Shown here in pieces: positions 1-63,792 of a stretch of DNA of 63,792 nt (the stretch's first letter is position 1; each line of letters opens with the position of its first letter). This DNA is from Chloroflexota bacterium (GTDB lineage: Bacteria > Chloroflexota > Anaerolineae > Anaerolineales > Villigracilaceae). Below the pieces are notes generated by a model, which was not told where the DNA came from, did no database searches, and saw nothing but the letters and a program-made list of their open reading frames with translations. Both the position numbers and the translations under genes were made by a program. Location: the NCBI GenBank assembly GCA_039932795.1, contig JBDTPH010000264.1:1-63792 (forward strand). Direction: 5' to 3'.

Positions 1-49
1 GCGACCTTCGGGTTATGAGCCCGACGAGCTGCCACTGCTCCACCCCGCA
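1..49 (-). tRNA. tRNA-fMet (CAT), 5' part only; 3' end lies outside the window
   Basis: Reverse complement TGCGGGGTGGAGCAGTGGCAGCTCGTCGGGCTCATAACCCGAAGGTCGC; CAT anticodon with three consecutive G-C pairs in the anticodon stem (initiator feature). Confidence 0.95.
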
Positions 50-69
50 TCGATTAGTTGAGCCCGACG

Positions 70-98
70 ATAATACCATGTCTATATTTTGAAGTCAA
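70..98 (-). promoter_or_regulatory. sigma70-type promoter of tRNA-fMet
   Basis: TTGACT-17 nt-TATTAT with extended -10 TG on the minus strand. Confidence 0.75.
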
Positions 99-306
99 GC
101 ATGGATGCTGAGTTTTACATGATAACTCGTTGGCACATTATTCACAGAGATGACTTGATAAGAGTTTGCCATCGTAGTTTAATCAGCGCTACCTCAAAAA
201 TCTCAGGAGCCCTGCAGGAAAACTTTTGTTAACATTTAAGGTATAATAATTTTACATAGCCTGTATGAAAACATAGCTATCATTATTTGGAATTACCTTT
301 ATTACA

Positions 307-966
307 ATGAAAAAAACCACCCTATTGGTTATCGAAGGACGACACGCAGAAATCCCTTCTTTTGCTGGTGATTTGCAAAAGAAGGGATTTGATGTTGTGC
401 TGTTTCAGAACGGCAGTCAGGCTATTTCAAAATTCAAGCAGGTCAACCCAAGCATAGTTGTGATCAATGCACCATCACTGCGAAGCACTGGACTTCGCAT
501 TTGCCTTTCGGTTCGCAAGAAAGACGCAAAAATCCCGATTATTTTAATTGTGGAAAAAGAAAAACCAGTGGTGGATGAGGAGCTTGCAGATGCAGTATTG
601 GCATTACCGTTCACTGTGCAAAAACTTGTAAACCGTATAAAAGCACTGATGCCCGGCGACGGGAATAATATGATCAGCGCCGGTCCCATTCGGCTGGATG
701 TTGAAAATCGCCGTGTACGCAGTTTAGGCAAGAACACAAAACTCACACCAAGATTGATCACCCTGTTGCAAATTTTGATGGACAAACATGGCGAAGTCGT
801 CGAACGTGATGCGTTGTTCAAAAAAGTTTGGGAGACGAACTACACAGGTGATACACGCACGCTCGATGTACACATTTCCTGGTTGAGGCGCGCCATCGAG
901 CTTGACCCCAATAATCCCAAGTTCCTCAAAACCATTCGCGGTGTTGGATACCGCCTAGACGTGTAG
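307..966 (+). CDS. OmpR/PhoB-family winged-helix response regulator with atypical receiver domain
   Basis: C-terminal TRTLDVHISWLR...TIRGVGYRL motif; receiver has N at the phospho-Asp position (VVINAP) and LPF in place of KPF. Confidence 0.92.
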   Translation: MKKTTLLVIEGRHAEIPSFAGDLQKKGFDVVLFQNGSQAISKFKQVNPSIVVINAPSLRSTGLRICLSVRKKDAKIPIILIVEKEKPVVDEELADAVLALPFTVQKLVNRIKALMPGDGNNMISAGPIRLDVENRRVRSLGKNTKLTPRLITLLQILMDKHGEVVERDALFKKVWETNYTGDTRTLDVHISWLRRAIELDPNNPKFLKTIRGVGYRLDV

Positions 967-969
967 TTT

Positions 970-998
970 AGGGCGACCTAGCGGTCGCCTTTTTATTT
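970..998 (+). terminator. intrinsic terminator
   Basis: GGCGACC-TAGC-GGTCGCC followed by a T tract. Confidence 0.75.
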
Positions 999-1058
999 AT
1001 AGATTTGATATAATCTCAGAACGCAAGTTCTAAAAATCCAGAAAATCAAGAAGTTACA

Positions 1059-2618
1059 ATGAACCGCATATACTTTGGAGACAATCTCCCAATTCTAAAA
1101 AGCCTGGCGGACGAGTCAATAGACTTAATTTATATTGATCCTCCCTTCAATACAGGAAAAACGCAGAAACACACGAGGGTTAAGACTGTTAAGTCAAAGG
1201 ATGGTTCACGGATAGGTTTTCAAGGTAATACGTATGAAACTATTGAACTGGGGACAAAGGCCTATCAAGATTCGTTTAATTTTTTAGACGGTAAATCCAT
1301 TGATTCTGATATCGAAAAAGCCTATCAAAATTTAGCGCCCGAAGCTAGCCTATATTTCTTAGAAACATTTCTCAGACCAAGATTAGAGGAAGCATATCGT
1401 CTCTTAAAGCCTCACGGAAGCTTATATTTTCATATTGATTACCGCGAAGTTCACTATTGTAAGATTTTGTTGGATGATATTTTTGGCAGGGAATCGTTTT
1501 TGAATGAAATTGTGTGGGCATATGACTATGGTGGACGAGCAAAGTCGAAATGGCCAGCAAAACATGACAATATTTTGTTTTATGTAAAGAATCCTAAAAA
1601 TTACATTTTCAATACGGGTGAGATTGACCGAGAGCCTTATATGGCACCAGGTTTGGTTGGTCCTGAAAAGGCGCAGCGCGGAAAGCTACCAACTGATGTT
1701 TGGTGGCCAGGTCTCGTCGGCGCAAAAATCAACGAAAAATCTTCTAATTGGTATCTGAGAGGACAGAATACTACTTGGTGGCAAACTATAGTACCAACAA
1801 ATAGCAAAGAAAGAGTGGGCTATCCTACTCAAAAGCCACGCCGATTATTAGACAGAATTATTAAGGCTTCCTCAGCAAGAGGAAGTATAGTTTTGGACTT
1901 TTTCGCTGGTAGTGGAACAACAGGAGAAAGCTGCCTTGAATTGGGAAGAAACTTTATATTAATTGATAATAACGAAGCATCCATGGAAGTTATGGCGCGA
2001 CGATTTGCTGATGCCAAAAATATAGATTGGGTAAATTTCGATCATCTGCCTTATAAGCATTCTGAACAGGCCTATGAATTGAAACAATCAACTGATTTAC
2101 CATCCATAAAAAGAGATTTCATTTTGTTAGCCGCCACAGCTACTTACCTTCAGATAGAGCTCGAAGACTCTAATAGCCCGTGGGAAAACAGTCCGTTCGA
2201 ATGGATACTTGCATTACCAGCAAGAAAAAAAGGAAAGCTAGCCAGACAACTAGTAGCATCTTGGCTGGCAACTAAGGGAATTTCACACAAACTGTCGGGG
2301 GACTCGAGCGAAGCCCTGATAATAGGTGAGCATCGCTTCGCAATTAAATTCTCCACAATTTGGTCAAAAGGTTTTTATAAATTTCAACAGCTAAGATCTG
2401 ATGGCTATGATTATGTAATATGTCTTGGAATTTCGCCATTTGATGCACATTGCTGGGTTTTTGATCGAAGCTATGCAATAAAAAACGCGAAGAAACAACA
2501 TGCAACAGAATACTGGATGACAATAGACCCCGAAAAGCCACAGGATTGGGTCAAAGATTATGGTGGCACTTTAGACCAAGCCTTTCACAGATTAAGAAGC
2601 TTAATCAAAAAGCATTAG
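1059..2618 (+). CDS. beta-class N6A/N4C DNA methyltransferase fused to a C-terminal restriction-endonuclease-like domain with a degenerate active site
   Basis: DPPF motif IV, YPTQKP, DFFAGSGTT motif I; the C-terminal ~170 aa align over their whole length with the downstream ORF. Confidence 0.9.
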   Translation: MNRIYFGDNLPILKSLADESIDLIYIDPPFNTGKTQKHTRVKTVKSKDGSRIGFQGNTYETIELGTKAYQDSFNFLDGKSIDSDIEKAYQNLAPEASLYFLETFLRPRLEEAYRLLKPHGSLYFHIDYREVHYCKILLDDIFGRESFLNEIVWAYDYGGRAKSKWPAKHDNILFYVKNPKNYIFNTGEIDREPYMAPGLVGPEKAQRGKLPTDVWWPGLVGAKINEKSSNWYLRGQNTTWWQTIVPTNSKERVGYPTQKPRRLLDRIIKASSARGSIVLDFFAGSGTTGESCLELGRNFILIDNNEASMEVMARRFADAKNIDWVNFDHLPYKHSEQAYELKQSTDLPSIKRDFILLAATATYLQIELEDSNSPWENSPFEWILALPARKKGKLARQLVASWLATKGISHKLSGDSSEALIIGEHRFAIKFSTIWSKGFYKFQQLRSDGYDYVICLGISPFDAHCWVFDRSYAIKNAKKQHATEYWMTIDPEKPQDWVKDYGGTLDQAFHRLRSLIKKH

Positions 2619-2626
2619 AGACTTAT

Positions 2627-3178
2627 ATGACTGAAAATACACTTTCTCCCGAATTTGAACTTCTTTCAATCGCGGCAAAATTCATAAAACCCGAGTTCAA
2701 AAAAGCTGAGTCGCCTTGGGCAGACAGCCCATTTGAGTGGGTGTTGACTTTACCATCGGCTTCAAAAGGAAAACTTGGAAAACGATTAGTCTATCAGTGG
2801 TGTGCATTAAAAGGTCTCTCTATAGATAGTAGCCCCGATTCACAAGCAGATATGATGATTAATGGCCATAGGGTGGAAATCAAGTTTTCTACTCTTTGGG
2901 AAGCCAGCATATACAAGTTTCAACAGTTACGCGATCAAAATTATGAATATGCCGTTTGTTTAGGAATCTCTCCCTTTGAAGCTCATTGTTGGGTCATCAG
3001 CAAGAAGATACTAAAACAATACGTCATAGGGCATATGGGACAACATACGGGTTCTGGAGGTCAAGAGACGGCCTGGTTTGCGGTAAACCCTCAATCACCG
3101 CCTAGTTGGATCTTGCCGTGTGGCGGAACTTTAGAACAAGCTTATAAGGTCTTGAAAAGCCTTAGTAGTAAGAAATAA
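2627..3178 (+). CDS. putative PD-(D/E)XK restriction endonuclease
   Basis: SPDSQADMMINGHRVEIK (D-x8-E-I-K) motif; ATG 8 nt after the MTase stop; AT-rich like the MTase. Confidence 0.7.
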   Translation: MTENTLSPEFELLSIAAKFIKPEFKKAESPWADSPFEWVLTLPSASKGKLGKRLVYQWCALKGLSIDSSPDSQADMMINGHRVEIKFSTLWEASIYKFQQLRDQNYEYAVCLGISPFEAHCWVISKKILKQYVIGHMGQHTGSGGQETAWFAVNPQSPPSWILPCGGTLEQAYKVLKSLSSKK

Positions 3179-3207
3179 AATCTGCCCGAGTATCTCTCGG
3201 GCAGATT
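3179..3207. terminator. hairpin terminator between convergent genes
   Basis: AATCTGCCCGAG-TATCT-CTCGGGCAGATT, 12-bp perfect stem. Confidence 0.75.
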
Positions 3208-3213
3208 GCTGTT

Positions 3214-4254
3214 TTAATAATGTATTTGCACGAGTGTGCCGATGCCACGGTTGAAGGACTTCCCCAGCTCATGTTTTGGCAGCGCCCAGAGAAACAGCCA
3301 CTTGGCTTCCTCAGTCCGCATATTAATACAACCATGACTCATCGGTGTACCAAAGTTCTGATGCCAGTAGGTGCCGTGAAACGCATGACCCTGTGTCGTG
3401 AAGAAGCACGTCCAGGGCACGCCAGGCAGTTCATAATCGTCGGCGTCTGCAAACAGGTTCCCATTACCCATGTGCTTGGCAGGCATTTTATCCAATATAT
3501 GAAAATCACCCTGGGGCGTTTTTGTGGATAATCCATCTGCGCCTCGCGGTCCGTTTGGCATACCTGAGGAAATGGTCGTCTTGATCACCTCCCGGCCATT
3601 TTCGAATGCAGCCAGGGTCTGTGTGGTGAGATTGACTTCGATAAGCTTGTCCTGCGGCTCAATATCCGGGCTGATCGGCGCCAGATCGGCCACTGGGATC
3701 GGTCGCACGTGCATCGGATCAATGTGATAGGGGAAGCCTGTCAGGTCATCATACACGCGATACCACGGCTCCCCGGTTGGACCGGGTTCAATTGCCGAGA
3801 TCCAATGAACCGAGCCGTAGTACAGGCGAAAGCCAAGTTGCTGCCAGCCGTATGCTTTCGACGTCCGCCATGGTTGGGTGAATGGCACAGTCACTTCTGC
3901 GAGGCGCATTTGTCCTTCTGGCAGGGAGGGCAGAGTTTGATTGTACAAAACTTTTACACGCTGCAGCCGCGCACGATGGACGTATCCGCCCCACACGCGG
4001 TACCAGATCGGATTACCGGTCGGTTCATCGGCTTCCACTTCATCGTAGACACGGAGCAATTCGTCGCGATACCAGGTGGAGACGATCGAACTTTTGTCAC
4101 TGGGCTTTCGATATATACTAATAGAGTCAGTGGCTATCCGCACAAGGTCACTGTCATCAAAATTAAGAAAATTTCCCAGAGATGGAGAGAACGCCAGCGA
4201 ACCCAGGCTCAAACCACCAAGTTTCAAAAAGTCACGTCGGGATAAAGATGTCAT
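3214..4254 (-). CDS. Tat-exported L,D-transpeptidase (YkuD family)
   Basis: SRRDFLK twin-arginine signal; HGTYWH...SHGCINM catalytic motif. Confidence 0.92.
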   Translation of the reverse strand: MTSLSRRDFLKLGGLSLGSLAFSPSLGNFLNFDDSDLVRIATDSISIYRKPSDKSSIVSTWYRDELLRVYDEVEADEPTGNPIWYRVWGGYVHRARLQRVKVLYNQTLPSLPEGQMRLAEVTVPFTQPWRTSKAYGWQQLGFRLYYGSVHWISAIEPGPTGEPWYRVYDDLTGFPYHIDPMHVRPIPVADLAPISPDIEPQDKLIEVNLTTQTLAAFENGREVIKTTISSGMPNGPRGADGLSTKTPQGDFHILDKMPAKHMGNGNLFADADDYELPGVPWTCFFTTQGHAFHGTYWHQNFGTPMSHGCINMRTEEAKWLFLWALPKHELGKSFNRGIGTLVQIHY

Positions 4255-4383
4255 TGTAGGAAAATTGTAACCGAAAACAGGCGGTTTTAATAAATTCTCA
4301 TCAGATTTTATGTTTACTTTGCCGCTTAACACAACTACCCCCCAGAGGCTGGAGGGTAGTCGATCATGGGATCAGTTGTCAGC

Positions 4384-4626
4384 TTACGATTCGACCGTTT
4401 CCGGTATCATTCCCCGAAGAAGGATTTCAAGAGCCATGGTGTGAGCACAGCGGTGGTGCGTCACGAAAAACTCGCAATCACAGGTATAAATGCCGTTCTC
4501 AAAGGATACCTGGTGGTTATTATTATCGCCATGGAAGGTCAAATCAAATTTGTTGAAGAGGAAGCGGTTCCTCTCCTCTGCATACCGTTTTGCCTTTTCT
4601 CTTTTTCCTATCATTCCGTAGTCCAT
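4384..4626 (-). CDS. small SWIM zinc-finger protein
   Basis: CDC-x8-CAH motif; AGGAG RBS upstream. Confidence 0.8.
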   Translation of the reverse strand: MDYGMIGKREKAKRYAEERNRFLFNKFDLTFHGDNNNHQVSFENGIYTCDCEFFVTHHRCAHTMALEILLRGMIPETVES

Positions 4627-4653
4627 CTTAGAATCTCCTTTCAGGATTGGAAT

Positions 4654-4774
4654 AAAAAAAGCACGCGAATAGAAGCGTGCTTTTCAGCGGGTTTTCTGTT
4701 GGATGTAGGTATCTGCTCGCATACGACATTTACCTCGATGAGATGAGTATAGCGCTCTTCAGGAGGCTAGTCAA
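4654..4774 (-). promoter_or_regulatory. promoter plus leader with uORF and intrinsic terminator (putative attenuator) upstream of the SWIM gene
   Basis: TTGACT-17-TATACT (4774..4746); uORF MRADTYIQQKTR (4722..4684) with GAGGT SD; hairpin AAAAGCACGC/GCGTGCTTTT followed by U7. Confidence 0.6.
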
Positions 4775-4824
4775 CACCAAATTAAGCTCTGTAGTTAGAT
4801 CGTACGGTAATCGTAAGGTTTCGT

Positions 4825-6075
4825 TTAATCGGCAGGCACCGAGTGTGAAGTCGGCTCGTCGCCATTGTATCTGGCGAGCGCAGGCCAGCGGGAAACGATC
4901 CACCAGACCCCAAATATCGTCCCAATTCCGCCGCTAACAATGGCAAAAGGTACCCCGAAAAATTGGGCAATGACGCCTGCTTCGATTTCGCCGAGTTGCG
5001 GCCCGCCGGCAAAAAAGATCTGATTAATGCTTGTCATGCGTCCACGCAGGGAATCGGGAGTATTGAGCTGCCTGATCGTATTACGAATGATGGTGCTGAC
5101 CGAATCGGCTGCACCCATCAGAACCAGTGCAAGAAAAATAACAATATAGAGACGCGACAGGCCGAACACAAGGGTTGCAGAACCAAACACGACCACCGAT
5201 CCCAGCAGCAACATCCCCTGGCGTCGGATATTTTGATATTGGGAGACGACCAGACCCACAAACACCGCTCCGATCGATTGCGCAGAAGCCAGCCAGCCAT
5301 ACGCGATCTCGCCCACATGAAGGATGTTTTGGGCAAAATAGGGCAGAAGTGTGTTCGCAGACGAGAAAAAGGTCGCGATGAAGTCGAGGACCATTGTGGA
5401 AAGGATCAAGGGCTGGCTGCGAATAAAAGTGACACCATCCTGGATATCCATCATTGCGGCACGTAATCCCTTTTGAACAACAGTCCTGGCTTGAGGAACT
5501 CTTCCCAACAGGACCAAGGCCAGGATGACCGCCAGGAACGTACCCGCGTTAATGAAATAGACAGCCTCCTGCCCAAAATAACCGATAACCAGACCGCTCA
5601 TCGCGGGGCCGATAATTGCTCCTGTGTTAAAGGCAATGGACTGCAGCGAGAACGCACTCGGTAAAACGTCGCGAGGCACCAGGTTAGGCACAAGTGACTG
5701 ACGCGCAGGCAGGTCAAAGGCCATCGCTGCTGCTTGAAGGGCAGTCAACGCGTAGATGTGCCAGAGCCTGATCTCACCGGAAAACGTTAGCAACCCCAAA
5801 ACGATGGCAACGACCATGGCAGTGGATTGTGTAATGAATAGAATAGTCCGCCGGTTATACCGATCCGCCACCAGACCGCCTACAAGGGAAAAAGCCAACA
5901 CCGCTAAAAAACGGACGCCACCCACCACGCTGACCGCAATTGGATCCCTGCTCAGCTGGCTGATATGCCAGAACAGGGCCCACTGCTGCATCTGTGTCCC
6001 CACCATGGAGATCATCAACCCGACCCAGATCAATACAAAACCGCGATGTTTCAACGCGGGAGGAACATGAATCAT
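4825..6075 (-). CDS. MFS transporter (EntS/MFS_3-like)
   Basis: About 12 hydrophobic segments; GGLVADRYNRR motif A; TPDSLRGR. Confidence 0.9.
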   Translation of the reverse strand: MIHVPPALKHRGFVLIWVGLMISMVGTQMQQWALFWHISQLSRDPIAVSVVGGVRFLAVLAFSLVGGLVADRYNRRTILFITQSTAMVVAIVLGLLTFSGEIRLWHIYALTALQAAAMAFDLPARQSLVPNLVPRDVLPSAFSLQSIAFNTGAIIGPAMSGLVIGYFGQEAVYFINAGTFLAVILALVLLGRVPQARTVVQKGLRAAMMDIQDGVTFIRSQPLILSTMVLDFIATFFSSANTLLPYFAQNILHVGEIAYGWLASAQSIGAVFVGLVVSQYQNIRRQGMLLLGSVVVFGSATLVFGLSRLYIVIFLALVLMGAADSVSTIIRNTIRQLNTPDSLRGRMTSINQIFFAGGPQLGEIEAGVIAQFFGVPFAIVSGGIGTIFGVWWIVSRWPALARYNGDEPTSHSVPAD

Positions 6076-6158
6076 CTTCTTCTTGAATCCTTTCCGTCCA
6101 ACAACAGAAAGCAGGAGGCTTGCACCTCCTGCCATCTGATTTCATCATTCCAGAATAT

Positions 6159-6983
6159 TTACGTACCCCAGTCTCTCAGGTAAAGAAAATCGTATCCGAT
6201 CGTACGGTTCGACACCTTGGCAATGGGAGGCATCATGCGTTTGAATTGATTGCGTCGAACACGTGTGATGACCGCGTTCACGAACTTGTCATCAAAGCCT
6301 TCTTCGATGCATTCCTGCGCGCTATAACGCTGGTCCACCAATAGATAGAGCAGTTTGTCCACATCTTCGTATGTGAAACCCAATTCGCCTTCATCTGTTT
6401 GACCTGCCCAAAGATCGGCCGAGGGAGGCTTATCCATGATCTCGCCTGGAATAGCCATTGCCCGCGACAGCTGTCGGGCCTGGGTCTTGTACAGGTCACC
6501 AATTGGATTCACGGCTGAGGCCATATCTCCCCACATGGTGCTGTACCCCAACAGTATTTCCGTTTTGTTGCTGGTGCCGATCGGGAGAGCCTTGAACACC
6601 TCGGACTGGTCATACAGAACAATCATGCGTGCCCGGGCCATGATATTGCCCTTGCGTGTGTTCGACATGTCCGCATCGTGCTCGATAAGTGCATCAACCA
6701 TGCCTGTGATATCGATCGTTTTGGACTGCACCTTGAATTGGTCGATCATTAACTGGGCATGTTCCAGTGAATCCGGCGACGACGTTCGATATGGCAGGCG
6801 CAACGCCAGCACATTTTCGGCCCCAAGGGCATGTACGGAAAGCGCGCATGAGAGAGCAGAGTCCAAGCCGCCCGAAAGGTTAATGATCGCTCGTGTAAAG
6901 CCCATTCTACCCAGTTCGCTTTTGATAAAGCCAGTGAGTATCTGGTGAGCCACATCGGTATTTATTGTCAGATCAACATTCAT
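6159..6983 (-). CDS. nadE: NAD+ synthetase, synthetase subunit
   Basis: LSGGLDS, GNIMARARM, GTSNKTE, KPPSADLW motifs. Confidence 0.95.
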   Translation of the reverse strand: MNVDLTINTDVAHQILTGFIKSELGRMGFTRAIINLSGGLDSALSCALSVHALGAENVLALRLPYRTSSPDSLEHAQLMIDQFKVQSKTIDITGMVDALIEHDADMSNTRKGNIMARARMIVLYDQSEVFKALPIGTSNKTEILLGYSTMWGDMASAVNPIGDLYKTQARQLSRAMAIPGEIMDKPPSADLWAGQTDEGELGFTYEDVDKLLYLLVDQRYSAQECIEEGFDDKFVNAVITRVRRNQFKRMMPPIAKVSNRTIGYDFLYLRDWGT

Positions 6984-6991
6984 AAGGCAGG

Positions 6992-7846
6992 CTACACATT
7001 CTTCGAAAGGATCCGATCCAGTTCCTTTTGGATCAAATTCGTGCGTTCATCCCGCAATAAGGGAAGCCGGGCGCGCGTACGCCGCAGTTGATTCAAGTCA
7101 AGTTCCACGAGAGTCAATGCTTCTTCAAAATATGGACCCTGCGCCAGCAGTTCCCCATTCGGGTCATTGACCGTCGCACCACCCCAGAAATGTAACCCAT
7201 CTTCATACCCCACCCGATTGCAATGTGCTACGAAGGAGGTAAACATGCTGGCGTAGGCCTTGCTGACGCGTTCCACCCAGCGCGCCGACTCAAGTTTCTC
7301 ACGGTCGTTCAGACCGCGTCCAGGCGAAGCGGATGAAAAAAGCATGATATCCGCACCGTCCAGCCAGAGCAAATAGGGAGGCGATGCGTGCCAGAAATCC
7401 TCACAGATCAGCAGGCCCACCCGTCCAAAACGGGTATCGAAGGAGCGGATCGAGTCGCCCCAGGCGAAGAAACGCCCCTCGTCGAACAGTCCGTACGTGG
7501 GCAGGTAAACCTTATGATGAACGTGCAGCACGCGTCCGCCTGAAAGATACGCGGAGGCAATGTAAAAGCGGTGTCGAGAGTCCTCGTCTACGAAGCCAAC
7601 CACAAGGTCCAGATCGTGACTCGCCTGGAGGAGTTGCTTGAAAACGGAATCATCCTCCGTGGGTTTGTGTGCAACCGTGGCAACAAGATCCTGTAGAACG
7701 TATCCGGTGAGCGACAATTCAGGAAATACCAGCAGATCCGCTTTTTGCTCTTTGGCTTGTTGAATGTAATTCAAATGCTTTTCGAGATTGGATTCGACAT
7801 CCCCCAGTTTTGTTGCGATCTGTGCGAGAGCAAGATTGAGTTTCAT
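6992..7846 (-). CDS. nitrilase-family carbon-nitrogen hydrolase, probable glutaminase partner of NadE
   Basis: E-K-C triad: FPELS, HKVYLPTYGLFDE, LICEDFW; directly upstream of nadE. Confidence 0.88.
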   Translation of the reverse strand: MKLNLALAQIATKLGDVESNLEKHLNYIQQAKEQKADLLVFPELSLTGYVLQDLVATVAHKPTEDDSVFKQLLQASHDLDLVVGFVDEDSRHRFYIASAYLSGGRVLHVHHKVYLPTYGLFDEGRFFAWGDSIRSFDTRFGRVGLLICEDFWHASPPYLLWLDGADIMLFSSASPGRGLNDREKLESARWVERVSKAYASMFTSFVAHCNRVGYEDGLHFWGGATVNDPNGELLAQGPYFEEALTLVELDLNQLRRTRARLPLLRDERTNLIQKELDRILSKNV

Positions 7847-7933
7847 TAACAGAATCTTACCATTAAACATAGACCCCAAAAGTCTGGATGACCTTCAGGG
7901 TTCTGCAATTTCATTTGATATTTTATTTACTAG

Positions 7934-8020
7934 CGGGAAGGGAGGGATTCGAACCCTCGGTGGACCGGAGCCCACAACGGTTTTCGAGACCGTCCCATTC
8001 AACCACTCTGGCACCTTCCC
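7934..8020 (-). tRNA. tRNA-Ser (CGA)
   Basis: GGGAAGGTGCCAGAGTGG...CTCGAAA...long variable arm...GGTTCGAATCC...CTTCCCG; CCA not encoded. Confidence 0.95.
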
Positions 8021-8060
8021 AAAAAGCATCACATGATGTGAATAGCGGCGAGATTATAAC

Positions 8061-9455
8061 CTAAATTTCCACGCTCGAATGCAGCTCTGGATAGTACACA
8101 TCATGCATATTCTGAACCTTTAGCTTTTCAGTCAGCGCTGCCGCAGGGCCGGCTTCACCGTGCACAAGAAAAATCTTCTTGACGGTACTTTTGACATTCA
8201 CTGCGTATTTCGTTAGCAAATCCTGGCCACCATGCCCGGATAACCCGCCAATCGTGGCGATCTCTGCATTGACCGTGTAGGGCTCACCAAAAATCCTGAT
8301 CTGCTTTTCACGATCTGCGAGCCGCCTACCCAGCGTATGCGGAGCCTGCCAGGAAACAATACAGACTGTGTTTTTCGGATCCTCTATATTATTTTTGAGA
8401 TGATGCAGAATGCGTCCTGTCTCTGCCATGCCTGAAGCGGAAATGATCACCATCGGGTCGTTGCGCAGGTTCAGCGCTTTCGATTCCTCAACGGACTGAA
8501 CGTAGGTCAGCAGCTTGAAATCCAAAGCCGGGTGCTGGGCCTGCTGTACAAACCAGCGCGTCTCGTTATCAAAACATTCGGGGTGTTTTTTGAATACCGT
8601 CGAAGCATTGACCGCAAGCGGGCTGTCTACAAATACCGGCACGGGCGGGACATCATTGGCGAACATCATCATATTGAGATGATAGACCAATTCCTGAGTG
8701 CGCCCAACAGCGAAGGCGGGGATGATCACCTTGCCACCGCGTTTTACCGTGCGCCTGACGATATCCTCAAACTCTTCAAAGGCAAGGCTGGGGTCTGCAT
8801 GCGGCTTATCGCCATAGGTGGATTCCATCAAAAGATAATCGACGTTCTCCGGCAAAACAGGATCTCGCAACAATGGCAGTTTATAACGGCCAATATCGCC
8901 TGAAAACCAAAACCGGATCTTTCGCCCCTTTTCTTCAATCTCCAGAGAGACAGCCGCAGAACCTAGTATATGTCCTGCTTCGATAAAACGGGCAACGACT
9001 CCGGGCACTGGAACAAAAGGTTCGTCATAGTCCAGCGGGTGAAAAAGTTGTGCAGTTCGCTCGGCATCACGCTGAGTATATAAAGGCTCGATCGCCTCTT
9101 CATCACGCGCCAGACGCTTCTTATTAACATACTCCGCATCCGATTCCTGTATGCGTCCTGAATCAGCGATCATGATCGTCGCCAGGTCAACCGTGGCACG
9201 CGTGGCATAGATCGGCCCCTCATAGCCATTCTTGACAAGGTTGGGCAGGTTACCGGCATGATCAATATGTGCATGGGAGAGGATTACAGCATTCACTTTG
9301 CGCGGATCATGAGAGAAGTTGAGGTTTCGTTCGTAGGTTTCAGCCCGCCGCCCCTGGTACAGCCCACAATCCAGCAGGAGACGATGACCATTGATCTCCA
9401 GTAAGTGCTGGCTTCCAGTCACAGTCTGAGCTGCGCCGTGAAAATTGATCCGCAT
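8061..9455 (-). CDS. beta-CASP MBL-fold RNA-metabolising hydrolase
   Basis: SHAHIDH, AGHILGS, MESTYG, AVGRTQE, SGH motifs. Confidence 0.93.
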   Translation of the reverse strand: MRINFHGAAQTVTGSQHLLEINGHRLLLDCGLYQGRRAETYERNLNFSHDPRKVNAVILSHAHIDHAGNLPNLVKNGYEGPIYATRATVDLATIMIADSGRIQESDAEYVNKKRLARDEEAIEPLYTQRDAERTAQLFHPLDYDEPFVPVPGVVARFIEAGHILGSAAVSLEIEEKGRKIRFWFSGDIGRYKLPLLRDPVLPENVDYLLMESTYGDKPHADPSLAFEEFEDIVRRTVKRGGKVIIPAFAVGRTQELVYHLNMMMFANDVPPVPVFVDSPLAVNASTVFKKHPECFDNETRWFVQQAQHPALDFKLLTYVQSVEESKALNLRNDPMVIISASGMAETGRILHHLKNNIEDPKNTVCIVSWQAPHTLGRRLADREKQIRIFGEPYTVNAEIATIGGLSGHGGQDLLTKYAVNVKSTVKKIFLVHGEAGPAAALTEKLKVQNMHDVYYPELHSSVEI

Positions 9456-9456
9456 A

Positions 9457-10584
9457 TCAACCTCCGAGGATTTTCAGGATTTGCGTTCCGAACTGCTGGA
9501 AACGCCAGGGCGAATCTCCAAGTATCAACTTTAACTCAGCCGGGTTCTTTGGAGGATTTTCCGCCAGTGGATTGAGATAAACTTTTGGAAGGATGACGTC
9601 TGACTCAACGCCCAATTCCTTTGCGAGAGTCTTTCTCCAGTTTTTGAGTTTCTCCAGCCGCCTGAGCATCGCTTCATTCGGACGCCTGACTTGTTCCCGT
9701 GTAATCAGCGGAGCTTCGACCCCGCGCCGGGCTGCAGCCAGGATCTGGCCTCCCCACAACCGGATCTGTTTCGGACTTAGACCAATACCTGCCAGGTCAA
9801 CATCCTTTTCAGGCCGGTTGCGGGCGATGGAGAGCAATGTGTCATCATCCAACACCTTGAATGGTGGACGATCCATCTGCTCCGCGATCCGATCACGGAA
9901 ACCGCACAACTCACCCAATATCGTCAATTCACGAGTGGACACGTCCTTGCGAGCACTGAACCGTCGCCACGAGGCGCCGTTCACCTTTTCCCTGGGAAGT
10001 TCAACTTTACAGGCACGAGCAAAATCCTCACATGCCAGTTGCAATCGTCCTTTGTGCTCCAGTTCCTTTTCAAGGATGTCACGCAACTCGAAAAGATAAT
10101 GGGTATCGAAACGGGCATAATCAATCTGAGCGGCGGTTAGTGGCCTTGCACCCCAATCCGCTTTTTGGTGGCGCTTATCCACTTTTATGTTCAATTTTTC
10201 GGCAAGCATGTTATCAAGCCCCACAAACGGGTAGCCGAGCACGCGCGCCGCATACATGGTATCGAAAAGGTTTATAAATTCAAAACCAAAATCACGTTTC
10301 AAACAGAGCAGATCATACTCTGCGGCATGGAATATCTTTTCGATCTTTGGGTTGCTGAAAAGTGGAGCGAGCGCACTCAAATCTTCGAAGACAAATGGAT
10401 CCAGGAGGTAATCGGTTTGGGGAGTTGAAAACTGTACGAGACATACCTGCTCACGAAAGGCATGCAAGCTGTTCGATTCAGTGTCCACTGCTATGCAGGG
10501 TTGTACCGATAAATCTGCAACCATATTCTTGAATGAGGCGGGCCGATCAACCCAGATCGGTGGCGGTAATAGTTCAGAGGTCAT
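9457..10584 (-). CDS. rnd: ribonuclease D (DEDD exonuclease with HRDC domains)
   Basis: AVDTE, HAAEYD, DWGARPL, YARFDT; C-terminal HRDC-like repeats. Confidence 0.9.
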   Translation of the reverse strand: MTSELLPPPIWVDRPASFKNMVADLSVQPCIAVDTESNSLHAFREQVCLVQFSTPQTDYLLDPFVFEDLSALAPLFSNPKIEKIFHAAEYDLLCLKRDFGFEFINLFDTMYAARVLGYPFVGLDNMLAEKLNIKVDKRHQKADWGARPLTAAQIDYARFDTHYLFELRDILEKELEHKGRLQLACEDFARACKVELPREKVNGASWRRFSARKDVSTRELTILGELCGFRDRIAEQMDRPPFKVLDDDTLLSIARNRPEKDVDLAGIGLSPKQIRLWGGQILAAARRGVEAPLITREQVRRPNEAMLRRLEKLKNWRKTLAKELGVESDVILPKVYLNPLAENPPKNPAELKLILGDSPWRFQQFGTQILKILGG

Positions 10585-10650
10585 CAGTTGTCATTATATC
10601 CCACTACCGTAAAGCAACAACAATTTATCCCTGCCCATGTCTTCCTAGTG

Positions 10651-11088
10651 TTACCTGCTTAATATCTTTTCCATCACCAGCCCATCTTCGCCATCGTTAT
10701 AATATTTTTTCCAGATCTCCGCGGTTCGATAGCCCTCCTTTTGGTACAGCGCGATGGCCCGATCATTCGAAATGCGGACAGTCAGCTTCGAGCGGGGGAA
10801 TTGCATCTGCTGTTCACAGGCACGCAACAGGGCGCGCCCGATGCCGCGTCCCTGATAGAGTGGATCCACCCCGAGCGTAGCGATCCAGGCCACGCCTTCG
10901 GCTGGGCGCGGGTCGCTGGCGACGAATCCCACCATTTCGTTATCCTGCACGGCCTTCAAACGGATCACGTCCGACCAGCTCAAGACAGCTACAAGGTCAA
11001 AAATGGACCAGGCATCCTTTTCAAAACAGGCACTTTCAAGGCGTCGCAGGGCCCCCAGATCTAACAGGCTTGCAATTTGAATTTCCAT
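10651..11088 (-). CDS. GNAT acetyltransferase (RimI-like)
   Basis: VDPLYQGRGIG, NDRAIALY, YYNDGEDG. Confidence 0.85.
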   Translation of the reverse strand: MEIQIASLLDLGALRRLESACFEKDAWSIFDLVAVLSWSDVIRLKAVQDNEMVGFVASDPRPAEGVAWIATLGVDPLYQGRGIGRALLRACEQQMQFPRSKLTVRISNDRAIALYQKEGYRTAEIWKKYYNDGEDGLVMEKILSR

Positions 11089-11108
11089 ACCTGCAGAATT
11101 GTATCAAC

Positions 11109-11151
11109 AAAAAAAGCAGCAAGCGGAAAAAAATATTTCCGCTTGCTGCTT
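11109..11151 (-). terminator. intrinsic terminator of the nfeD-SPFH operon
   Basis: 16-bp stem AAGCAGCAAGCGGAAA/TTTCCGCTTGCTGCTT with a U tract on the minus strand. Confidence 0.8.
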
Positions 11152-11173
11152 GATCGTATATAGATGAACCCGT

Positions 11174-12067
11174 TTACTTCTTGCCGAGGAAGCCATCCAG
11201 CATGCTTGTGAACTCCATCGGGAAGATATATTTCGTGGATGGGCTCGAGCCAATGGCTTTAAGCGTTTCAAAATACTGCAGCGTCATCGTCCTCTGATCC
11301 ACATTCTTGGCGGCATTGAAGATTGCGTCAAGAGCCAGGGCAAAGCCTTCCGCCCGTAATGATTGCGCCTGGCGTTCGCCCTCTGCGCGCAGGATGTTGG
11401 ACTCACGTTCGCCCTGAGCCGACAGGATCGCAGCCTGCTTGGTACCTTCTGCACGATTGATGGCGGCCTGCTGGTCACCCATTGATTCCGTTACCAGGGC
11501 ACGGCGGATACGCTCGGCGGACATCTGGCGGTTCATCGCATCCTGCACTTCGCGTGGCGGGATGATCTCGCGGATCTCCACGTTGGTCACTTTCACACCC
11601 CAGCGCTCGGTCACTTCATCGAGGCGGGTCCGAAGCATATTATTGATGTGTTCACGTTCTGAAAGCACATCATCCAGTGGGATTCCACCGATCACTGCGC
11701 GCAATGTGGTTGCCGCAATACCAGCGGCAGCCGATTCAAAATTGCCTACCTGCAAAACCGACTCGGTGGGGTCGAGAACCTTGTAATACCACAGGAAGTC
11801 GATCGAGATCGGGGCATTATCCTTCGTGATCGAAGTCTGATGAGGGATCTCACGCACTTGTTCGCGCAAATCCACTTTTACAGCACGGTCGATCACAGGG
11901 ATAAGCAAAACAATTCCGGGACCCTTCGCACCCACGCTTCGGCCGAGCCGAAAGACGACCAGACGTTGATATTCGGGCACGATCCGGATGGCATTGGCTA
12001 AAAAGATAAAGCCAAGAACCAGGATTACGCCAAAAATACATGCAGCACTACCGCCAAGAACTTCCAT
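11174..12067 (-). CDS. SPFH/stomatin-like (slipin) membrane protein
   Basis: N-terminal TM, VVFRLGR, TKDNA, WGVKVTNVEI, AE-rich coiled coil. Confidence 0.93.
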   Translation of the reverse strand: MEVLGGSAACIFGVILVLGFIFLANAIRIVPEYQRLVVFRLGRSVGAKGPGIVLLIPVIDRAVKVDLREQVREIPHQTSITKDNAPISIDFLWYYKVLDPTESVLQVGNFESAAAGIAATTLRAVIGGIPLDDVLSEREHINNMLRTRLDEVTERWGVKVTNVEIREIIPPREVQDAMNRQMSAERIRRALVTESMGDQQAAINRAEGTKQAAILSAQGERESNILRAEGERQAQSLRAEGFALALDAIFNAAKNVDQRTMTLQYFETLKAIGSSPSTKYIFPMEFTSMLDGFLGKK

Positions 12068-12099
12068 TGCAATCTCCTTTACTATATGAATTGATGATA

Positions 12100-12693
12100 T
12101 CAGCCATGTTGCTCTACTTCCAGGACAAATCCATCCCGACGGACCACGCGGACCGAACTGCCCGAGGCGATGGGCTTTTCACTCTTTGCGGACCATAACT
12201 CGCCGGCAACGAGAACACTTCCTTCATCGTTGACATCTGTTCTCGCTTCTCCGATTTGACCGACCAACGCCCCAAGGTCGTGCGACGGCCGAATGCTGGC
12301 GGCCTCGACAGACTTTTGAACAGCGATCCACAAAAAGCCAGCCACCAGCGCGGAGGTCACAACTGCCACCAGAGGGTTGACCACAGGTTGATCTGCTGTA
12401 CGCGGAAACATGAATACCGATCCCACGATCAACAACACGATCGACAGGGCCAGATACATTTCACGTTTTGGTTTTTGCAGGGCATACACAAAGGGAATAA
12501 TACTAAGTGCCAGCAGGGCCAACGCCCACCAGTTGAATGACAGGTTATAGATTGCGTAACCAGCCAGTGCGATGGAGAAGAACGCGCCAATTTCAAATAA
12601 CCCCGTCCCCGGCGTGGCAAGCGCCAGCATTGCCAACAAAACGCCCCCGACAACAAAGAGATACGCAACATTGGGGTCAAGCAAGAAGTCCAT
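12100..12693 (-). CDS. NfeD-family protein
   Basis: Several TM helices; C-terminal OB fold LVGQIGEA...GELWSA; adjacent to stomatin. Confidence 0.9.
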   Translation of the reverse strand: MDFLLDPNVAYLFVVGGVLLAMLALATPGTGLFEIGAFFSIALAGYAIYNLSFNWWALALLALSIIPFVYALQKPKREMYLALSIVLLIVGSVFMFPRTADQPVVNPLVAVVTSALVAGFLWIAVQKSVEAASIRPSHDLGALVGQIGEARTDVNDEGSVLVAGELWSAKSEKPIASGSSVRVVRRDGFVLEVEQHG

Positions 12694-12837
12694 AACTTCC
12701 TCCAGTTCATTATACAACAACACCAGTTGTTTATTCCAATCTATTTACGAATTTCGTCAGGGAAAAGTTGCGAAAGGTATTGTATTTCGAGGCTGTATAA
12801 TTGAGCCGCATTAATCTTCATCGAACAAGGAGCTTGA

Positions 12838-14145
12838 GTGAACTTCCAAAAAATTTGCGTGCTCGGTCTTGGCTATATCGGCCTGCCAACCGCCTCCACT
12901 TTTGCCACCCACGGGTTGAACGTCATTGGGGTCGACGTAAACCCGCGAGTTGTAGACACTCTTCGAAACGGCAACATCCACATCCACGAACCCGGTTTGC
13001 GCACCATTGTGGAAGCCGCACTGAAATCAGGAAACCTGACCGTCTCCCCTGCTCCTGAGGAAGCCGACGCCTTCCTGATCGCGGTCCCAACCCCTTTTTA
13101 TGAAGACCAATATAACGAGTACGAAGGGCGGAAGTACAAACTGGCGGATATGCGCGCTGTGATTTCCGCGGCGGAAGCGATTGTGCCCTGCCTGCGCAAA
13201 GGGAATCTGGTCATCCTGGAATCGACATCGCCACCTCGCACGACCATTGATCTGATCGCCCCCATATTGGAGCGGTCCGGGCTCAGGGCTGGTACCGATT
13301 TCTTCCTGTGCTATTCACCTGAACGCGTGCTGCCGGGGCAGATCCTACGGGAGTTGATCGAGAATGCCCGCGTCATGGGCGGGGTAACGCCCGAATCAGC
13401 CAAAGCCGGGCGTGACCTGTATGCTGTCTTTGTCAAAGGCGACATTATTGAGACAGACTCAACCACTGCCGAGATGGTCAAGTTAATGGAGAACACCACG
13501 CGCGACGTGAACATCGCCATCGCAAACGAGTTTTCACGTCTCGCTGAGAAGTTCGGCGTGGATGTGTGGGAAGCCATCAGCCTTGCAAACCGTCATCCGC
13601 GCATTAACATCCTGAGTCCCGGCCCGGGAGTGGGAGGGCACTGTATCAGCGTGGATCCGTGGTTCTTCGTTGAAACCGCTCCCGAATTAACGCCCTTGAT
13701 CTACCATGCCCGCCAGGTCAACGATGGGCAACCTCCGTTTGTCGTCCAAAAAGTGAAACAGGCAATGGGAGAATTGAAGGATAAAAAGATTGCCGTACTG
13801 GGTCTTGCCTATAAGCCGGATGTGGACGATCTCCGTGAAAGCCCTGCCGCCGAAGTGGTACATTTATTGCAGAAGGAAGGCGCACAAGTGAAAGCGTGGG
13901 AGCCGTTCAAGCCCGGCACAGATATGAAGGGTATCCACATCACCGGCAGCCTCGACACCGCGCTCGCTGACGCAGATGTAATTTTGCTGCTCGTCAAACA
14001 CACTGAGTTCCTGAACCTGGATCCAGGCGAAATAGCCTCCAAGACCAACGCGCGTATAGTGGTGGACTGTGTCAACGGCTGGGATGTGCAGTCATGGAAT
14101 AATGCAGGTTTTAAGGTTTTTCGCCTGGGGGTCAATAAAGTCTAA
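12838..14145 (+). CDS. wecC: UDP-N-acetyl-D-mannosamine dehydrogenase
   Basis: GLGYIGLP, SPERVLPG, GPGVGGHC, KPDVDDLRESP. Confidence 0.9.
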   Translation: MNFQKICVLGLGYIGLPTASTFATHGLNVIGVDVNPRVVDTLRNGNIHIHEPGLRTIVEAALKSGNLTVSPAPEEADAFLIAVPTPFYEDQYNEYEGRKYKLADMRAVISAAEAIVPCLRKGNLVILESTSPPRTTIDLIAPILERSGLRAGTDFFLCYSPERVLPGQILRELIENARVMGGVTPESAKAGRDLYAVFVKGDIIETDSTTAEMVKLMENTTRDVNIAIANEFSRLAEKFGVDVWEAISLANRHPRINILSPGPGVGGHCISVDPWFFVETAPELTPLIYHARQVNDGQPPFVVQKVKQAMGELKDKKIAVLGLAYKPDVDDLRESPAAEVVHLLQKEGAQVKAWEPFKPGTDMKGIHITGSLDTALADADVILLLVKHTEFLNLDPGEIASKTNARIVVDCVNGWDVQSWNNAGFKVFRLGVNKV

Positions 14146-15324
14146 ATGGGAATTCGAAAATTGAAAATCCTCTCTGTATTCGGTACACGACCTGAAGCCG
14201 TGAAAATGGCTCCCATTGTCGGTCACTTGAAAGACATCGCTGAATTCGAGGCGCGTGTCTGTGTTACCGCCCAGCACAGGCAAATGCTCGACCAGGTTTT
14301 GGATTTGTTTCAGATCAAGCCCGATTACGATCTGGACCTGATGCGAGACAACCAATCTCTGGCGCAGTTGAGCGCGTCCATCTTCACCCATCTTGATCCC
14401 ATTCTCGACGAATTCAAACCAGACTGGGTACTGGCAGTCGGTGACACGACAACGGTCGTCATCACCTCTCTGTTAGCGTTCTATCGAAGGATCAAGTTCG
14501 GTCATGTCGAAGCTGGTCTGCGGACTCACAACAAGTGGCATCCGTTCCCTGAGGAGATCAATCGCCGCCTTGCCACTACAACTGCAGATTTGCACTTTGC
14601 GCCAACAGAATGGTCACGCCAGAATTTGCTTCGTGAGAATATCCCAGATGAAACAATTGTTGTCACAGGCAATCCGGTCATTGATGCGCTGACGCATGTC
14701 GCTCAACAGGATGAGCCGCAGGAGATCACAGAATTACTTGAAAAACTGGGAGTGTACGGACGAAAGACGATTGGACGAGAGACCAGAAGACTCATCCTTG
14801 TCACTGCGCATCGACGCGAGAACTTTGGGTTACCCATTGAAAATATCTGTCATGCGATAACAGAGCTTGCGTCAAGAGAGGATGTGGAAATCATTTATCC
14901 CGTCCATCTCAACCCGAATGTGCAGGAACCGGTTCATCGCATATTGAAGAATGTGCCCCATGTCACTTTATTGCCGCCGCTCGATTACCTGCCGCTTGTA
15001 CATCTAATGAAACGGGCAACGCTTATCCTGACCGACTCTGGCGGTATACAGGAGGAGTCTCCAGCGTTCGGCATTCCCGTCCTGGTTCTACGCGAGACGA
15101 CAGAACGGCCGGAGGGCATCAAAGCAGGGACACTCAAGCTGGTTGGGACAGAGATTAGCAACATCGTCCAGGAAGCGACGCGGCTGTTGGAGGATGATGC
15201 TACATATGCGAAAATGGCGCAGGCGGCGAATCCGTTTGGCGATGGCCACGCTGCTGAGCGAATCGTGGATGCCCTACTGAAAACGGTTGACGCTGACCCG
15301 CGTACGGTATTTGAGCACAAGTGA
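14146..15324 (+). CDS. wecB: UDP-N-acetylglucosamine 2-epimerase (non-hydrolysing)
   Basis: GTRPEAVK, HVEAGLR, TAHRREN, DSGGIQEE. Confidence 0.95.
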   Translation: MGIRKLKILSVFGTRPEAVKMAPIVGHLKDIAEFEARVCVTAQHRQMLDQVLDLFQIKPDYDLDLMRDNQSLAQLSASIFTHLDPILDEFKPDWVLAVGDTTTVVITSLLAFYRRIKFGHVEAGLRTHNKWHPFPEEINRRLATTTADLHFAPTEWSRQNLLRENIPDETIVVTGNPVIDALTHVAQQDEPQEITELLEKLGVYGRKTIGRETRRLILVTAHRRENFGLPIENICHAITELASREDVEIIYPVHLNPNVQEPVHRILKNVPHVTLLPPLDYLPLVHLMKRATLILTDSGGIQEESPAFGIPVLVLRETTERPEGIKAGTLKLVGTEISNIVQEATRLLEDDATYAKMAQAANPFGDGHAAERIVDALLKTVDADPRTVFEHK

Positions 15325-15355
15325 CCACCAGTCGAAAATGAGTATAATGAGTCAA

Positions 15356-16306
15356 ATGAACGCAGCCCGGCGTTTTACAGCTTTATTTCTCATTTTGATC
15401 ATCCTGCTCGTTCCACGGGGATCCGCCAGGGCCCAGGGAGCGGACAATGTGCAGCATTTTCCGGAAACGGGCCACAATGTAAAAGGGGAATTTTTGCGTT
15501 TCTACAAGACCGCAGGCAACCCGAGTCTTGTGTTTGGCTACCCAATCACGGAACAAATCACATCCAAAGATGGCAAGGTCGTTCAATATTTTCAACGCGC
15601 ACGTTTTGAACTGCGTGCAGACATGCCACAGGATCAACGCGTTCAACTTACAGCACTTGGGGCAGCAAGCTACAAACCGGGCGGCCAGCAACTTGACATC
15701 AACAATTCGTCGGCATGTAAATTATTTCCAACTGGTTTCCGTGTCTGCTTTGCATTTCTCGATTTTTACGAAGCCAACGGTGGCGCAGCACAATTTGGCA
15801 ATCCAATATCACCGTTTGAGTTCCATGAAAATTTAATTGTTCAATATTTCGAGAGGGCACGATTCGAATGGCGCGCAGACCGGCCTGACAGCCAGCGCGT
15901 GGTGATCAGTGATCTGGGTCGCATGTATTTCGATCAACTCGCCGAGGATCAGACGTACCTTAAGCCGATCAACCCGCTCGACGCGACCATCAGCTCCATA
16001 CTTTCGATCAATGTGCGCGCTTTTGTATCGAAAGCCATTACACTTTCAAGCGGGCAGCAAACGGTATATGTACTCGTTCAGAGTCAAACGCATCAGGCGG
16101 TTTCCAATGCCATGGGTAAAGCGACCATTCGTTTCCCGGATGGCCGCACGGAAGATTATTTTTTCAGCACGAATACTTCGGGGCTTGGAAGCGTCAGTTT
16201 TAAGTTTGCAGATCAAAAGCAAGGGGAACTTGTGCTGGTTGATATTATCGTCACCTATCAAGGTTTTTCAGCAACAACAGCCACGTCCTTCCGTATCTGG
16301 TTCTAA
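15356..16306 (+). CDS. exported protein with Chloroflexota-type FPETGH / GYPITE repeats
   Basis: Signal peptide; repeated GxPI(T/S)...VQYF(Q/E)RARFE modules; start uncertain (15338, 15347 or 15356). Confidence 0.75.
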   Translation: MNAARRFTALFLILIILLVPRGSARAQGADNVQHFPETGHNVKGEFLRFYKTAGNPSLVFGYPITEQITSKDGKVVQYFQRARFELRADMPQDQRVQLTALGAASYKPGGQQLDINNSSACKLFPTGFRVCFAFLDFYEANGGAAQFGNPISPFEFHENLIVQYFERARFEWRADRPDSQRVVISDLGRMYFDQLAEDQTYLKPINPLDATISSILSINVRAFVSKAITLSSGQQTVYVLVQSQTHQAVSNAMGKATIRFPDGRTEDYFFSTNTSGLGSVSFKFADQKQGELVLVDIIVTYQGFSATTATSFRIWF

Positions 16307-16977
16307 ATTTCCCTCAGATCAAAAACGGGGCCATCCTTACAGGCCATTTTCCATCCTGACTTCACAGTCACCGCGCAGACTCCGCATTCGGCTACTCCCC
16401 CACAAGGCATCTGTGTGCGGATCAGGATCTGCACTTCGCTCAAAGCCGATAGCTGGTTCCACTCTCCCAATCTTTCACTCAGCCTCGGCAAACTTTCGCG
16501 TCCGGCATCCAACGCGAGAAAATCTGCCCATCTGAAAATTTCCTCGAGTGCAGATAAAGGCTGGACCTCCACGTCATCGGGCAGGCCGTCCGCGGTGGAG
16601 TCGCAGACCAGCACAACCAATGCATTCTGCTTCAACGCGGGGCGGATGAGTCCCCGCAGACGGGCAGGCGAATCGTCGAAGGCAACCAGCCCGATTTTAC
16701 GGGCGGCGATAGGAAGTATAAAGCCTCGTCCCAATGGACCGCGTACGTAAAGCTCATCACCCGGCTTCCAGGAAGCAGACACGGGTGTGGATGCGATAAA
16801 ACCTTGAGGCGCAGAATCCGTATAAAAAAGTGGAACAGGCAGAAGTGAGTCTGAAGCGTCGCTTGCGAGCAGATATTGGCCCGGGGCCGGGATCAAATTC
16901 GCCGGACAGGAAACGCGCGCGTAGCGACATCCATCTTCCAGAATTAGCTCAAGAACCTGCCCATTTCCCGTATGCAT
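16303..16977 (-). CDS. PyrK-like FAD/[2Fe-2S] electron-transfer subunit
   Basis: PGQY, RGPLGRGF, MPCGGVAECGVC...CKDGPVF. Confidence 0.8.
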   Translation of the reverse strand: MHTGNGQVLELILEDGCRYARVSCPANLIPAPGQYLLASDASDSLLPVPLFYTDSAPQGFIASTPVSASWKPGDELYVRGPLGRGFILPIAARKIGLVAFDDSPARLRGLIRPALKQNALVVLVCDSTADGLPDDVEVQPLSALEEIFRWADFLALDAGRESLPRLSERLGEWNQLSALSEVQILIRTQMPCGGVAECGVCAVTVKSGWKMACKDGPVFDLREI

Positions 16978-17030
16978 ACCGCTATGCTATCATGGCGGTA
17001 TAATAATTTCAACTATGATTCGGAGGAACC

Positions 17031-18065
17031 ATGAATATCGTTGATGTGATTCGCTCATTGGCTGGTTTTGCCTGGCTGGGCGTCGTTGGTTTGGGTGTAC
17101 TTGCGGTTATTCGTGCTGGACGCAACCAAAACGCAAAAGGGATAGGCTCCACTGTTATTGTGGTGCTGGTAATAGCGGTAGTACTGAGTACGTTGGGATC
17201 AGGATTGGTCTATGTGGAATCCAGTGAGAGAGCCGTGGTCCGCACAATTAGAGCGGGCGGCGTTCGCTCGGAACCGCTGGTCCCTGGTTTGCATTGGATC
17301 GTGCCCATTGTCGAACAAACGGTAGCCTACTCGATCTCGAACCAGACCTACACCATGTCCGCTGTCTCAGGTGAGGGCCAGCTCACTGGTGATGACTCGA
17401 TCCGTGCCCGCACAAAAGATGGACAGGAAGTCATCATTGACGCTTCCGTTATTTATCAGATCGACCCGGACAAAGTGGTACCGCTTCACATTGAATGGCA
17501 GAACCGCTATGAGGATGAGTTTGTGCGTCCGGAAGCGCGCGGCATCATCCGTGATGCGATCTCGCAATATGGTGTGGAGGAAGTCGTCTCCACCAAACGC
17601 GTGGAAATCGTCAATATCATCACAGAAGAGATGGGCCGCAGCCTCGCTGAGAACAATTTGCGCCTGCTGGATTTCGTCCTGCGCGATATTCACTTTAGCG
17701 AGGGCTATGCCCAGGCAGTGGAACAGAAGCAGATCGCCGAACAACAGGCGCAACAAGCCGCGCTGACTGTTGAACAGAAGAAGCAGGAAGCCGAACAGGC
17801 CCGCCAGGTGGCACAAGGCCAGGCAGATGCGGCAGTGATCGCGTCAAAAGGTGCCGCGGAAGCGCGTTTGATCCAGGCCGGCGCCGAAGCTGAAGCCAAC
17901 GAACTGCTCGCACAGTCGCTGACTCCTGAATTGGTACAGTACCAATATATTTTGAGACTCGCCCCTGGTGTACAGACGATCTTTATCCCAAGTGGAAATC
18001 AGTTCATTCTTCCATTACCGGGTAGTGCATCCACCGAGCCAACAGAAACGACAGTAACTCCATAG
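17031..18065 (+). CDS. SPFH/prohibitin-family membrane protein
   Basis: Two N-terminal TM segments; PGLHWIVP, AVEQKQIAEQ coiled coil. Confidence 0.9.
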   Translation: MNIVDVIRSLAGFAWLGVVGLGVLAVIRAGRNQNAKGIGSTVIVVLVIAVVLSTLGSGLVYVESSERAVVRTIRAGGVRSEPLVPGLHWIVPIVEQTVAYSISNQTYTMSAVSGEGQLTGDDSIRARTKDGQEVIIDASVIYQIDPDKVVPLHIEWQNRYEDEFVRPEARGIIRDAISQYGVEEVVSTKRVEIVNIITEEMGRSLAENNLRLLDFVLRDIHFSEGYAQAVEQKQIAEQQAQQAALTVEQKKQEAEQARQVAQGQADAAVIASKGAAEARLIQAGAEAEANELLAQSLTPELVQYQYILRLAPGVQTIFIPSGNQFILPLPGSASTEPTETTVTP

Positions 18066-18179
18066 GCTCGAACGAGTTAATATAGATGACCAGTAACCAG
18101 TTGTTCTGGTTGCTGGTCGATTTTTTTGTAGAACCTTGCAAAGGTTCCATACCCTACGAAGGTTGCCACGAGAGAAACC

Positions 18180-19238
18180 ATGCCCATCCCGAAAACTGGA
18201 CGCGAGATCCGCCTGACGACTTTATCTGCCTGTGCAGGTTGAGCGTCCAAACTAAGCGCAGACGCGCTGACGCAGGTGCTGCGTCCCATTAAGGATATCT
18301 TCGACGCCGCTTCATTCCCGGACCTTTTGGTGGGTCTGCGGGAACCTGATGACGCGGCCGTTTGGCGTTTGGATGAGGACCGTGCCCTCGTGGTAACCAC
18401 CGATTTTTTCACCCCCGTGGTGGACGACGCCTACGATTATGGCTCCATTGCCGCGGCAAACAGCCTCTCGGATGTATACGCGATGGGCGGACAGCCTTTC
18501 CTGGCATTGAATGTTGCCGCACTGCCGGATAATTTGCCCGTTGAAATTTCAAGCGAGATCATTCGCGGCGGCGCGGAAAAAGCGCGCGAGGCCGGGGTTG
18601 TCATCGCGGGGGGGCACACGGTCAAGGATACGGAACCAAAATATGGGCTCGTTGTCATCGGTTTCGTGGACCCGCGTAAAATGCTGAGCAAAAGCGGACT
18701 CAAAGTCGGCGATGCGTTGGTATTGACGAAGCCACTTGGATTCGGAGTGACCACCACAGCGCTGAAGCAGGAGAAGGCCGAAGAGCAGGACATTATTGAA
18801 GTTGTAGATTGGATGAAGCGTTTGAACAAATCTGCAAGCCAGCTGGCTGTAGAGTTTGGCTTGAGCGGAGGCACAGACATTACCGGGTACAGTTTGCTGG
18901 GTCACGGCATGGAAATGGCGCAGGCTTCGGAGGTCTCGCTGGAATTCGATTTCGAAAAAATGCCGTTTGTGTCTGGCGCGCGTAAATATGCAGAAATGGG
19001 TATCTTTCCTGGCGGCGCATTTGATAACAAAAAACATTTTGAGCCCAATGTAAAGTTTGGTGGTTCGATTGATGAGGCGAACCAGATGCTGCTGTTCGAC
19101 CCGCAGACAAGCGGTGGTCTGATGCTGGGAGTGCCACAGGATCAGCTGTCCAGCTTTCTGATGCGTGCTGGTGAAATGGGTCAGGCTGCGTGGGTGGTGG
19201 GCAGTGTTGAAATCGGAACTGGCATCCAGGTCCGCTGA
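18180..19238 (+). CDS. selD: selenide, water dikinase containing selenocysteine (in-frame TGA at 18240-18242)
   Basis: MPIPKTGREIRLTTLSACAG-U-ASKL is in frame with the ORF-track protein; DDAAV, DFFTP, NSLSDVYAMGG, DPQTSGG motifs. Confidence 0.93.
18269..18285 (+). promoter_or_regulatory. candidate bacterial SECIS hairpin
   Basis: GACGCAG-GTG-CTGCGTC; G-containing loop about 33 nt after the UGA. Confidence 0.5.
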
Positions 19239-19583
19239 TGATGCGCTTCATCCATAGTACAATATAGGCAAGCGAGAAAAATCCACTAGCATCATGTCAG
19301 AAGAAATCCCCATAGAAATTCATAATACATTGGAGCAGGTTACCACTGGCAGCCTGCTCCGCTCAAACTGTGCCTCTCATATATATGAGACAACACACTC
19401 GTCAGAGCAAATAAAGATTCAGCTAACAATAGCCAGCGTGAACGAACACAAATCAACTCAAAAACGTTCATCAAACATTCATTGTACAGACGAACGTTTT
19501 TGGGTTATTTCATTTAAGAGCATGACTACAAATATTTTGGGGAAATACAGCTGGCAGGATCGCAATCTGTCAGGAAGGACAGC

Positions 19584-20900
19584 ATGAGTTACTGGAACGA
19601 AATAGTTTTTATTGCCGTGCTCATTTTGATAAATGCAGTTTTGGCCATGTCGGAAGCGGCACTTATCTCATCGCGCAAGGCAAAACTGCATCAATATGCC
19701 AATGAGGGTGATAAAGCATCGCGAACAGCATTGAATTTAATGTCAGATCCGAATATTTTTCTTTCAACCATCCAGATCGGTATCACATTAATCGGAGTTT
19801 TATCGGGCGCCGTCGGCGGTGCAACCATCTCAGAAAGCCTTGCCGCCCAATTTTCAAGGATCCCCGCTCTTGAGCAATACAGCGAAGCCCTGGGGTTGGG
19901 TATCGTGGTTATGGTCATCACCATCCTTTCTCTGTGGCTGGGTGAACTGGTGCCCAAAAGACTTGCATTGCATAATCCCGAGAAAATAGCACGTTTTGTT
20001 GCCGAGCCCATGTTCTTCATTTCAAGAGTTTTTTCGCCAATCGTCAAGGTCCTGAGTTTCTCCACTGATTTTATATTGAGGGTTTTCGGTGTTAAGGCTT
20101 CGAACGATCCTCCCATCACTGAGGAGGAACTGCAGGTACTCCTCGACCAGGGTACACAGGCTGGCGTGTTTGAAGAGTCTGAGCAGGATATGGTGGAAGG
20201 CGTGTTCAGTCTCGGTGAACGGCGTGTCTATTCGCTGATGACGCCGCGCACGGAAATCGTCTGGCTGGACATTGAAAACTCAATTGAAGAAATCCGTACC
20301 AAGATAGCAGAGAATGAATATTCCCGTTTCCCTGTACGACAGGATACCCTGGATGTCATTTTGGGAATCGTGAAAGCACGCGATCTTCTTGTTGTAAGTC
20401 TGGGAAATGAGCAGATCAAACTCAAACAATTATTGAAGCCTGCATTTTTTATTCCTGAAACCATGTCTGCGGCGCGGGCATTGGAAATCTTCAAGGAAAA
20501 AGGGACTGAGATGCTTCTGGTCATTGATGAGTTTGGCGGCCTGCAGGGCCTGTTAACGGTTCACGATATCATCGAGGAGATCGTCGGTGAGATAGAGCTG
20601 GAGGAGCCGCAGGCCACACAACGACAGGACGGCTCGTGGCTGTTGGATGGCATGTTGGAAGTGGATGAGTTCAAGGAAATTTTTAGCCTTCCCGCCCTGC
20701 CTCATGAACCCGAATATGAAACCCTGAGTGGGTTTGTGATGGTGTCACTCGGACGTGTCCCGCAGACTGCCGATCAATTCGAATGGCATGGCTTGCGCTT
20801 CGAAGTCATCGATATGGACGGCCGCCGCGTGGACAAGGTACTTGTCACCACCCTGCCGCAGAAGCCATTGGCTGTGGAGCCGCGCGAAAAGAAGAAATGA
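19584..20900 (+). CDS. HlyC/CorC (CNNM, CBS pair, CorC) transporter
   Basis: FLSTIQIGIT, GELVPK, YSRFPV, DEFGG. Confidence 0.93.
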   Translation: MSYWNEIVFIAVLILINAVLAMSEAALISSRKAKLHQYANEGDKASRTALNLMSDPNIFLSTIQIGITLIGVLSGAVGGATISESLAAQFSRIPALEQYSEALGLGIVVMVITILSLWLGELVPKRLALHNPEKIARFVAEPMFFISRVFSPIVKVLSFSTDFILRVFGVKASNDPPITEEELQVLLDQGTQAGVFEESEQDMVEGVFSLGERRVYSLMTPRTEIVWLDIENSIEEIRTKIAENEYSRFPVRQDTLDVILGIVKARDLLVVSLGNEQIKLKQLLKPAFFIPETMSAARALEIFKEKGTEMLLVIDEFGGLQGLLTVHDIIEEIVGEIELEEPQATQRQDGSWLLDGMLEVDEFKEIFSLPALPHEPEYETLSGFVMVSLGRVPQTADQFEWHGLRFEVIDMDGRRVDKVLVTTLPQKPLAVEPREKKK

Positions 20901-20945
20901 CCCCGGGCGGATTTTAATTTCATATTGCAGATCAAGGAGAATGCC

Positions 20946-21725
20946 ATGTCATCCAATGCCAGGTCACTGAAACCCATGCCTTTTTCGCTGGCATTGCTGT
21001 ACTTTGGAATCCCTGCAATCGTCTTCGTACTTTCTGTTTATTATCTAATTCCGTTCTTCATGGATCAGGGGATCACTGAATTCATGAGTTACAGCCTGTC
21101 CCTGTTGATGCCTCTGATCATGATGTTGATCGCATCGTTGATCGCCCTGCGGATGGAGGGTTACCCGGTGACCTGGGCTGCCATTAAGGACCGGTTCCGC
21201 CTCAAAAAAATGGACAAGACCGATTGGGTGTGGACAGCCGCCTCATTTATTGTCATGATGATCGGTGCCGGAATATTTGGTGTGATCGGGCAAGTGCTTG
21301 TCCTGAGAGGCATCATTCCACTTCCATCCAACATTCCCACGGATCTTCTCGACCCAACCATTGACCCGGCAAACCTGTTGAACATCTTTGCTGCATCATT
21401 GGGGCCAAACGCGAAAGGGAATTGGGGCCTGCTTGTGTTCAGTTTGATCCTGCTCGCGTTCAATATCATTGGGGAGGAGTTCTGGTGGCGAGGTGTTGTC
21501 CTGCCTCGTCAGGAATTGGTGCATGGCAAAAACACGTGGCTGATCCACGGGACCTTGTGGGCTCTCTTCCACGCTTTTAAGTACTGGTCATGGCTGGGGC
21601 TGCTTCCCGTTTGCCTGGCGCTTTCGTTTATCGCACAAAAACGAAGAAATACATGGCCCGGCATCATCACACATTTTGTCGTCAACAGCCTCAGTTTGTT
21701 CCCGATCCTGAGTGCCATTCTCTAA
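20946..21725 (+). CDS. CPBP/CAAX intramembrane metalloprotease
   Basis: EEFWWRG, WALFH, IITHFVVN. Confidence 0.88.
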   Translation: MSSNARSLKPMPFSLALLYFGIPAIVFVLSVYYLIPFFMDQGITEFMSYSLSLLMPLIMMLIASLIALRMEGYPVTWAAIKDRFRLKKMDKTDWVWTAASFIVMMIGAGIFGVIGQVLVLRGIIPLPSNIPTDLLDPTIDPANLLNIFAASLGPNAKGNWGLLVFSLILLAFNIIGEEFWWRGVVLPRQELVHGKNTWLIHGTLWALFHAFKYWSWLGLLPVCLALSFIAQKRRNTWPGIITHFVVNSLSLFPILSAIL

Positions 21726-21729
21726 TGCC

Positions 21730-22479
21730 ATGGCCCGTAATTTTCTTCGTGCAGTAATCTTTGATCTGGGTGGTACGCTCATGTACGAGCGTAATACGTG
21801 GTATCAGATCACCGCAGAAGGTGACGAGGCACTCACGAAATACCTGATCGAGCAGGGCATGGAGCTTAACCTGTCCACCTTCCCGATCGAGTTCCGTCGC
21901 AGGATCGGTGAATATTTCGCGCGACGCGAAAAAGACCTCCTCGAAACCAGCTACACATTTGTCCTGCTGGACCTGCTGAAGGCCAAGGGCTACGCCAATA
22001 TGCCCGATGACGTGATCCGCAAGGCATTGGACAGCCTGTTTTCAATCACCCAAACCAACTGGATCCTCGAAGATGACGCATTACCCACACTGAAAAAACT
22101 GGTGCAGGATGGATATCGTCTCGGGCTGATCTCGAACGCAGGCGATGACCAGGATGTACAGCAGCTGGTGCGTCGCTTTGAAATAGCGCCCTATTTCGAT
22201 TTTATCCTCACATCGGCGGCGTGCAGCTACCGCAAGCCGCACCCGCGCATCTTCGAACTGGCGATTGCCAACTGGTATTTCCTCCCGTCTGAAACGGTGA
22301 TGGTCGGCGATAACCTCGATGCAGATATTCGCGGTGCGAAGAGCGCCGGCTTGTATGGCATTTGGATCAGCCGCCGCGCCGGTCAATCGTCTGAGGATCA
22401 GCCCCGCTTCCAGCCCGACGCGAGCGTATCCACGTTATCAGAACTTCCCCCGCTGCTCGACCGTCTCCAGGTCCAGTAG
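21730..22479 (+). CDS. HAD-family hydrolase
   Basis: FDLGGTL, ISN, KPHP, VGDNLDADI. Confidence 0.9.
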   Translation: MARNFLRAVIFDLGGTLMYERNTWYQITAEGDEALTKYLIEQGMELNLSTFPIEFRRRIGEYFARREKDLLETSYTFVLLDLLKAKGYANMPDDVIRKALDSLFSITQTNWILEDDALPTLKKLVQDGYRLGLISNAGDDQDVQQLVRRFEIAPYFDFILTSAACSYRKPHPRIFELAIANWYFLPSETVMVGDNLDADIRGAKSAGLYGIWISRRAGQSSEDQPRFQPDASVSTLSELPPLLDRLQVQ

Positions 22480-22498
22480 AAGTACATCCATCACATCG

Positions 22499-23395
22499 AT
22501 GACACGAAACAAATCGTTGCCTGCCTACATCGCTTTGGGAGTTGGCATTCTTTCGCTCAGTTTCTCGGCTATGTTCGTGCGCTGGGCAAATGCGCCTGGC
22601 CCGGTCACTGCTTTCTATCGTTTGTTCTTTTCAGTGTTTTTATTGTTCCCATTCTTCCTGCCGCGCATAAAAGCAAATCCATCCATCCGCTCGCGGCTGG
22701 TGCTATTCCCTCTTCTTGCGGGTGTGTTTACGGCATGCGATCTGGCGTTGTGGACGGCATCTCTATCATACACCACCGCATCCAATGCGACTTTGCTGGG
22801 GAACACCTCGCCGCTCTGGGTGGCGCTGGGAACGTGGTTCATCCTCAAACAAAAATTGTCGGCTGGATTCTGGCGCGGGCTGACATTCACGCTACTCGGC
22901 GCGGCTCTTATCATGGGCACAGACTTTATCCTGCATCCGCGCTTTGGTGTGGGAGATGTGATGGCGGTCTTCACTGGTTTTTTTTACGGCGGGTATTTCC
23001 TTTTCACCGAGAGAAGCCGCACAACTTTTGACCCTGTCAGTCACATCTGGTTCGTGGGAATTGGCGCAACCGTTTCGCTTTTTATTATCAACCTGGTGTT
23101 ACACAATCCACTTTCGGGCTTTGACACCAACACCTGGCTCGTGTTCCTTGCCAGCGCGCTGGTATCACAATTGATCGGTTACATGTCACTGGCCTACGCA
23201 CTGGGCCACCTTCCTGCATCGGTCGTCTCGCCAACCATGATCCTGCAGCCTGTGCTTACAACCATTCTGGCAATCCCCCTGCTCGGCGAGATCCCCAGCA
23301 TCTGGCAGGGTATTGGCGGGGCAATGGCACTGATCGGAATTTACATCGTCAATCAATCGCACCTTCGAGGTCAGCCTGGAACTCCCAACGCGTAA
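22499..23395 (+). CDS. EamA/DMT transporter
   Basis: About 10 TM segments in two EamA-like repeats. Confidence 0.88.
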   Translation: MTRNKSLPAYIALGVGILSLSFSAMFVRWANAPGPVTAFYRLFFSVFLLFPFFLPRIKANPSIRSRLVLFPLLAGVFTACDLALWTASLSYTTASNATLLGNTSPLWVALGTWFILKQKLSAGFWRGLTFTLLGAALIMGTDFILHPRFGVGDVMAVFTGFFYGGYFLFTERSRTTFDPVSHIWFVGIGATVSLFIINLVLHNPLSGFDTNTWLVFLASALVSQLIGYMSLAYALGHLPASVVSPTMILQPVLTTILAIPLLGEIPSIWQGIGGAMALIGIYIVNQSHLRGQPGTPNA

Positions 23396-23424
23396 GGCAG
23401 TCTTTGAGTAAAAACGAAAAAGGC

Positions 23425-23453
23425 TTGATATTTAGCCCACGATTTTATATACT
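23425..23453 (+). promoter_or_regulatory. sigma70-type promoter of the STAS gene
   Basis: TTGATA-17-TATACT. Confidence 0.6.
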
Positions 23454-23492
23454 AATACTATTGTGCTGAATTCACATTTATAGGAGAATAAA

Positions 23493-23909
23493 ATGGACAT
23501 CAAGGTCTCTATTGAAAACGGACATGTACCTGTCACTATCCTGCACGTGGATGGCAACATAGATGCGCTCAGCTATCAGGAGTTTCAGGCAAAAGCTGAA
23601 GAATTGATCAACGCAGGGGCGCAGTATCTCCTGGTCGATCTTTCCCATTCTCCATTTGTCAGCAGTGCAGGGCTGCGTGCCCTTCATCAGATCTTCAATG
23701 AACTCCGTGCCAGGGATCCCAACAATGGTCTCAGCGAAGAGGAAGTACGCAGGGGTATCAGCGCAGGGACTTATAAATCGCCGCATTTGAAACTGGTTAA
23801 CCTGTCGAAAGAGACCAAAACTGCGTTTGACATCAGCGGTTTCGACATGTTCATTGAAACATTCAACGATAAGCAGACTGCCATCGCATCCTTCCAGGGC
23901 GCAGGTTGA
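23493..23909 (+). CDS. STAS-domain anti-sigma factor antagonist
   Basis: GNID, DLSHSPFVSSAGLR, FDISGF. Confidence 0.88.
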   Translation: MDIKVSIENGHVPVTILHVDGNIDALSYQEFQAKAEELINAGAQYLLVDLSHSPFVSSAGLRALHQIFNELRARDPNNGLSEEEVRRGISAGTYKSPHLKLVNLSKETKTAFDISGFDMFIETFNDKQTAIASFQGAG

Positions 23910-23949
23910 AACTGTTTCCCAGTCTTATTACCGCATCAAGGAGGACGAT

Positions 23950-25374
23950 ATGGATCTAGGCGCCATGGTTGAAGTTGCAATCGGTATCATCTTTGTTTGG
24001 ATCGTGCTTAGCCTGACGACCATTCAGATGCAGGAGTGGGTCAGCAGCCGGCTTGATAAGCGGGCAAAAGATATGGAGGCAGCCATACATGAGATGCTTG
24101 CCAACCCGAATCTCAAGGATCAATTCTATGACCACCCCCTGATCCGGGGGTTGACTGCAAAAAAGAGAAAAGAACCTTCCAGAATACCGGCCTGGTTTTA
24201 TCGATATCCGATTCTCCGCGGCTTCACCAAGGAGAAAAGGAGACTGCCTTCCTACATTCCATCCCAACAATTCGCACTGGCCCTGTTTGATATTGCGATG
24301 ACAGCAAACACTGAATCATCCCTGATCCAGCAGGGTATCTTCAAGATTCGGGATGACTTGAAAAAGGAAAGTAACCTGCCGGTACATAGGGCTGTGATCG
24401 AAGAGCTGAATCTGCTTGCCGAACTGGCCCGCAGTGCAGCAGCCACCGAAGCGGGGACCGCCATCACCAATAGAACCCTTGCCATGCTCAAGAAAGAGGC
24501 GAATCAGTTCGTTGAGAAATTCCATAAGAAATATCCTGACATGAAGCTGGACGATAAAATACTCCTCAAAGTCACGAAAGGCATGGAGGAGGCCCTGCAG
24601 CAGGCAGTCCAGCTCAAGGCCGAAATGGACGATGTCGTCAGCAAACAGCCCAAGGATGATATCGATGCTGCGTTGGCGAAAGTCCGGCGCGGCGTCGCCG
24701 CATTGAGCGTCATTAGTCCAGAGGTGAACCAATCGCTTAGCGCCCTGCTTGTAAACCTGGAAGAATATGCAGCGGAGAAGGAAAAACTTCTTGCCAAAGC
24801 ACGCGGCAATGTGGAGAGGTGGTTTGACGACTCGATGGACCGCGTCAGCGGAGTCTACAAACGTTATTCACAGACCATGGCACTGGTGATCGGCGTCTTC
24901 GTGGCGCTATTGCTCAACGTTGACTCGATCAACCTGACGCTTTATTTATGGCGTGAGCCTGCTGTACGGCAGGCTCTGGCTAACCAGGCATCCACCTTCG
25001 AACTTGCGCAGGGAGAATTTCAAACGAATCCACAGGAAGCCATGCAGAAATTTCGGGATCAATTCGTCGGGCTGAATCTGCCCATCGGCTGGGGAATCAG
25101 TGAGGTTACAAACGGACGCGCATATCAAAATGATGGCTGCCGGTTGTTCCCGGAAAAAGATAGGGATCAAGTATTCGGGATCCCGATTCTTGGTACGAGC
25201 CAATGTATCACTCCACCTCAATCAGATGATCAGAATAATCTGGCAACCAAACTGCTCGGGATTTTCATCACTGCCCTCGCCGCCAGACAAGGTGCCCCCT
25301 TCTGGTTTGACATATTAAAGAGAGTGGTTAACGTGCGCTCCACCGGTGCAAATCCTGTGGAAAAAGGCAAGTAA
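23950..25374 (+). CDS. hypothetical membrane protein
   Basis: Long ORF with GAGG RBS; TM segments; WFDDSMDRVSGVYKR and GAPFWFD motifs. Confidence 0.8.
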   Translation: MDLGAMVEVAIGIIFVWIVLSLTTIQMQEWVSSRLDKRAKDMEAAIHEMLANPNLKDQFYDHPLIRGLTAKKRKEPSRIPAWFYRYPILRGFTKEKRRLPSYIPSQQFALALFDIAMTANTESSLIQQGIFKIRDDLKKESNLPVHRAVIEELNLLAELARSAAATEAGTAITNRTLAMLKKEANQFVEKFHKKYPDMKLDDKILLKVTKGMEEALQQAVQLKAEMDDVVSKQPKDDIDAALAKVRRGVAALSVISPEVNQSLSALLVNLEEYAAEKEKLLAKARGNVERWFDDSMDRVSGVYKRYSQTMALVIGVFVALLLNVDSINLTLYLWREPAVRQALANQASTFELAQGEFQTNPQEAMQKFRDQFVGLNLPIGWGISEVTNGRAYQNDGCRLFPEKDRDQVFGIPILGTSQCITPPQSDDQNNLATKLLGIFITALAARQGAPFWFDILKRVVNVRSTGANPVEKGK

Positions 25375-25388
25375 TTACCAACCTGTTG

Positions 25389-25426
25389 AAAAGTAAAGGG
25401 CTGCGACAAACAGCCCTTTACTTTTG
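25389..25426 (+). terminator. intrinsic terminator, possibly bidirectional
   Basis: AAAAGTAAAGGGCTG/CAGCCCTTTACTTTT inverted repeat. Confidence 0.8.
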
Positions 25427-25562
25427 GCATGGCAGGAAACGCAAATGCCGATATTGTTCCTCGTGACGTCCCGAGCCTTTGGTGTGTTGCACATTGTATT
25501 ACACCTGCTGAAATGCTTTTGACGAATTGCCTGCCTGATCCAAGGTGCTATAATTTCACCTT

Positions 25563-26972
25563 ATGACTGATGATCTTTTTGACCATGCCATGCGGGAACG
25601 CATGAAAAGTGAAGCCCCGCTTGCGGCGCGTATGCGTCCGCGCACGCTGGGTGAATACATCGGCCAGGAACACATCGTGGGGCAAGGCAAACTCCTGCGC
25701 CGCGCCATTGAAGCAGATCGTTTATTCTCCTCCATCATTTTATGGGGGCCGCCAGGTACTGGTAAAACCACCCTTGCCCAGGTCATCGCCAACACCACCA
25801 AGAGTCATTTCGTGACCATTTCAGCCATTCTGGCAGGCAAAGCCGACCTGCGAGTCATCATTGAAGAATCCCTGGAGCGCAGGCGCCTGCACAACATCCG
25901 CACGATCCTTTTTGTGGATGAGGTCCATCGCTGGAATAAAGCCCAGCAGGACGCCCTCCTCCCCCATGTTGAAAATGGTACGTTCACTCTCATTGGGGCA
26001 ACAACCGAGAACCCGTATTTCGAAGTCATCAAAGCGTTGATCTCGCGCTCACGCGTCTTCCAGTTGCGGAATTTGAACCAGGAAGAGACAGGCATCCTGA
26101 TCGACCGTGCCCTCAGTGATAAGGAACGCGGCTACGGGAATAAACGAATCATTCTCGACGCCGACGCCCGCTCCCACTTAATTGACGTGTCCAGTGGCGA
26201 TGCCCGTAACGCGTTAAACGCCATCGAGCTTGCAGTGGAATCCACAGCACCGGATAAAAAAGGTGTGATCCATATCACACTGGATGTTGCACAAGAGTCC
26301 ATCCAACGCCGCGCAGTGCTTTACGACAAGGATGGCGACGCGCACTACGATACAATCTCCGCCTTCATCAAATCGGTGCGCGGAAGCGACCCGGACGCCG
26401 CGCTTTACTGGCTCGCAAAAATGATCTACGCGGGCGAAGACCCCAAGTTTATTATCCGGCGGTTGATCATCCTGGCAGGCGAAGATATCGGCCTCGCCGA
26501 CCCGCTGGGACTCGTCGTTGCATCCTCCGCTGCGCATGCCTTCGATTACATCGGCCTGCCCGAAGGTATCTACCCCATCGTCGAAGCGACCTTGTATCTC
26601 GCGACCGCGCCCAAGTCCAATAGTGCAGGCGCATACTTCACAGCCATGAAAAAGATCGAAGAGCAGGGACAGGTCTCGGTGCCACGCCACCTCATGGACG
26701 GAAACCGAGACGCTGCCGCTATGGGACATGGCAGGGATTATGTGTATCAGCATGAGGAGCAAGGCCACTTCACCCCACAGCAATATTTACCAAAGCGGTT
26801 ATTAGGCACATATTTTTATGCTCCCTCCCAGGAGGGATATGAATCACAGGTAACCGCGCGGCTTGAAATGTGGCGGGAAGCGCAGCGCAATGCATTGGGA
26901 ATTACCAGGGTGGAAAACGTCCCTGCCATGAGTGAAGAACAAATCCAGGAAATGAAACGGAAGATCAAATAA
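25563..26972 (+). CDS. rarA: replication-associated recombination protein A (MgsA)
   Basis: PLAARMRP, GPPGTGKT, DEVHR, GATTENP, SAFIKSVRGSD. Confidence 0.95.
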   Translation: MTDDLFDHAMRERMKSEAPLAARMRPRTLGEYIGQEHIVGQGKLLRRAIEADRLFSSIILWGPPGTGKTTLAQVIANTTKSHFVTISAILAGKADLRVIIEESLERRRLHNIRTILFVDEVHRWNKAQQDALLPHVENGTFTLIGATTENPYFEVIKALISRSRVFQLRNLNQEETGILIDRALSDKERGYGNKRIILDADARSHLIDVSSGDARNALNAIELAVESTAPDKKGVIHITLDVAQESIQRRAVLYDKDGDAHYDTISAFIKSVRGSDPDAALYWLAKMIYAGEDPKFIIRRLIILAGEDIGLADPLGLVVASSAAHAFDYIGLPEGIYPIVEATLYLATAPKSNSAGAYFTAMKKIEEQGQVSVPRHLMDGNRDAAAMGHGRDYVYQHEEQGHFTPQQYLPKRLLGTYFYAPSQEGYESQVTARLEMWREAQRNALGITRVENVPAMSEEQIQEMKRKIK

Positions 26973-27604
26973 TGCCCTTATTGTTGCTGATCCGCCACGG
27001 TGAAAATGATTTTGTAAAAACAGGCAAACTGCCCGGTCAACGCGCCGGGATCCACCTCAATGAACGGGGCCAGAACCAAGCCCAGGCGTTGGGCGACGCG
27101 CTCAAGGATATCCCGATCAAAGCCGTTTACTCGAGTCCGCTGGAGAGGGCGATGGAAACTGCCGGACCCATCGCACAGGCGCGCAGCTTGCAGATCATCC
27201 CGGAGCCGAATCTTTTGGATGCAGACGTGGGCAGGTGGCAGGGAAAATCGCTGAAAGTCCTGCGGCTCACCAATGCCTGGAAGATCGTTCAGCACTCCCC
27301 TTCGCGCTTTCAATTCCCAGAGGGCGAGTCATTTGTTGACGTGCAAACACGCATCGCCAAAGCGCTTGAAGGCATTGTAAAAAAACATAACAAGCCGAAG
27401 GACATCCTTGCCGTGGTATTTCATGCCGACCCGATCAAGCTGGCAGTGGCTCATTTTCTGGGCCTGCCACTCGATCATTTTCAGAGGCTCAGCTGCGATA
27501 CCGGTTCTCTCAGTGCAATATATGTCAGCGACATGGGCGCGAACCTGGTCAAGCTAAACCAGCGTCCACCGTTCGAATTTTTGCAGCCACCGAAGAAAAA
27601 ATAA
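26972..27604 (+). CDS. histidine phosphatase / phosphoglycerate mutase family protein
   Basis: RHGE, SSPLERA, GES, HAD motifs. Confidence 0.9.
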   Translation: MPLLLLIRHGENDFVKTGKLPGQRAGIHLNERGQNQAQALGDALKDIPIKAVYSSPLERAMETAGPIAQARSLQIIPEPNLLDADVGRWQGKSLKVLRLTNAWKIVQHSPSRFQFPEGESFVDVQTRIAKALEGIVKKHNKPKDILAVVFHADPIKLAVAHFLGLPLDHFQRLSCDTGSLSAIYVSDMGANLVKLNQRPPFEFLQPPKKK

Positions 27605-27870
27605 CAGTCATGGGCGTGGACTATCTGCTTTACTCCCGTCAGTCGACTCTCGCAGTGGAGTCGACTGACGTGACCGTCCGTTTTTCAGACGGCTACAGTA
27701 TGACCTGTTCCCTTCCCATGGCGGCAGGGCTGACTTTCCGTAGCCGCTGTAATGAAAGCGATGGGATAAAAGCGGGCCCGTAGATTTCAGGAGTCAACAG
27801 GGGATGCAATTTTCAATCTATAAGTAGAAGAGTGTCATACTCGCTCATTTATCGTTTCAGGAAAACCGAC

Positions 27871-30591
27871 ATGACCCAATTACCGGCAGGCACTGTTACT
27901 TTTTTATTTACTGATATAGAAGGTTCAACACAGCTTTGGGAAAAACATCCGCAGGAGATGCGCTCGGCACTTGCACAGCACGATTCAATTTTGCAGAATG
28001 CAATTACATCCCATAAGGGATATGTTATTAAAACCACAGGGGACGGTGCACACGCGGTATTTGAAAGAGCAATTGACGCGCTCCACGCGGCGATTCAGGT
28101 GCAAGCCCACCTGCATTCAGCTTTCAAACTTCATCCTTCATTCCTGCCTTTAAAGGTTCGCATGGGCCTGCACACCGCTGAAGCGGAATTACGCGACGGC
28201 GATTACTACGGTCAATCACTCAACCGCGCCGCGCGGATCATGTCCATTGGACATGGCGGACAAATCCTGCTTTCTGAAACCACCGCGCAGGTCGCGGGCG
28301 AACATTTACCTGCTGATATATATCTCATTGACCTTGGCGTACATCATCTCAAAGGTCTGCAGCGCCCCGAGAAAATTTTTCAACTTGTAGCACGCGACCT
28401 CCAAAAAGATTTTCCGCCGCTTAATTCGATCGCCACTGCAACAACGAACCTCCCCATTCAACTCACATCCTTTGTTGGACGTGAAAAAGAAATTTCAGAA
28501 ATCATAGCCTTGCTTAACTCGGCGCACCTTGTCACGCTGACAGGCTCTGGCGGTACAGGCAAGACTCGTCTTTCGATTGAAGTCGGCATCGAAGAACTAA
28601 CAGCGTTTACAAATGGCGTCTGGTTGATCGAACTTGCGCCGCTGGCTGACCCTTTACAAATTATCCCTGCGCTGGCGCAAGCCTTTGGTTTGCAGGAACT
28701 TCCCTTTCGCCCGCTGGTCGCACAGGTCATGGATTATCTACGTGACAAAAAACTTCTGCTCATTCTCGATAACTGCGAGCATCTTATTGAAGCGTGCGCG
28801 CGCCTTGCCGATGATCTCCTGCATCAGTGCGTGGGACTTAAAATCCTTGCCAGCAGCCGCGAAGCCTTGGGCATTGCGGGTGAAGTTGCCTATCGCACAC
28901 CTTCGCTAGCGGATTCCGAATCGACGCGCCTTTTCATAGAGCGCGCCCGCGCCGCGAATTCAAATTTCAAATTGACAGACGCAAACGCTTCAGCCATCGC
29001 CCAGATCTGCCACCGTCTCGACGGCATTCCTTTGGCGATAGAACTCGCCGCCGCACGGACGAAACTCCTCTCCGCCGAACAGATCGCGGCGCGACTCGAT
29101 GACATGTTCCGCCTGCTCATTGGTGGGAGTCGCACTGCCTTGCTGCGTCAACAAACATTGCGTGCGTTGATCGATTGGAGCTACGATTTACTTTCGGATG
29201 AAGAGAAACGACTCTTGCAATTTGCATCGGTCTTCGTCGGCGGCTGGACGTTGGACGCGCTCGAATTTGTTGCCGATGAACCACACACCATTGAACTGCT
29301 CGGACAACTCGTCAACAAGTCGCTGGTGGTGACGGAAGAACATGAGGGTGAAATGCGTTACTTCATGCTGGAGACGATCAGGCAATACGCAAGAGAAAAG
29401 CTCTTCGAAGCGAAGCAATCGTCGTCGGCGCGTGACCGGCATTTCATCCACTACAAAAATATAACAAGCGGTTTATGGGATGTCTCTTACTTCGCAAGAG
29501 AAACAGAAACGCAAAGATTGAAATCCGTGCAATTGGAAGTGGAAAACCTGCGTGCGGCCTTTGAATGGAGCTTGCAGAACCATGTTCAAGATGCATTGGA
29601 ATTCGCCGCGAACATGGCGATGAGCATGAGCATGATGGGAGGGATAGAAGGAATCACCATTCTCAAATCGGCAATGGACAAGTTTCGCGCCTTGCCGCCC
29701 GCCGAAGGTGGTGACGCGAACCGCCTCCGAAAAGAGATTTATGCCCATGGATGCTTTAGCCTGGGGACACTTCTCCAGGGCACGAATGAAATCATGTTTT
29801 CGCGCAGTATCTTGCAGGAAGCCATTGCAATCGCCCGTGAACTCGGTGATAAAAAACTGTTAGGCTTGGGGCTGGAAATGTACGCGAACGGATCCGCCAT
29901 GATCAAAGCCGACGATACCGTTGCCGCTGCAATGGAGGGGCTGGAAATCTTTAGAGAGCTCAATCACAGCGCTGGGATGCGTATGGCTTATGCCAACCTG
30001 GCACGCTGGGAAGCGATTCACGGCAATTTTCAAGAGAGTGAAAAGTATATGGCGCTTGTTCGGGCTAGCATGAAAGATGGAGCCATATCTATTCAATCGG
30101 GTTTTCTCATTATGGGTATGGGGATGGGCGCACGTTATCAGGGTCGTTTCGATCTTGCTCAGAAGTACTTTGAGGAGGGACTCACGATATTCAAGTACAT
30201 TGGTCACAAAGGCATGGCAGCGACGATAACTTCCGAGATCGCACATACGCAACGTGCCATGGGCAATTATGCCGAAGCCAGGAAAACGTATCAGAACACC
30301 ATCAAGGTTTTTCAAGATTACGGCAATCGTCCAGCCGTGGCGCATCAACTGGAATGTTTTGCGATGATTGCAGCCGTGGAGGAAGAACCTCTGCGTGCGG
30401 CAAAATTATTCGCTGCGGCAGAGGCAATCCGTGATGTAACGGGTCATAAACGCACAAACGAAGAAGAAGCTGAAGAAGCTCAATTCATGGGTCGACTCCG
30501 CGCGATGCTCCCCGAAGCAGAGTTCAACGCACTCTGGGCGGAGGGGCGGTCCATGACGATGGAGCAGGCGATAGAGTTGGCGTTGAGTTAA
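27871..30591 (+). CDS. adenylate/guanylate cyclase-STAND ATPase-TPR protein
   Basis: FTDIEGST and GDG cyclase motifs; Walker A GSGGTGKT; LDNCEH; GIPLAIEL; helical TPR-like tail. Confidence 0.92.
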   Translation: MTQLPAGTVTFLFTDIEGSTQLWEKHPQEMRSALAQHDSILQNAITSHKGYVIKTTGDGAHAVFERAIDALHAAIQVQAHLHSAFKLHPSFLPLKVRMGLHTAEAELRDGDYYGQSLNRAARIMSIGHGGQILLSETTAQVAGEHLPADIYLIDLGVHHLKGLQRPEKIFQLVARDLQKDFPPLNSIATATTNLPIQLTSFVGREKEISEIIALLNSAHLVTLTGSGGTGKTRLSIEVGIEELTAFTNGVWLIELAPLADPLQIIPALAQAFGLQELPFRPLVAQVMDYLRDKKLLLILDNCEHLIEACARLADDLLHQCVGLKILASSREALGIAGEVAYRTPSLADSESTRLFIERARAANSNFKLTDANASAIAQICHRLDGIPLAIELAAARTKLLSAEQIAARLDDMFRLLIGGSRTALLRQQTLRALIDWSYDLLSDEEKRLLQFASVFVGGWTLDALEFVADEPHTIELLGQLVNKSLVVTEEHEGEMRYFMLETIRQYAREKLFEAKQSSSARDRHFIHYKNITSGLWDVSYFARETETQRLKSVQLEVENLRAAFEWSLQNHVQDALEFAANMAMSMSMMGGIEGITILKSAMDKFRALPPAEGGDANRLRKEIYAHGCFSLGTLLQGTNEIMFSRSILQEAIAIARELGDKKLLGLGLEMYANGSAMIKADDTVAAAMEGLEIFRELNHSAGMRMAYANLARWEAIHGNFQESEKYMALVRASMKDGAISIQSGFLIMGMGMGARYQGRFDLAQKYFEEGLTIFKYIGHKGMAATITSEIAHTQRAMGNYAEARKTYQNTIKVFQDYGNRPAVAHQLECFAMIAAVEEEPLRAAKLFAAAEAIRDVTGHKRTNEEEAEEAQFMGRLRAMLPEAEFNALWAEGRSMTMEQAIELALS

Positions 30592-30620
30592 ACTAAATTA
30601 TTTTGCATAAGGAGATCAAC

Positions 30621-31298
30621 ATGAAAGACAATTCACTTTATAAACTTGGCGGGTTCGCGTCCATCATAGTTGGAATTTCATATATTGTCATTGGGATTAC
30701 TACTGTACTGCTTCCGCCCAACCTCGGCGGCGACATACCCGAAGCGCAATCGCCTTTTATGTTTTTTGAAGCAAACCGTGGCTTACTTATGACCAATTAT
30801 TGGGCGTTTACCATCGGAGCGATTTTTGCACTGGCAATGATTCCTGCCGTATCGGCAAGAGTTCAGCATTTAAACGAGGGTTGGGTGCGCTGGACGGCCA
30901 CGCTGGCTACACTCGGGTTTGCGGTCGCCATATTTGATAACTATTGGGCGATTGTAGAAACCCCTGCCCGCGCTGCTGCTTACGTTGCAGGTATTGATCC
31001 AGGCGCGGCTCAGATTATAGATGTTAACGGCTTGCTGGGTAACGGCGGAGTTGGTTTATGGGCATTGGTCGTTGGTCTGTTGGCGTTACGTGGCAATGTC
31101 TTGCCAAAGGGGCTGGCATATTTGTGGATCTTCGGCTCCTTTGCGTATTTTATGGCACTTGCGTCCGCAATGATTCCAGTTCTTTCCGTTTCAGGTGTGG
31201 GAATTGTGGTCTCAGCTATAGGCGCTATTTTAGGTCCTATCGGCTATGGCTGGATGGGATTCCATTTATGGCGCATTGCGTCACACGAAGCAAAATGA
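30621..31298 (+). CDS. multi-pass membrane protein (DUF4386-like)
   Basis: AGGAG RBS; about 6 TM segments; family assignment by resemblance only. Confidence 0.7.
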   Translation: MKDNSLYKLGGFASIIVGISYIVIGITTVLLPPNLGGDIPEAQSPFMFFEANRGLLMTNYWAFTIGAIFALAMIPAVSARVQHLNEGWVRWTATLATLGFAVAIFDNYWAIVETPARAAAYVAGIDPGAAQIIDVNGLLGNGGVGLWALVVGLLALRGNVLPKGLAYLWIFGSFAYFMALASAMIPVLSVSGVGIVVSAIGAILGPIGYGWMGFHLWRIASHEAK

Positions 31299-31431
31299 AG
31301 ATGATTACAACCAGCCCACTACGCAATTGCGCGCCATGCTCGCCGAAACGGAATTCAACACGTTCTGGGCGGAGGGTCGCGCCATGACGATGGAACAGGC
31401 GATCCAGTTGGCACTGAATTATTCAGGTTAA
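31290..31431 (+). pseudogene. orphan 3' end of a STAND-cyclase paralog
   Basis: LRAMLAETEFNTFWAEGRAMTMEQAIQLAL matches the C-terminus of the upstream gene; 71/87 nt identical. Confidence 0.8.
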
Positions 31432-31448
31432 CTCGAATTCCCTTACAG

Positions 31449-31646
31449 CATGTCACCCTCCCGAAGGACACACCGCATGATTTGCTTAGCAAATCACGGT
31501 GGGTGCAGGTGTCGGGACGATGCCGTCTCGCACCGACGTGCTCGCGGCACGAACGGTGTGAGTGCCAGCGAAGGGTCTTTGTCTCAGCGGTAGAGATGCT
31601 TCGTGGAGTTTATCCTGAGCAAAGCCGAAGGGCTCAGCATGACATG
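31449..31646. repeat. composite/nested REP-MITE-like palindromic element
   Basis: Terminal CATGTCA/TGACATG; internal CCTGAGC...GCTCAG and CGAAG/CTTCG motifs with extra hairpins. Confidence 0.65.
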
Positions 31647-31711
31647 ACAGAAAGTTAACTGATTAAGATTAATCAGAATAATCCTTGCTGGTGATCAAAG
31701 GAAACATATCA

Positions 31712-32233
31712 ATGACAGTTATTTTTGAAACAAGTCATCTCATTCTTCGGCATCTCGTCATGGATGATTTGAATAATCTATTTGCGTTATACAGCGATCC
31801 CGAAATCCGCAGATATTTCCCCGAAGGAGTCTTGAACCTTGATGATACCCGGGAGGAACTGGAATGGCACATGAACGGACATCCCAGACATCCTGAGCTG
31901 GGACTTTGGGCAACGATTCATAAGGAAACCGGGAAATTCATCGGTCGCTGCGGGCTGCTGCCCTGGGAGATCGATGGCAAACTGGAAGTGGAAATCGCCT
32001 ACCTACTTGACAAGGCATTCTGGCACCAGGGATTGGCAACAGAAGCAGCACAAGGTATTTTGAAGTACGGGTTTGAAAAACTGAACTTATCCCGCCTGAT
32101 ATGTTTGATCGATCCGGACAATATTGCATCACAACGAGTCGCTGAGCGAATTGGAATGACTCTGGAAAGAAAAGTGGATGGTATTGACGGCGATGATTTT
32201 CCGACATTGATCTATTCGATCAACAAAGAGTGA
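31712..32233 (+). CDS. GNAT acetyltransferase (RimJ/RimL-like)
   Basis: FIGRCG, WHQGLATEA, NIASQRVAERIGM. Confidence 0.9.
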   Translation: MTVIFETSHLILRHLVMDDLNNLFALYSDPEIRRYFPEGVLNLDDTREELEWHMNGHPRHPELGLWATIHKETGKFIGRCGLLPWEIDGKLEVEIAYLLDKAFWHQGLATEAAQGILKYGFEKLNLSRLICLIDPDNIASQRVAERIGMTLERKVDGIDGDDFPTLIYSINKE

Positions 32234-32237
32234 GACT

Positions 32238-32492
32238 ATGGCAAAACTAAAACTTGATTTACATGATATCTATAACCGCGGAAAGGAAATCGACGCGGAA
32301 TTGAACCGCATTGTGGAGGAAGCGATCGACAAAAAGATCGAACTGGTCGAGATCATCCCGGGCAAAGGCAGCGGGCAGCTCAAGAAGAAAGTTTTACGAT
32401 TTTTGAATCAGGGGCATATCAAAAAGTTGTATCACCGCGTCGAGAAAGACGATAAGAATTTCGGGCGGATATTTATTCACTTTAAGTTTTAA
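32238..32492 (+). CDS. stand-alone Smr-domain protein
   Basis: LDLH...IIPGKGSGQLK. Confidence 0.85.
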   Translation: MAKLKLDLHDIYNRGKEIDAELNRIVEEAIDKKIELVEIIPGKGSGQLKKKVLRFLNQGHIKKLYHRVEKDDKNFGRIFIHFKF

Positions 32493-32560
32493 AGTGCAGG
32501 GCAATGGATACCCGGAAAAATTTCCTATGTTCATGTCCATGATAAAATCAGCGCATTAAA

Positions 32561-34279
32561 ATGACTAGAGAAACAATCGGAAGGTATAAGATTCAGTCCG
32601 AGCTTGGTCGGGGGGGAATGGCGGCCGTATATCTGGCGTATGACCCGAACTTTCGTCGCAACGTAGCCATCAAGCTGGTATCTGTTAATCTGCAGGAGAA
32701 TATTATTTTTCGGGAGCGCTTCGAGCGTGAAGCGCAGCTAATTGCAAAGATCGAACATCCGGCGATTGTGCCAGTCTATGACTTTGGTGAGCAGGATGAT
32801 CAACCGTATCTGGTCATGCGGTATATGCCAGGAGGCGCCCTTGCCAGTAAGATCAAGGAGGGACCACAAACTCTCGTATACGCATCCCAGATCATAACGC
32901 AGATCGCTCCAGCTCTGGACGCAGTCCATGCCCAGGGCATCGTTCATCGAGATCTCAAACCGGCAAACATCCTTTTGGATGGCTTTGGGAACCCGGCTAT
33001 TTCCGATTTTGGGATCGCCCATCTTGCACTGGCTACGACCGATCTAACTGGCAGTGCCATTATCGGAACACCGTCTTACATGAGTCCGGAACAGGTACGC
33101 GGCGATGACGATCTCGACGGACGAAGCGATATTTATGCCCTGGGCGTGATCCTGTTTGAGATGCTTACCGGAAACGGCCCATTTCGTGCGGCCACACCCC
33201 TCAGCGTGGCGATGAAACATCTGACCGATCCAATTCCTTCCATCCTCGTGCTTCGTCCCGACCTGCCAGGGGAATTGGATCTTGTTCTGGCAAAAGCTCT
33301 GGCCAAAGATAGGGAGTTGCGTTATACCAGCACATCGGAGCTGGCTCTTGCATTACGACAAATATCTGACGCAGTAAAGAATGATGGAAGACCCATATCG
33401 CATTCTGTACTTCCCCGACGCAACGAAGAGGTGGCTACTGAAATTGATATGGGTCAAGATCCTATCGCATCAATTCATGGAACGCCACAATCCGACAGTG
33501 TACAAGCCAGCCCACAGTCTCCCAGTCGAGCAATACACGTCAAGCGCTCCTGGATGCCGCAGATCGCGGGGATATCAGGTTTGGGGTTGTGTCTGATCGT
33601 CTTATGCATCTCACTCGGCCTGCTTGGAGCCTGGACTTGGCTGGGGCGTCCAAGCTTTTTCGCGGGGCAGAACCAAACTGCGACGCTGACTCCCACGATC
33701 CAGGCTGCTGACAATTCACGAGAGATCGTTCTATTCTCGGATGACTTTTCCAATCCACTAAGTGGCTGGCCAACCATCCAAAATGCACGGGGAGGCTATA
33801 GTTATCAGCCAGATGGGTATCACATCGTTGTTGATGAACCAGGTGCGGTTCTGTGGGCAAAAACAAGCCAGGAATACCAGGATATAAGTCTATACGTTGA
33901 TTCCAGACCCCTTACAGCCGGCAAGAATGGGTATTACGGTTTGATATGTCGCATACAGGACGATCAGAGTTTTTACTATTTTGCGATACAGGGCAATGGC
34001 AACTACACGATGGGGAAGTATAAGGACTCTGAGTTCCTTTCGTTTTTTTCCGAAGGCTGGAAACAAAGTGATGCGATCAATCAAGGTCAGATCAATCATC
34101 TCCAGGCAGACTGCGTGGCCGACACACTGCGTTTTATTGTAAACAATGCATTGATCGGTGAAGCAAGGGATACCGATTTAACCTCCGGCTATGGTGGGCT
34201 GCTGGCAGCTTCCCTGGATTCCCAAAGATTCGAGGCATTGTTCAATAATTTTCTGATCACAGAACCCGACCTGCCTTAG
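32561..34279 (+). CDS. membrane Ser/Thr protein kinase with extracellular C-terminal domain
   Basis: GRGGM, VAIK, HRDLKPAN, DFG, GTPSYMSPE; central TM; DDFS-initiated beta-rich domain. Confidence 0.93.
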   Translation: MTRETIGRYKIQSELGRGGMAAVYLAYDPNFRRNVAIKLVSVNLQENIIFRERFEREAQLIAKIEHPAIVPVYDFGEQDDQPYLVMRYMPGGALASKIKEGPQTLVYASQIITQIAPALDAVHAQGIVHRDLKPANILLDGFGNPAISDFGIAHLALATTDLTGSAIIGTPSYMSPEQVRGDDDLDGRSDIYALGVILFEMLTGNGPFRAATPLSVAMKHLTDPIPSILVLRPDLPGELDLVLAKALAKDRELRYTSTSELALALRQISDAVKNDGRPISHSVLPRRNEEVATEIDMGQDPIASIHGTPQSDSVQASPQSPSRAIHVKRSWMPQIAGISGLGLCLIVLCISLGLLGAWTWLGRPSFFAGQNQTATLTPTIQAADNSREIVLFSDDFSNPLSGWPTIQNARGGYSYQPDGYHIVVDEPGAVLWAKTSQEYQDISLYVDSRPLTAGKNGYYGLICRIQDDQSFYYFAIQGNGNYTMGKYKDSEFLSFFSEGWKQSDAINQGQINHLQADCVADTLRFIVNNALIGEARDTDLTSGYGGLLAASLDSQRFEALFNNFLITEPDLP

Positions 34280-34296
34280 AATCAGTAATTGACGTT

Positions 34297-37131
34297 TTAC
34301 TTCCAAAGCCTGACCAGCTCACACAGCGATCTGTAATACGGCTCAATGCTTGGGATGTAATGCCGCTCGTCTTTTGCATGCGGACCAACACCTGATTGAC
34401 CCCAGACGACCGCCTGCCCGCCTGGAGCGAATCTCGCGCTAGTACCGGGCAGCTTCCTCCCAATTCTCACATCATCCCCAGCCGACGCCTGTTTGACCGC
34501 TTCGATGAGCGCTTTCAACGCTGGATTATTCGGATCGCAGGCCACGCCATTTTCCATGACGGAAAATTTCGCGTCCAATCCGTTCTCCGCGCAATACGCT
34601 TCGACCTTTGACCGTAGACCTTCAACATCATCCTGCGGGATCGGACGGATCTCCACCCCGAGAATCCCTTCGGCCGCGGTGACGTTATACATACCGGGTG
34701 TGCCAACGTTGATAAAGGGGAACTTTGCCTGTGACTGCCAGCCATCCGAGGATTTGAGTGTGAGATGTTTGGCAAAGATCTCGTTCAAGGCTGAACGTGC
34801 TGCAATCAGTTTTTCGCTTAGGTCGCCTGTGCCTGCCACGCCGCTATGACCCCTCGCCCCGCGGGCGACCACGTCAAAGCGCATCACGCCGCGATTTTCC
34901 ACGCAGATCTCGCCGAAGAGTTCGTTTCCTTTTTCACCTGTCCGTTCGCCTGCAATAAATAACGAAGGAGTGAGATTTAATTCCTTTAGCATATGCGGCG
35001 TGCCCCAGGCGTCGGCTTCACCATTTTCTTCGTTGCCGACGAGGAGTAATGCAATGTTGGGACACGGCGTCGCCGTGTCCTTACAGTGACGTGCCATGTC
35101 TTTCATCCAAACCAGATAGGTAGCAACAACGGTTTTCATGTCTGCTGAACCACGGCCCCACAAATAATCGCCTTCTATTCTGGGCGCAAATTGTGAATCA
35201 TCAGGCTCAGGCTCCACTACATCAAAATGTCCCGTCAAAAGGATAGGAGACTTGAGACTGGAGACTGGTAATTGGGAATTGGCAATTGGAAAAGTTGCGT
35301 AAATAGCAGGGTACTTGCCGTCAAAAAACTTGACTTCGAGACCTGCATTTCGCAAATAATCATCTATCAATGATCCCGCACGCTGAACTTCATCCAATCG
35401 TTCGTTGGGTGAGGCCGTGACAGAGGGAATACGGATCAACTGCTGAGCCAGGTCTAGAATTTCAGAAGTTTTGTCAGGATAGGAGACTTCAATCATCGCC
35501 TGTGTCCTGGGTCGGAATTGAATGGGTGTATTCTGCGTCTGGCGTGCGGCGTCGCGTCCACGCTGGAGAAATTCAGCGATCTTGGACGCGTCTGTGCCGA
35601 GTGAGCCATAGTCTGATGCAATGCGCTCCACGTCTGCTTTGACCTGCGCTTCGCGTTCAAAGAAAATTTCCTTCAACACACTCAATGGAACCTCGTCGTT
35701 TTCGCCCAGTTCCCGCGAAGCGTGCAGGCGGGCGCGGATTCTCTCTGCCGTGTTGCGTCCGCCCTCGGACATTTCGACAAGCGGGTTCAGATCATCCCAG
35801 AGACTTAACGCTTCGGCTATTGGCTTGACCTCACTAAGAGTCCATTTGAGGAAGGCGCGAATGGAGATGGGTTTGCCTGTCAGTGGATTCTCGATCTCGG
35901 CGCGCAATCCAACTTTCGCGGCAAGGCTCTCATTCGTGCGGGCACGGCTGATGTCTTCACGGTCATATCGGAAGCCGCGCGCAAACTGCGGATCAGAGTA
36001 GATGCGCAGAAGCAGGAGATGTTTGAGAGTCAGGTTGGCGATGTCGAGGTCGAGAGAATGTCCACCTTCATCGGTGCGGACTTCCACACGTCCCATGGGC
36101 AGGTTGATGCGTGCCATCAGGTTCTGCTTTTCGATCTGCAGCGCCATCTCTTCGGGCGGAGTCGCTTCACCCACGGCGAACAGGCCGCGGGCGTAGAGGG
36201 AGGCGAGCTGGTCACTGGTCGTGGAGATGATGCGCTCGACGGGTTCCGCAAAGCTGCGGGCGCGGATCGGCGTCCAGTTGTTGTTCCCAAATCGGACGCC
36301 GCGGCGCACGAGGTCGTAGGAGATCTGCAGATAATCGTTGTACGAGCGATAGAGGTCGGGAAGATCAATCGTGGGCGGATTCGGGAATGTGAGATTTCGC
36401 ACCGAATCGAATTCGGTCAGGGCGACAACGGCGCGTCCACCGCGCACCTCAGCCTGCAGCGGCGTGGAGGCAGTTGTCGCAATAAAAAGGGACGAGAACG
36501 CGCGCAGCAGGCGGGATGCCGTTATATAGAACTCGGATTTATATTCATCAAGATGCTGGTCGCCGCGCTCACTTGGGGAAAGGTGCATAAAGTCCCAGGC
36601 GAAGAGCGGATCGGGCAGGGAGAGGTTACTGTGAATGCCCGTGGTTGCAAGTGTATTGCCGTAAAGATCAACGCATTTTTCGAGGTAGCGGCGCTTCGCA
36701 ATGGCCCAATTGCCCGGGATGGAATCATGCCCGATGGCAGTGAGGAAGAGCAGGTTGCCATGCCAGTAATGCAGGCGCTCGCCGAAGTTGAGGCCGGCGC
36801 GGTGAAGCGAGTTGATCAGCGAAGCTTCCATCAGGCGCGCTTCGTAGATAGCCCCACGCGAACTGTAATACGGACGGGTCGCCCACTCGATCATCCAGTG
36901 AAAGACTTCGAGCTGGCTGAACTGCGCCTGCCATTGCGGGATGCATTCAGCGCGCAGGTAATCCACAAAGGAATGCTGGCTGGGTCCCGCGCCCACGGTG
37001 AGGAGAGGACGCAGTCCCTCATCGAGGAGATTCCATTCCTGTTCGAAGCCGTTGAGTCCGCCTTCGGGTTTTTCATGGGTGGCTTGTTCTACAGCGAGGA
37101 GGTATTTGTCAGCGAATTTTTGAGAGGGCAT
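34297..37131 (-). CDS. fusion of a glutamate-cysteine-ligase (GCS2)-like carboxylate-amine ligase and an M20 (ArgE/DapE-like) peptidase
   Basis: N-terminal GFEQE, E..HWMIE, GIHSN, ASTP, WTPIR, RVEVR; C-terminal GHFDVV, GRGSADMK, EENG, GE, PHAKDE. Confidence 0.8.
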   Translation of the reverse strand: MPSQKFADKYLLAVEQATHEKPEGGLNGFEQEWNLLDEGLRPLLTVGAGPSQHSFVDYLRAECIPQWQAQFSQLEVFHWMIEWATRPYYSSRGAIYEARLMEASLINSLHRAGLNFGERLHYWHGNLLFLTAIGHDSIPGNWAIAKRRYLEKCVDLYGNTLATTGIHSNLSLPDPLFAWDFMHLSPSERGDQHLDEYKSEFYITASRLLRAFSSLFIATTASTPLQAEVRGGRAVVALTEFDSVRNLTFPNPPTIDLPDLYRSYNDYLQISYDLVRRGVRFGNNNWTPIRARSFAEPVERIISTTSDQLASLYARGLFAVGEATPPEEMALQIEKQNLMARINLPMGRVEVRTDEGGHSLDLDIANLTLKHLLLLRIYSDPQFARGFRYDREDISRARTNESLAAKVGLRAEIENPLTGKPISIRAFLKWTLSEVKPIAEALSLWDDLNPLVEMSEGGRNTAERIRARLHASRELGENDEVPLSVLKEIFFEREAQVKADVERIASDYGSLGTDASKIAEFLQRGRDAARQTQNTPIQFRPRTQAMIEVSYPDKTSEILDLAQQLIRIPSVTASPNERLDEVQRAGSLIDDYLRNAGLEVKFFDGKYPAIYATFPIANSQLPVSSLKSPILLTGHFDVVEPEPDDSQFAPRIEGDYLWGRGSADMKTVVATYLVWMKDMARHCKDTATPCPNIALLLVGNEENGEADAWGTPHMLKELNLTPSLFIAGERTGEKGNELFGEICVENRGVMRFDVVARGARGHSGVAGTGDLSEKLIAARSALNEIFAKHLTLKSSDGWQSQAKFPFINVGTPGMYNVTAAEGILGVEIRPIPQDDVEGLRSKVEAYCAENGLDAKFSVMENGVACDPNNPALKALIEAVKQASAGDDVRIGRKLPGTSARFAPGGQAVVWGQSGVGPHAKDERHYIPSIEPYYRSLCELVRLWK

Positions 37132-37202
37132 GAGTAAATCCTAAGGCATGAGGTGTGAGGCGAATGAAAGAGAAAAGAAGGAAATGGAACCCGTACGATT
37201 CT

Positions 37203-38504
37203 TTACTTCTTCAGACTTTCCAACCCCTCCAGCAACCTCTTGAACGCGCCTTCGGTTTTTTCGGCGGGCGTGGCATACGAGAAGCGAATCCAGTCATTGC
37301 CAAAGGGAGAGAAGAACGCGCCGGGGACGACGGCGATGCCGTGATTTTCGGCGAGATATTGGCCGAGTGGTTCACTGTTATTCCATCCTTTGGCCTGGAT
37401 AAAGTCAGCAACATTGATGAAGGCATAGTAGCCCTTGCCGATGATATGCTGGAATCCGTTTTGCTCGAGGAGCTGCTTGAGGACGATGCGGCTGGCATTG
37501 GTTGGCTCGATGATGGTACTCGCAGCCTGGGCAAATCCCATTTCATACGCAGCCATGGCAACAGCCAGCGAATAGAACGAAGGAATGACTCCGTGTGAAG
37601 CACGCGCCGTAATGAACTTGATAACCGACTCATCAGCGATCAAATGGCAGTTGCGGATATTGGAGCCGCCAAGCGATTTGGTGATGCCATCGAGGAACAT
37701 GATCCGTTTGCGTTCTTCAGGGGTGAAGAACGTGAGGAAGGAATTCAAATCCATGGGTGATTCATCGGTCACATAGTGGTACATCCAGTCAAACAGGACA
37801 AATGCCACACCGGATTCCAACGCGCACTTCGCAAGCGATACCTGCTTTTCAACGGGGATCGTCAAACCAGTTGGGTTATCGGGATTGGTGATGATGATGC
37901 CCGCGATCTTGCGTCCCCTTGATTCGGCAAACTTCACGCTTTCACGAATCGCATCTTCGGAATATGCCCAGCCCCGCGCGGGGTCACCGGGTGCCCAAAG
38001 CACATTCGCACCGACACCGTAGGGGCCCCAGTTGTAGGAGATCCACGGCACACGTGAGACCATGATCAGGTCACCCTGTCGTCCATGACCCAGAGCCATC
38101 ATCGCTTGATAGGCTTTGACCAGCGCGTCACGTCCGCCCGCGGTGCCGAGCACATTGGCAGGTCCCCAACCGCAGGACGAGTCTAATTTCAAATATTGCT
38201 CGATCACAGCTTTGCGGTAGGCATCCGTGCCGAAGGGCATGTCATAGGATGTACCATGCTCAATTTGAAGCTGCAAAGCACGTTCCAAAAGTGCCTTTGG
38301 CGTTCCAGGCAGCGACGCGCCACCGTCGCCCTGCGATGCATCGAAAATCTTCGCGCCGGGATTCTTCTCCACGTAGACCTTTAACGACTTGTTGATGAGG
38401 AACATGCGTGAAGGTGGAATGTCCGCCATTTGCTGGAGGTGCTCACTGACAGGGACGAGAGTCTTCTCGTCAACGGCGAATACAGGCGTGGTGTTGGAAA
38501 TCAT
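37203..38504 (-). CDS. PLP-dependent aminotransferase class I/II (aspartate aminotransferase-like)
   Basis: TNPDNPTG, DWMY, GITKSLGGSNIR, VPGAFF, IRFSY. Confidence 0.9.
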   Translation of the reverse strand: MISNTTPVFAVDEKTLVPVSEHLQQMADIPPSRMFLINKSLKVYVEKNPGAKIFDASQGDGGASLPGTPKALLERALQLQIEHGTSYDMPFGTDAYRKAVIEQYLKLDSSCGWGPANVLGTAGGRDALVKAYQAMMALGHGRQGDLIMVSRVPWISYNWGPYGVGANVLWAPGDPARGWAYSEDAIRESVKFAESRGRKIAGIIITNPDNPTGLTIPVEKQVSLAKCALESGVAFVLFDWMYHYVTDESPMDLNSFLTFFTPEERKRIMFLDGITKSLGGSNIRNCHLIADESVIKFITARASHGVIPSFYSLAVAMAAYEMGFAQAASTIIEPTNASRIVLKQLLEQNGFQHIIGKGYYAFINVADFIQAKGWNNSEPLGQYLAENHGIAVVPGAFFSPFGNDWIRFSYATPAEKTEGAFKRLLEGLESLKK

Positions 38505-38559
38505 GAGGGCTCCTGACTCCCCTCACCTGCCATGATGATGGCTGGGGGTGAGGTGGATA

Positions 38560-38748
38560 TAAAGATAACGCCCCGATGTTCGGGGCGTTTGGTGTACCTA
38601 GTGAGTATGAACTTTTTGCTGTTCACCTGACAACCACCAACGTCCCGTCACGGCAGGAGTGACAGTATTATTGTCGTTGATATGGGCATCAAGGGTGTAC
38701 TGGCTAAACATTGGGCGCAAGGATACCACCGCGGAAAGGGAGCGTCAA
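38560..38748 (-). promoter_or_regulatory. promoter, leader peptide(s) and terminator/antiterminator (attenuator)
   Basis: TTGACG-17-TATCCT; uORFs at 38711..38598 and 38689..38648; terminator AACGCCCCGA-ACA-TCGGGGCGTT; GGGACGTTGGTG is nearly complementary to its 5' arm. Confidence 0.65.
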
Positions 38749-38800
38749 GCGTATTCCACAAAAAATGAGTTGGAGGAACGGACGCCTTTCTGTTATGAAA

Positions 38801-40039
38801 CTATGTTGATAGACGAGGTCCGCGTTTGAGAAACAACACAAACCCAGCCAACCTCAGGCCGGCGCTTAACCACAGCGCCCCGTTGAGACCGATGTATGTG
38901 GCGAGCCATGTACCCAGCAGCGGCGCAATAATCATGGATAAATATTGCATGGACTGTGCCAGTGACACGAATGTCGCGCTGTATTCTGCCGGGACGGTCT
39001 TCATCAACTCATCAAAGAAGACGAGGTCGAGACCACCCTGAAATAAACCCGCAATGGCAGCGTACAGAATGATCAGATCCACGCGCGGGGTAGCCGCGCT
39101 CAAAGCGGGATAGAACGCCATGCCGAGGGTTGTTGCAAGAAGGACAAATCGCCCACCGCGCTGGCGGGAGATCAAGGGCCAGACATAATAGCCCACAAGC
39201 ATGACAAGAGTCATTGTCATATTGATCGTACCGATCTGCGCGTCCGTGGCACCCACATCGCGGACAAGATAAAGTGGCATGATCGGTGTACTCAACACAA
39301 TGGCAGAAAAATAAACAAACCGTTTCGATGCAAATGAAAGAAAGGCCGGGTTTGCGCGCAGTATGCTCAGGTAATTTTGAATACTTTCGCGCGGCGAGGC
39401 ACTTTTCGCCAGCGGCGGCGGAACGGTATCAGGCAGTGTGATCTGGTTCGAAAAATAATAACTGACAAAACCACCCGCCGATAGCACGAGGAACATGATG
39501 GCGTAATTGACCGGGAAATCGATCAGATTGATCAGCCGTGTAACGATGAAAGTCCCGACCACACCGGTCAACCCAAAGATCATCCAGCGGCGGCTAAGCA
39601 GGGCATAACGTCCTTCAGGTCCCGCAACTGCGTTCATCACGACAGAAAAAGCCACAGCCAGCGCGGTCTGTGGAAGGGTGGCAAAGGCCCAGATCGCCAG
39701 GGTGGCAACAATCACAAATTTTTCCGAAACAGCGAGCGTCAATATTCCGGTCAGCGCGTAGCAGAGGATGACCATCAGACGGGACAGGCTGTACCACGAG
39801 ACGATATTCGTTCGTGTTTGAAGGAAACGTCCCACAACGATGGCGAGCAAGAGTCCCGTCACGCCTGGCATGGACGAAAGCAGGCCAACCTGAAAGTTGG
39901 TCGCGCCGAGACGCGTCAGAAAAACGGGCAAAAAAGGCGCGGAGACGTTTGAAATGCTGACGCCAATCGCGTCGATCTGCACATAGCGGAAATTCCGTTT
40001 TTGGATATTAAGTTCCTGCCCGGTTGGTTCTGTATTCAT
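38801..40039 (-). CDS. MFS transporter
   Basis: About 12 TM segments with MFS topology. Confidence 0.85.
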   Translation of the reverse strand: MNTEPTGQELNIQKRNFRYVQIDAIGVSISNVSAPFLPVFLTRLGATNFQVGLLSSMPGVTGLLLAIVVGRFLQTRTNIVSWYSLSRLMVILCYALTGILTLAVSEKFVIVATLAIWAFATLPQTALAVAFSVVMNAVAGPEGRYALLSRRWMIFGLTGVVGTFIVTRLINLIDFPVNYAIMFLVLSAGGFVSYYFSNQITLPDTVPPPLAKSASPRESIQNYLSILRANPAFLSFASKRFVYFSAIVLSTPIMPLYLVRDVGATDAQIGTINMTMTLVMLVGYYVWPLISRQRGGRFVLLATTLGMAFYPALSAATPRVDLIILYAAIAGLFQGGLDLVFFDELMKTVPAEYSATFVSLAQSMQYLSMIIAPLLGTWLATYIGLNGALWLSAGLRLAGFVLFLKRGPRLST

Positions 40040-40080
40040 GACAGTGAAAGATTATAACGCTCGCAGGTTAAAATCGTTCC

Positions 40081-40569
40081 ATGATCGAAATTCGCCTTAT
40101 CCAACCAGACGAGTGGGAGGATGCCAAACGAGTTGTCTACCGCGTGGCACACGAGATATTCAATGACCAGCGCGTATTGGAATATTCCATTGCCTATTAC
40201 GAGTCGCGCCATGAACTTGCGGATATGGACAATATTCAAAGGAATTATTTCGAAAATGGTGGGACGTTTCTCGTCATGTTCCAGGATGGGGAAATGATCT
40301 GCACGGGAGCCATCCGCAGGCTCGAAGATGATACCTGCGAGCTTAAACGGCTCTGGCTGCTACCCGGGTACCACGGTCAGGGGTTGGGCTATCGCATGCT
40401 GCAGGAGTTATTGTCGTTCGCCAAAAACACGGGATACAAACGCGTCTGGCTTCAAACGGACCCGGAAGCACAAAGCCGTGCAGTAAATTTCTACAAACAG
40501 ATCGGCTTCCATGAAATTCCCCGCTATACCGACCAGACGGATGATATTTGCATGAAGATCATCCTTTAA
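40081..40569 (+). CDS. GNAT acetyltransferase
   Basis: ELKRLW, HGQGLG, AVNFYKQIGF. Confidence 0.88.
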   Translation: MIEIRLIQPDEWEDAKRVVYRVAHEIFNDQRVLEYSIAYYESRHELADMDNIQRNYFENGGTFLVMFQDGEMICTGAIRRLEDDTCELKRLWLLPGYHGQGLGYRMLQELLSFAKNTGYKRVWLQTDPEAQSRAVNFYKQIGFHEIPRYTDQTDDICMKIIL

Positions 40570-40599
40570 AAATGCAGGTCACATTCGCAGCGTGACGGT

Positions 40600-41274
40600 T
40601 TACACCTTCACCGCGCTCAGCCAGCCTGGTAATTGTTCGAAGAGCTGCTTCATAATTTCCTTCGCCCGCTGATTGAAGATCTCGATGTTGTTATACGCCT
40701 CCCCGCCCTCTTCATTGACCATGTCACTGACCGAGCGCAGGATCAACAGGCGCGCGTTGTTCTTCTGCGCCACCCAGGCAAGCGCGGCTGATTCCCAATC
40801 CGCTGCCATCGCTCCCTTGGATTTCAGGAACGGGATCTTTCCGGGGGGCAGGTCACTGTCCGCGGATGCGATGGCGCCGCGTCGGACAGGATAAGGATCG
40901 GGTTCAGCAAGCCAGCTCAAATCGAGGGAGGAAGCGTAGTACGTTGAAATGTCGAGATCGCCCATTAATTCCACGATGTCGTATACGAACGTTTTCTCCA
41001 CAAGAATTACATCGCCCTGATTGACGACTCCTTCAAAGCCGCCGCATGTCCCAAGGTTGACGACAAGATCGGGTGAATAATGATCCAGCACATATTGCAT
41101 CACCGCCGCGGAGCCAATCTTTCCCCATCCGCTGTGGAAAATGGCGACGTGTTCATCACCGATCACGACGTCAAGACATTCACCGAATGGTGAATGTTGA
41201 ACCCTGGCATCCGGAAACAATGGCTTGACGCCTTCCCACTCAGCAATGGCAGAAACTAAAACGACTGTTTTCAT
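40600..41274 (-). CDS. MTA/SAH nucleosidase (PNP/UDP family)
   Basis: GWGK, NLGTCGG, DWESAA, RSVSD. Confidence 0.85.
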   Translation of the reverse strand: MKTVVLVSAIAEWEGVKPLFPDARVQHSPFGECLDVVIGDEHVAIFHSGWGKIGSAAVMQYVLDHYSPDLVVNLGTCGGFEGVVNQGDVILVEKTFVYDIVELMGDLDISTYYASSLDLSWLAEPDPYPVRRGAIASADSDLPPGKIPFLKSKGAMAADWESAALAWVAQKNNARLLILRSVSDMVNEEGGEAYNNIEIFNQRAKEIMKQLFEQLPGWLSAVKV

Positions 41275-41352
41275 GGTTAACCATCCAGTAGAGTTTATTT
41301 TTGCAGCATTTCCAAAGTATAACGTGCCAACTCTGTGCTGTATAATCACGCC

Positions 41353-42043
41353 ATGCAGTGGATTGATACGACCCTTGGCAAGGTGCGGATTGAAAAACAA
41401 CTGGCAAAGGGAGGCATGGCAGAGGTTTATTTAGGCACGCATCTCACACTCGACCGTCCTGTTGCGATCAAGGTCTTGCATAACTTTGTGGAAGAAGACG
41501 AGGTGATGAAGTCGCGTTTCCAGCGCGAAGCCAGGGTTGTGGCGGCACTACGGCATCCAAACATCGTCCAAATCCATGATTTCGACACCGTGGATGGACA
41601 TCGGAAAGCAAAGCGCAAACTACCAGAATTGGAACCAGGATGGAACGATCAACGATCCCAGCGATGGCTTTGGCCTGCTTTTGAATGGTGATAATGAAGG
41701 CTACATTCAGGGTACCTATACCCATGCTGACCTGTCTGTGAATTCACCCGATGCGACACAGAATATGCTCATTCATGGCGAACATGTCAAGGCTACAGCA
41801 CTCAACATCAGCGGATGGACCCCCACGCTGCGTGATCAACTGATCCTGTTTCTCCAATCTGCGGACAACGTCAACAGGGAGGGCATGATCCGTAACGCGG
41901 TTGCCCTTGCCAATCAGATCCAAAATGGATTTGATGTCAATGGCAACGAAAATATCGAACCCATCCGGGGCGAAGGCGGCGCAACCACTGCGTACGAACA
42001 CGCCTACTACATGGCGGATATCCTGATCACACCCGCGCCATAA
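41353..42043 (+). pseudogene. Ser/Thr kinase gene with a large internal deletion and frame change
   Basis: Kinase N-lobe (GGMAEVY, VAIK, RFQREA, HPNIV) ends near 41600; the sequence continues in another frame as a non-kinase domain. Confidence 0.75.
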
Positions 42044-42084
42044 TTGATTCTATGCTAGCGGGGCTGATGCAATATAATTCCAGT

Positions 42085-42564
42085 ATGACCGATTCTCGCA
42101 AACAACCCAATTCACGCATGTGCTTCATCTGCGGGCTTGAAAACCCTGTGGGCCTGCATTTGCACATGTACGAAACCGAACCTGGCGTGGTCGAAACTTC
42201 ATACATCGCGCCGGAACATTTTCAAGGGTATCCCGGTGTATTGCACGGAGGCATTGTCGGCGCGATCATTGACGAGATCTCAGGACGCGCGTTAATGGGC
42301 GGTGATCCGATGAGTCCGCGCTTTATGTTCACCGCAAAGCTTGAAGTGAAATATCGCAGGAACGTTCCCATTGGAAGGCAGTTGAAGATCATTGGCAGGG
42401 CAGTCAAATCGAAAGCGCGTTCAGCGGCAGCCTGGGCCGGGATCTACGATGCAGAGACCAATGAACTGCTCGCAGAGGGAAATACAATTTTGATCGATGT
42501 CCCACCTGATCAATTTGACAAATCCCGATTGAATGAACTCGGATGGGGTATTTATCCTGAATGA
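42085..42564 (+). CDS. PaaI-family thioesterase
   Basis: CFICG..NPVGL, GVLHGG...DE. Confidence 0.9.
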   Translation: MTDSRKQPNSRMCFICGLENPVGLHLHMYETEPGVVETSYIAPEHFQGYPGVLHGGIVGAIIDEISGRALMGGDPMSPRFMFTAKLEVKYRRNVPIGRQLKIIGRAVKSKARSAAAWAGIYDAETNELLAEGNTILIDVPPDQFDKSRLNELGWGIYPE

Positions 42565-42569
42565 TCCCT

Positions 42570-42665
42570 CGCGCTGAGCGGAGGGCTGAGACGTGAAACG
42601 TCGAAACCTGCAGACGAAGCACCATCGAAGCATCACCTCGTCTGTGCTCCGCTCCGCTCGGCGCG
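42570..42665. repeat. REP/MITE-like inverted repeat
   Basis: CGCGCTGAGCGGAG / CTCCGCTCGGCGCG, 13/14 complementary. Confidence 0.6.
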
Positions 42666-42729
42666 GTAAAACATTCCCTGTTACCTTTCCTCAACCTCCT
42701 GCAACATATTAACGGGCAACAGGAGGTTC

Positions 42730-43426
42730 ATGACCACACTCATGACAACACTACACATTGGAGGGTTCCATCCTCAGTGAGTTGGATGCCTATAATGCCT
42801 TGCCAGTCCTTATCACGGGAACGATCAATATTGAAGGGAAGCTGGTGGTGGACAGTTACAAGATTCCATACCCCGACCTGCGCTTCCAGATATTAAAGGG
42901 TACACAAAGAGAAGAGCAATTGGAAGGTCAGACGGTTATCATATTTACAACCGAGGCTGGCAATTCCTATGTTGAATTCCTGGCGACCAATACATTTCCC
43001 ACAGGAAATTTCACCGGTTATCTTGGCGACCTGATCCAACAGGAAGTGCTCATCATTCCCGATGAAACATTTGGCGGAATGCCGGTAGCGCATGTCCATC
43101 AAACATCGATCGTTCAGGAAAATGGTTCTGAGATGCAGGTTGTGGCGAATGGGATCCAGGTATATAACGGTGGTGATGTTCCGGGGATTTCGGACGAATA
43201 TGCTCCAGCCAACCTCAGCATCGACACAGTGGAACTCGTCTACTTCGGCAGCAATCCATACTATCAGATGAACGATCCCAATTACGACCAGCGCTCGCCC
43301 TACATAGAACCGGTCTGGCATTTCCAGGGGCGCTATGAGGATGGCACCGAATTTGATGTCCTCATCCAGGCGCTCAAGCAGGAATTCCTCCTTCCAGAAT
43401 TAGTCCCAGGTTCATTAGCGGGGTAG
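42730..43426 (+). pseudogene. 5'-truncated hypothetical gene
   Basis: The ATG at 42730 with AGGAGG RBS is out of frame with the 222-aa ORF, which begins abruptly at a TTG. Confidence 0.5.
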
Positions 43427-43432
43427 AGCTTC

Positions 43433-43468
43433 AATAACCGCCATCATTTCAATGGCGGTTATTTTTTT
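43433..43468 (+). terminator. intrinsic terminator
   Basis: AATAACCGCCAT/ATGGCGGTTATT followed by a T tract. Confidence 0.8.
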
Positions 43469-43501
43469 AACTGTATAATAAAGGTACCCCCATGGAGGCA
43501 T

Positions 43502-44260
43502 ATGATCACCACCTATCACCGACCCAAAACACTGGACGAAGCCCTGACTCTTTTAACCCAACCAAACAGGATTCCGCTTGGCGGCGGCACGCTGCTCGCT
43601 TCGCGGAAGCTGGCACCTGATTCCATTGAAGTCGTGGACTTGCAATCCCTCAGCCTGGATACCGTTATAAAGAATGGCAACAACCTGGAGATCGGCGCGA
43701 CGGTCACATTGCAGCAATTGCTTGAATCCGAACTCTGCCCCGATGCGTTAAAGTCCGCTTTGAAATTGGAAGCGCCACTCAACATCCGCAATACCGCCAC
43801 AGTGGCCGGGACACTCGTCGCCAGCGATGGGCGCTCCACTTTTGCAAGCCTGTTGCTGGCAACGGATGCAAAGATCGAGCAGGCGATTCTCAACGACTCC
43901 AATATCGAATATCGAATGACGAATATCGGTGAATTCCTGCCTCTAAAGTCGACGAAGCTCATAACCAGGCTCATCCTTCCCCTCAACATCAAACTCGCCT
44001 TTGAATACGTCTCCCGTACCCCGGCCGACAAACCTATTGTCTGCGCCACACTTGCGCAATGGAACTCCGGGCGATCACGACTCGCGTTAGGCGGCTATGG
44101 CAGGAGTCCCATGCTGGCGATGGACGGCACCGAAGCCGAAGGTTTGGAAACTGCGGCCGGTAACGCCTATCACGAAGCGACCGATGAGTGGGCTTCTTCC
44201 GAATACCGCATGGACGTCGCGTCCACGCTGGCGAAGAGATGTTTGGAAGGTCTGCATTAG
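43502..44260 (+). CDS. FAD-binding subunit of a molybdenum hydroxylase (YgfM/CoxM-like)
   Basis: YHRPKTLDEA, LGGGT, IGATVTL, IRNTATVAG. Confidence 0.88.
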   Translation: MITTYHRPKTLDEALTLLTQPNRIPLGGGTLLASRKLAPDSIEVVDLQSLSLDTVIKNGNNLEIGATVTLQQLLESELCPDALKSALKLEAPLNIRNTATVAGTLVASDGRSTFASLLLATDAKIEQAILNDSNIEYRMTNIGEFLPLKSTKLITRLILPLNIKLAFEYVSRTPADKPIVCATLAQWNSGRSRLALGGYGRSPMLAMDGTEAEGLETAAGNAYHEATDEWASSEYRMDVASTLAKRCLEGLH

Positions 44261-44273
44261 CAAGAACCCTCCC

Positions 44274-44552
44274 ATGGATAAACTCAAACCCTACCAGAAG
44301 ATTGCATCGCGTTTTCAGATATCACAGGAGAGCTCCAAATATTTCCTGAACCATGTCCAGAAGAGCTTCAAGACAGAGAGACCTTCCCACAAATTAATTC
44401 TCGAATTTGTCGAATCGCAACAGCTTGAGATTCTGCTCACCCCCTACGAAGTTGCTGAGATGATGAATGAAAGTGGCGCGTGGGCCTACGATCTGGGCGC
44501 TCCGCCTCCTATTCTTGTGGCGGGTGAGGAGGATACAGAATGGGATGATTAA
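44274..44552 (+). CDS. hypothetical protein (92 aa)
   Basis: ORF filling the gap; protein-like composition from MDKLKPYQ. Confidence 0.55.
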   Translation: MDKLKPYQKIASRFQISQESSKYFLNHVQKSFKTERPSHKLILEFVESQQLEILLTPYEVAEMMNESGAWAYDLGAPPPILVAGEEDTEWDD

Positions 44553-46351
44553 GCATCCAATTCCCCCCAGCGCTGGTACAGGCGGGACAATTCTTCATGC
44601 AATTCCTGTAAACGTTCGACAGCCTGTGCGACGACTACGCCGTCCTGCTGATAAAACTCAGGTGTTTCCATCCTGACAGTTAAGTCGTGCTGTTCGGCTT
44701 CCAGCATCCCGATCTTTTTTGGCAGTTCAGCCAATTCACGTTTTTCGTTATAGCTCAACTTGCGGGCCACGGGTTTTGAGTCCGCTTTGGATTCTGCCTG
44801 GGGTGCAGGATCAGCTTTCAGCTTGGTCTGTGAAGTGGCGACTTGTTCTGTCTGTTTGTGCCAGTCATCGTATCCGCCCACGTATTCGTTCACATCCCCA
44901 TTTCCGTTCAATATCAAGGTGCTGGTAACGATGTTGTTCAGGAATGCCCGGTCGTGACTGACCAGCAATAAAGTCCCTTCGTAATCAAGCAAAAGATCTT
45001 CGAGCACTTCGAGGGTTTCAATATCGAGATCATTGGTAGGCTCATCAAGGATCAATAGATTGGCAGGCTGCGTGAACAGGCGCGCCAGCAGGAGGCGATT
45101 GCGCTCACCGCCAGAGAGGCCACTGATCGGCGCACGGACGCGGTCACGCGTGAAGAGGAAATCTTCCAGGTAGCCCATCAGGTTGCGCGCCCTGCCATTG
45201 ATCGTGATCGTGTCGCGTCCCTGCCCCACGTTATCCAAAACAGATTTGCTTTCATCCAGTTGTGCGCGCAGTTGATCGAAATAAGCCATCTCCACGTTCA
45301 CGCCGTGACGGACCTCGCCCTGCGAGGGTTGAAGCTCACCCATCAGAATCCGCAGTAAGGTGGTTTTGCCAGAGCCATTGGGGCCGACGATGCCGATCTT
45401 ATCTCCGCGCTGAATGGTCGTGGAAAAATCGCGCACAATGGTTTTATCGCCGTACGAATAGCTGACATTCTCCGCTTCGATCACCAGTTTGCCAGACCGA
45501 TTCTCAGCCGAGAGCTGCATACGTACCTTGCCAGAGAGTTCGCGGCGGTCCCTGCGCATCTCACGCAAACGTTTTAACGCACGTACACGTCCTTCATTTC
45601 GAGTTCGGCGCGCCTCGATCCCTTTGCGGATCCACTGTTCTTCCTGGGCAAGTTTCTTATCGAAGATCGTATTCTGTGCCTGCTCAGCGGAAAGCATTTC
45701 ATCCTTGCGTTTTACAAACGTGGAGTAGTCACAGTTCCAATCGAACAGTTTGCCGCGGTCCAATTCCACGATGCGGGTGGAGAGACGTTGCAGGAAGACG
45801 CGGTCATGGGTCACAAATAAAAGCGTACCGCCCCAACGCTTGAGGAAATCCTCCAGCCAGTCGATGGAGTTGATATCCAGATGGTTGGTGGGTTCGTCTA
45901 ACAATAATAGATCGGGATTACGGACCAGGCCGCGTGCCAGGTAAACGCGTCGTTTTAACCCCGCCGAAAGGACCTCAAACCTGGCTTCCGGGTCCAGATC
46001 CATGCGGGAGAGAACCTTTTCCACCTGATGCTGACGCTGCCATTGATGCTCGTCATTTAATGGGCTTGATATTTCTTCCAGGCCGCTTTCCACGATCTCA
46101 CGCACGCCTCCGCTCAATCCTTGCGGGACCTCCTGTGGAAGATATGCTACCTTCATATTCTGCTGACGGGCAATGGTTCCCTCATGCGGCAAAATCTCAC
46201 CGGCGATGAGTTTCAACAGCGTGGACTTCCCCATCCCGTTCCGTCCCAGCAAACCAATCCATTCCCCGCTCTCGATCTGTAAGTTTATTTCATCCAGCAG
46301 GCGCGGTCCACCGAATCCGATGGACACATCCTGTACACTCATCAACGCCAT
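44549..46351 (-). CDS. ABC-F family ATPase (Uup-like)
   Basis: Two ABC domains (GRNGMGKST, GPNGSGKTT, LDEPTN) and a C-terminal KLSYNEKREL coiled coil. Confidence 0.93.
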   Translation of the reverse strand: MALMSVQDVSIGFGGPRLLDEINLQIESGEWIGLLGRNGMGKSTLLKLIAGEILPHEGTIARQQNMKVAYLPQEVPQGLSGGVREIVESGLEEISSPLNDEHQWQRQHQVEKVLSRMDLDPEARFEVLSAGLKRRVYLARGLVRNPDLLLLDEPTNHLDINSIDWLEDFLKRWGGTLLFVTHDRVFLQRLSTRIVELDRGKLFDWNCDYSTFVKRKDEMLSAEQAQNTIFDKKLAQEEQWIRKGIEARRTRNEGRVRALKRLREMRRDRRELSGKVRMQLSAENRSGKLVIEAENVSYSYGDKTIVRDFSTTIQRGDKIGIVGPNGSGKTTLLRILMGELQPSQGEVRHGVNVEMAYFDQLRAQLDESKSVLDNVGQGRDTITINGRARNLMGYLEDFLFTRDRVRAPISGLSGGERNRLLLARLFTQPANLLILDEPTNDLDIETLEVLEDLLLDYEGTLLLVSHDRAFLNNIVTSTLILNGNGDVNEYVGGYDDWHKQTEQVATSQTKLKADPAPQAESKADSKPVARKLSYNEKRELAELPKKIGMLEAEQHDLTVRMETPEFYQQDGVVVAQAVERLQELHEELSRLYQRWGELDA

Positions 46352-46454
46352 ATAACGAAAGTCCTCTGCGGTAAAAATACGATTTGAAGGCAAATTGTAG
46401 CCGATAAATGCTGGAATAGTAGCTGAGTCCGACGAGGGTATAATTTGAATCATC

Positions 46455-46703
46455 ATGCAATCAATTCCAACGACTCTTGGCCCATTCTTCCAGGAATATG
46501 AGTTCTCCAAGTTGAATCCACAAAGAGATGCTCATACGATCATTGAACGCGCTTTGCAATTCGGAAATCGGGCAGAGTTGCGTTGGTTGTTTGCAGTTTA
46601 CTCACGGGAGAAGATCGCATCCTGGGTCAGGCAGTTTGGGAAAGACAAACTCCCACAACCCCATCGAGTATTTTGGCAGACCATATTGGAAGTAACTGAA
46701 TGA
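46455..46703 (+). CDS. small DUF6922-like putative antitoxin
   Basis: IIERALQFG...LRWL...Y motif; overlaps the AbiEii-like gene. Confidence 0.7.
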   Translation: MQSIPTTLGPFFQEYEFSKLNPQRDAHTIIERALQFGNRAELRWLFAVYSREKIASWVRQFGKDKLPQPHRVFWQTILEVTE

Positions 46704-47344
46704 GTAAGGTATTCTGGAATACCATCACTGAAGATATGCGCCTTGTATTAACTGAATTCTCTCAGAGCGCTATTTCAGAACATTTTTATCTTGCAGGTGG
46801 CACCGCTCTTTCTCTCCAACTTGGGCATCGGCTTTCGGCAGACCTGGATTTTTTTTCACCCAGTGAAGATATACCGACCATCAGGCCCGTACTTGAAAAT
46901 TCACTCTCAAGACTCACCAGCATTCTTGCAGATTCTTCCTGGGGAAACCTTGTTTTCCTTGTAAAGAATGTAAGGGTTGGTTTTTATGGATACGGATTTC
47001 CACTTGTTGCCCCATTCGTTAAATTTGACAGCGTGCGACTTGCATCGATTCAAGATATTGCCTTAATGAAGCTTGATGCCATGCTGTCCCGTGCCGCCCG
47101 AAAGGATTTTTATGACCTCTACTTCATATGCCAGGATATTTCCTTAAAACAGATTTTCGGTAAAGCAACTCAAAAATACCCCCAGGTTCGAGATTTTGAA
47201 GTGCAGACAACCAAACGACTGGTCTTTTTTGAAAATGCTGAAGACGAAAGTGACCCATTACTTCTGAAAAATGTGTCGTGGCAAACCGTAAAAGAGTATT
47301 TCATTAAACAAGCCAAAGAGATTGAACAGAGTTGGCTGGAATAG
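46700..47344 (+). CDS. AbiEii/AbiGii-like nucleotidyltransferase toxin
   Basis: YLAGGTAL...GHRLSADLDFF, MKL...R...KDFYDL. Confidence 0.88.
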   Translation: MSKVFWNTITEDMRLVLTEFSQSAISEHFYLAGGTALSLQLGHRLSADLDFFSPSEDIPTIRPVLENSLSRLTSILADSSWGNLVFLVKNVRVGFYGYGFPLVAPFVKFDSVRLASIQDIALMKLDAMLSRAARKDFYDLYFICQDISLKQIFGKATQKYPQVRDFEVQTTKRLVFFENAEDESDPLLLKNVSWQTVKEYFIKQAKEIEQSWLE

Positions 47345-47528
47345 ATAATTCTCTAAATCAACAATGCTGTCCTATCTGTCCGAAGTCCGTTCAGCCGTTC
47401 GCGTGCTATCCGCGTCATGTATGCGTGGAATGTGCATGCCGCTGAGGGTGGCTTTGGTGGCCTCGTCATTCAGCCGGCATAGAAATATCCCAATTCCCAT
47501 AAACACATGAAAGTGGAGGAACAGCAAA

Positions 47529-48458
47529 ATGGCCAGCTATAAAGTTGAACCCAATGAAGATACGCTGCATGGCTTCTTCTCGCGCGATCTGCCACCGATC
47601 CTCACGATCGACTCAGGCGATACGGTGCATTTCACAACGCTGGAAGCCGAATGGGGATTGGAGAATTTCAATGTCACTACATTTGATCCCAAGGCAGGTC
47701 CTACACCGCGAAACCTGATGGCCAGGAGCAAATGGGATGGACCCAGAGGACACGCGCTGTGCGGACCCATTGCCATCCGCGGCGCAGAGCCAGGAATGAC
47801 GCTTGCAGTCAAGGTTGAGAATATTCGAACCGGCACATGGGGTTGGACAGTAGGAGGTGATGAAGTCACAGACGGGCATGTAATGCATTTATGGGAACTC
47901 GATCCTGATCAACTGCGTGGACGCAACCAACACGGGCATCAGGTGAATCTTCATCCATTCATGGGCGTGATGGGTATGCCGCCCCCTGAAGAAGGTCAAC
48001 ACTCGACACAGCCGCCGCGTCTCACTGGTGGGAATATTGACTGCAAGGAACTCGGCGCGGGCACCACACTTTATTTGCCCATCGCGGTACCCGGCGGATT
48101 ATTCTCCACGGGGGATGGGCACGCGGCCCAAGGTGACGGTGAAGTCAGCCGCACTGCGATTGAATGCCCGATTGAGGATGTGGAATTGACTTTTCACCTG
48201 CATCCGGACCTGCATCTCAATACGCCTCGCGCCAACACCCCGGCGGGTTGGCTGACCCTCGGCTTTGACGAAAGCCTGAACATCGCCGCACAGACGGCGC
48301 TCAGCGATATGATCAACCTGATGGCAGAGAAATACAACGTCACCCGTGCGGATGCCAAGGCGCTCGCAAGCATAGTGGTGGACATGCGCATTACACAGAT
48401 CGCAAATGGAGTATTTGGCGTACATGCGGTGCTGCCGCATGGAGCGATTGAGATATAA
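47529..48458 (+). CDS. acetamidase/formamidase family protein
   Basis: GHALCGPI, GGNIDC, GDGHAAQGDGE. Confidence 0.92.
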   Translation: MASYKVEPNEDTLHGFFSRDLPPILTIDSGDTVHFTTLEAEWGLENFNVTTFDPKAGPTPRNLMARSKWDGPRGHALCGPIAIRGAEPGMTLAVKVENIRTGTWGWTVGGDEVTDGHVMHLWELDPDQLRGRNQHGHQVNLHPFMGVMGMPPPEEGQHSTQPPRLTGGNIDCKELGAGTTLYLPIAVPGGLFSTGDGHAAQGDGEVSRTAIECPIEDVELTFHLHPDLHLNTPRANTPAGWLTLGFDESLNIAAQTALSDMINLMAEKYNVTRADAKALASIVVDMRITQIANGVFGVHAVLPHGAIEI

Positions 48459-48520
48459 AACAATAACCATTCAGCCAGGTTGGAAATTATTCTGATTCCT
48501 ACAAGTGTATAATTTGCCCA

Positions 48521-49591
48521 GTGGAAAAATTACCGCTCAATCAAATCCTGCATGGTGATTGCATCAAGATTCTCAAGGACCTGCCTAAGAACTCTGTGGA
48601 CTGCGTATTTGCCGACCCCCCTTACAACCTGCAACTGCATCATGACCTGTACCGCCCGGACATGTCCAAGGTGGATGCGGTGAATGACCACTGGGACAAG
48701 TTCAGCGATTTCGCAGAATATGACGAATTCACACGCGGGTGGCTATCCGCAAGTCAATGTGTGCTAAAGGAGACAGGCACGATCTGGGTCATCGGGTCGT
48801 ACCATAATATTTATCGAGTGGGTTCTATTATGCAAGATTTGGGATTCTGGATCCTCAATGATGTGGTGTGGTTAAAAATTAATCCGATGCCGAACTTCAG
48901 AGGCGTGCGTTTTACGAATGCTCATGAGACAATGATCTGGGCGCAGAAGAAAAAGGGCGCGAAGTATACTTTCAATCACCATTCGATGAAGAAGCTCAAT
49001 GATGATCTGCAAATGCGTTCCGATTGGACCATTCCCCTGGTCACAGGCAGGCACCGCATCATGTCCAACGGCACAAAGGCACATTCCACGCAGAAGCCAG
49101 AGGCACTGCTGTACCGGGTCATCATGGCGTCGTCGAATGTTGGGGATGTGGTGCTCGATCCGTTTTTTGGCAGTGGGACAACAGGTGCCGTAGCCAAGAA
49201 ACTCGGGCGGAACTGGGTGGGCATCGAACGCGACAAGAAATACATCAAGGTCGCGCAGAAGCGGATCGACGCGATCGGGCAGACGGATGAAGAGGCGATC
49301 AACGTTGAAAAACGGAAGCAGGCCCGCGTCCCGTTTGGGGCGCTGCTCGAAAACGGACTGCTCCAACCCGGCCAGCCACTTTACTTTGCTAAAAACAGCA
49401 TCAGGGCAAAAATCCTATCCAATGGGCATCTGCGCTGCGGGGATGTCACTGGGTCCATTCATGGAGTTGCAAAGGCATTGATGAACGGCGCGCCTGTCAA
49501 TGGCTGGGATATGTGGTTTTATAAAGATGAAAGTGGTACAAAGGTTGTTATTAACGAGCTGCGAGAAAAACTTCGTACGTCCAGGAGCTGA
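48521..49591 (+). CDS. CcrM/M.HinfI-like orphan adenine DNA methyltransferase (probable GANTC)
   Basis: DPPYNLQL, NPMPNFRG, HSTQKP, DPFFGSGTT; C-terminal RVPFG...GSIH...NGW domain. Confidence 0.88.
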   Translation: MEKLPLNQILHGDCIKILKDLPKNSVDCVFADPPYNLQLHHDLYRPDMSKVDAVNDHWDKFSDFAEYDEFTRGWLSASQCVLKETGTIWVIGSYHNIYRVGSIMQDLGFWILNDVVWLKINPMPNFRGVRFTNAHETMIWAQKKKGAKYTFNHHSMKKLNDDLQMRSDWTIPLVTGRHRIMSNGTKAHSTQKPEALLYRVIMASSNVGDVVLDPFFGSGTTGAVAKKLGRNWVGIERDKKYIKVAQKRIDAIGQTDEEAINVEKRKQARVPFGALLENGLLQPGQPLYFAKNSIRAKILSNGHLRCGDVTGSIHGVAKALMNGAPVNGWDMWFYKDESGTKVVINELREKLRTSRS

Positions 49592-49638
49592 CGTTCGACC
49601 CTGGATCTTTAAACCTAAACAAAATCAAGAGGAGAACC

Positions 49639-52548
49639 ATGTCCAAAGCATTTAACCTGGTCAGGGAACAGAACGTTCCCGAATTAAATTCGGTTGCAAA
49701 GCTGTACGTCCATAAACGGACAGGCGCGCGGCTGCTCTCGATCATCAATAATGATGAGAACAAAGTGTTCAGTATTAACTTCCGCACCACGCCTAAAGAT
49801 TCGACAGGCGTTCCGCACATCCTTGAACACAGTGTGCTGAATGGTTCCGAGAAATATCCTGTCAAGGAACCGTTTGTGGAATTGCTGAAGGGTTCACTTG
49901 CGACCTTTGTCAACGCGTTCACCTTCCCTGATAAAACGTGCTATCCCGTGGCGAGCCAGAACGTGCAGGACTTTTACAACCTGATCGATGTGTACATGGA
50001 TGCAACCCTGCATCCTCTGATCAGCGAACAGACCCTGATGCAGGAAGGCTGGCACTACGAGATCGACGATCCCACAGAGCCGCTCACGTACAAGGGCGTG
50101 GTCTTCAATGAGATGAAGGGCGCGTATTCCTCTCCTGATGGCATACTCGAGACGCGCGTGATCGAATCGCTTTTCCCCAAACATATTTACGGCGTGGATT
50201 CAGGTGGCGACCCGCGTCACATCCCGGACCTTACCTATGAAAACTTCAGGAACTTTTGGGAAACATACTACCATCCATCCAACTCGTTCATATTCTTTTA
50301 TGGAAACGATGATCCTGAAAAACGTCTCAAGCTGATGGAAGGTTATCTCAAGCCATACAAAAAGAAAAAGGTTAAATCCTCTGTCCCGCTTGCCAAACCA
50401 TTTAGACGACCGAAGAAAGTGGAATTTGCGTATGACGCAGGCGATGTCAAGGATAGTGATAAAAAACATTATCTTGTCGTCAACTGGAAACTGCCCGACA
50501 CATCCGACGCGGTCCTTAATTTCAGCCTGCGCATTCTAGGTCACATCCTGATCGGCACACCCGCCTCCCCACTCAAGAAGGCGCTGCTTGATTCAGGTCT
50601 CGGTGAAGACCTGGCGGGCATTGGCACTGAAACCAACATGCGCCATCTTATTTTTTCCGCTGGGCTCAAGGGCACCCGCAAACGCCACGCGAAGAAGATC
50701 GAAAAACTAATCATTAATACGCTCGAGTCACTTGCCCGCGACGGGATTGATCCCGATATGGTCGCATCCGCCATGAACACAGTTGAGTTCCATCTGCGCG
50801 AGAACAACACAGGCTCGTTTCCGGTAGGCATTGCGCTTATGCTCCGTGTGCTGACTACCTGGATGCATGATGAAGATCCATTCAAGCTGCTCGCGTTTGA
50901 GTCTCCGCTGTATGAGATCAAAAGCAGACTCGCAGCCGACCCGCATTACTTTGCGAAACTCATCCAGACTCATCTTTTGGATAACCCCCACCGCACGATC
51001 CTGCGCCTCACTCCGGACCCTGAGCTGGGTCGCCGCTTCGACGAAGACGAGAAAGCCCGACTGGCAAAGATCCGCGAGTCGATGAATGAGAGTCAAATTG
51101 CGCAATTGATCGAGAACACAAAACAACTCAAGCTCAGGCAGGAGACTCCGGACGCACCCGAGGCACTGGAAAAGCTTCCGGTTCTTAAACGTGAAGATCT
51201 GGAAAAGGAAAACAAATCGATCCCGATGGAAGTCCTTGAACTTCAAGATACAAAGGTTCTGTATCATGACCTCTTCACAAATGGCATTGTCTATCTCGAT
51301 CTCGGTTTTGACCTGCACGCGCTGTCAAAGGAACTCGTTCCATTGACGGAGATCTTCGCTCGCGCATTACTCGAGATGGGCACCGAGACGGAGGATTACG
51401 TTAGACTGTCGCAGCGGATCGGAAAAAGCACGGGTGGCATCACAGGCAGCTCGGTTACCACGACAACTTTCGGGACCCGCGAGAGCGTGGCAAAACTTTT
51501 CCTGCGCGGCAAAGCCACTCTCCAGCAGTCCACTGAACTGCTGAACATCCTGAAGGATATCCTGCTCACTGTGAAACTTGACAATCGCGAACGCCTAAAG
51601 CAGATCGTACTTGAGGAAAAAGCGGGCCTTGAGGCTGCGTTGGTGCCCAGCGGCCATATTTATGTCAATCAACGATTGCGCGCACAGTTCGGCGAATCGG
51701 GTTGGGCGAAGGATCAGATGAGCGGAATCGGTTATTTGTTCGCGCTCCGTGAGCTGGCGAATGACATTGATAAAAAGTGGAAATCGGTGCTGAAGAGGCT
51801 CGAAGCCATGCGAGAGGCGTTGATCAACCGCAATGCCTTGTTGTGTAATGTAACTGTGGATGTCACGAACTGGAGTATGTTCAAGCCACAGCTTGACTCG
51901 TTCCTCTCCGCACTGCCCGCAAAGGAATTGAAACTTGCACCATTTGGTGTCCAGCCTGCACCCCGAAAGGAAGGGCTGACAATCCCTGCCCAGGTCAATT
52001 ATGTTGGCAAAGGGGCAAACCTGTATGATCTCGGATATGAATACGATGGCTCCGCTGAAGTCATTGTGGGATACCTGCGCATGGCATATCTATGGGAGAA
52101 GATCCGCGTGCAAGGTGGAGCGTATGGTGGATTCTCTGTCTTTGACGATGCGTCTGGGGTATTCACCTTCCTTTCCTACCGCGATCCCAATGTTGCCGGG
52201 ACGATTGAAAATTACGATAAAGCCGCAGAATTCCTGAAGGGACTGGATGCATCCCACCTCAGCGATAACGAACTGACCAAAGCCATCATCGCCGCGATCG
52301 GCGATCTCGATACTTATCAACTTCCTGATGCAAAGGGATATACATCCATGCTGCGTTATCTGACAGGACGAAGCGATGTACTACGACAAAAAATCCGCGA
52401 CGAAGTCCTGTCCACGAACGGTGAAGACTTTATCGCCTTTGGCGAAGTACTGGAAAAAGCAAGCCAATCGGATGCCGTGGCCGTGCTGGGATCGCAGAAC
52501 GCGCTTGAGTCTGCAAATATCGGGTTGGAAATCACGAAGGTTTTGTAA
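49639..52548 (+). CDS. M16C insulinase / presequence protease-like peptidase
   Basis: HILEH inverted zinc motif, NAFT, VFNEMKG, IRVQGGAYG, SYRDP. Confidence 0.95.
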   Translation: MSKAFNLVREQNVPELNSVAKLYVHKRTGARLLSIINNDENKVFSINFRTTPKDSTGVPHILEHSVLNGSEKYPVKEPFVELLKGSLATFVNAFTFPDKTCYPVASQNVQDFYNLIDVYMDATLHPLISEQTLMQEGWHYEIDDPTEPLTYKGVVFNEMKGAYSSPDGILETRVIESLFPKHIYGVDSGGDPRHIPDLTYENFRNFWETYYHPSNSFIFFYGNDDPEKRLKLMEGYLKPYKKKKVKSSVPLAKPFRRPKKVEFAYDAGDVKDSDKKHYLVVNWKLPDTSDAVLNFSLRILGHILIGTPASPLKKALLDSGLGEDLAGIGTETNMRHLIFSAGLKGTRKRHAKKIEKLIINTLESLARDGIDPDMVASAMNTVEFHLRENNTGSFPVGIALMLRVLTTWMHDEDPFKLLAFESPLYEIKSRLAADPHYFAKLIQTHLLDNPHRTILRLTPDPELGRRFDEDEKARLAKIRESMNESQIAQLIENTKQLKLRQETPDAPEALEKLPVLKREDLEKENKSIPMEVLELQDTKVLYHDLFTNGIVYLDLGFDLHALSKELVPLTEIFARALLEMGTETEDYVRLSQRIGKSTGGITGSSVTTTTFGTRESVAKLFLRGKATLQQSTELLNILKDILLTVKLDNRERLKQIVLEEKAGLEAALVPSGHIYVNQRLRAQFGESGWAKDQMSGIGYLFALRELANDIDKKWKSVLKRLEAMREALINRNALLCNVTVDVTNWSMFKPQLDSFLSALPAKELKLAPFGVQPAPRKEGLTIPAQVNYVGKGANLYDLGYEYDGSAEVIVGYLRMAYLWEKIRVQGGAYGGFSVFDDASGVFTFLSYRDPNVAGTIENYDKAAEFLKGLDASHLSDNELTKAIIAAIGDLDTYQLPDAKGYTSMLRYLTGRSDVLRQKIRDEVLSTNGEDFIAFGEVLEKASQSDAVAVLGSQNALESANIGLEITKVL

Positions 52549-52582
52549 CCCTCTCCTTTTCAGGGAGATGGAAGGGTGAGGG
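52549..52582. repeat. left REP-like palindrome flanking the DUF559 gene
   Basis: CCCTCTCC...GGAGATGG...GGGTGAGGG. Confidence 0.65.
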
Positions 52583-52591
52583 TCACCACGC

Positions 52592-52968
52592 ATGGAAACG
52601 AGACATCGCATTCATCCGATAATTCTGGCCGCGCTCGTGAAATGCGTCATCCACAAACGCCTGCAGAAGCAACTCTTTGGTGTGCTTTGCGAAATCGCCA
52701 GACTGGTTTTAAATTCAGGCGACAACACCCAATGGATAGGTTTATCATTGACTCTTACTGCGCTCAAGCCAAGTTGTTTGACGGTGAGTCACACTTTCAA
52801 CCCAACCAAGAAGAATACGATAAGGCACGAACAAAATATCTGGAAGAACTTGGCTACAAAGTAATTCGGTTTGCCAATGATGATGTTAAATACAATATTC
52901 ACGCAGTTGCAGGTGAAATTCCGTAAACTGTTGAATGTAGAATTACAGAGTTACAAGGCAAAAAATAA
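52592..52968 (+). pseudogene. DUF559 (Vsr-like) endonuclease pseudogene
   Basis: METRHRIHP then a frameshift to RAREMR..TPAE..LW, FRRQHP, DGESH, VIRF; in-frame TAA at 52924. Confidence 0.8.
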
Positions 52969-52974
52969 CTCTAC

Positions 52975-53008
52975 CCTCACCACGGCCCTCTCCTAGCGGG
53001 GAGAGGGG
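52975..53008. repeat. right REP-like palindrome flanking the DUF559 gene
   Basis: CCCTCACC...CCCTCTCC-TAGCGG-GGAGAGGG, inverted relative to the left copy. Confidence 0.7.
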
Positions 53009-53020
53009 AAGGAATTGAAT

Positions 53021-55996
53021 ATGAATCTCACACTCAAGATCAACGGCATTGAACACACGATTGACACAGCACCATCCATTACCCTTCTCGCCGCCCTACG
53101 CGGGCTGGGTTTCTATGGAATTAAGTTTGGTGATGAGCAGGGACTGTCTGGCTCGGATACCATCCTGCTCGATGGTAAAGCCGTCAATGGTGGGTCCATG
53201 CTTGCCGCACAGGCCGAGGGACATAACATCGTCACAATTGAAGCATTGGGTGAGCATCCCGAACAGGGCTGGAGGAAGACCGAAGGCTTACATCCGCTGC
53301 AAAAGGCGTTTGTCGAGTCGGGCGCGATCCAGTGTGGATACTGCACACCGGCCCAGATCCTTGCGGCGAAGGCATTGCTTGATAGGAATTCGAATCCAAG
53401 TGAAGAGCAGGTTCGGGATGCGATTGCAGGAGTGCTGTGTCGCTGTACGGGATATCTCAAACCTGTTCAGGCGGTGTTGAAAGCTGCGGCAGACATGCGC
53501 GGCGACACAGAGGTCGGTGAGCAACTGGCCGCAAGTGGTGATCCGTTCGCCTTCCCGGCCGCGCCCGGGCAAGCAGGGCTCGATTCGCCCAGCCCATCCT
53601 TTGTCACCACGAGTGTCATGCCGAAGGTGATCGTCACTCCGCAGACCGAAACCTATAAAACTGTGGGCAAGCCTGAAAAGAAAGTGGACGCGATCAAACT
53701 GGTACAGGGCAAACCTGCCTTTACCGCGGACCTGGATATGCGCGGTATGTTGTACGCGCGCGTGCTGAGGAGTCCGCATGCTCACGCTCGCATCAGGAAC
53801 ATCGACGCCAGCAGAGCCCGTGAGCTGAAAGGCGTGGCTGCGGTGCTCACATGGCAGGATATTCCCCGCATCGTCTATTCCACGGCGGGACAGTCCGACC
53901 CGATCCCGGGCCCTCTCGATACATTTTCGCTGGACAATAAAGTGAGATTTGTGGGTGACCGCGTGGCCATGGTCGCGGCAGAGACAGCGGAGATTGCGGA
54001 GCACGCGCTGAGCCTGATCGACGTGGACTATGAAGTTCTGCCTGCACTCCTTGATTCTCGAAAATCGATGGATCTAAATGCGCCTCGCATCCACGATGAG
54101 CCTGAGTTCATTAACTTCGCGGATTCCAACCCTGAAAAGAATCTCGCGGCCGAGATCCGCATCGACATCGGTGACGTGGAAAAGGGGTTCGCTGAAGCGG
54201 AGGAAATCTTCGAAGCAGACTATGAGGTTCCAAAAGTACAACAGGCACACATTGAACCGCATGTCTGCGTGACGTACTGGGATGAAGATGATCGCCTGGT
54301 GATCCGCACCTCCACGCAGGTGCCGTTCCATGTGCGACGAATGCTCGCACCTGTGTTGGCGCTTCCCGTCAAACGCATCCGCGTCATCAAACCGCGCATT
54401 GGCGGCGGCTTTGGAGGCAAGCAGGAAGTGCTGATGGAAGACGTGCCCGCGCACCTGACGATCGCCACGCGCCGACCCGTGATTTATGAATATACGCGCG
54501 AAGAGGAATTCATTGGCGCCCGCTCGCGTCACCCGATGAAAATAAAAATGAAAACAGGTGTGAAGCGCGATGGGACGATCACTGCAAATTCCATGTATGC
54601 TTTGTCAGATACTGGCGCATATGGCTGCCACGCACTGACCGTCACAGGCAATACAGGTCACAAAGCGATGGCCTTGTACGTCGGCGACGGAGAGTATCGC
54701 AAGGCTCCCAACATCCGCTTTTATGCGGACGTGGTCTACACCAACACACCGCCAGCAGGCGCATTCCGCGGCTACGGCGTCCCACAGGGATACTGGCCGC
54801 TTGATCGTCACATGGAAAAGATCGCCCGTGCCCTGAATCTCGACCCGATCGAATTCCGTTTAAAGAACGCGATTCATCCGGGCGAGTATCATCCGTTTTC
54901 CACGGCGTGGAATGAAGGACGCGAGCCGCGGCCCGAGATCGTCCACACGGTCGGGCTCGAACAATGCGTGGCACAGGGCCGGGCTGCGATTGCCTGGGAT
55001 GACAAATATGGGAATGAGGAATGGCATACAGTTGCGGGCTCATCCAGCCGCTACAGAAGGGGGATCGGCGTTGCCATGGTGATGCAGGGCACGGCCATTC
55101 CGTATCTGGATATGGGCGGCGCATCCATCAAGATGAACGATGATGGCTCATTCAATCTGCTCGTGGGTGCAACGGATCTAGGCACGGGCTCGGATACCGT
55201 CCTGGCGCAGATGGCAGCCGAGGTATTGGGAGTTCCTCTTGAAGACATGATCTGCTATTCATCAGATACCGATTTCACACCGTTCGATAAAGGCGCATAC
55301 GCCTCCTCAACAACCTATATTTCCGGCACTGCCGCAGTCAACGCAGCAAAAATTGTTGCAGAGCGGATCAGAGTCCGCGCGGCAATGATGTTGAAGATGG
55401 ATGATCACAAGGATATCCAGCTCGCAGATCGTCACGCCATAGCGTCCGACGGGCGAACCGTGCCATTCACGGAAATCGCACTCGACTCGCTGCACCGTAA
55501 CAATCAGGAACAGATCATGGGCGTGGCATCCTATGTCTCGCCTGTGTCACCGCCTCCGTTCGCGGCGCAGTTTGCAGAAGTCACTGTGGATGTGGAGACC
55601 GGCGCGGTAACGGTGGACCGGCTCGTGATGGCAGTTGATTCGGGCGTGATCGTCAATCCATTAACTGCTTCGGGGCAGATCGAAGGTGGCATGACGCAAG
55701 CCCTCGGCTACGCGGTCTGCGAAGAGATGCGATATGACGAAAGTGGAAACGCCATCGAGCGCGATCTTGACCGTTATCATATCTTCCGCGCAGATGAAAT
55801 GCCCGCGCTGGAAACAATATTTGTGGAAACGTTTGAGCCGAGCCATCCATTTGGCGTAAAGGCCGTGGCGGAAATTCCGATGGATGGGGTTGCGCCGGCG
55901 GTGGGAAATGCGATCCTGGACGCAGTCGGCGTCAATATCGATGAGAACCCAACCACCCCGGAAAGAGTCTGGAAAGCGCTTCAACAGGTGAAATAA
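53021..55996 (+). CDS. fused [2Fe-2S]/molybdopterin-binding subunit of a xanthine-oxidase-family enzyme (XdhD-like)
   Basis: QCGYCTP, CRCTGY, GGGFGGK, FRGYG, GQIEGG motifs. Confidence 0.93.
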   Translation: MNLTLKINGIEHTIDTAPSITLLAALRGLGFYGIKFGDEQGLSGSDTILLDGKAVNGGSMLAAQAEGHNIVTIEALGEHPEQGWRKTEGLHPLQKAFVESGAIQCGYCTPAQILAAKALLDRNSNPSEEQVRDAIAGVLCRCTGYLKPVQAVLKAAADMRGDTEVGEQLAASGDPFAFPAAPGQAGLDSPSPSFVTTSVMPKVIVTPQTETYKTVGKPEKKVDAIKLVQGKPAFTADLDMRGMLYARVLRSPHAHARIRNIDASRARELKGVAAVLTWQDIPRIVYSTAGQSDPIPGPLDTFSLDNKVRFVGDRVAMVAAETAEIAEHALSLIDVDYEVLPALLDSRKSMDLNAPRIHDEPEFINFADSNPEKNLAAEIRIDIGDVEKGFAEAEEIFEADYEVPKVQQAHIEPHVCVTYWDEDDRLVIRTSTQVPFHVRRMLAPVLALPVKRIRVIKPRIGGGFGGKQEVLMEDVPAHLTIATRRPVIYEYTREEEFIGARSRHPMKIKMKTGVKRDGTITANSMYALSDTGAYGCHALTVTGNTGHKAMALYVGDGEYRKAPNIRFYADVVYTNTPPAGAFRGYGVPQGYWPLDRHMEKIARALNLDPIEFRLKNAIHPGEYHPFSTAWNEGREPRPEIVHTVGLEQCVAQGRAAIAWDDKYGNEEWHTVAGSSSRYRRGIGVAMVMQGTAIPYLDMGGASIKMNDDGSFNLLVGATDLGTGSDTVLAQMAAEVLGVPLEDMICYSSDTDFTPFDKGAYASSTTYISGTAAVNAAKIVAERIRVRAAMMLKMDDHKDIQLADRHAIASDGRTVPFTEIALDSLHRNNQEQIMGVASYVSPVSPPPFAAQFAEVTVDVETGAVTVDRLVMAVDSGVIVNPLTASGQIEGGMTQALGYAVCEEMRYDESGNAIERDLDRYHIFRADEMPALETIFVETFEPSHPFGVKAVAEIPMDGVAPAVGNAILDAVGVNIDENPTTPERVWKALQQVK

Positions 55997-55999
55997 ATT

Positions 56000-57340
56000 A
56001 TGTCAAGAATCTACGTCATCGGACATGTTAACCCTGATACAGACTCTATTGCTTCGGCAATGGGATATGCCTGGCTGCTGCGCGAACGCGATGGAGCAGA
56101 TACACTGGCAGCGCGTGCCGGCCCACTGAATCCGCAGACTGCCTGGGTGCTGAAGGAACTCCAGCTGGATGCGCCCATGTTGCTCACAGATGCGTCGCCT
56201 CGTTTTGAGTCGGTGATGCAGCGGCTCGACAGCACGCGTCCCGAAGGTCAACTCGGGGCGGCATGGACTCTTGCCAGCCGCACCGGCGGCGTGGCGCCCG
56301 TTGTTGACGACGATGGCAAACCCTATGGCATTATCAACGGTTTCAGCCTCTTCAAATACTTTGCTGAAATACTTGGCCCGCGGCCCGGCGATACCACGGT
56401 GCGCGAGATGATGTCCGCGCCGTGCAAGGATGCCGCGGACATCACCGTTCCGAAGTTCGCCGCCAACGCGCACATCCGCGATTCGCTCAACCGCATTCTG
56501 CGCGATGAATATGATGAATTCTGGGTTGTGGATGAGAATGGTCTCTACATGGGTATTGCCCGCCAGCGCGATATCCTCAACCCGCCGCGGCTCAAGATCA
56601 TTCTTGTGGATCACAATGAACCGCGCCAGGCGATCGCAGCGCTCGAGGAAGCGGAACTGCTCGAAATTTTGGATCATCACCGCCTTGGCAATCCTCATAC
56701 GCACACCCCGATCCGCTTTACGGTGGATATCGTGGGATCCACATCGACACTGGTCTGTGAGCAGACGGCAGAGGCAGGGCTCTCCATGCCGCCCAATCTG
56801 GCAGGCGTGCTTCTCGCGGGACTGCTGGCGGATACCCTTATTTTGACATCGCCCACCACCACACCGCGTGATAAACAAGCCGCCGAACGCCTGGCACGCT
56901 GGGCATTCGTGGGAGGCAGTCCGTTGAAGGGCGAGACCATCGAATCCTATGGTAAGGCCGTGCTGTCTGCGGGCGCCGGGCTTTCAAACCGCAAACCGGA
57001 AGAAATCGTCAGTACAGACATCAAGCTCTATGAAGCAGGCGGATTCAAACTCGCCATCGCCCAGGCAGAAGTCACCGATCTGGTACAGCTCTCTGAGCAT
57101 CTGGGGCCGCTGACCAAGGCGCTCAACGACCTGCGCGATAAGCGCGGGCTCGACTTCGCCATGCTGCTCATCACCGACGTGGTGCGCGGCTCAAGCCAGC
57201 TGATCACCTCCTCCGACCCGCCGCCCGTCCTCGCCGACCTGCCGTATCCCCCACTTGCCGATGGGACACGCGATGCGCCCGGTGTGGTATCGAGGAAAAA
57301 ACAGTTGTTGCCTGTAGTACTCGGGTTGCTGGAAAGGTAA
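56000..57340 (+). CDS. ppaC: Mn-dependent inorganic pyrophosphatase (DHH family with CBS-like insert)
   Basis: GHVNPDTDS, VDHNE, DHH, SRKKQ. Confidence 0.9.
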   Translation: MSRIYVIGHVNPDTDSIASAMGYAWLLRERDGADTLAARAGPLNPQTAWVLKELQLDAPMLLTDASPRFESVMQRLDSTRPEGQLGAAWTLASRTGGVAPVVDDDGKPYGIINGFSLFKYFAEILGPRPGDTTVREMMSAPCKDAADITVPKFAANAHIRDSLNRILRDEYDEFWVVDENGLYMGIARQRDILNPPRLKIILVDHNEPRQAIAALEEAELLEILDHHRLGNPHTHTPIRFTVDIVGSTSTLVCEQTAEAGLSMPPNLAGVLLAGLLADTLILTSPTTTPRDKQAAERLARWAFVGGSPLKGETIESYGKAVLSAGAGLSNRKPEEIVSTDIKLYEAGGFKLAIAQAEVTDLVQLSEHLGPLTKALNDLRDKRGLDFAMLLITDVVRGSSQLITSSDPPPVLADLPYPPLADGTRDAPGVVSRKKQLLPVVLGLLER

Positions 57341-57657
57341 TGGAATTTCAAGAGATCATTGACAGAGCAATGGATATACGCAGGCTGTATGAACAAAAAG
57401 AAACGCAGCTCTATGGTTCTGCCTGGACAAGCGAAGAGATCGCGCTGGGTTTTGTGGGCGATGTGGGTGATTTGACTAAATTGATCGTTGCAGAGAATGG
57501 CAGACGCAACATTTTAAACAACAGGGAAAAACTTGAACACGAGCTGGCTGACTGCCTGTGGTCAGTCATTGTCCTTTCGAATCTACATGGCGTGGATATT
57601 GAAAATTCATTCATGGACACAATGGACGAGCTTGAAAAACATCCATTGGAAAAATAA
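57340..57657 (+). CDS. MazG-like nucleotide pyrophosphohydrolase
   Basis: GDVGDL...HELADCLW. Confidence 0.8.
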   Translation: MEFQEIIDRAMDIRRLYEQKETQLYGSAWTSEEIALGFVGDVGDLTKLIVAENGRRNILNNREKLEHELADCLWSVIVLSNLHGVDIENSFMDTMDELEKHPLEK

Positions 57658-57837
57658 TTAAAAAGAGCAAGCCATCTCCAATTGGGCAACAGAGACTTAA
57701 CTATTTTTAGCGTCCTTTGGGGGAAATGAGCCGTGCACTAAGGTACAATGTAGGTATGAATAAGTCTGCAAATCCCTGCCTGCCCGCCCCATTGCCCCTG
57801 CATTCAATCTTGAAAACGGAAGGCAAGGTTGTCTTTG

Positions 57838-58173
57838 ATGAATAAAGATGATGCCGTCCATTTGCGTCGTATGCTAGATGCCATCGAACAACTTGAGCGC
57901 TATACGCGCGGAATGTCTGAAAGTGAGTTCAGTTCCCGCCCGATGGTACAGGATGCGGTCGCTCGCCAGATTGACATCGTCAGTGAAGCCGCAAAACATG
58001 TTTCCATCGAATTTCAGGATCAGCACCCAAAGCTTCCCTGGGCAAAGACAATCAGTATTCACAATAAGATTGTTGGCGACGATTACAAACTGAATCTCGC
58101 CGTTGTCTGGAATACTGTGCAGGATGATCTCCCACTTATCAAACACACGATCAGAAAGCTCCTTTTAGCATGA
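57838..58173 (+). CDS. DUF86/HepT-like HEPN protein with degenerate RX4H motif
   Basis: DAV.RQI..VSEA, LPW, VWNTVQDDLP; HNKIVG in place of RNxxxH. Confidence 0.75.
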   Translation: MNKDDAVHLRRMLDAIEQLERYTRGMSESEFSSRPMVQDAVARQIDIVSEAAKHVSIEFQDQHPKLPWAKTISIHNKIVGDDYKLNLAVVWNTVQDDLPLIKHTIRKLLLA

Positions 58174-58502
58174 ATAAAACTCCCAACTTTCAACTGTTAG
58201 AAACTGACATCCCGGCCAATAACGCAACCTGGAGTAAGATCCTGCCCTTCGCGGAATCGTTCGACGGTGTCGAACAATGGGGCACCTTCGAAAAGTGCCG
58301 CGAGATCGCGAAACAGGGTATCGCCCTATTTCGAAGCAACCAGCAACTTTCGCAGTCGCTGACAGATTTGCGCACCTGCCTGTACTACGAAGGCAGACGC
58401 TGGAATCACCTGAAAAAAACTCCGAACAAAAGAGGCATGGAGTACATCCGCGCGCTTATCGAAGCGATCCGTGTCCGCGTCCTCGCGCGACAGCTCAGCT
58501 AA
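58170..58502 (+). CDS. hypothetical protein
   Basis: ATGA overlap with the upstream gene; 110 aa. Confidence 0.7.
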   Translation: MNKTPNFQLLETDIPANNATWSKILPFAESFDGVEQWGTFEKCREIAKQGIALFRSNQQLSQSLTDLRTCLYYEGRRWNHLKKTPNKRGMEYIRALIEAIRVRVLARQLS

Positions 58503-58532
58503 CGGATAATCGAGTTCCTTGGGCAGCGCTCC

Positions 58533-59339
58533 ATGAAAACCGTTTACCAGGCCATCTCAGAGATCCAAAATAATAACGGCTCTGCTGCATTATGCACAGT
58601 GGTCAGGAGTGAAGGCTCCACCCCCCGGCATGTGGGCAGCAAGATGCTCGTCTACCCGGATGGGAAATTTATCGGAACCGTCGGCGGCGGGGACCTGGAA
58701 CACCGCGTGCTTGATGAAGCATGGATGGCACTCGGTGACGGCGAGTCGCGTTTACTTTCCTATACCATGGCCGATCCATCACGCGGCGACCCCGGCGTCT
58801 GTGGTGGAACCGTGGAGGTGTTTGTGGAACCGATCCTTCCTCCTGCGATGATCGTTGTCATCGGCGGCGGCCATGTTGGCAGGGCCGTTGTCCATCTGGC
58901 AAAATGGCTGGGATTTCGAGTGGCAGTCAACGATGACCGTGCCGAGTTTTGCAATCCCGAGTCGGTGCCCGGGGCGGACGCCTACTATGCGGTTGAGATG
59001 GGGAAACTGCCAGAGCAACTCAAGATCAATCGTCACACCTATTTGATCATCACCAGCCGCGGCTCAAGCGTGGACGCGCTCGGACTGCCGAGTCTGCTGG
59101 ATTCAGACGCGGCATATATCGGCGTGATCGGCTCCAGGCGCAGATGGCTGACAACGGTGAAGGCGTTGAAGGACAAAGGCGTAGCTGAGGAAAAGATTGC
59201 GCGAGTCCACTCGCCCATGGGACTGGAGCTGAACGCCGAGACTCCCGAGGAGATCGCGGTCAGCATCATGGCGGAAATCTTAATGCTCAAGGACAAGGGG
59301 ACGGGCAAGCCAATGAAGCTGAAACAGGCAGAGGCGTAG
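58533..59339 (+). CDS. xdhC: XdhC/CoxI molybdenum-cofactor accessory protein
   Basis: GSTPR, GTVGGG, CGG, YIGVIGS, AETPEEIA. Confidence 0.93.
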   Translation: MKTVYQAISEIQNNNGSAALCTVVRSEGSTPRHVGSKMLVYPDGKFIGTVGGGDLEHRVLDEAWMALGDGESRLLSYTMADPSRGDPGVCGGTVEVFVEPILPPAMIVVIGGGHVGRAVVHLAKWLGFRVAVNDDRAEFCNPESVPGADAYYAVEMGKLPEQLKINRHTYLIITSRGSSVDALGLPSLLDSDAAYIGVIGSRRRWLTTVKALKDKGVAEEKIARVHSPMGLELNAETPEEIAVSIMAEILMLKDKGTGKPMKLKQAEA

Positions 59340-59533
59340 GTAGAAAGAAGCGCTGTCAGTCAGCTGGTAGCGACTGTGTCGGAAAGTGAAACGTAAGGGG
59401 CGAAAATCCGTAGAAGAAATGGCGCTTCGATTGCACTCAGCGCGATGCATGATGAGAGTAAGACAAACGGTTCTTGTGGCACAGTTGCGCATGTACTATA
59501 ATAAATTTGGTATCACTTTCAAAGGAGAATCTC

Positions 59534-60592
59534 ATGGCAAGAATTTTTGACGTCATTGAATACCCGAACGAGATGAAGGATGAGATCGTGCATCGCTTCC
59601 CTGAGACGGGCATTGGTGATTTTCGCATCGGTTCGCAGGTGATCGTACGCGAGTCGCAGGCGGCCGTGTTCTTCCGTGACGGAAACGCGCTGGATGTGTT
59701 TCGGGCTGGGCGTCACACGATCGCGACCGCCAACATCCCATTGCTGATTAATTTCATCGGCAAGGCGTTCAACGACCGGACACCCTTCCCCGCCGAAGTA
59801 TATTTTGTTTCCATGAAGGAATTTGCCAACGAGAAGTGGGGCACGCCACAGCCCATCATTGTCCGCAATCCGGGCATGGGTTTGGGCGTGGCTTTGCTGC
59901 AGGGCTTTGGATCCTATTCCTTCCAGGTGAAGGATCCTCAGCAGTTTGTTACCCAGGTGGTCGGCACACAGGGCGCATACAGGACAACTGACGTCGAAGA
60001 GCGCCTGAAGAACATGCTGCTTTCGAAACTGCAGGATGTGCTGGGCGAGACGACTGCTGCCAATAGTGTCGTTGAGCTGATCGGCCTGACAGAGGAGATC
60101 GGCGCGGCGGTACGTGCAAAGGCGCAGGATGATTTCGAAGCCCTTGGCATGACGCTCAAGTCCTTCTATATTGGAAATCTCAAGCCATCCAGCAAATCTG
60201 CACAGGAATTGCGCGATATGGGCATGCTCGATATGGCGACCTATACCCAGCTGCAGGCCGCGGACGCGATGCGCGATGCCGCACAGAACCCAAGCGGCGG
60301 CGCAGGACTCACGGCTGGCATCGGCGCAGGAATGGGCATCGGCAACCTCATGCAGCAGGCAACATCTGGCGCGATGCAGAACCAGCAAAATCAGCAGTCA
60401 CAGGGCAGTGGCGGAGGCGGGAAAACTGCCGGCATGCCGGATGTGATGACGCCCGCTGAAGCAGCGGCCATTCTGAAGGTGTCTGAAGAGGATGTGATCG
60501 CCGCCATCAATGATAAGAGTCTGAGGGCCAAGAAGATGGGCAACGCCTACCGCATCAGCAAGGCAGCGTTGGAAGAGTTTTTGAATAGCTAG
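59534..60592 (+). CDS. soluble SPFH (YdjI-like) protein with C-terminal excisionase-type HTH
   Basis: GSQVIVRESQAAVF, KWGT; tail MTPAEAAAILKVS...YRISKAALEEF. Confidence 0.85.
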   Translation: MARIFDVIEYPNEMKDEIVHRFPETGIGDFRIGSQVIVRESQAAVFFRDGNALDVFRAGRHTIATANIPLLINFIGKAFNDRTPFPAEVYFVSMKEFANEKWGTPQPIIVRNPGMGLGVALLQGFGSYSFQVKDPQQFVTQVVGTQGAYRTTDVEERLKNMLLSKLQDVLGETTAANSVVELIGLTEEIGAAVRAKAQDDFEALGMTLKSFYIGNLKPSSKSAQELRDMGMLDMATYTQLQAADAMRDAAQNPSGGAGLTAGIGAGMGIGNLMQQATSGAMQNQQNQQSQGSGGGGKTAGMPDVMTPAEAAAILKVSEEDVIAAINDKSLRAKKMGNAYRISKAALEEFLNS

Positions 60593-60609
60593 TTTGAGAA
60601 CATAAGAGA

Positions 60610-60642
60610 AAGAGGAGCCTGAAAATCCAGGCTCCTCTTTTT
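60610..60642 (+). terminator. intrinsic terminator
   Basis: AAGAGGAGCCTG/CAGGCTCCTCTT followed by a T tract. Confidence 0.8.
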
Positions 60643-60657
60643 GATTCAATTTTTATT

Positions 60658-60752
60658 TCGCCCTGAGCGGAGCCGCATGTCCTTTATGCGACGTAGACGA
60701 AGGGTATGTATGCTATATCGATTCGTTCCCACGTTAGACAGCGCTCAGCGCG
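60658..60752. repeat. REP/MITE-like inverted repeat, same family as 42570
   Basis: TCGCCCTGAGCG / CGCTCAGCGCGA; shares CTGAGCGGAG and AGACGAAG with the 42570 copy. Confidence 0.6.
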
Positions 60753-60757
60753 AGAGA

Positions 60758-62374
60758 TCATTCCAAATCACTCAAGACATCTGACACAGAATTCAGAACA
60801 TCGCTCGCGAGAACAGATGCAGTTGTGCCAAGGTCATCGGCCGCGTACAGGCCAGCCTGGGCATGGATCCATGCACCGGCGACCGCGGCTTCGTAGGCAT
60901 CGAGTCCCTGGGCGCGCAGACCAACGATGAGACCGGCCAGCACATCACCTGTACCCGCGCGAGCAAGTGCAGGAGTCGCCACCGGGATGACGGTCGCGCG
61001 TCCATCCGGGGAGGCGATCACAGTAAATGCGCCTTTGAGGACCACGACGTGTCCCCATAACTTTGCATATTGACTGGCGACCTCCTGCCTGCTGTCCTGG
61101 ACTCCATCCTTTGATAATTCTGTCAACAAGGCCATCTCGCCCGGGTGAGGCGTCAGGATCGCAGGCGCAGGAATTTTGGTGTACCAGTCCTTGATCTTCG
61201 CGAGCAGTTTCAACCCATCCGCGTCGATAACCATCGGCGGCATTTTGGACTTGTTCTCTGCGCTCTTTTCAGCCTCCTGGTGCACGAAACCGATACGTTG
61301 TGCATTCTTCTTCGCTGAAAATTTTCCTTCCAAAAGGTTCTCTATAAATTCCTTTGTCGGGTTTTCGGTACCAAAGCCAGGGCCGATCAGCAATGCCGAA
61401 GCTTGCTCGAAATTTTTCGCCAGGACCTCGGCAGCAGCCGAGGAGATCGCGCCCATCTCATGCGGAAGCAGCACCCAGGTGGCCTCCCGAAATTGACCGG
61501 CCAGCACTCCGTGCAGTGCCGCGGGGACTGCCATGCTGACCAGTCCCGCGCCAACACGGTATGCCGCTTCTCCTGCAAGGAGTGCTGCTCCCGTGTAATT
61601 GATGGAGCCCGCCGCGATGAGCGCGGTACCAAACGTCCCTTTGTGTGAAGCGAGCGATCGTTCAGGTAAAAGCGCGGTGACGGAATCTGCATCGGCAACT
61701 TCCGCCTGCACATTCTTCAAGGAAGATAGATCATTGGATAAGCCGATATCCAGCACCTGGAGTTCACCGATGTATTCAAAGGCGGGCAGCTTCAACAATC
61801 CCTGCTTGACAGCCGCCATCGTGACCGTTAGATCCGCGGCGATGGCTTCATCGGCAACCTGACCCGAGTCGCAATCCACACCGGAGGGACAATCCACCGC
61901 GACCACCAGCGGTTGCTCATCCATGCCATCCAGGACATCGTTAACTTCCGCCAGCAGTTCGGCGACGTCCTTCTTCAACGGCAGTTTAATGCCGGTGCCA
62001 AGAACGCCATCGAGCAGAACGTCGGCAGTATCAATGGCTTCCGCCAGCTTTTCAAAAGCATTTTCGCCTGAAAGGACCTCACCGCCCGCTTCCAGGAGGC
62101 GTTTGACAAGATCATCCTTTTTACGTTTGACCAGATAGGCACGCGCCTTCCAGCCTTCCGCTGCGAGCGCAGCCAGCGTGACAAGAGTGTCGCCGCCGTT
62201 GTTGCCGTTACCCACCAACCCTACCACTTCCGATTCAACATCACCTTCAAAGATACCAAGGATCACATCTGTAAGCCCCTGACCTGCATTTTCCATCATC
62301 TGGTCATAGGTTAAGCCATTGGCATCGGCTTCCTTTTCAATTGCCTGCATCTGAGCTACTGTAACAAGTTTCAT
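60758..62374 (-). CDS. nnr: bifunctional NAD(P)H-hydrate epimerase/dehydratase
   Basis: MMENAG, GNNGGD, HKGTFG, DADG, TPHPGEM, AGTGDVL. Confidence 0.93.
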   Translation of the reverse strand: MKLVTVAQMQAIEKEADANGLTYDQMMENAGQGLTDVILGIFEGDVESEVVGLVGNGNNGGDTLVTLAALAAEGWKARAYLVKRKKDDLVKRLLEAGGEVLSGENAFEKLAEAIDTADVLLDGVLGTGIKLPLKKDVAELLAEVNDVLDGMDEQPLVVAVDCPSGVDCDSGQVADEAIAADLTVTMAAVKQGLLKLPAFEYIGELQVLDIGLSNDLSSLKNVQAEVADADSVTALLPERSLASHKGTFGTALIAAGSINYTGAALLAGEAAYRVGAGLVSMAVPAALHGVLAGQFREATWVLLPHEMGAISSAAAEVLAKNFEQASALLIGPGFGTENPTKEFIENLLEGKFSAKKNAQRIGFVHQEAEKSAENKSKMPPMVIDADGLKLLAKIKDWYTKIPAPAILTPHPGEMALLTELSKDGVQDSRQEVASQYAKLWGHVVVLKGAFTVIASPDGRATVIPVATPALARAGTGDVLAGLIVGLRAQGLDAYEAAVAGAWIHAQAGLYAADDLGTTASVLASDVLNSVSDVLSDLE

Positions 62375-62639
62375 AAAAAATTCTCTCCTGTGTTGGCAGG
62401 ATTCTACTGCAAGTCAAGTTAAATCCTGCGTTCCCATCCAAATTTCTAATAAAAATCAAACGGCGAGCGGCCTTCGTCATGATTCTCATTATATTCCGGA
62501 AGGCATGGGTGTATATTCTCACTGAACGCCGCAGGATGTGACTGACTAGGTAGCTTGCAAAGAGAAGACATCTCCCCTTTTATCTCACAATACAGAAGAT
62601 ACAAGCTCACTTTGCCTGCCAAGCCACTGAGTTTGTGCT

Positions 62640-62807
62640 GAGTACCAGGTAGTGCTATGGTGGATTGAGCAGAGTCATATCCCGACGGTGGAGGAAGCCA
62701 AGGAGAAACTGCGCTGTTTGGATGAAAATGGGCCAACAGCTGACGCTTTTACGTTTCAAGTCGCGTTCGATAGCAACAGGACCGCGCTGAAGCACGCCGC
62801 AGACTGA
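62640..62807 (+). pseudogene. 3' remnant of a DUF3291-like gene
   Basis: VLWWIEQSHIPTVEEAKEKL...GPTADAFTF with no N-terminal part. Confidence 0.65.
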
Positions 62808-62838
62808 AAACCAAATACCACGATCGAACCCTTCTCAG

Positions 62839-63768
62839 TTATCCCCATAGATCTTTTGCTACGTCGTCCAATCCCAGCTCGAGCAGCTTTTCACGCGTAG
62901 GTCTTCCGGTCTCAGGGTCCCAGCCACGCACCTGGTAATATCCTATCAACATAGCTTTGATGTTCGGCACAAATCCTGCCGAGCCGCCATCGGGGAAAGG
63001 CTCAAGTAATGCCTTTGGAAGTTTGTCATTGGCTGCAGTCAACCCCATTCTATTGTTGATAGCTCGCTTGATGTTCCAGCCGCGCTCACCACACTTCATC
63101 ATATCTTCGATCGTCCAGTCCAAACCGCAGGCGGCATTGATCAGCTTGACCTGGATTTCAGGCTCGGAGTTCGCAAAGATGCACATCACGATGGAATTAA
63201 AGACTGTCCGCCAGTCCTGATGTCGGGCGACGTTGGCGGCCTTCTCCGCCTGTGCATGACGGTCAAAATAGGTGATGCCCAGACTTTCGTGTGTGTGTCC
63301 CCAATCTACAAAGAAATAATCGGACTGGTTATGACAGGCGCCGCGCGGACTGGTTGCGTACGACAGCGCCATGCCCGAGACCCCGCGCGGATCATGATAC
63401 GCGACCTCCAGCCCATTCACCTGCACCGCATCCTCCTCCGCGCCAAACTGGGCTCCAAAGTGACGCGATCCCTGCGCCAGAACATCACCCATTCCTTCAC
63501 GACGACCAATGAGGTTTACGAGTTGTTCAATTACATCCACATCACCCCAATTCAAGACGATGCCATGGGTGTCTTTTTCTGTGATCACACCCTTCTCAAA
63601 TAAATGAAATGCAAGGCCAATCGTGTTGGCCGTGCTGATCGCATCCATCCCATAGCGATCGCACAACTCACCCAGGTCCACGATCGACTCAAGGCTATCG
63701 TTCAACAGGTTCGGACCGAACCCGATAATCGTTTCATATTCCGGTCCCTTGCGCTTTGCGGCCTCACG
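62839..63768 (-). CDS. aldehyde:ferredoxin oxidoreductase, C-terminal part (5' incomplete)
   Basis: GPEYET, CDRYGMDAIS, HDPR, RGACH, YYQVRGWD. Confidence 0.9.
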   Translation of the reverse strand, partial: REAAKRKGPEYETIIGFGPNLLNDSLESIVDLGELCDRYGMDAISTANTIGLAFHLFEKGVITEKDTHGIVLNWGDVDVIEQLVNLIGRREGMGDVLAQGSRHFGAQFGAEEDAVQVNGLEVAYHDPRGVSGMALSYATSPRGACHNQSDYFFVDWGHTHESLGITYFDRHAQAEKAANVARHQDWRTVFNSIVMCIFANSEPEIQVKLINAACGLDWTIEDMMKCGERGWNIKRAINNRMGLTAANDKLPKALLEPFPDGGSAGFVPNIKAMLIGYYQVRGWDPETGRPTREKLLELGLDDVAKDLWG

Positions 63769-63792
63769 CTAGCGACGAGCTGTGGGCTCGAT

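Follow-up and report, generated by a model that had tools for sequence, protein, structure and literature searches.

A restriction-modification module of Anaerolineales in which the methyltransferase carries a dead copy of its MseI-like partner nuclease

A two-gene module of a Chloroflexota bacterium encodes a beta-class DNA methyltransferase (MTase) that ends in a nuclease domain without its catalytic acids, followed by a stand-alone paralog of that domain (ORF2) in which the acids are retained. The module was studied in the window, the whole 63,792-nucleotide stretch of DNA that was analyzed. Our best reading, to which we assign a probability of about 0.45, is that ORF2 and the dead domain would form a heterodimer, tethered to the methylase, whose single active site would nick TTAA.

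Both open reading frames lie as set out in the preliminary description, between two terminator-like hairpins (Table 1). The GC content of the module is 40.1%, compared to 45.9% and 52.8% for the flanking genes and 51.6% for the whole window, in agreement with the AT richness that had been noticed. The candidate promoter was read by eye; the promoter scan demands a -35 match, and the extended -10 is absent from its output. The stretch was recovered in one piece and with zero differences in a source-like sequencing run, which is not independent. In 8/9 same-genus relatives, the interval that separates the response regulator gene from the L,D-transpeptidase gene (window positions 967 to 3213; loci L186 to L195) holds another methylase on the opposite strand, the ninth locus stopping too early for its content to be judged. 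That methylase is an unrelated beta-class enzyme with a C-terminal extension, and the interval is a place where methylase genes are exchanged. At window positions 48521 to 49591 (+) lies a further beta-class methylase gene, whose product has a DPPY motif and is extended at the C terminus, with no nuclease among the adjoining listed ORFs; this product presumably resembles CcrM.

Table 1. Features of the module and its boundaries (window positions)
Feature	Position	Strand	Evidence
Hairpin and T run, terminator-like, ending the upstream response-regulator gene	970..991	+	terminator scan
Perfect extended -10 (TGnTATAAT), candidate module promoter	1006..1014	+	read by eye
Beta-class N6/N4 DNA methyltransferase fused to pseudo-nuclease, 519 aa	1059..2618	+	PF01555, PADLOC, model
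Intact catalytic motif IV (DPPF, D27-F30) of the methyltransferase	1137..1148	+	
TD-x-WW repeat insertion, variable, in the methyltransferase	1707..1778	+	alignment; low pLDDT in model
FAGSG, SAM-binding motif I, intact (F282-G286)	1902..1916	+	
Dead MseI-like PD-(D/E)XK domain, aa 348-519 of the fusion	2100..2615	+	homology, alignment
ORF2, stand-alone MseI-family nuclease, 183 aa, ATG at 2627	2627..3178	+	PADLOC, alignment, model
Terminator-like hairpin, listed for both strands, separating the module from the convergent L,D-transpeptidase gene	3179..3207	.	

ORF2 is a PD-(D/E)XK-fold protein closely related to the type IIP enzyme R.MseI. Over residues 30 to 169 the two are identical at 76/140 positions (54%) without gaps, as counted by hand in the alignment supplement of PMC2441816 (this and the other PMC articles are cited for their accessible parts), and the matches include the D and E-x-K motifs as well as putative recognition motifs. 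MseI itself is placed among the PD-(D/E)XK enzymes, subtype P, in the same source (Orlowski and Bujnicki 2008). The ESM Atlas cluster nearest ORF2 is named "putative MseI restriction endonuclease," and ORF2 matches the PADLOC model REase_II PDLC03515 (E value of 1e-56), with both nuclease copies hitting one PADLOC type II REase model. Searches of Pfam and NCBIfam returned no above-cutoff family for ORF2, and a PDB sequence search returned only weak chance matches to rRNA methylases. The fold, which the preliminary description had made a test of its reading, was confirmed by Foldseek on a predicted model (pLDDT of 92.7), whose best Foldseek and VIA-align matches are PD-(D/E)XK enzymes: I-Ssp6803I (Z score of 12.4, rmsd of 2.6, 121 residues aligned), NhoI (Z score of 10.2, rmsd of 3.5, 117 aligned), and Eco15I (Z score of 8.3), with further matches to Hjc, PvuII, and EcoRV.

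The preliminary description had taken the last ~170 aa of the MTase to be a paralog of the next ORF. Residues 348 to 519 of the fusion are identical to ORF2 at 76/178 positions (43%; E value of 7e-56), and all of the shared motifs named at that time are present. The catalytic residues of ORF2 are D75 (GAT 2849), E84 (GAA 2876), and K86 (AAG 2882), and the corresponding codons of the fusion specify A419 (GCC 2313), A428 (GCA 2340), and K430 (AAA 2346); the codons and coordinates of the acids and their Ala replacements are exactly those first reported. The three acidic positions of the fused copy are R396, A419, and A428, with K430, QQ-x-R, and QH retained.

This loss of acids recurs. Among 118 long homologs of the fused domain, 114 are without both acids, 1 keeps Asp only, and 3 keep both, two of the latter resembling read-throughs of ordinary systems. 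The (D/E)XK acid is missing in 115/118 fusions and its Lys retained in 117/118, and a Glu in the core helix is found in none of the aligned dead domains. Among the best 120 of 1225 stand-alone matches, D75 and E84 are each present in 120/120 and K86 in 119/120. Since the dead-copy fusion recurs in >100 protein clusters, a paralog with lost acids is neither a chance pattern nor unique to one genome. A Glu beside the substituted Asp had been named as a residue that could keep the fused domain active. Rescue by this Glu (Glu418) was rejected as a general mechanism, as it occurs only in 76/118 fusions. P0237 and P0238, which resemble ordinary systems whose frame was extended or read through, were set aside, and P0417 was not counted as a second fusion origin because its cluster mixes fused and unfused lengths.

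Named matches are almost all from Anaerolineales or Chloroflexota, and the dead domains form a single clade (SH-aLRT of 100). In the family of the window, 29/400 sampled genomes carry a match: 14 have the dead domain with an intact partner, 4 have a broken or remnant partner, and 5 have no partner, the remainder being one dead/live chimera, one locus cut by a contig end, two unfused pairs, one TIR fusion, and one distant match. Such a patchy distribution is usual for restriction-modification (R-M) systems. Apparent decay in G699 was treated as an assembly error, with frameshifts in the MTase and both flanking genes, and L057, which ends at a contig edge, was set aside. Plasmid and viral contig searches each gave zero matches, and a search with an MseI-family profile in 401 genomes from the phylum of an actinomycete gave single matches in just 3. 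A distant stand-alone homolog occurs in 16 cyanophage records; a stand-alone MseI-like gene whose motifs are intact is present in cyanophages S-BM3, S-RIM14, and S-ShM2 (L018:3001-3390), and no methylase is annotated near the gene in the one record opened, that of S-BM3. Two short contigs labeled Thiotrichales and Draconibacterium (L004 and L005) carry the module with Anaerolineales flanking genes and are probably misbinned.

The N-terminal ~330 residues of the fusion are a beta-class N6/N4 methyltransferase (PF01555, E value of 2e-44; PADLOC MTase_II PDLC03300, E value of 4e-131) with the motif order of that class, motif IV (DPPF) ahead of motif I (FxGxG). In the alignment, its target-recognition motifs are identical between fused and unfused systems. 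A TD-x-WW insertion of about 13 to 45 aa in the recognition region is found in one subclade of the fused MTases, and the unfused MTases are without it. In a tree of 40 methylases, the 25 fused ones form one clade (100/99), which loses its exclusivity once the sister-lineage methylases described below are added. The predicted structure of the fusion has two domains, the N-terminal helix of the dead domain being modeled with low confidence.

The stand-alone copy departs from MseI at one position. Residue 52 of ORF2 is Lys (AAA 2780-2782) where MseI has the core-helix Glu, and Lys occupies this position in 120/120 partners among the best 120 of 1225 stand-alone matches. An acidic residue in the core helix of PD-(D/E)XK enzymes is canonical but not universal; it is present in MseI and in the unfused Chloroflexota and Acidobacteriota systems examined. 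In Eco15I the equivalent Glu is essential, an alanine variant having abolished activity (PMC11347163). Of 150 MseI-family representatives, 82 have the helix Glu (79 with both acids and 3 with Glu only), 39 have none of these residues, 18 have both acids without the Glu, and 11 are gapped. ORF2-type partners belong to the minority class of 18. The 39/150 include P0263, P0268, P0270, P0267, P0246, and others, and degenerate active sites are thus common in stand-alone MseI-family proteins. In the tree, the loss of the Glu is placed before the duplication with weak support (84). Because Lys stands at this third catalytic position, the stand-alone nuclease may be attenuated, and because 39/57 scoreable representatives without the helix Glu have lost the other acids as well, the partner may not cut at all. 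However, invariant D75 and E84 beside an acid-less paralog argue that metal-dependent chemistry is retained in the partner, possibly in weakened form. The preliminary assumption of a fully active stand-alone copy is therefore uncertain.

We examined selection on the dead domain and its dependence on the partner by comparing fusions with and without an adjoining nuclease. In NhoI and Eco15I, which are homodimers, most dimer contacts run through the N-terminal helix, and the contacts to DNA come from strand beta4, the beta7-8 hairpin, and the linker that precedes the core helix (PMC11347163). The conserved set comprised 36 positions kept in at least 16/17 paired fusions (unique loci), and these were divided into 13 predicted DNA-facing and 23 core positions by analogy to NhoI and Eco15I at 13 to 16% identity, the division being made after the alignment had been viewed. 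All 19 paired fusions keep 11 to 13 of the 13 predicted DNA-facing positions. In contrast, five partner-less fusions keep 7, 4, 3, 3, and 2 of them, with 19 to 22 of the 23 core positions and 126 to 141 of 147 conserved MTase positions still in place. These five sit in two separate supported clades, indicating at least two independent losses, and the net charge of the dead domain ranges from 0 to +10 in paired and from 0 to -11 in partner-less fusions. The exception is a sixth partner-less fusion (L121), which keeps 12/13 predicted DNA-facing residues, as do three fusions with partner remnants; recent loss of the partner would explain all four. At the L121 locus, a HEPN-domain gene (L121:4303-5259) stands where the partner nuclease would be. 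Because DNA-facing residues are lost and the core is kept in 5/6 partner-less fusions, the predicted DNA-binding face of the dead domain probably serves something that involves the nuclease, and a role in MTase specificity is unlikely.

The N-terminal, dimer-type helix is kept in both copies in the window with a similar hydrophobic pattern. It also persists in partner-less fusions, and its conservation therefore does not single out a heterodimer. The mean dN of the dead domain (0.40) is about twice that of the MTase (0.23) and the partner (0.20). No dN/dS ratio could be computed because synonymous sites are saturated (0/136 pairs with a dS of <1.5 in all three domains). The preliminary description had named a fusion confined to one genome and evolving neutrally as a ground against its reading; the fusion is widespread, and the retention of the 36 positions despite saturated synonymous sites was read as purifying selection.

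A sister system was found at four loci from three other Anaerolineales families (L115:3723-5870, L116:3659-5854, L117:3680-5891, and L118:3669-5894). Each contains a divergent caspase-like gene, a methylase, a second methylase, and a nuclease with Lys or Ala at position 52 and no helix Glu; the dead nuclease copy is absent. The first methylase has intact catalytic motifs and an altered recognition loop, and in the second the DPP motif has become KPP or SLP, the SAM motifs are mostly eroded, and the ancestral loop is retained. This composition suggests a split methylase dimer with one catalytic and one dead, DNA-reading subunit. In both branches one paralog of a dimeric enzyme has been retained in dead form, which suggests division of labor after duplication, and the four loci also demonstrate the existence of Lys52 nucleases that have no dead nuclease copy as a partner. 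L084:4347-5183 (-) joins a TIR domain to a dead MseI-like domain from the clade of the fused dead domains, with no adjoining methylase, and L009:33-695 is a single fusion with a nuclease domain of the dead type in front and of the partner type at the back, likely a chimera formed by deletion between two paralogs; P0232 looks alike. Possible intermediates are P0396 and P0231, which keep Asp only, and P0233, which has both acids with Lys changed to Arg. The clade preserves the steps in a series: some members are plain methylase and nuclease pairs, others have lost the helix Glu, and one fusion has lost only a single acid; fusions with a dead nuclease, pairs with a dead methylase, and eroded fusions that have no partner make up the rest.

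Of the three functions proposed earlier for the dead domain, the tethered heterodimer fits best. We infer that the N-terminal helix would join the fused domain to the stand-alone nuclease on DNA and that either subunit would read one half of a TTAA site, the target being taken from MseI. With one active site per pair, such a complex would nick rather than cut both strands simultaneously. On foreign DNA, a double-strand break would need a second binding event in the flipped orientation, and scattered unmethylated host sites would receive repairable nicks with the methylase already present. The pairing would also tie cutting to methylation. The arrangement likely arose when a dimeric enzyme was duplicated and the copies then divided the work between them. 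The catalytic asymmetry between the stand-alone and fused copies argues for the heterodimer, as does the apparent dependence of the predicted DNA-facing residues on the presence of the partner. The nearest restriction enzyme structures, NhoI and Eco15I, are homodimers, and retention of the N-terminal helix is consistent with pairing of this kind. The dead methylase paralog of the four sister loci provides a parallel. A BbvCI heterodimer with one inactivated subunit does nick DNA, as described in PMC3017599. However, several observations stand against a heterodimeric nickase: the partner is without the helix Glu and may not cut, L121 and the three remnant-bearing fusions keep their predicted DNA-facing residues, the sister loci have a Lys/Ala-52 nuclease without a dead copy, and the division into DNA-facing and core positions is post hoc. 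In addition, natural nickases invariably recognize nonpalindromic sites according to PMC3017599, and TTAA is a palindrome.

The target also bears on these readings. MseI cuts at T^TAA. In 20- to 40-kb samples from 37 genomes (2/60 fetched stretches having been dropped as too short), no clear avoidance of TTAA or of any other 4- or 5-mer was found; the mean observed/expected ratio of TTAA was 0.81 in 8 carriers and 0.77 in 14 noncarriers, so that the site is not more avoided in carriers, which argues against the nickase. The ratio is 0.96 in the genome of the window itself.

A broader form of the heterodimer reading is possible rather than probable: a dimeric nuclease would have been split into a live subunit and a methylase-borne dead subunit, the obligate complex nicking a palindrome with a single, noncanonical active site of the Lys-helix kind, the sister lineage would have made the mirror split of the methylase dimer, and type IIP pairs would thereby have become coupled asymmetric machines.

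Unlikely, but the best placed of the alternatives, is that the dead domains borne by the methylase dimer form homodimers and sit on unmethylated TTAA with nuclease-like affinity, so that the free nuclease is kept off host DNA and the methylase is held nearby, with no stable contact to ORF2. Shielding or targeting of this kind equally predicts loss of the DNA-facing residues after nuclease loss, fits the dimer helix retained even in partner-less fusions, and is compatible with Lys52-type nucleases that exist without a dead copy and can thus act alone. However, a clamp around the site would be expected to hinder the methylase too, and cross-pairing would be expected between two coexpressed paralogs whose dimer helices are similar.

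It is quite doubtful that neither copy cuts, the change from Glu52 to Lys having already disabled ORF2 and the complex acting as a roadblock or regulator that binds its specific DNA site and is turned off by methylation. The essential Glu of Eco15I, the frequent joint loss of helix Glu and the other acids, and the lack of detected site avoidance would all agree with this, and restriction by inactive enzymes through binding alone is mentioned in PMC2441816. Nevertheless, the invariance of D75 and E84 in the 120 partners while the paralog decayed acts as an internal control, and 18 family representatives likewise keep both acids without the Glu.

A type IIE-like scheme, in which a dead dimer would bind a second copy of the site and activate an ORF2 homodimer, is very doubtful. 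In type IIE enzymes cleavage needs an effector domain bound to a second site, and in Sau3AI this part is played by an inactive second PD-(D/E)XK domain (PMC5766183); a weakened Lys52 partner could need activation, and the scheme would suit DNA-facing residues kept only while the partner is present; against this, the Sau3AI effector is fused to the nuclease, the dead copy in the window is fused to the methylase, and no conserved extra interface was identified. That the dead domain supplies or changes methylase specificity, as had been proposed, or is a slowly decaying relic is highly improbable, since an open frame, a core kept even in partner-less genes, and a twofold-faster rate are outweighed by MTase recognition motifs that do not differ between fused and unfused systems, an MTase that stays conserved while the DNA-facing residues erode, and the 36 positions kept at synonymous saturation. 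Alternatively, the dead domain may inhibit the nuclease, the third of the functions proposed earlier.

A nuclease that recognizes a frequent 4-base site endangers a new host, and how such systems become established is understood only in part. If the tethered heterodimer is true, a methylase-borne dead subunit would provide control with no need of a regulator gene, and it would be the natural equivalent of the nickases so far engineered from heterodimers. The question is directly testable because both proteins are small and ORF2 is 54% identical to a commercial enzyme.

Compared to known systems, the module is closest to the type IIP system of MseI, in which a beta-class amino-methyltransferase likewise adjoins the nuclease. 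In contrast to MseI, the methylase in the window carries a further, dead nuclease domain, and Lys replaces the helix Glu in the nuclease; both the activity and the site of the pair are predictions. Type IIP systems have separate genes for the MTase and a homodimeric nuclease, whereas here the MTase chain includes a second nuclease domain. The closest solved folds, NhoI and Eco15I of the BisI family, I-Ssp6803I, and PvuII, share only 12 to 16% identity with the nuclease and are homing enzymes or homodimers that lack a fused methylase, and the BisI family cuts methylated DNA. In the type IIC/IIG enzymes (MmeI, BpuSI, and BtgZI), nuclease-fold and methylase domains also share one chain, but the nuclease is active and mostly N-terminal to a gamma-class MTase (PMC4081073). 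In the fusion, the MTase is beta-class and N-terminal and the nuclease domain is dead, so that the one chain combining an active nuclease with an MTase that defines these types is lacking. The layout fits neither the standard type IIP nor the IIG arrangement, as the preliminary description had stated. Sau3AI (type IIE) also has a duplicated PD-(D/E)XK domain of which one copy is inactive yet DNA binding, but both copies lie in one MutH-like, monomeric nuclease chain (PMC5766183), whereas in the window the live copy is a separate gene. A literature search, with most subscription papers, patents, and REBASE outside its reach, returned no description of a dead nuclease carried on a methylase. BbvCI and Bpu10I (type IIT) have two paralogous nuclease subunits of similar size, and inactivation of one gives the engineered nickases (PMC3017599). 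In those enzymes both sites are naturally active, the recognition site is asymmetric, and there are usually two MTases (PMC4081073); in the window the sole MTase bears one of the subunits, which is naturally dead, and one copy alone keeps the acids in place of the two different catalytic sites of type IIT. The module is a real, conserved variant of type II R-M, and its mode of action would resemble that of a IIT-derived nickase tied to its own methylase.
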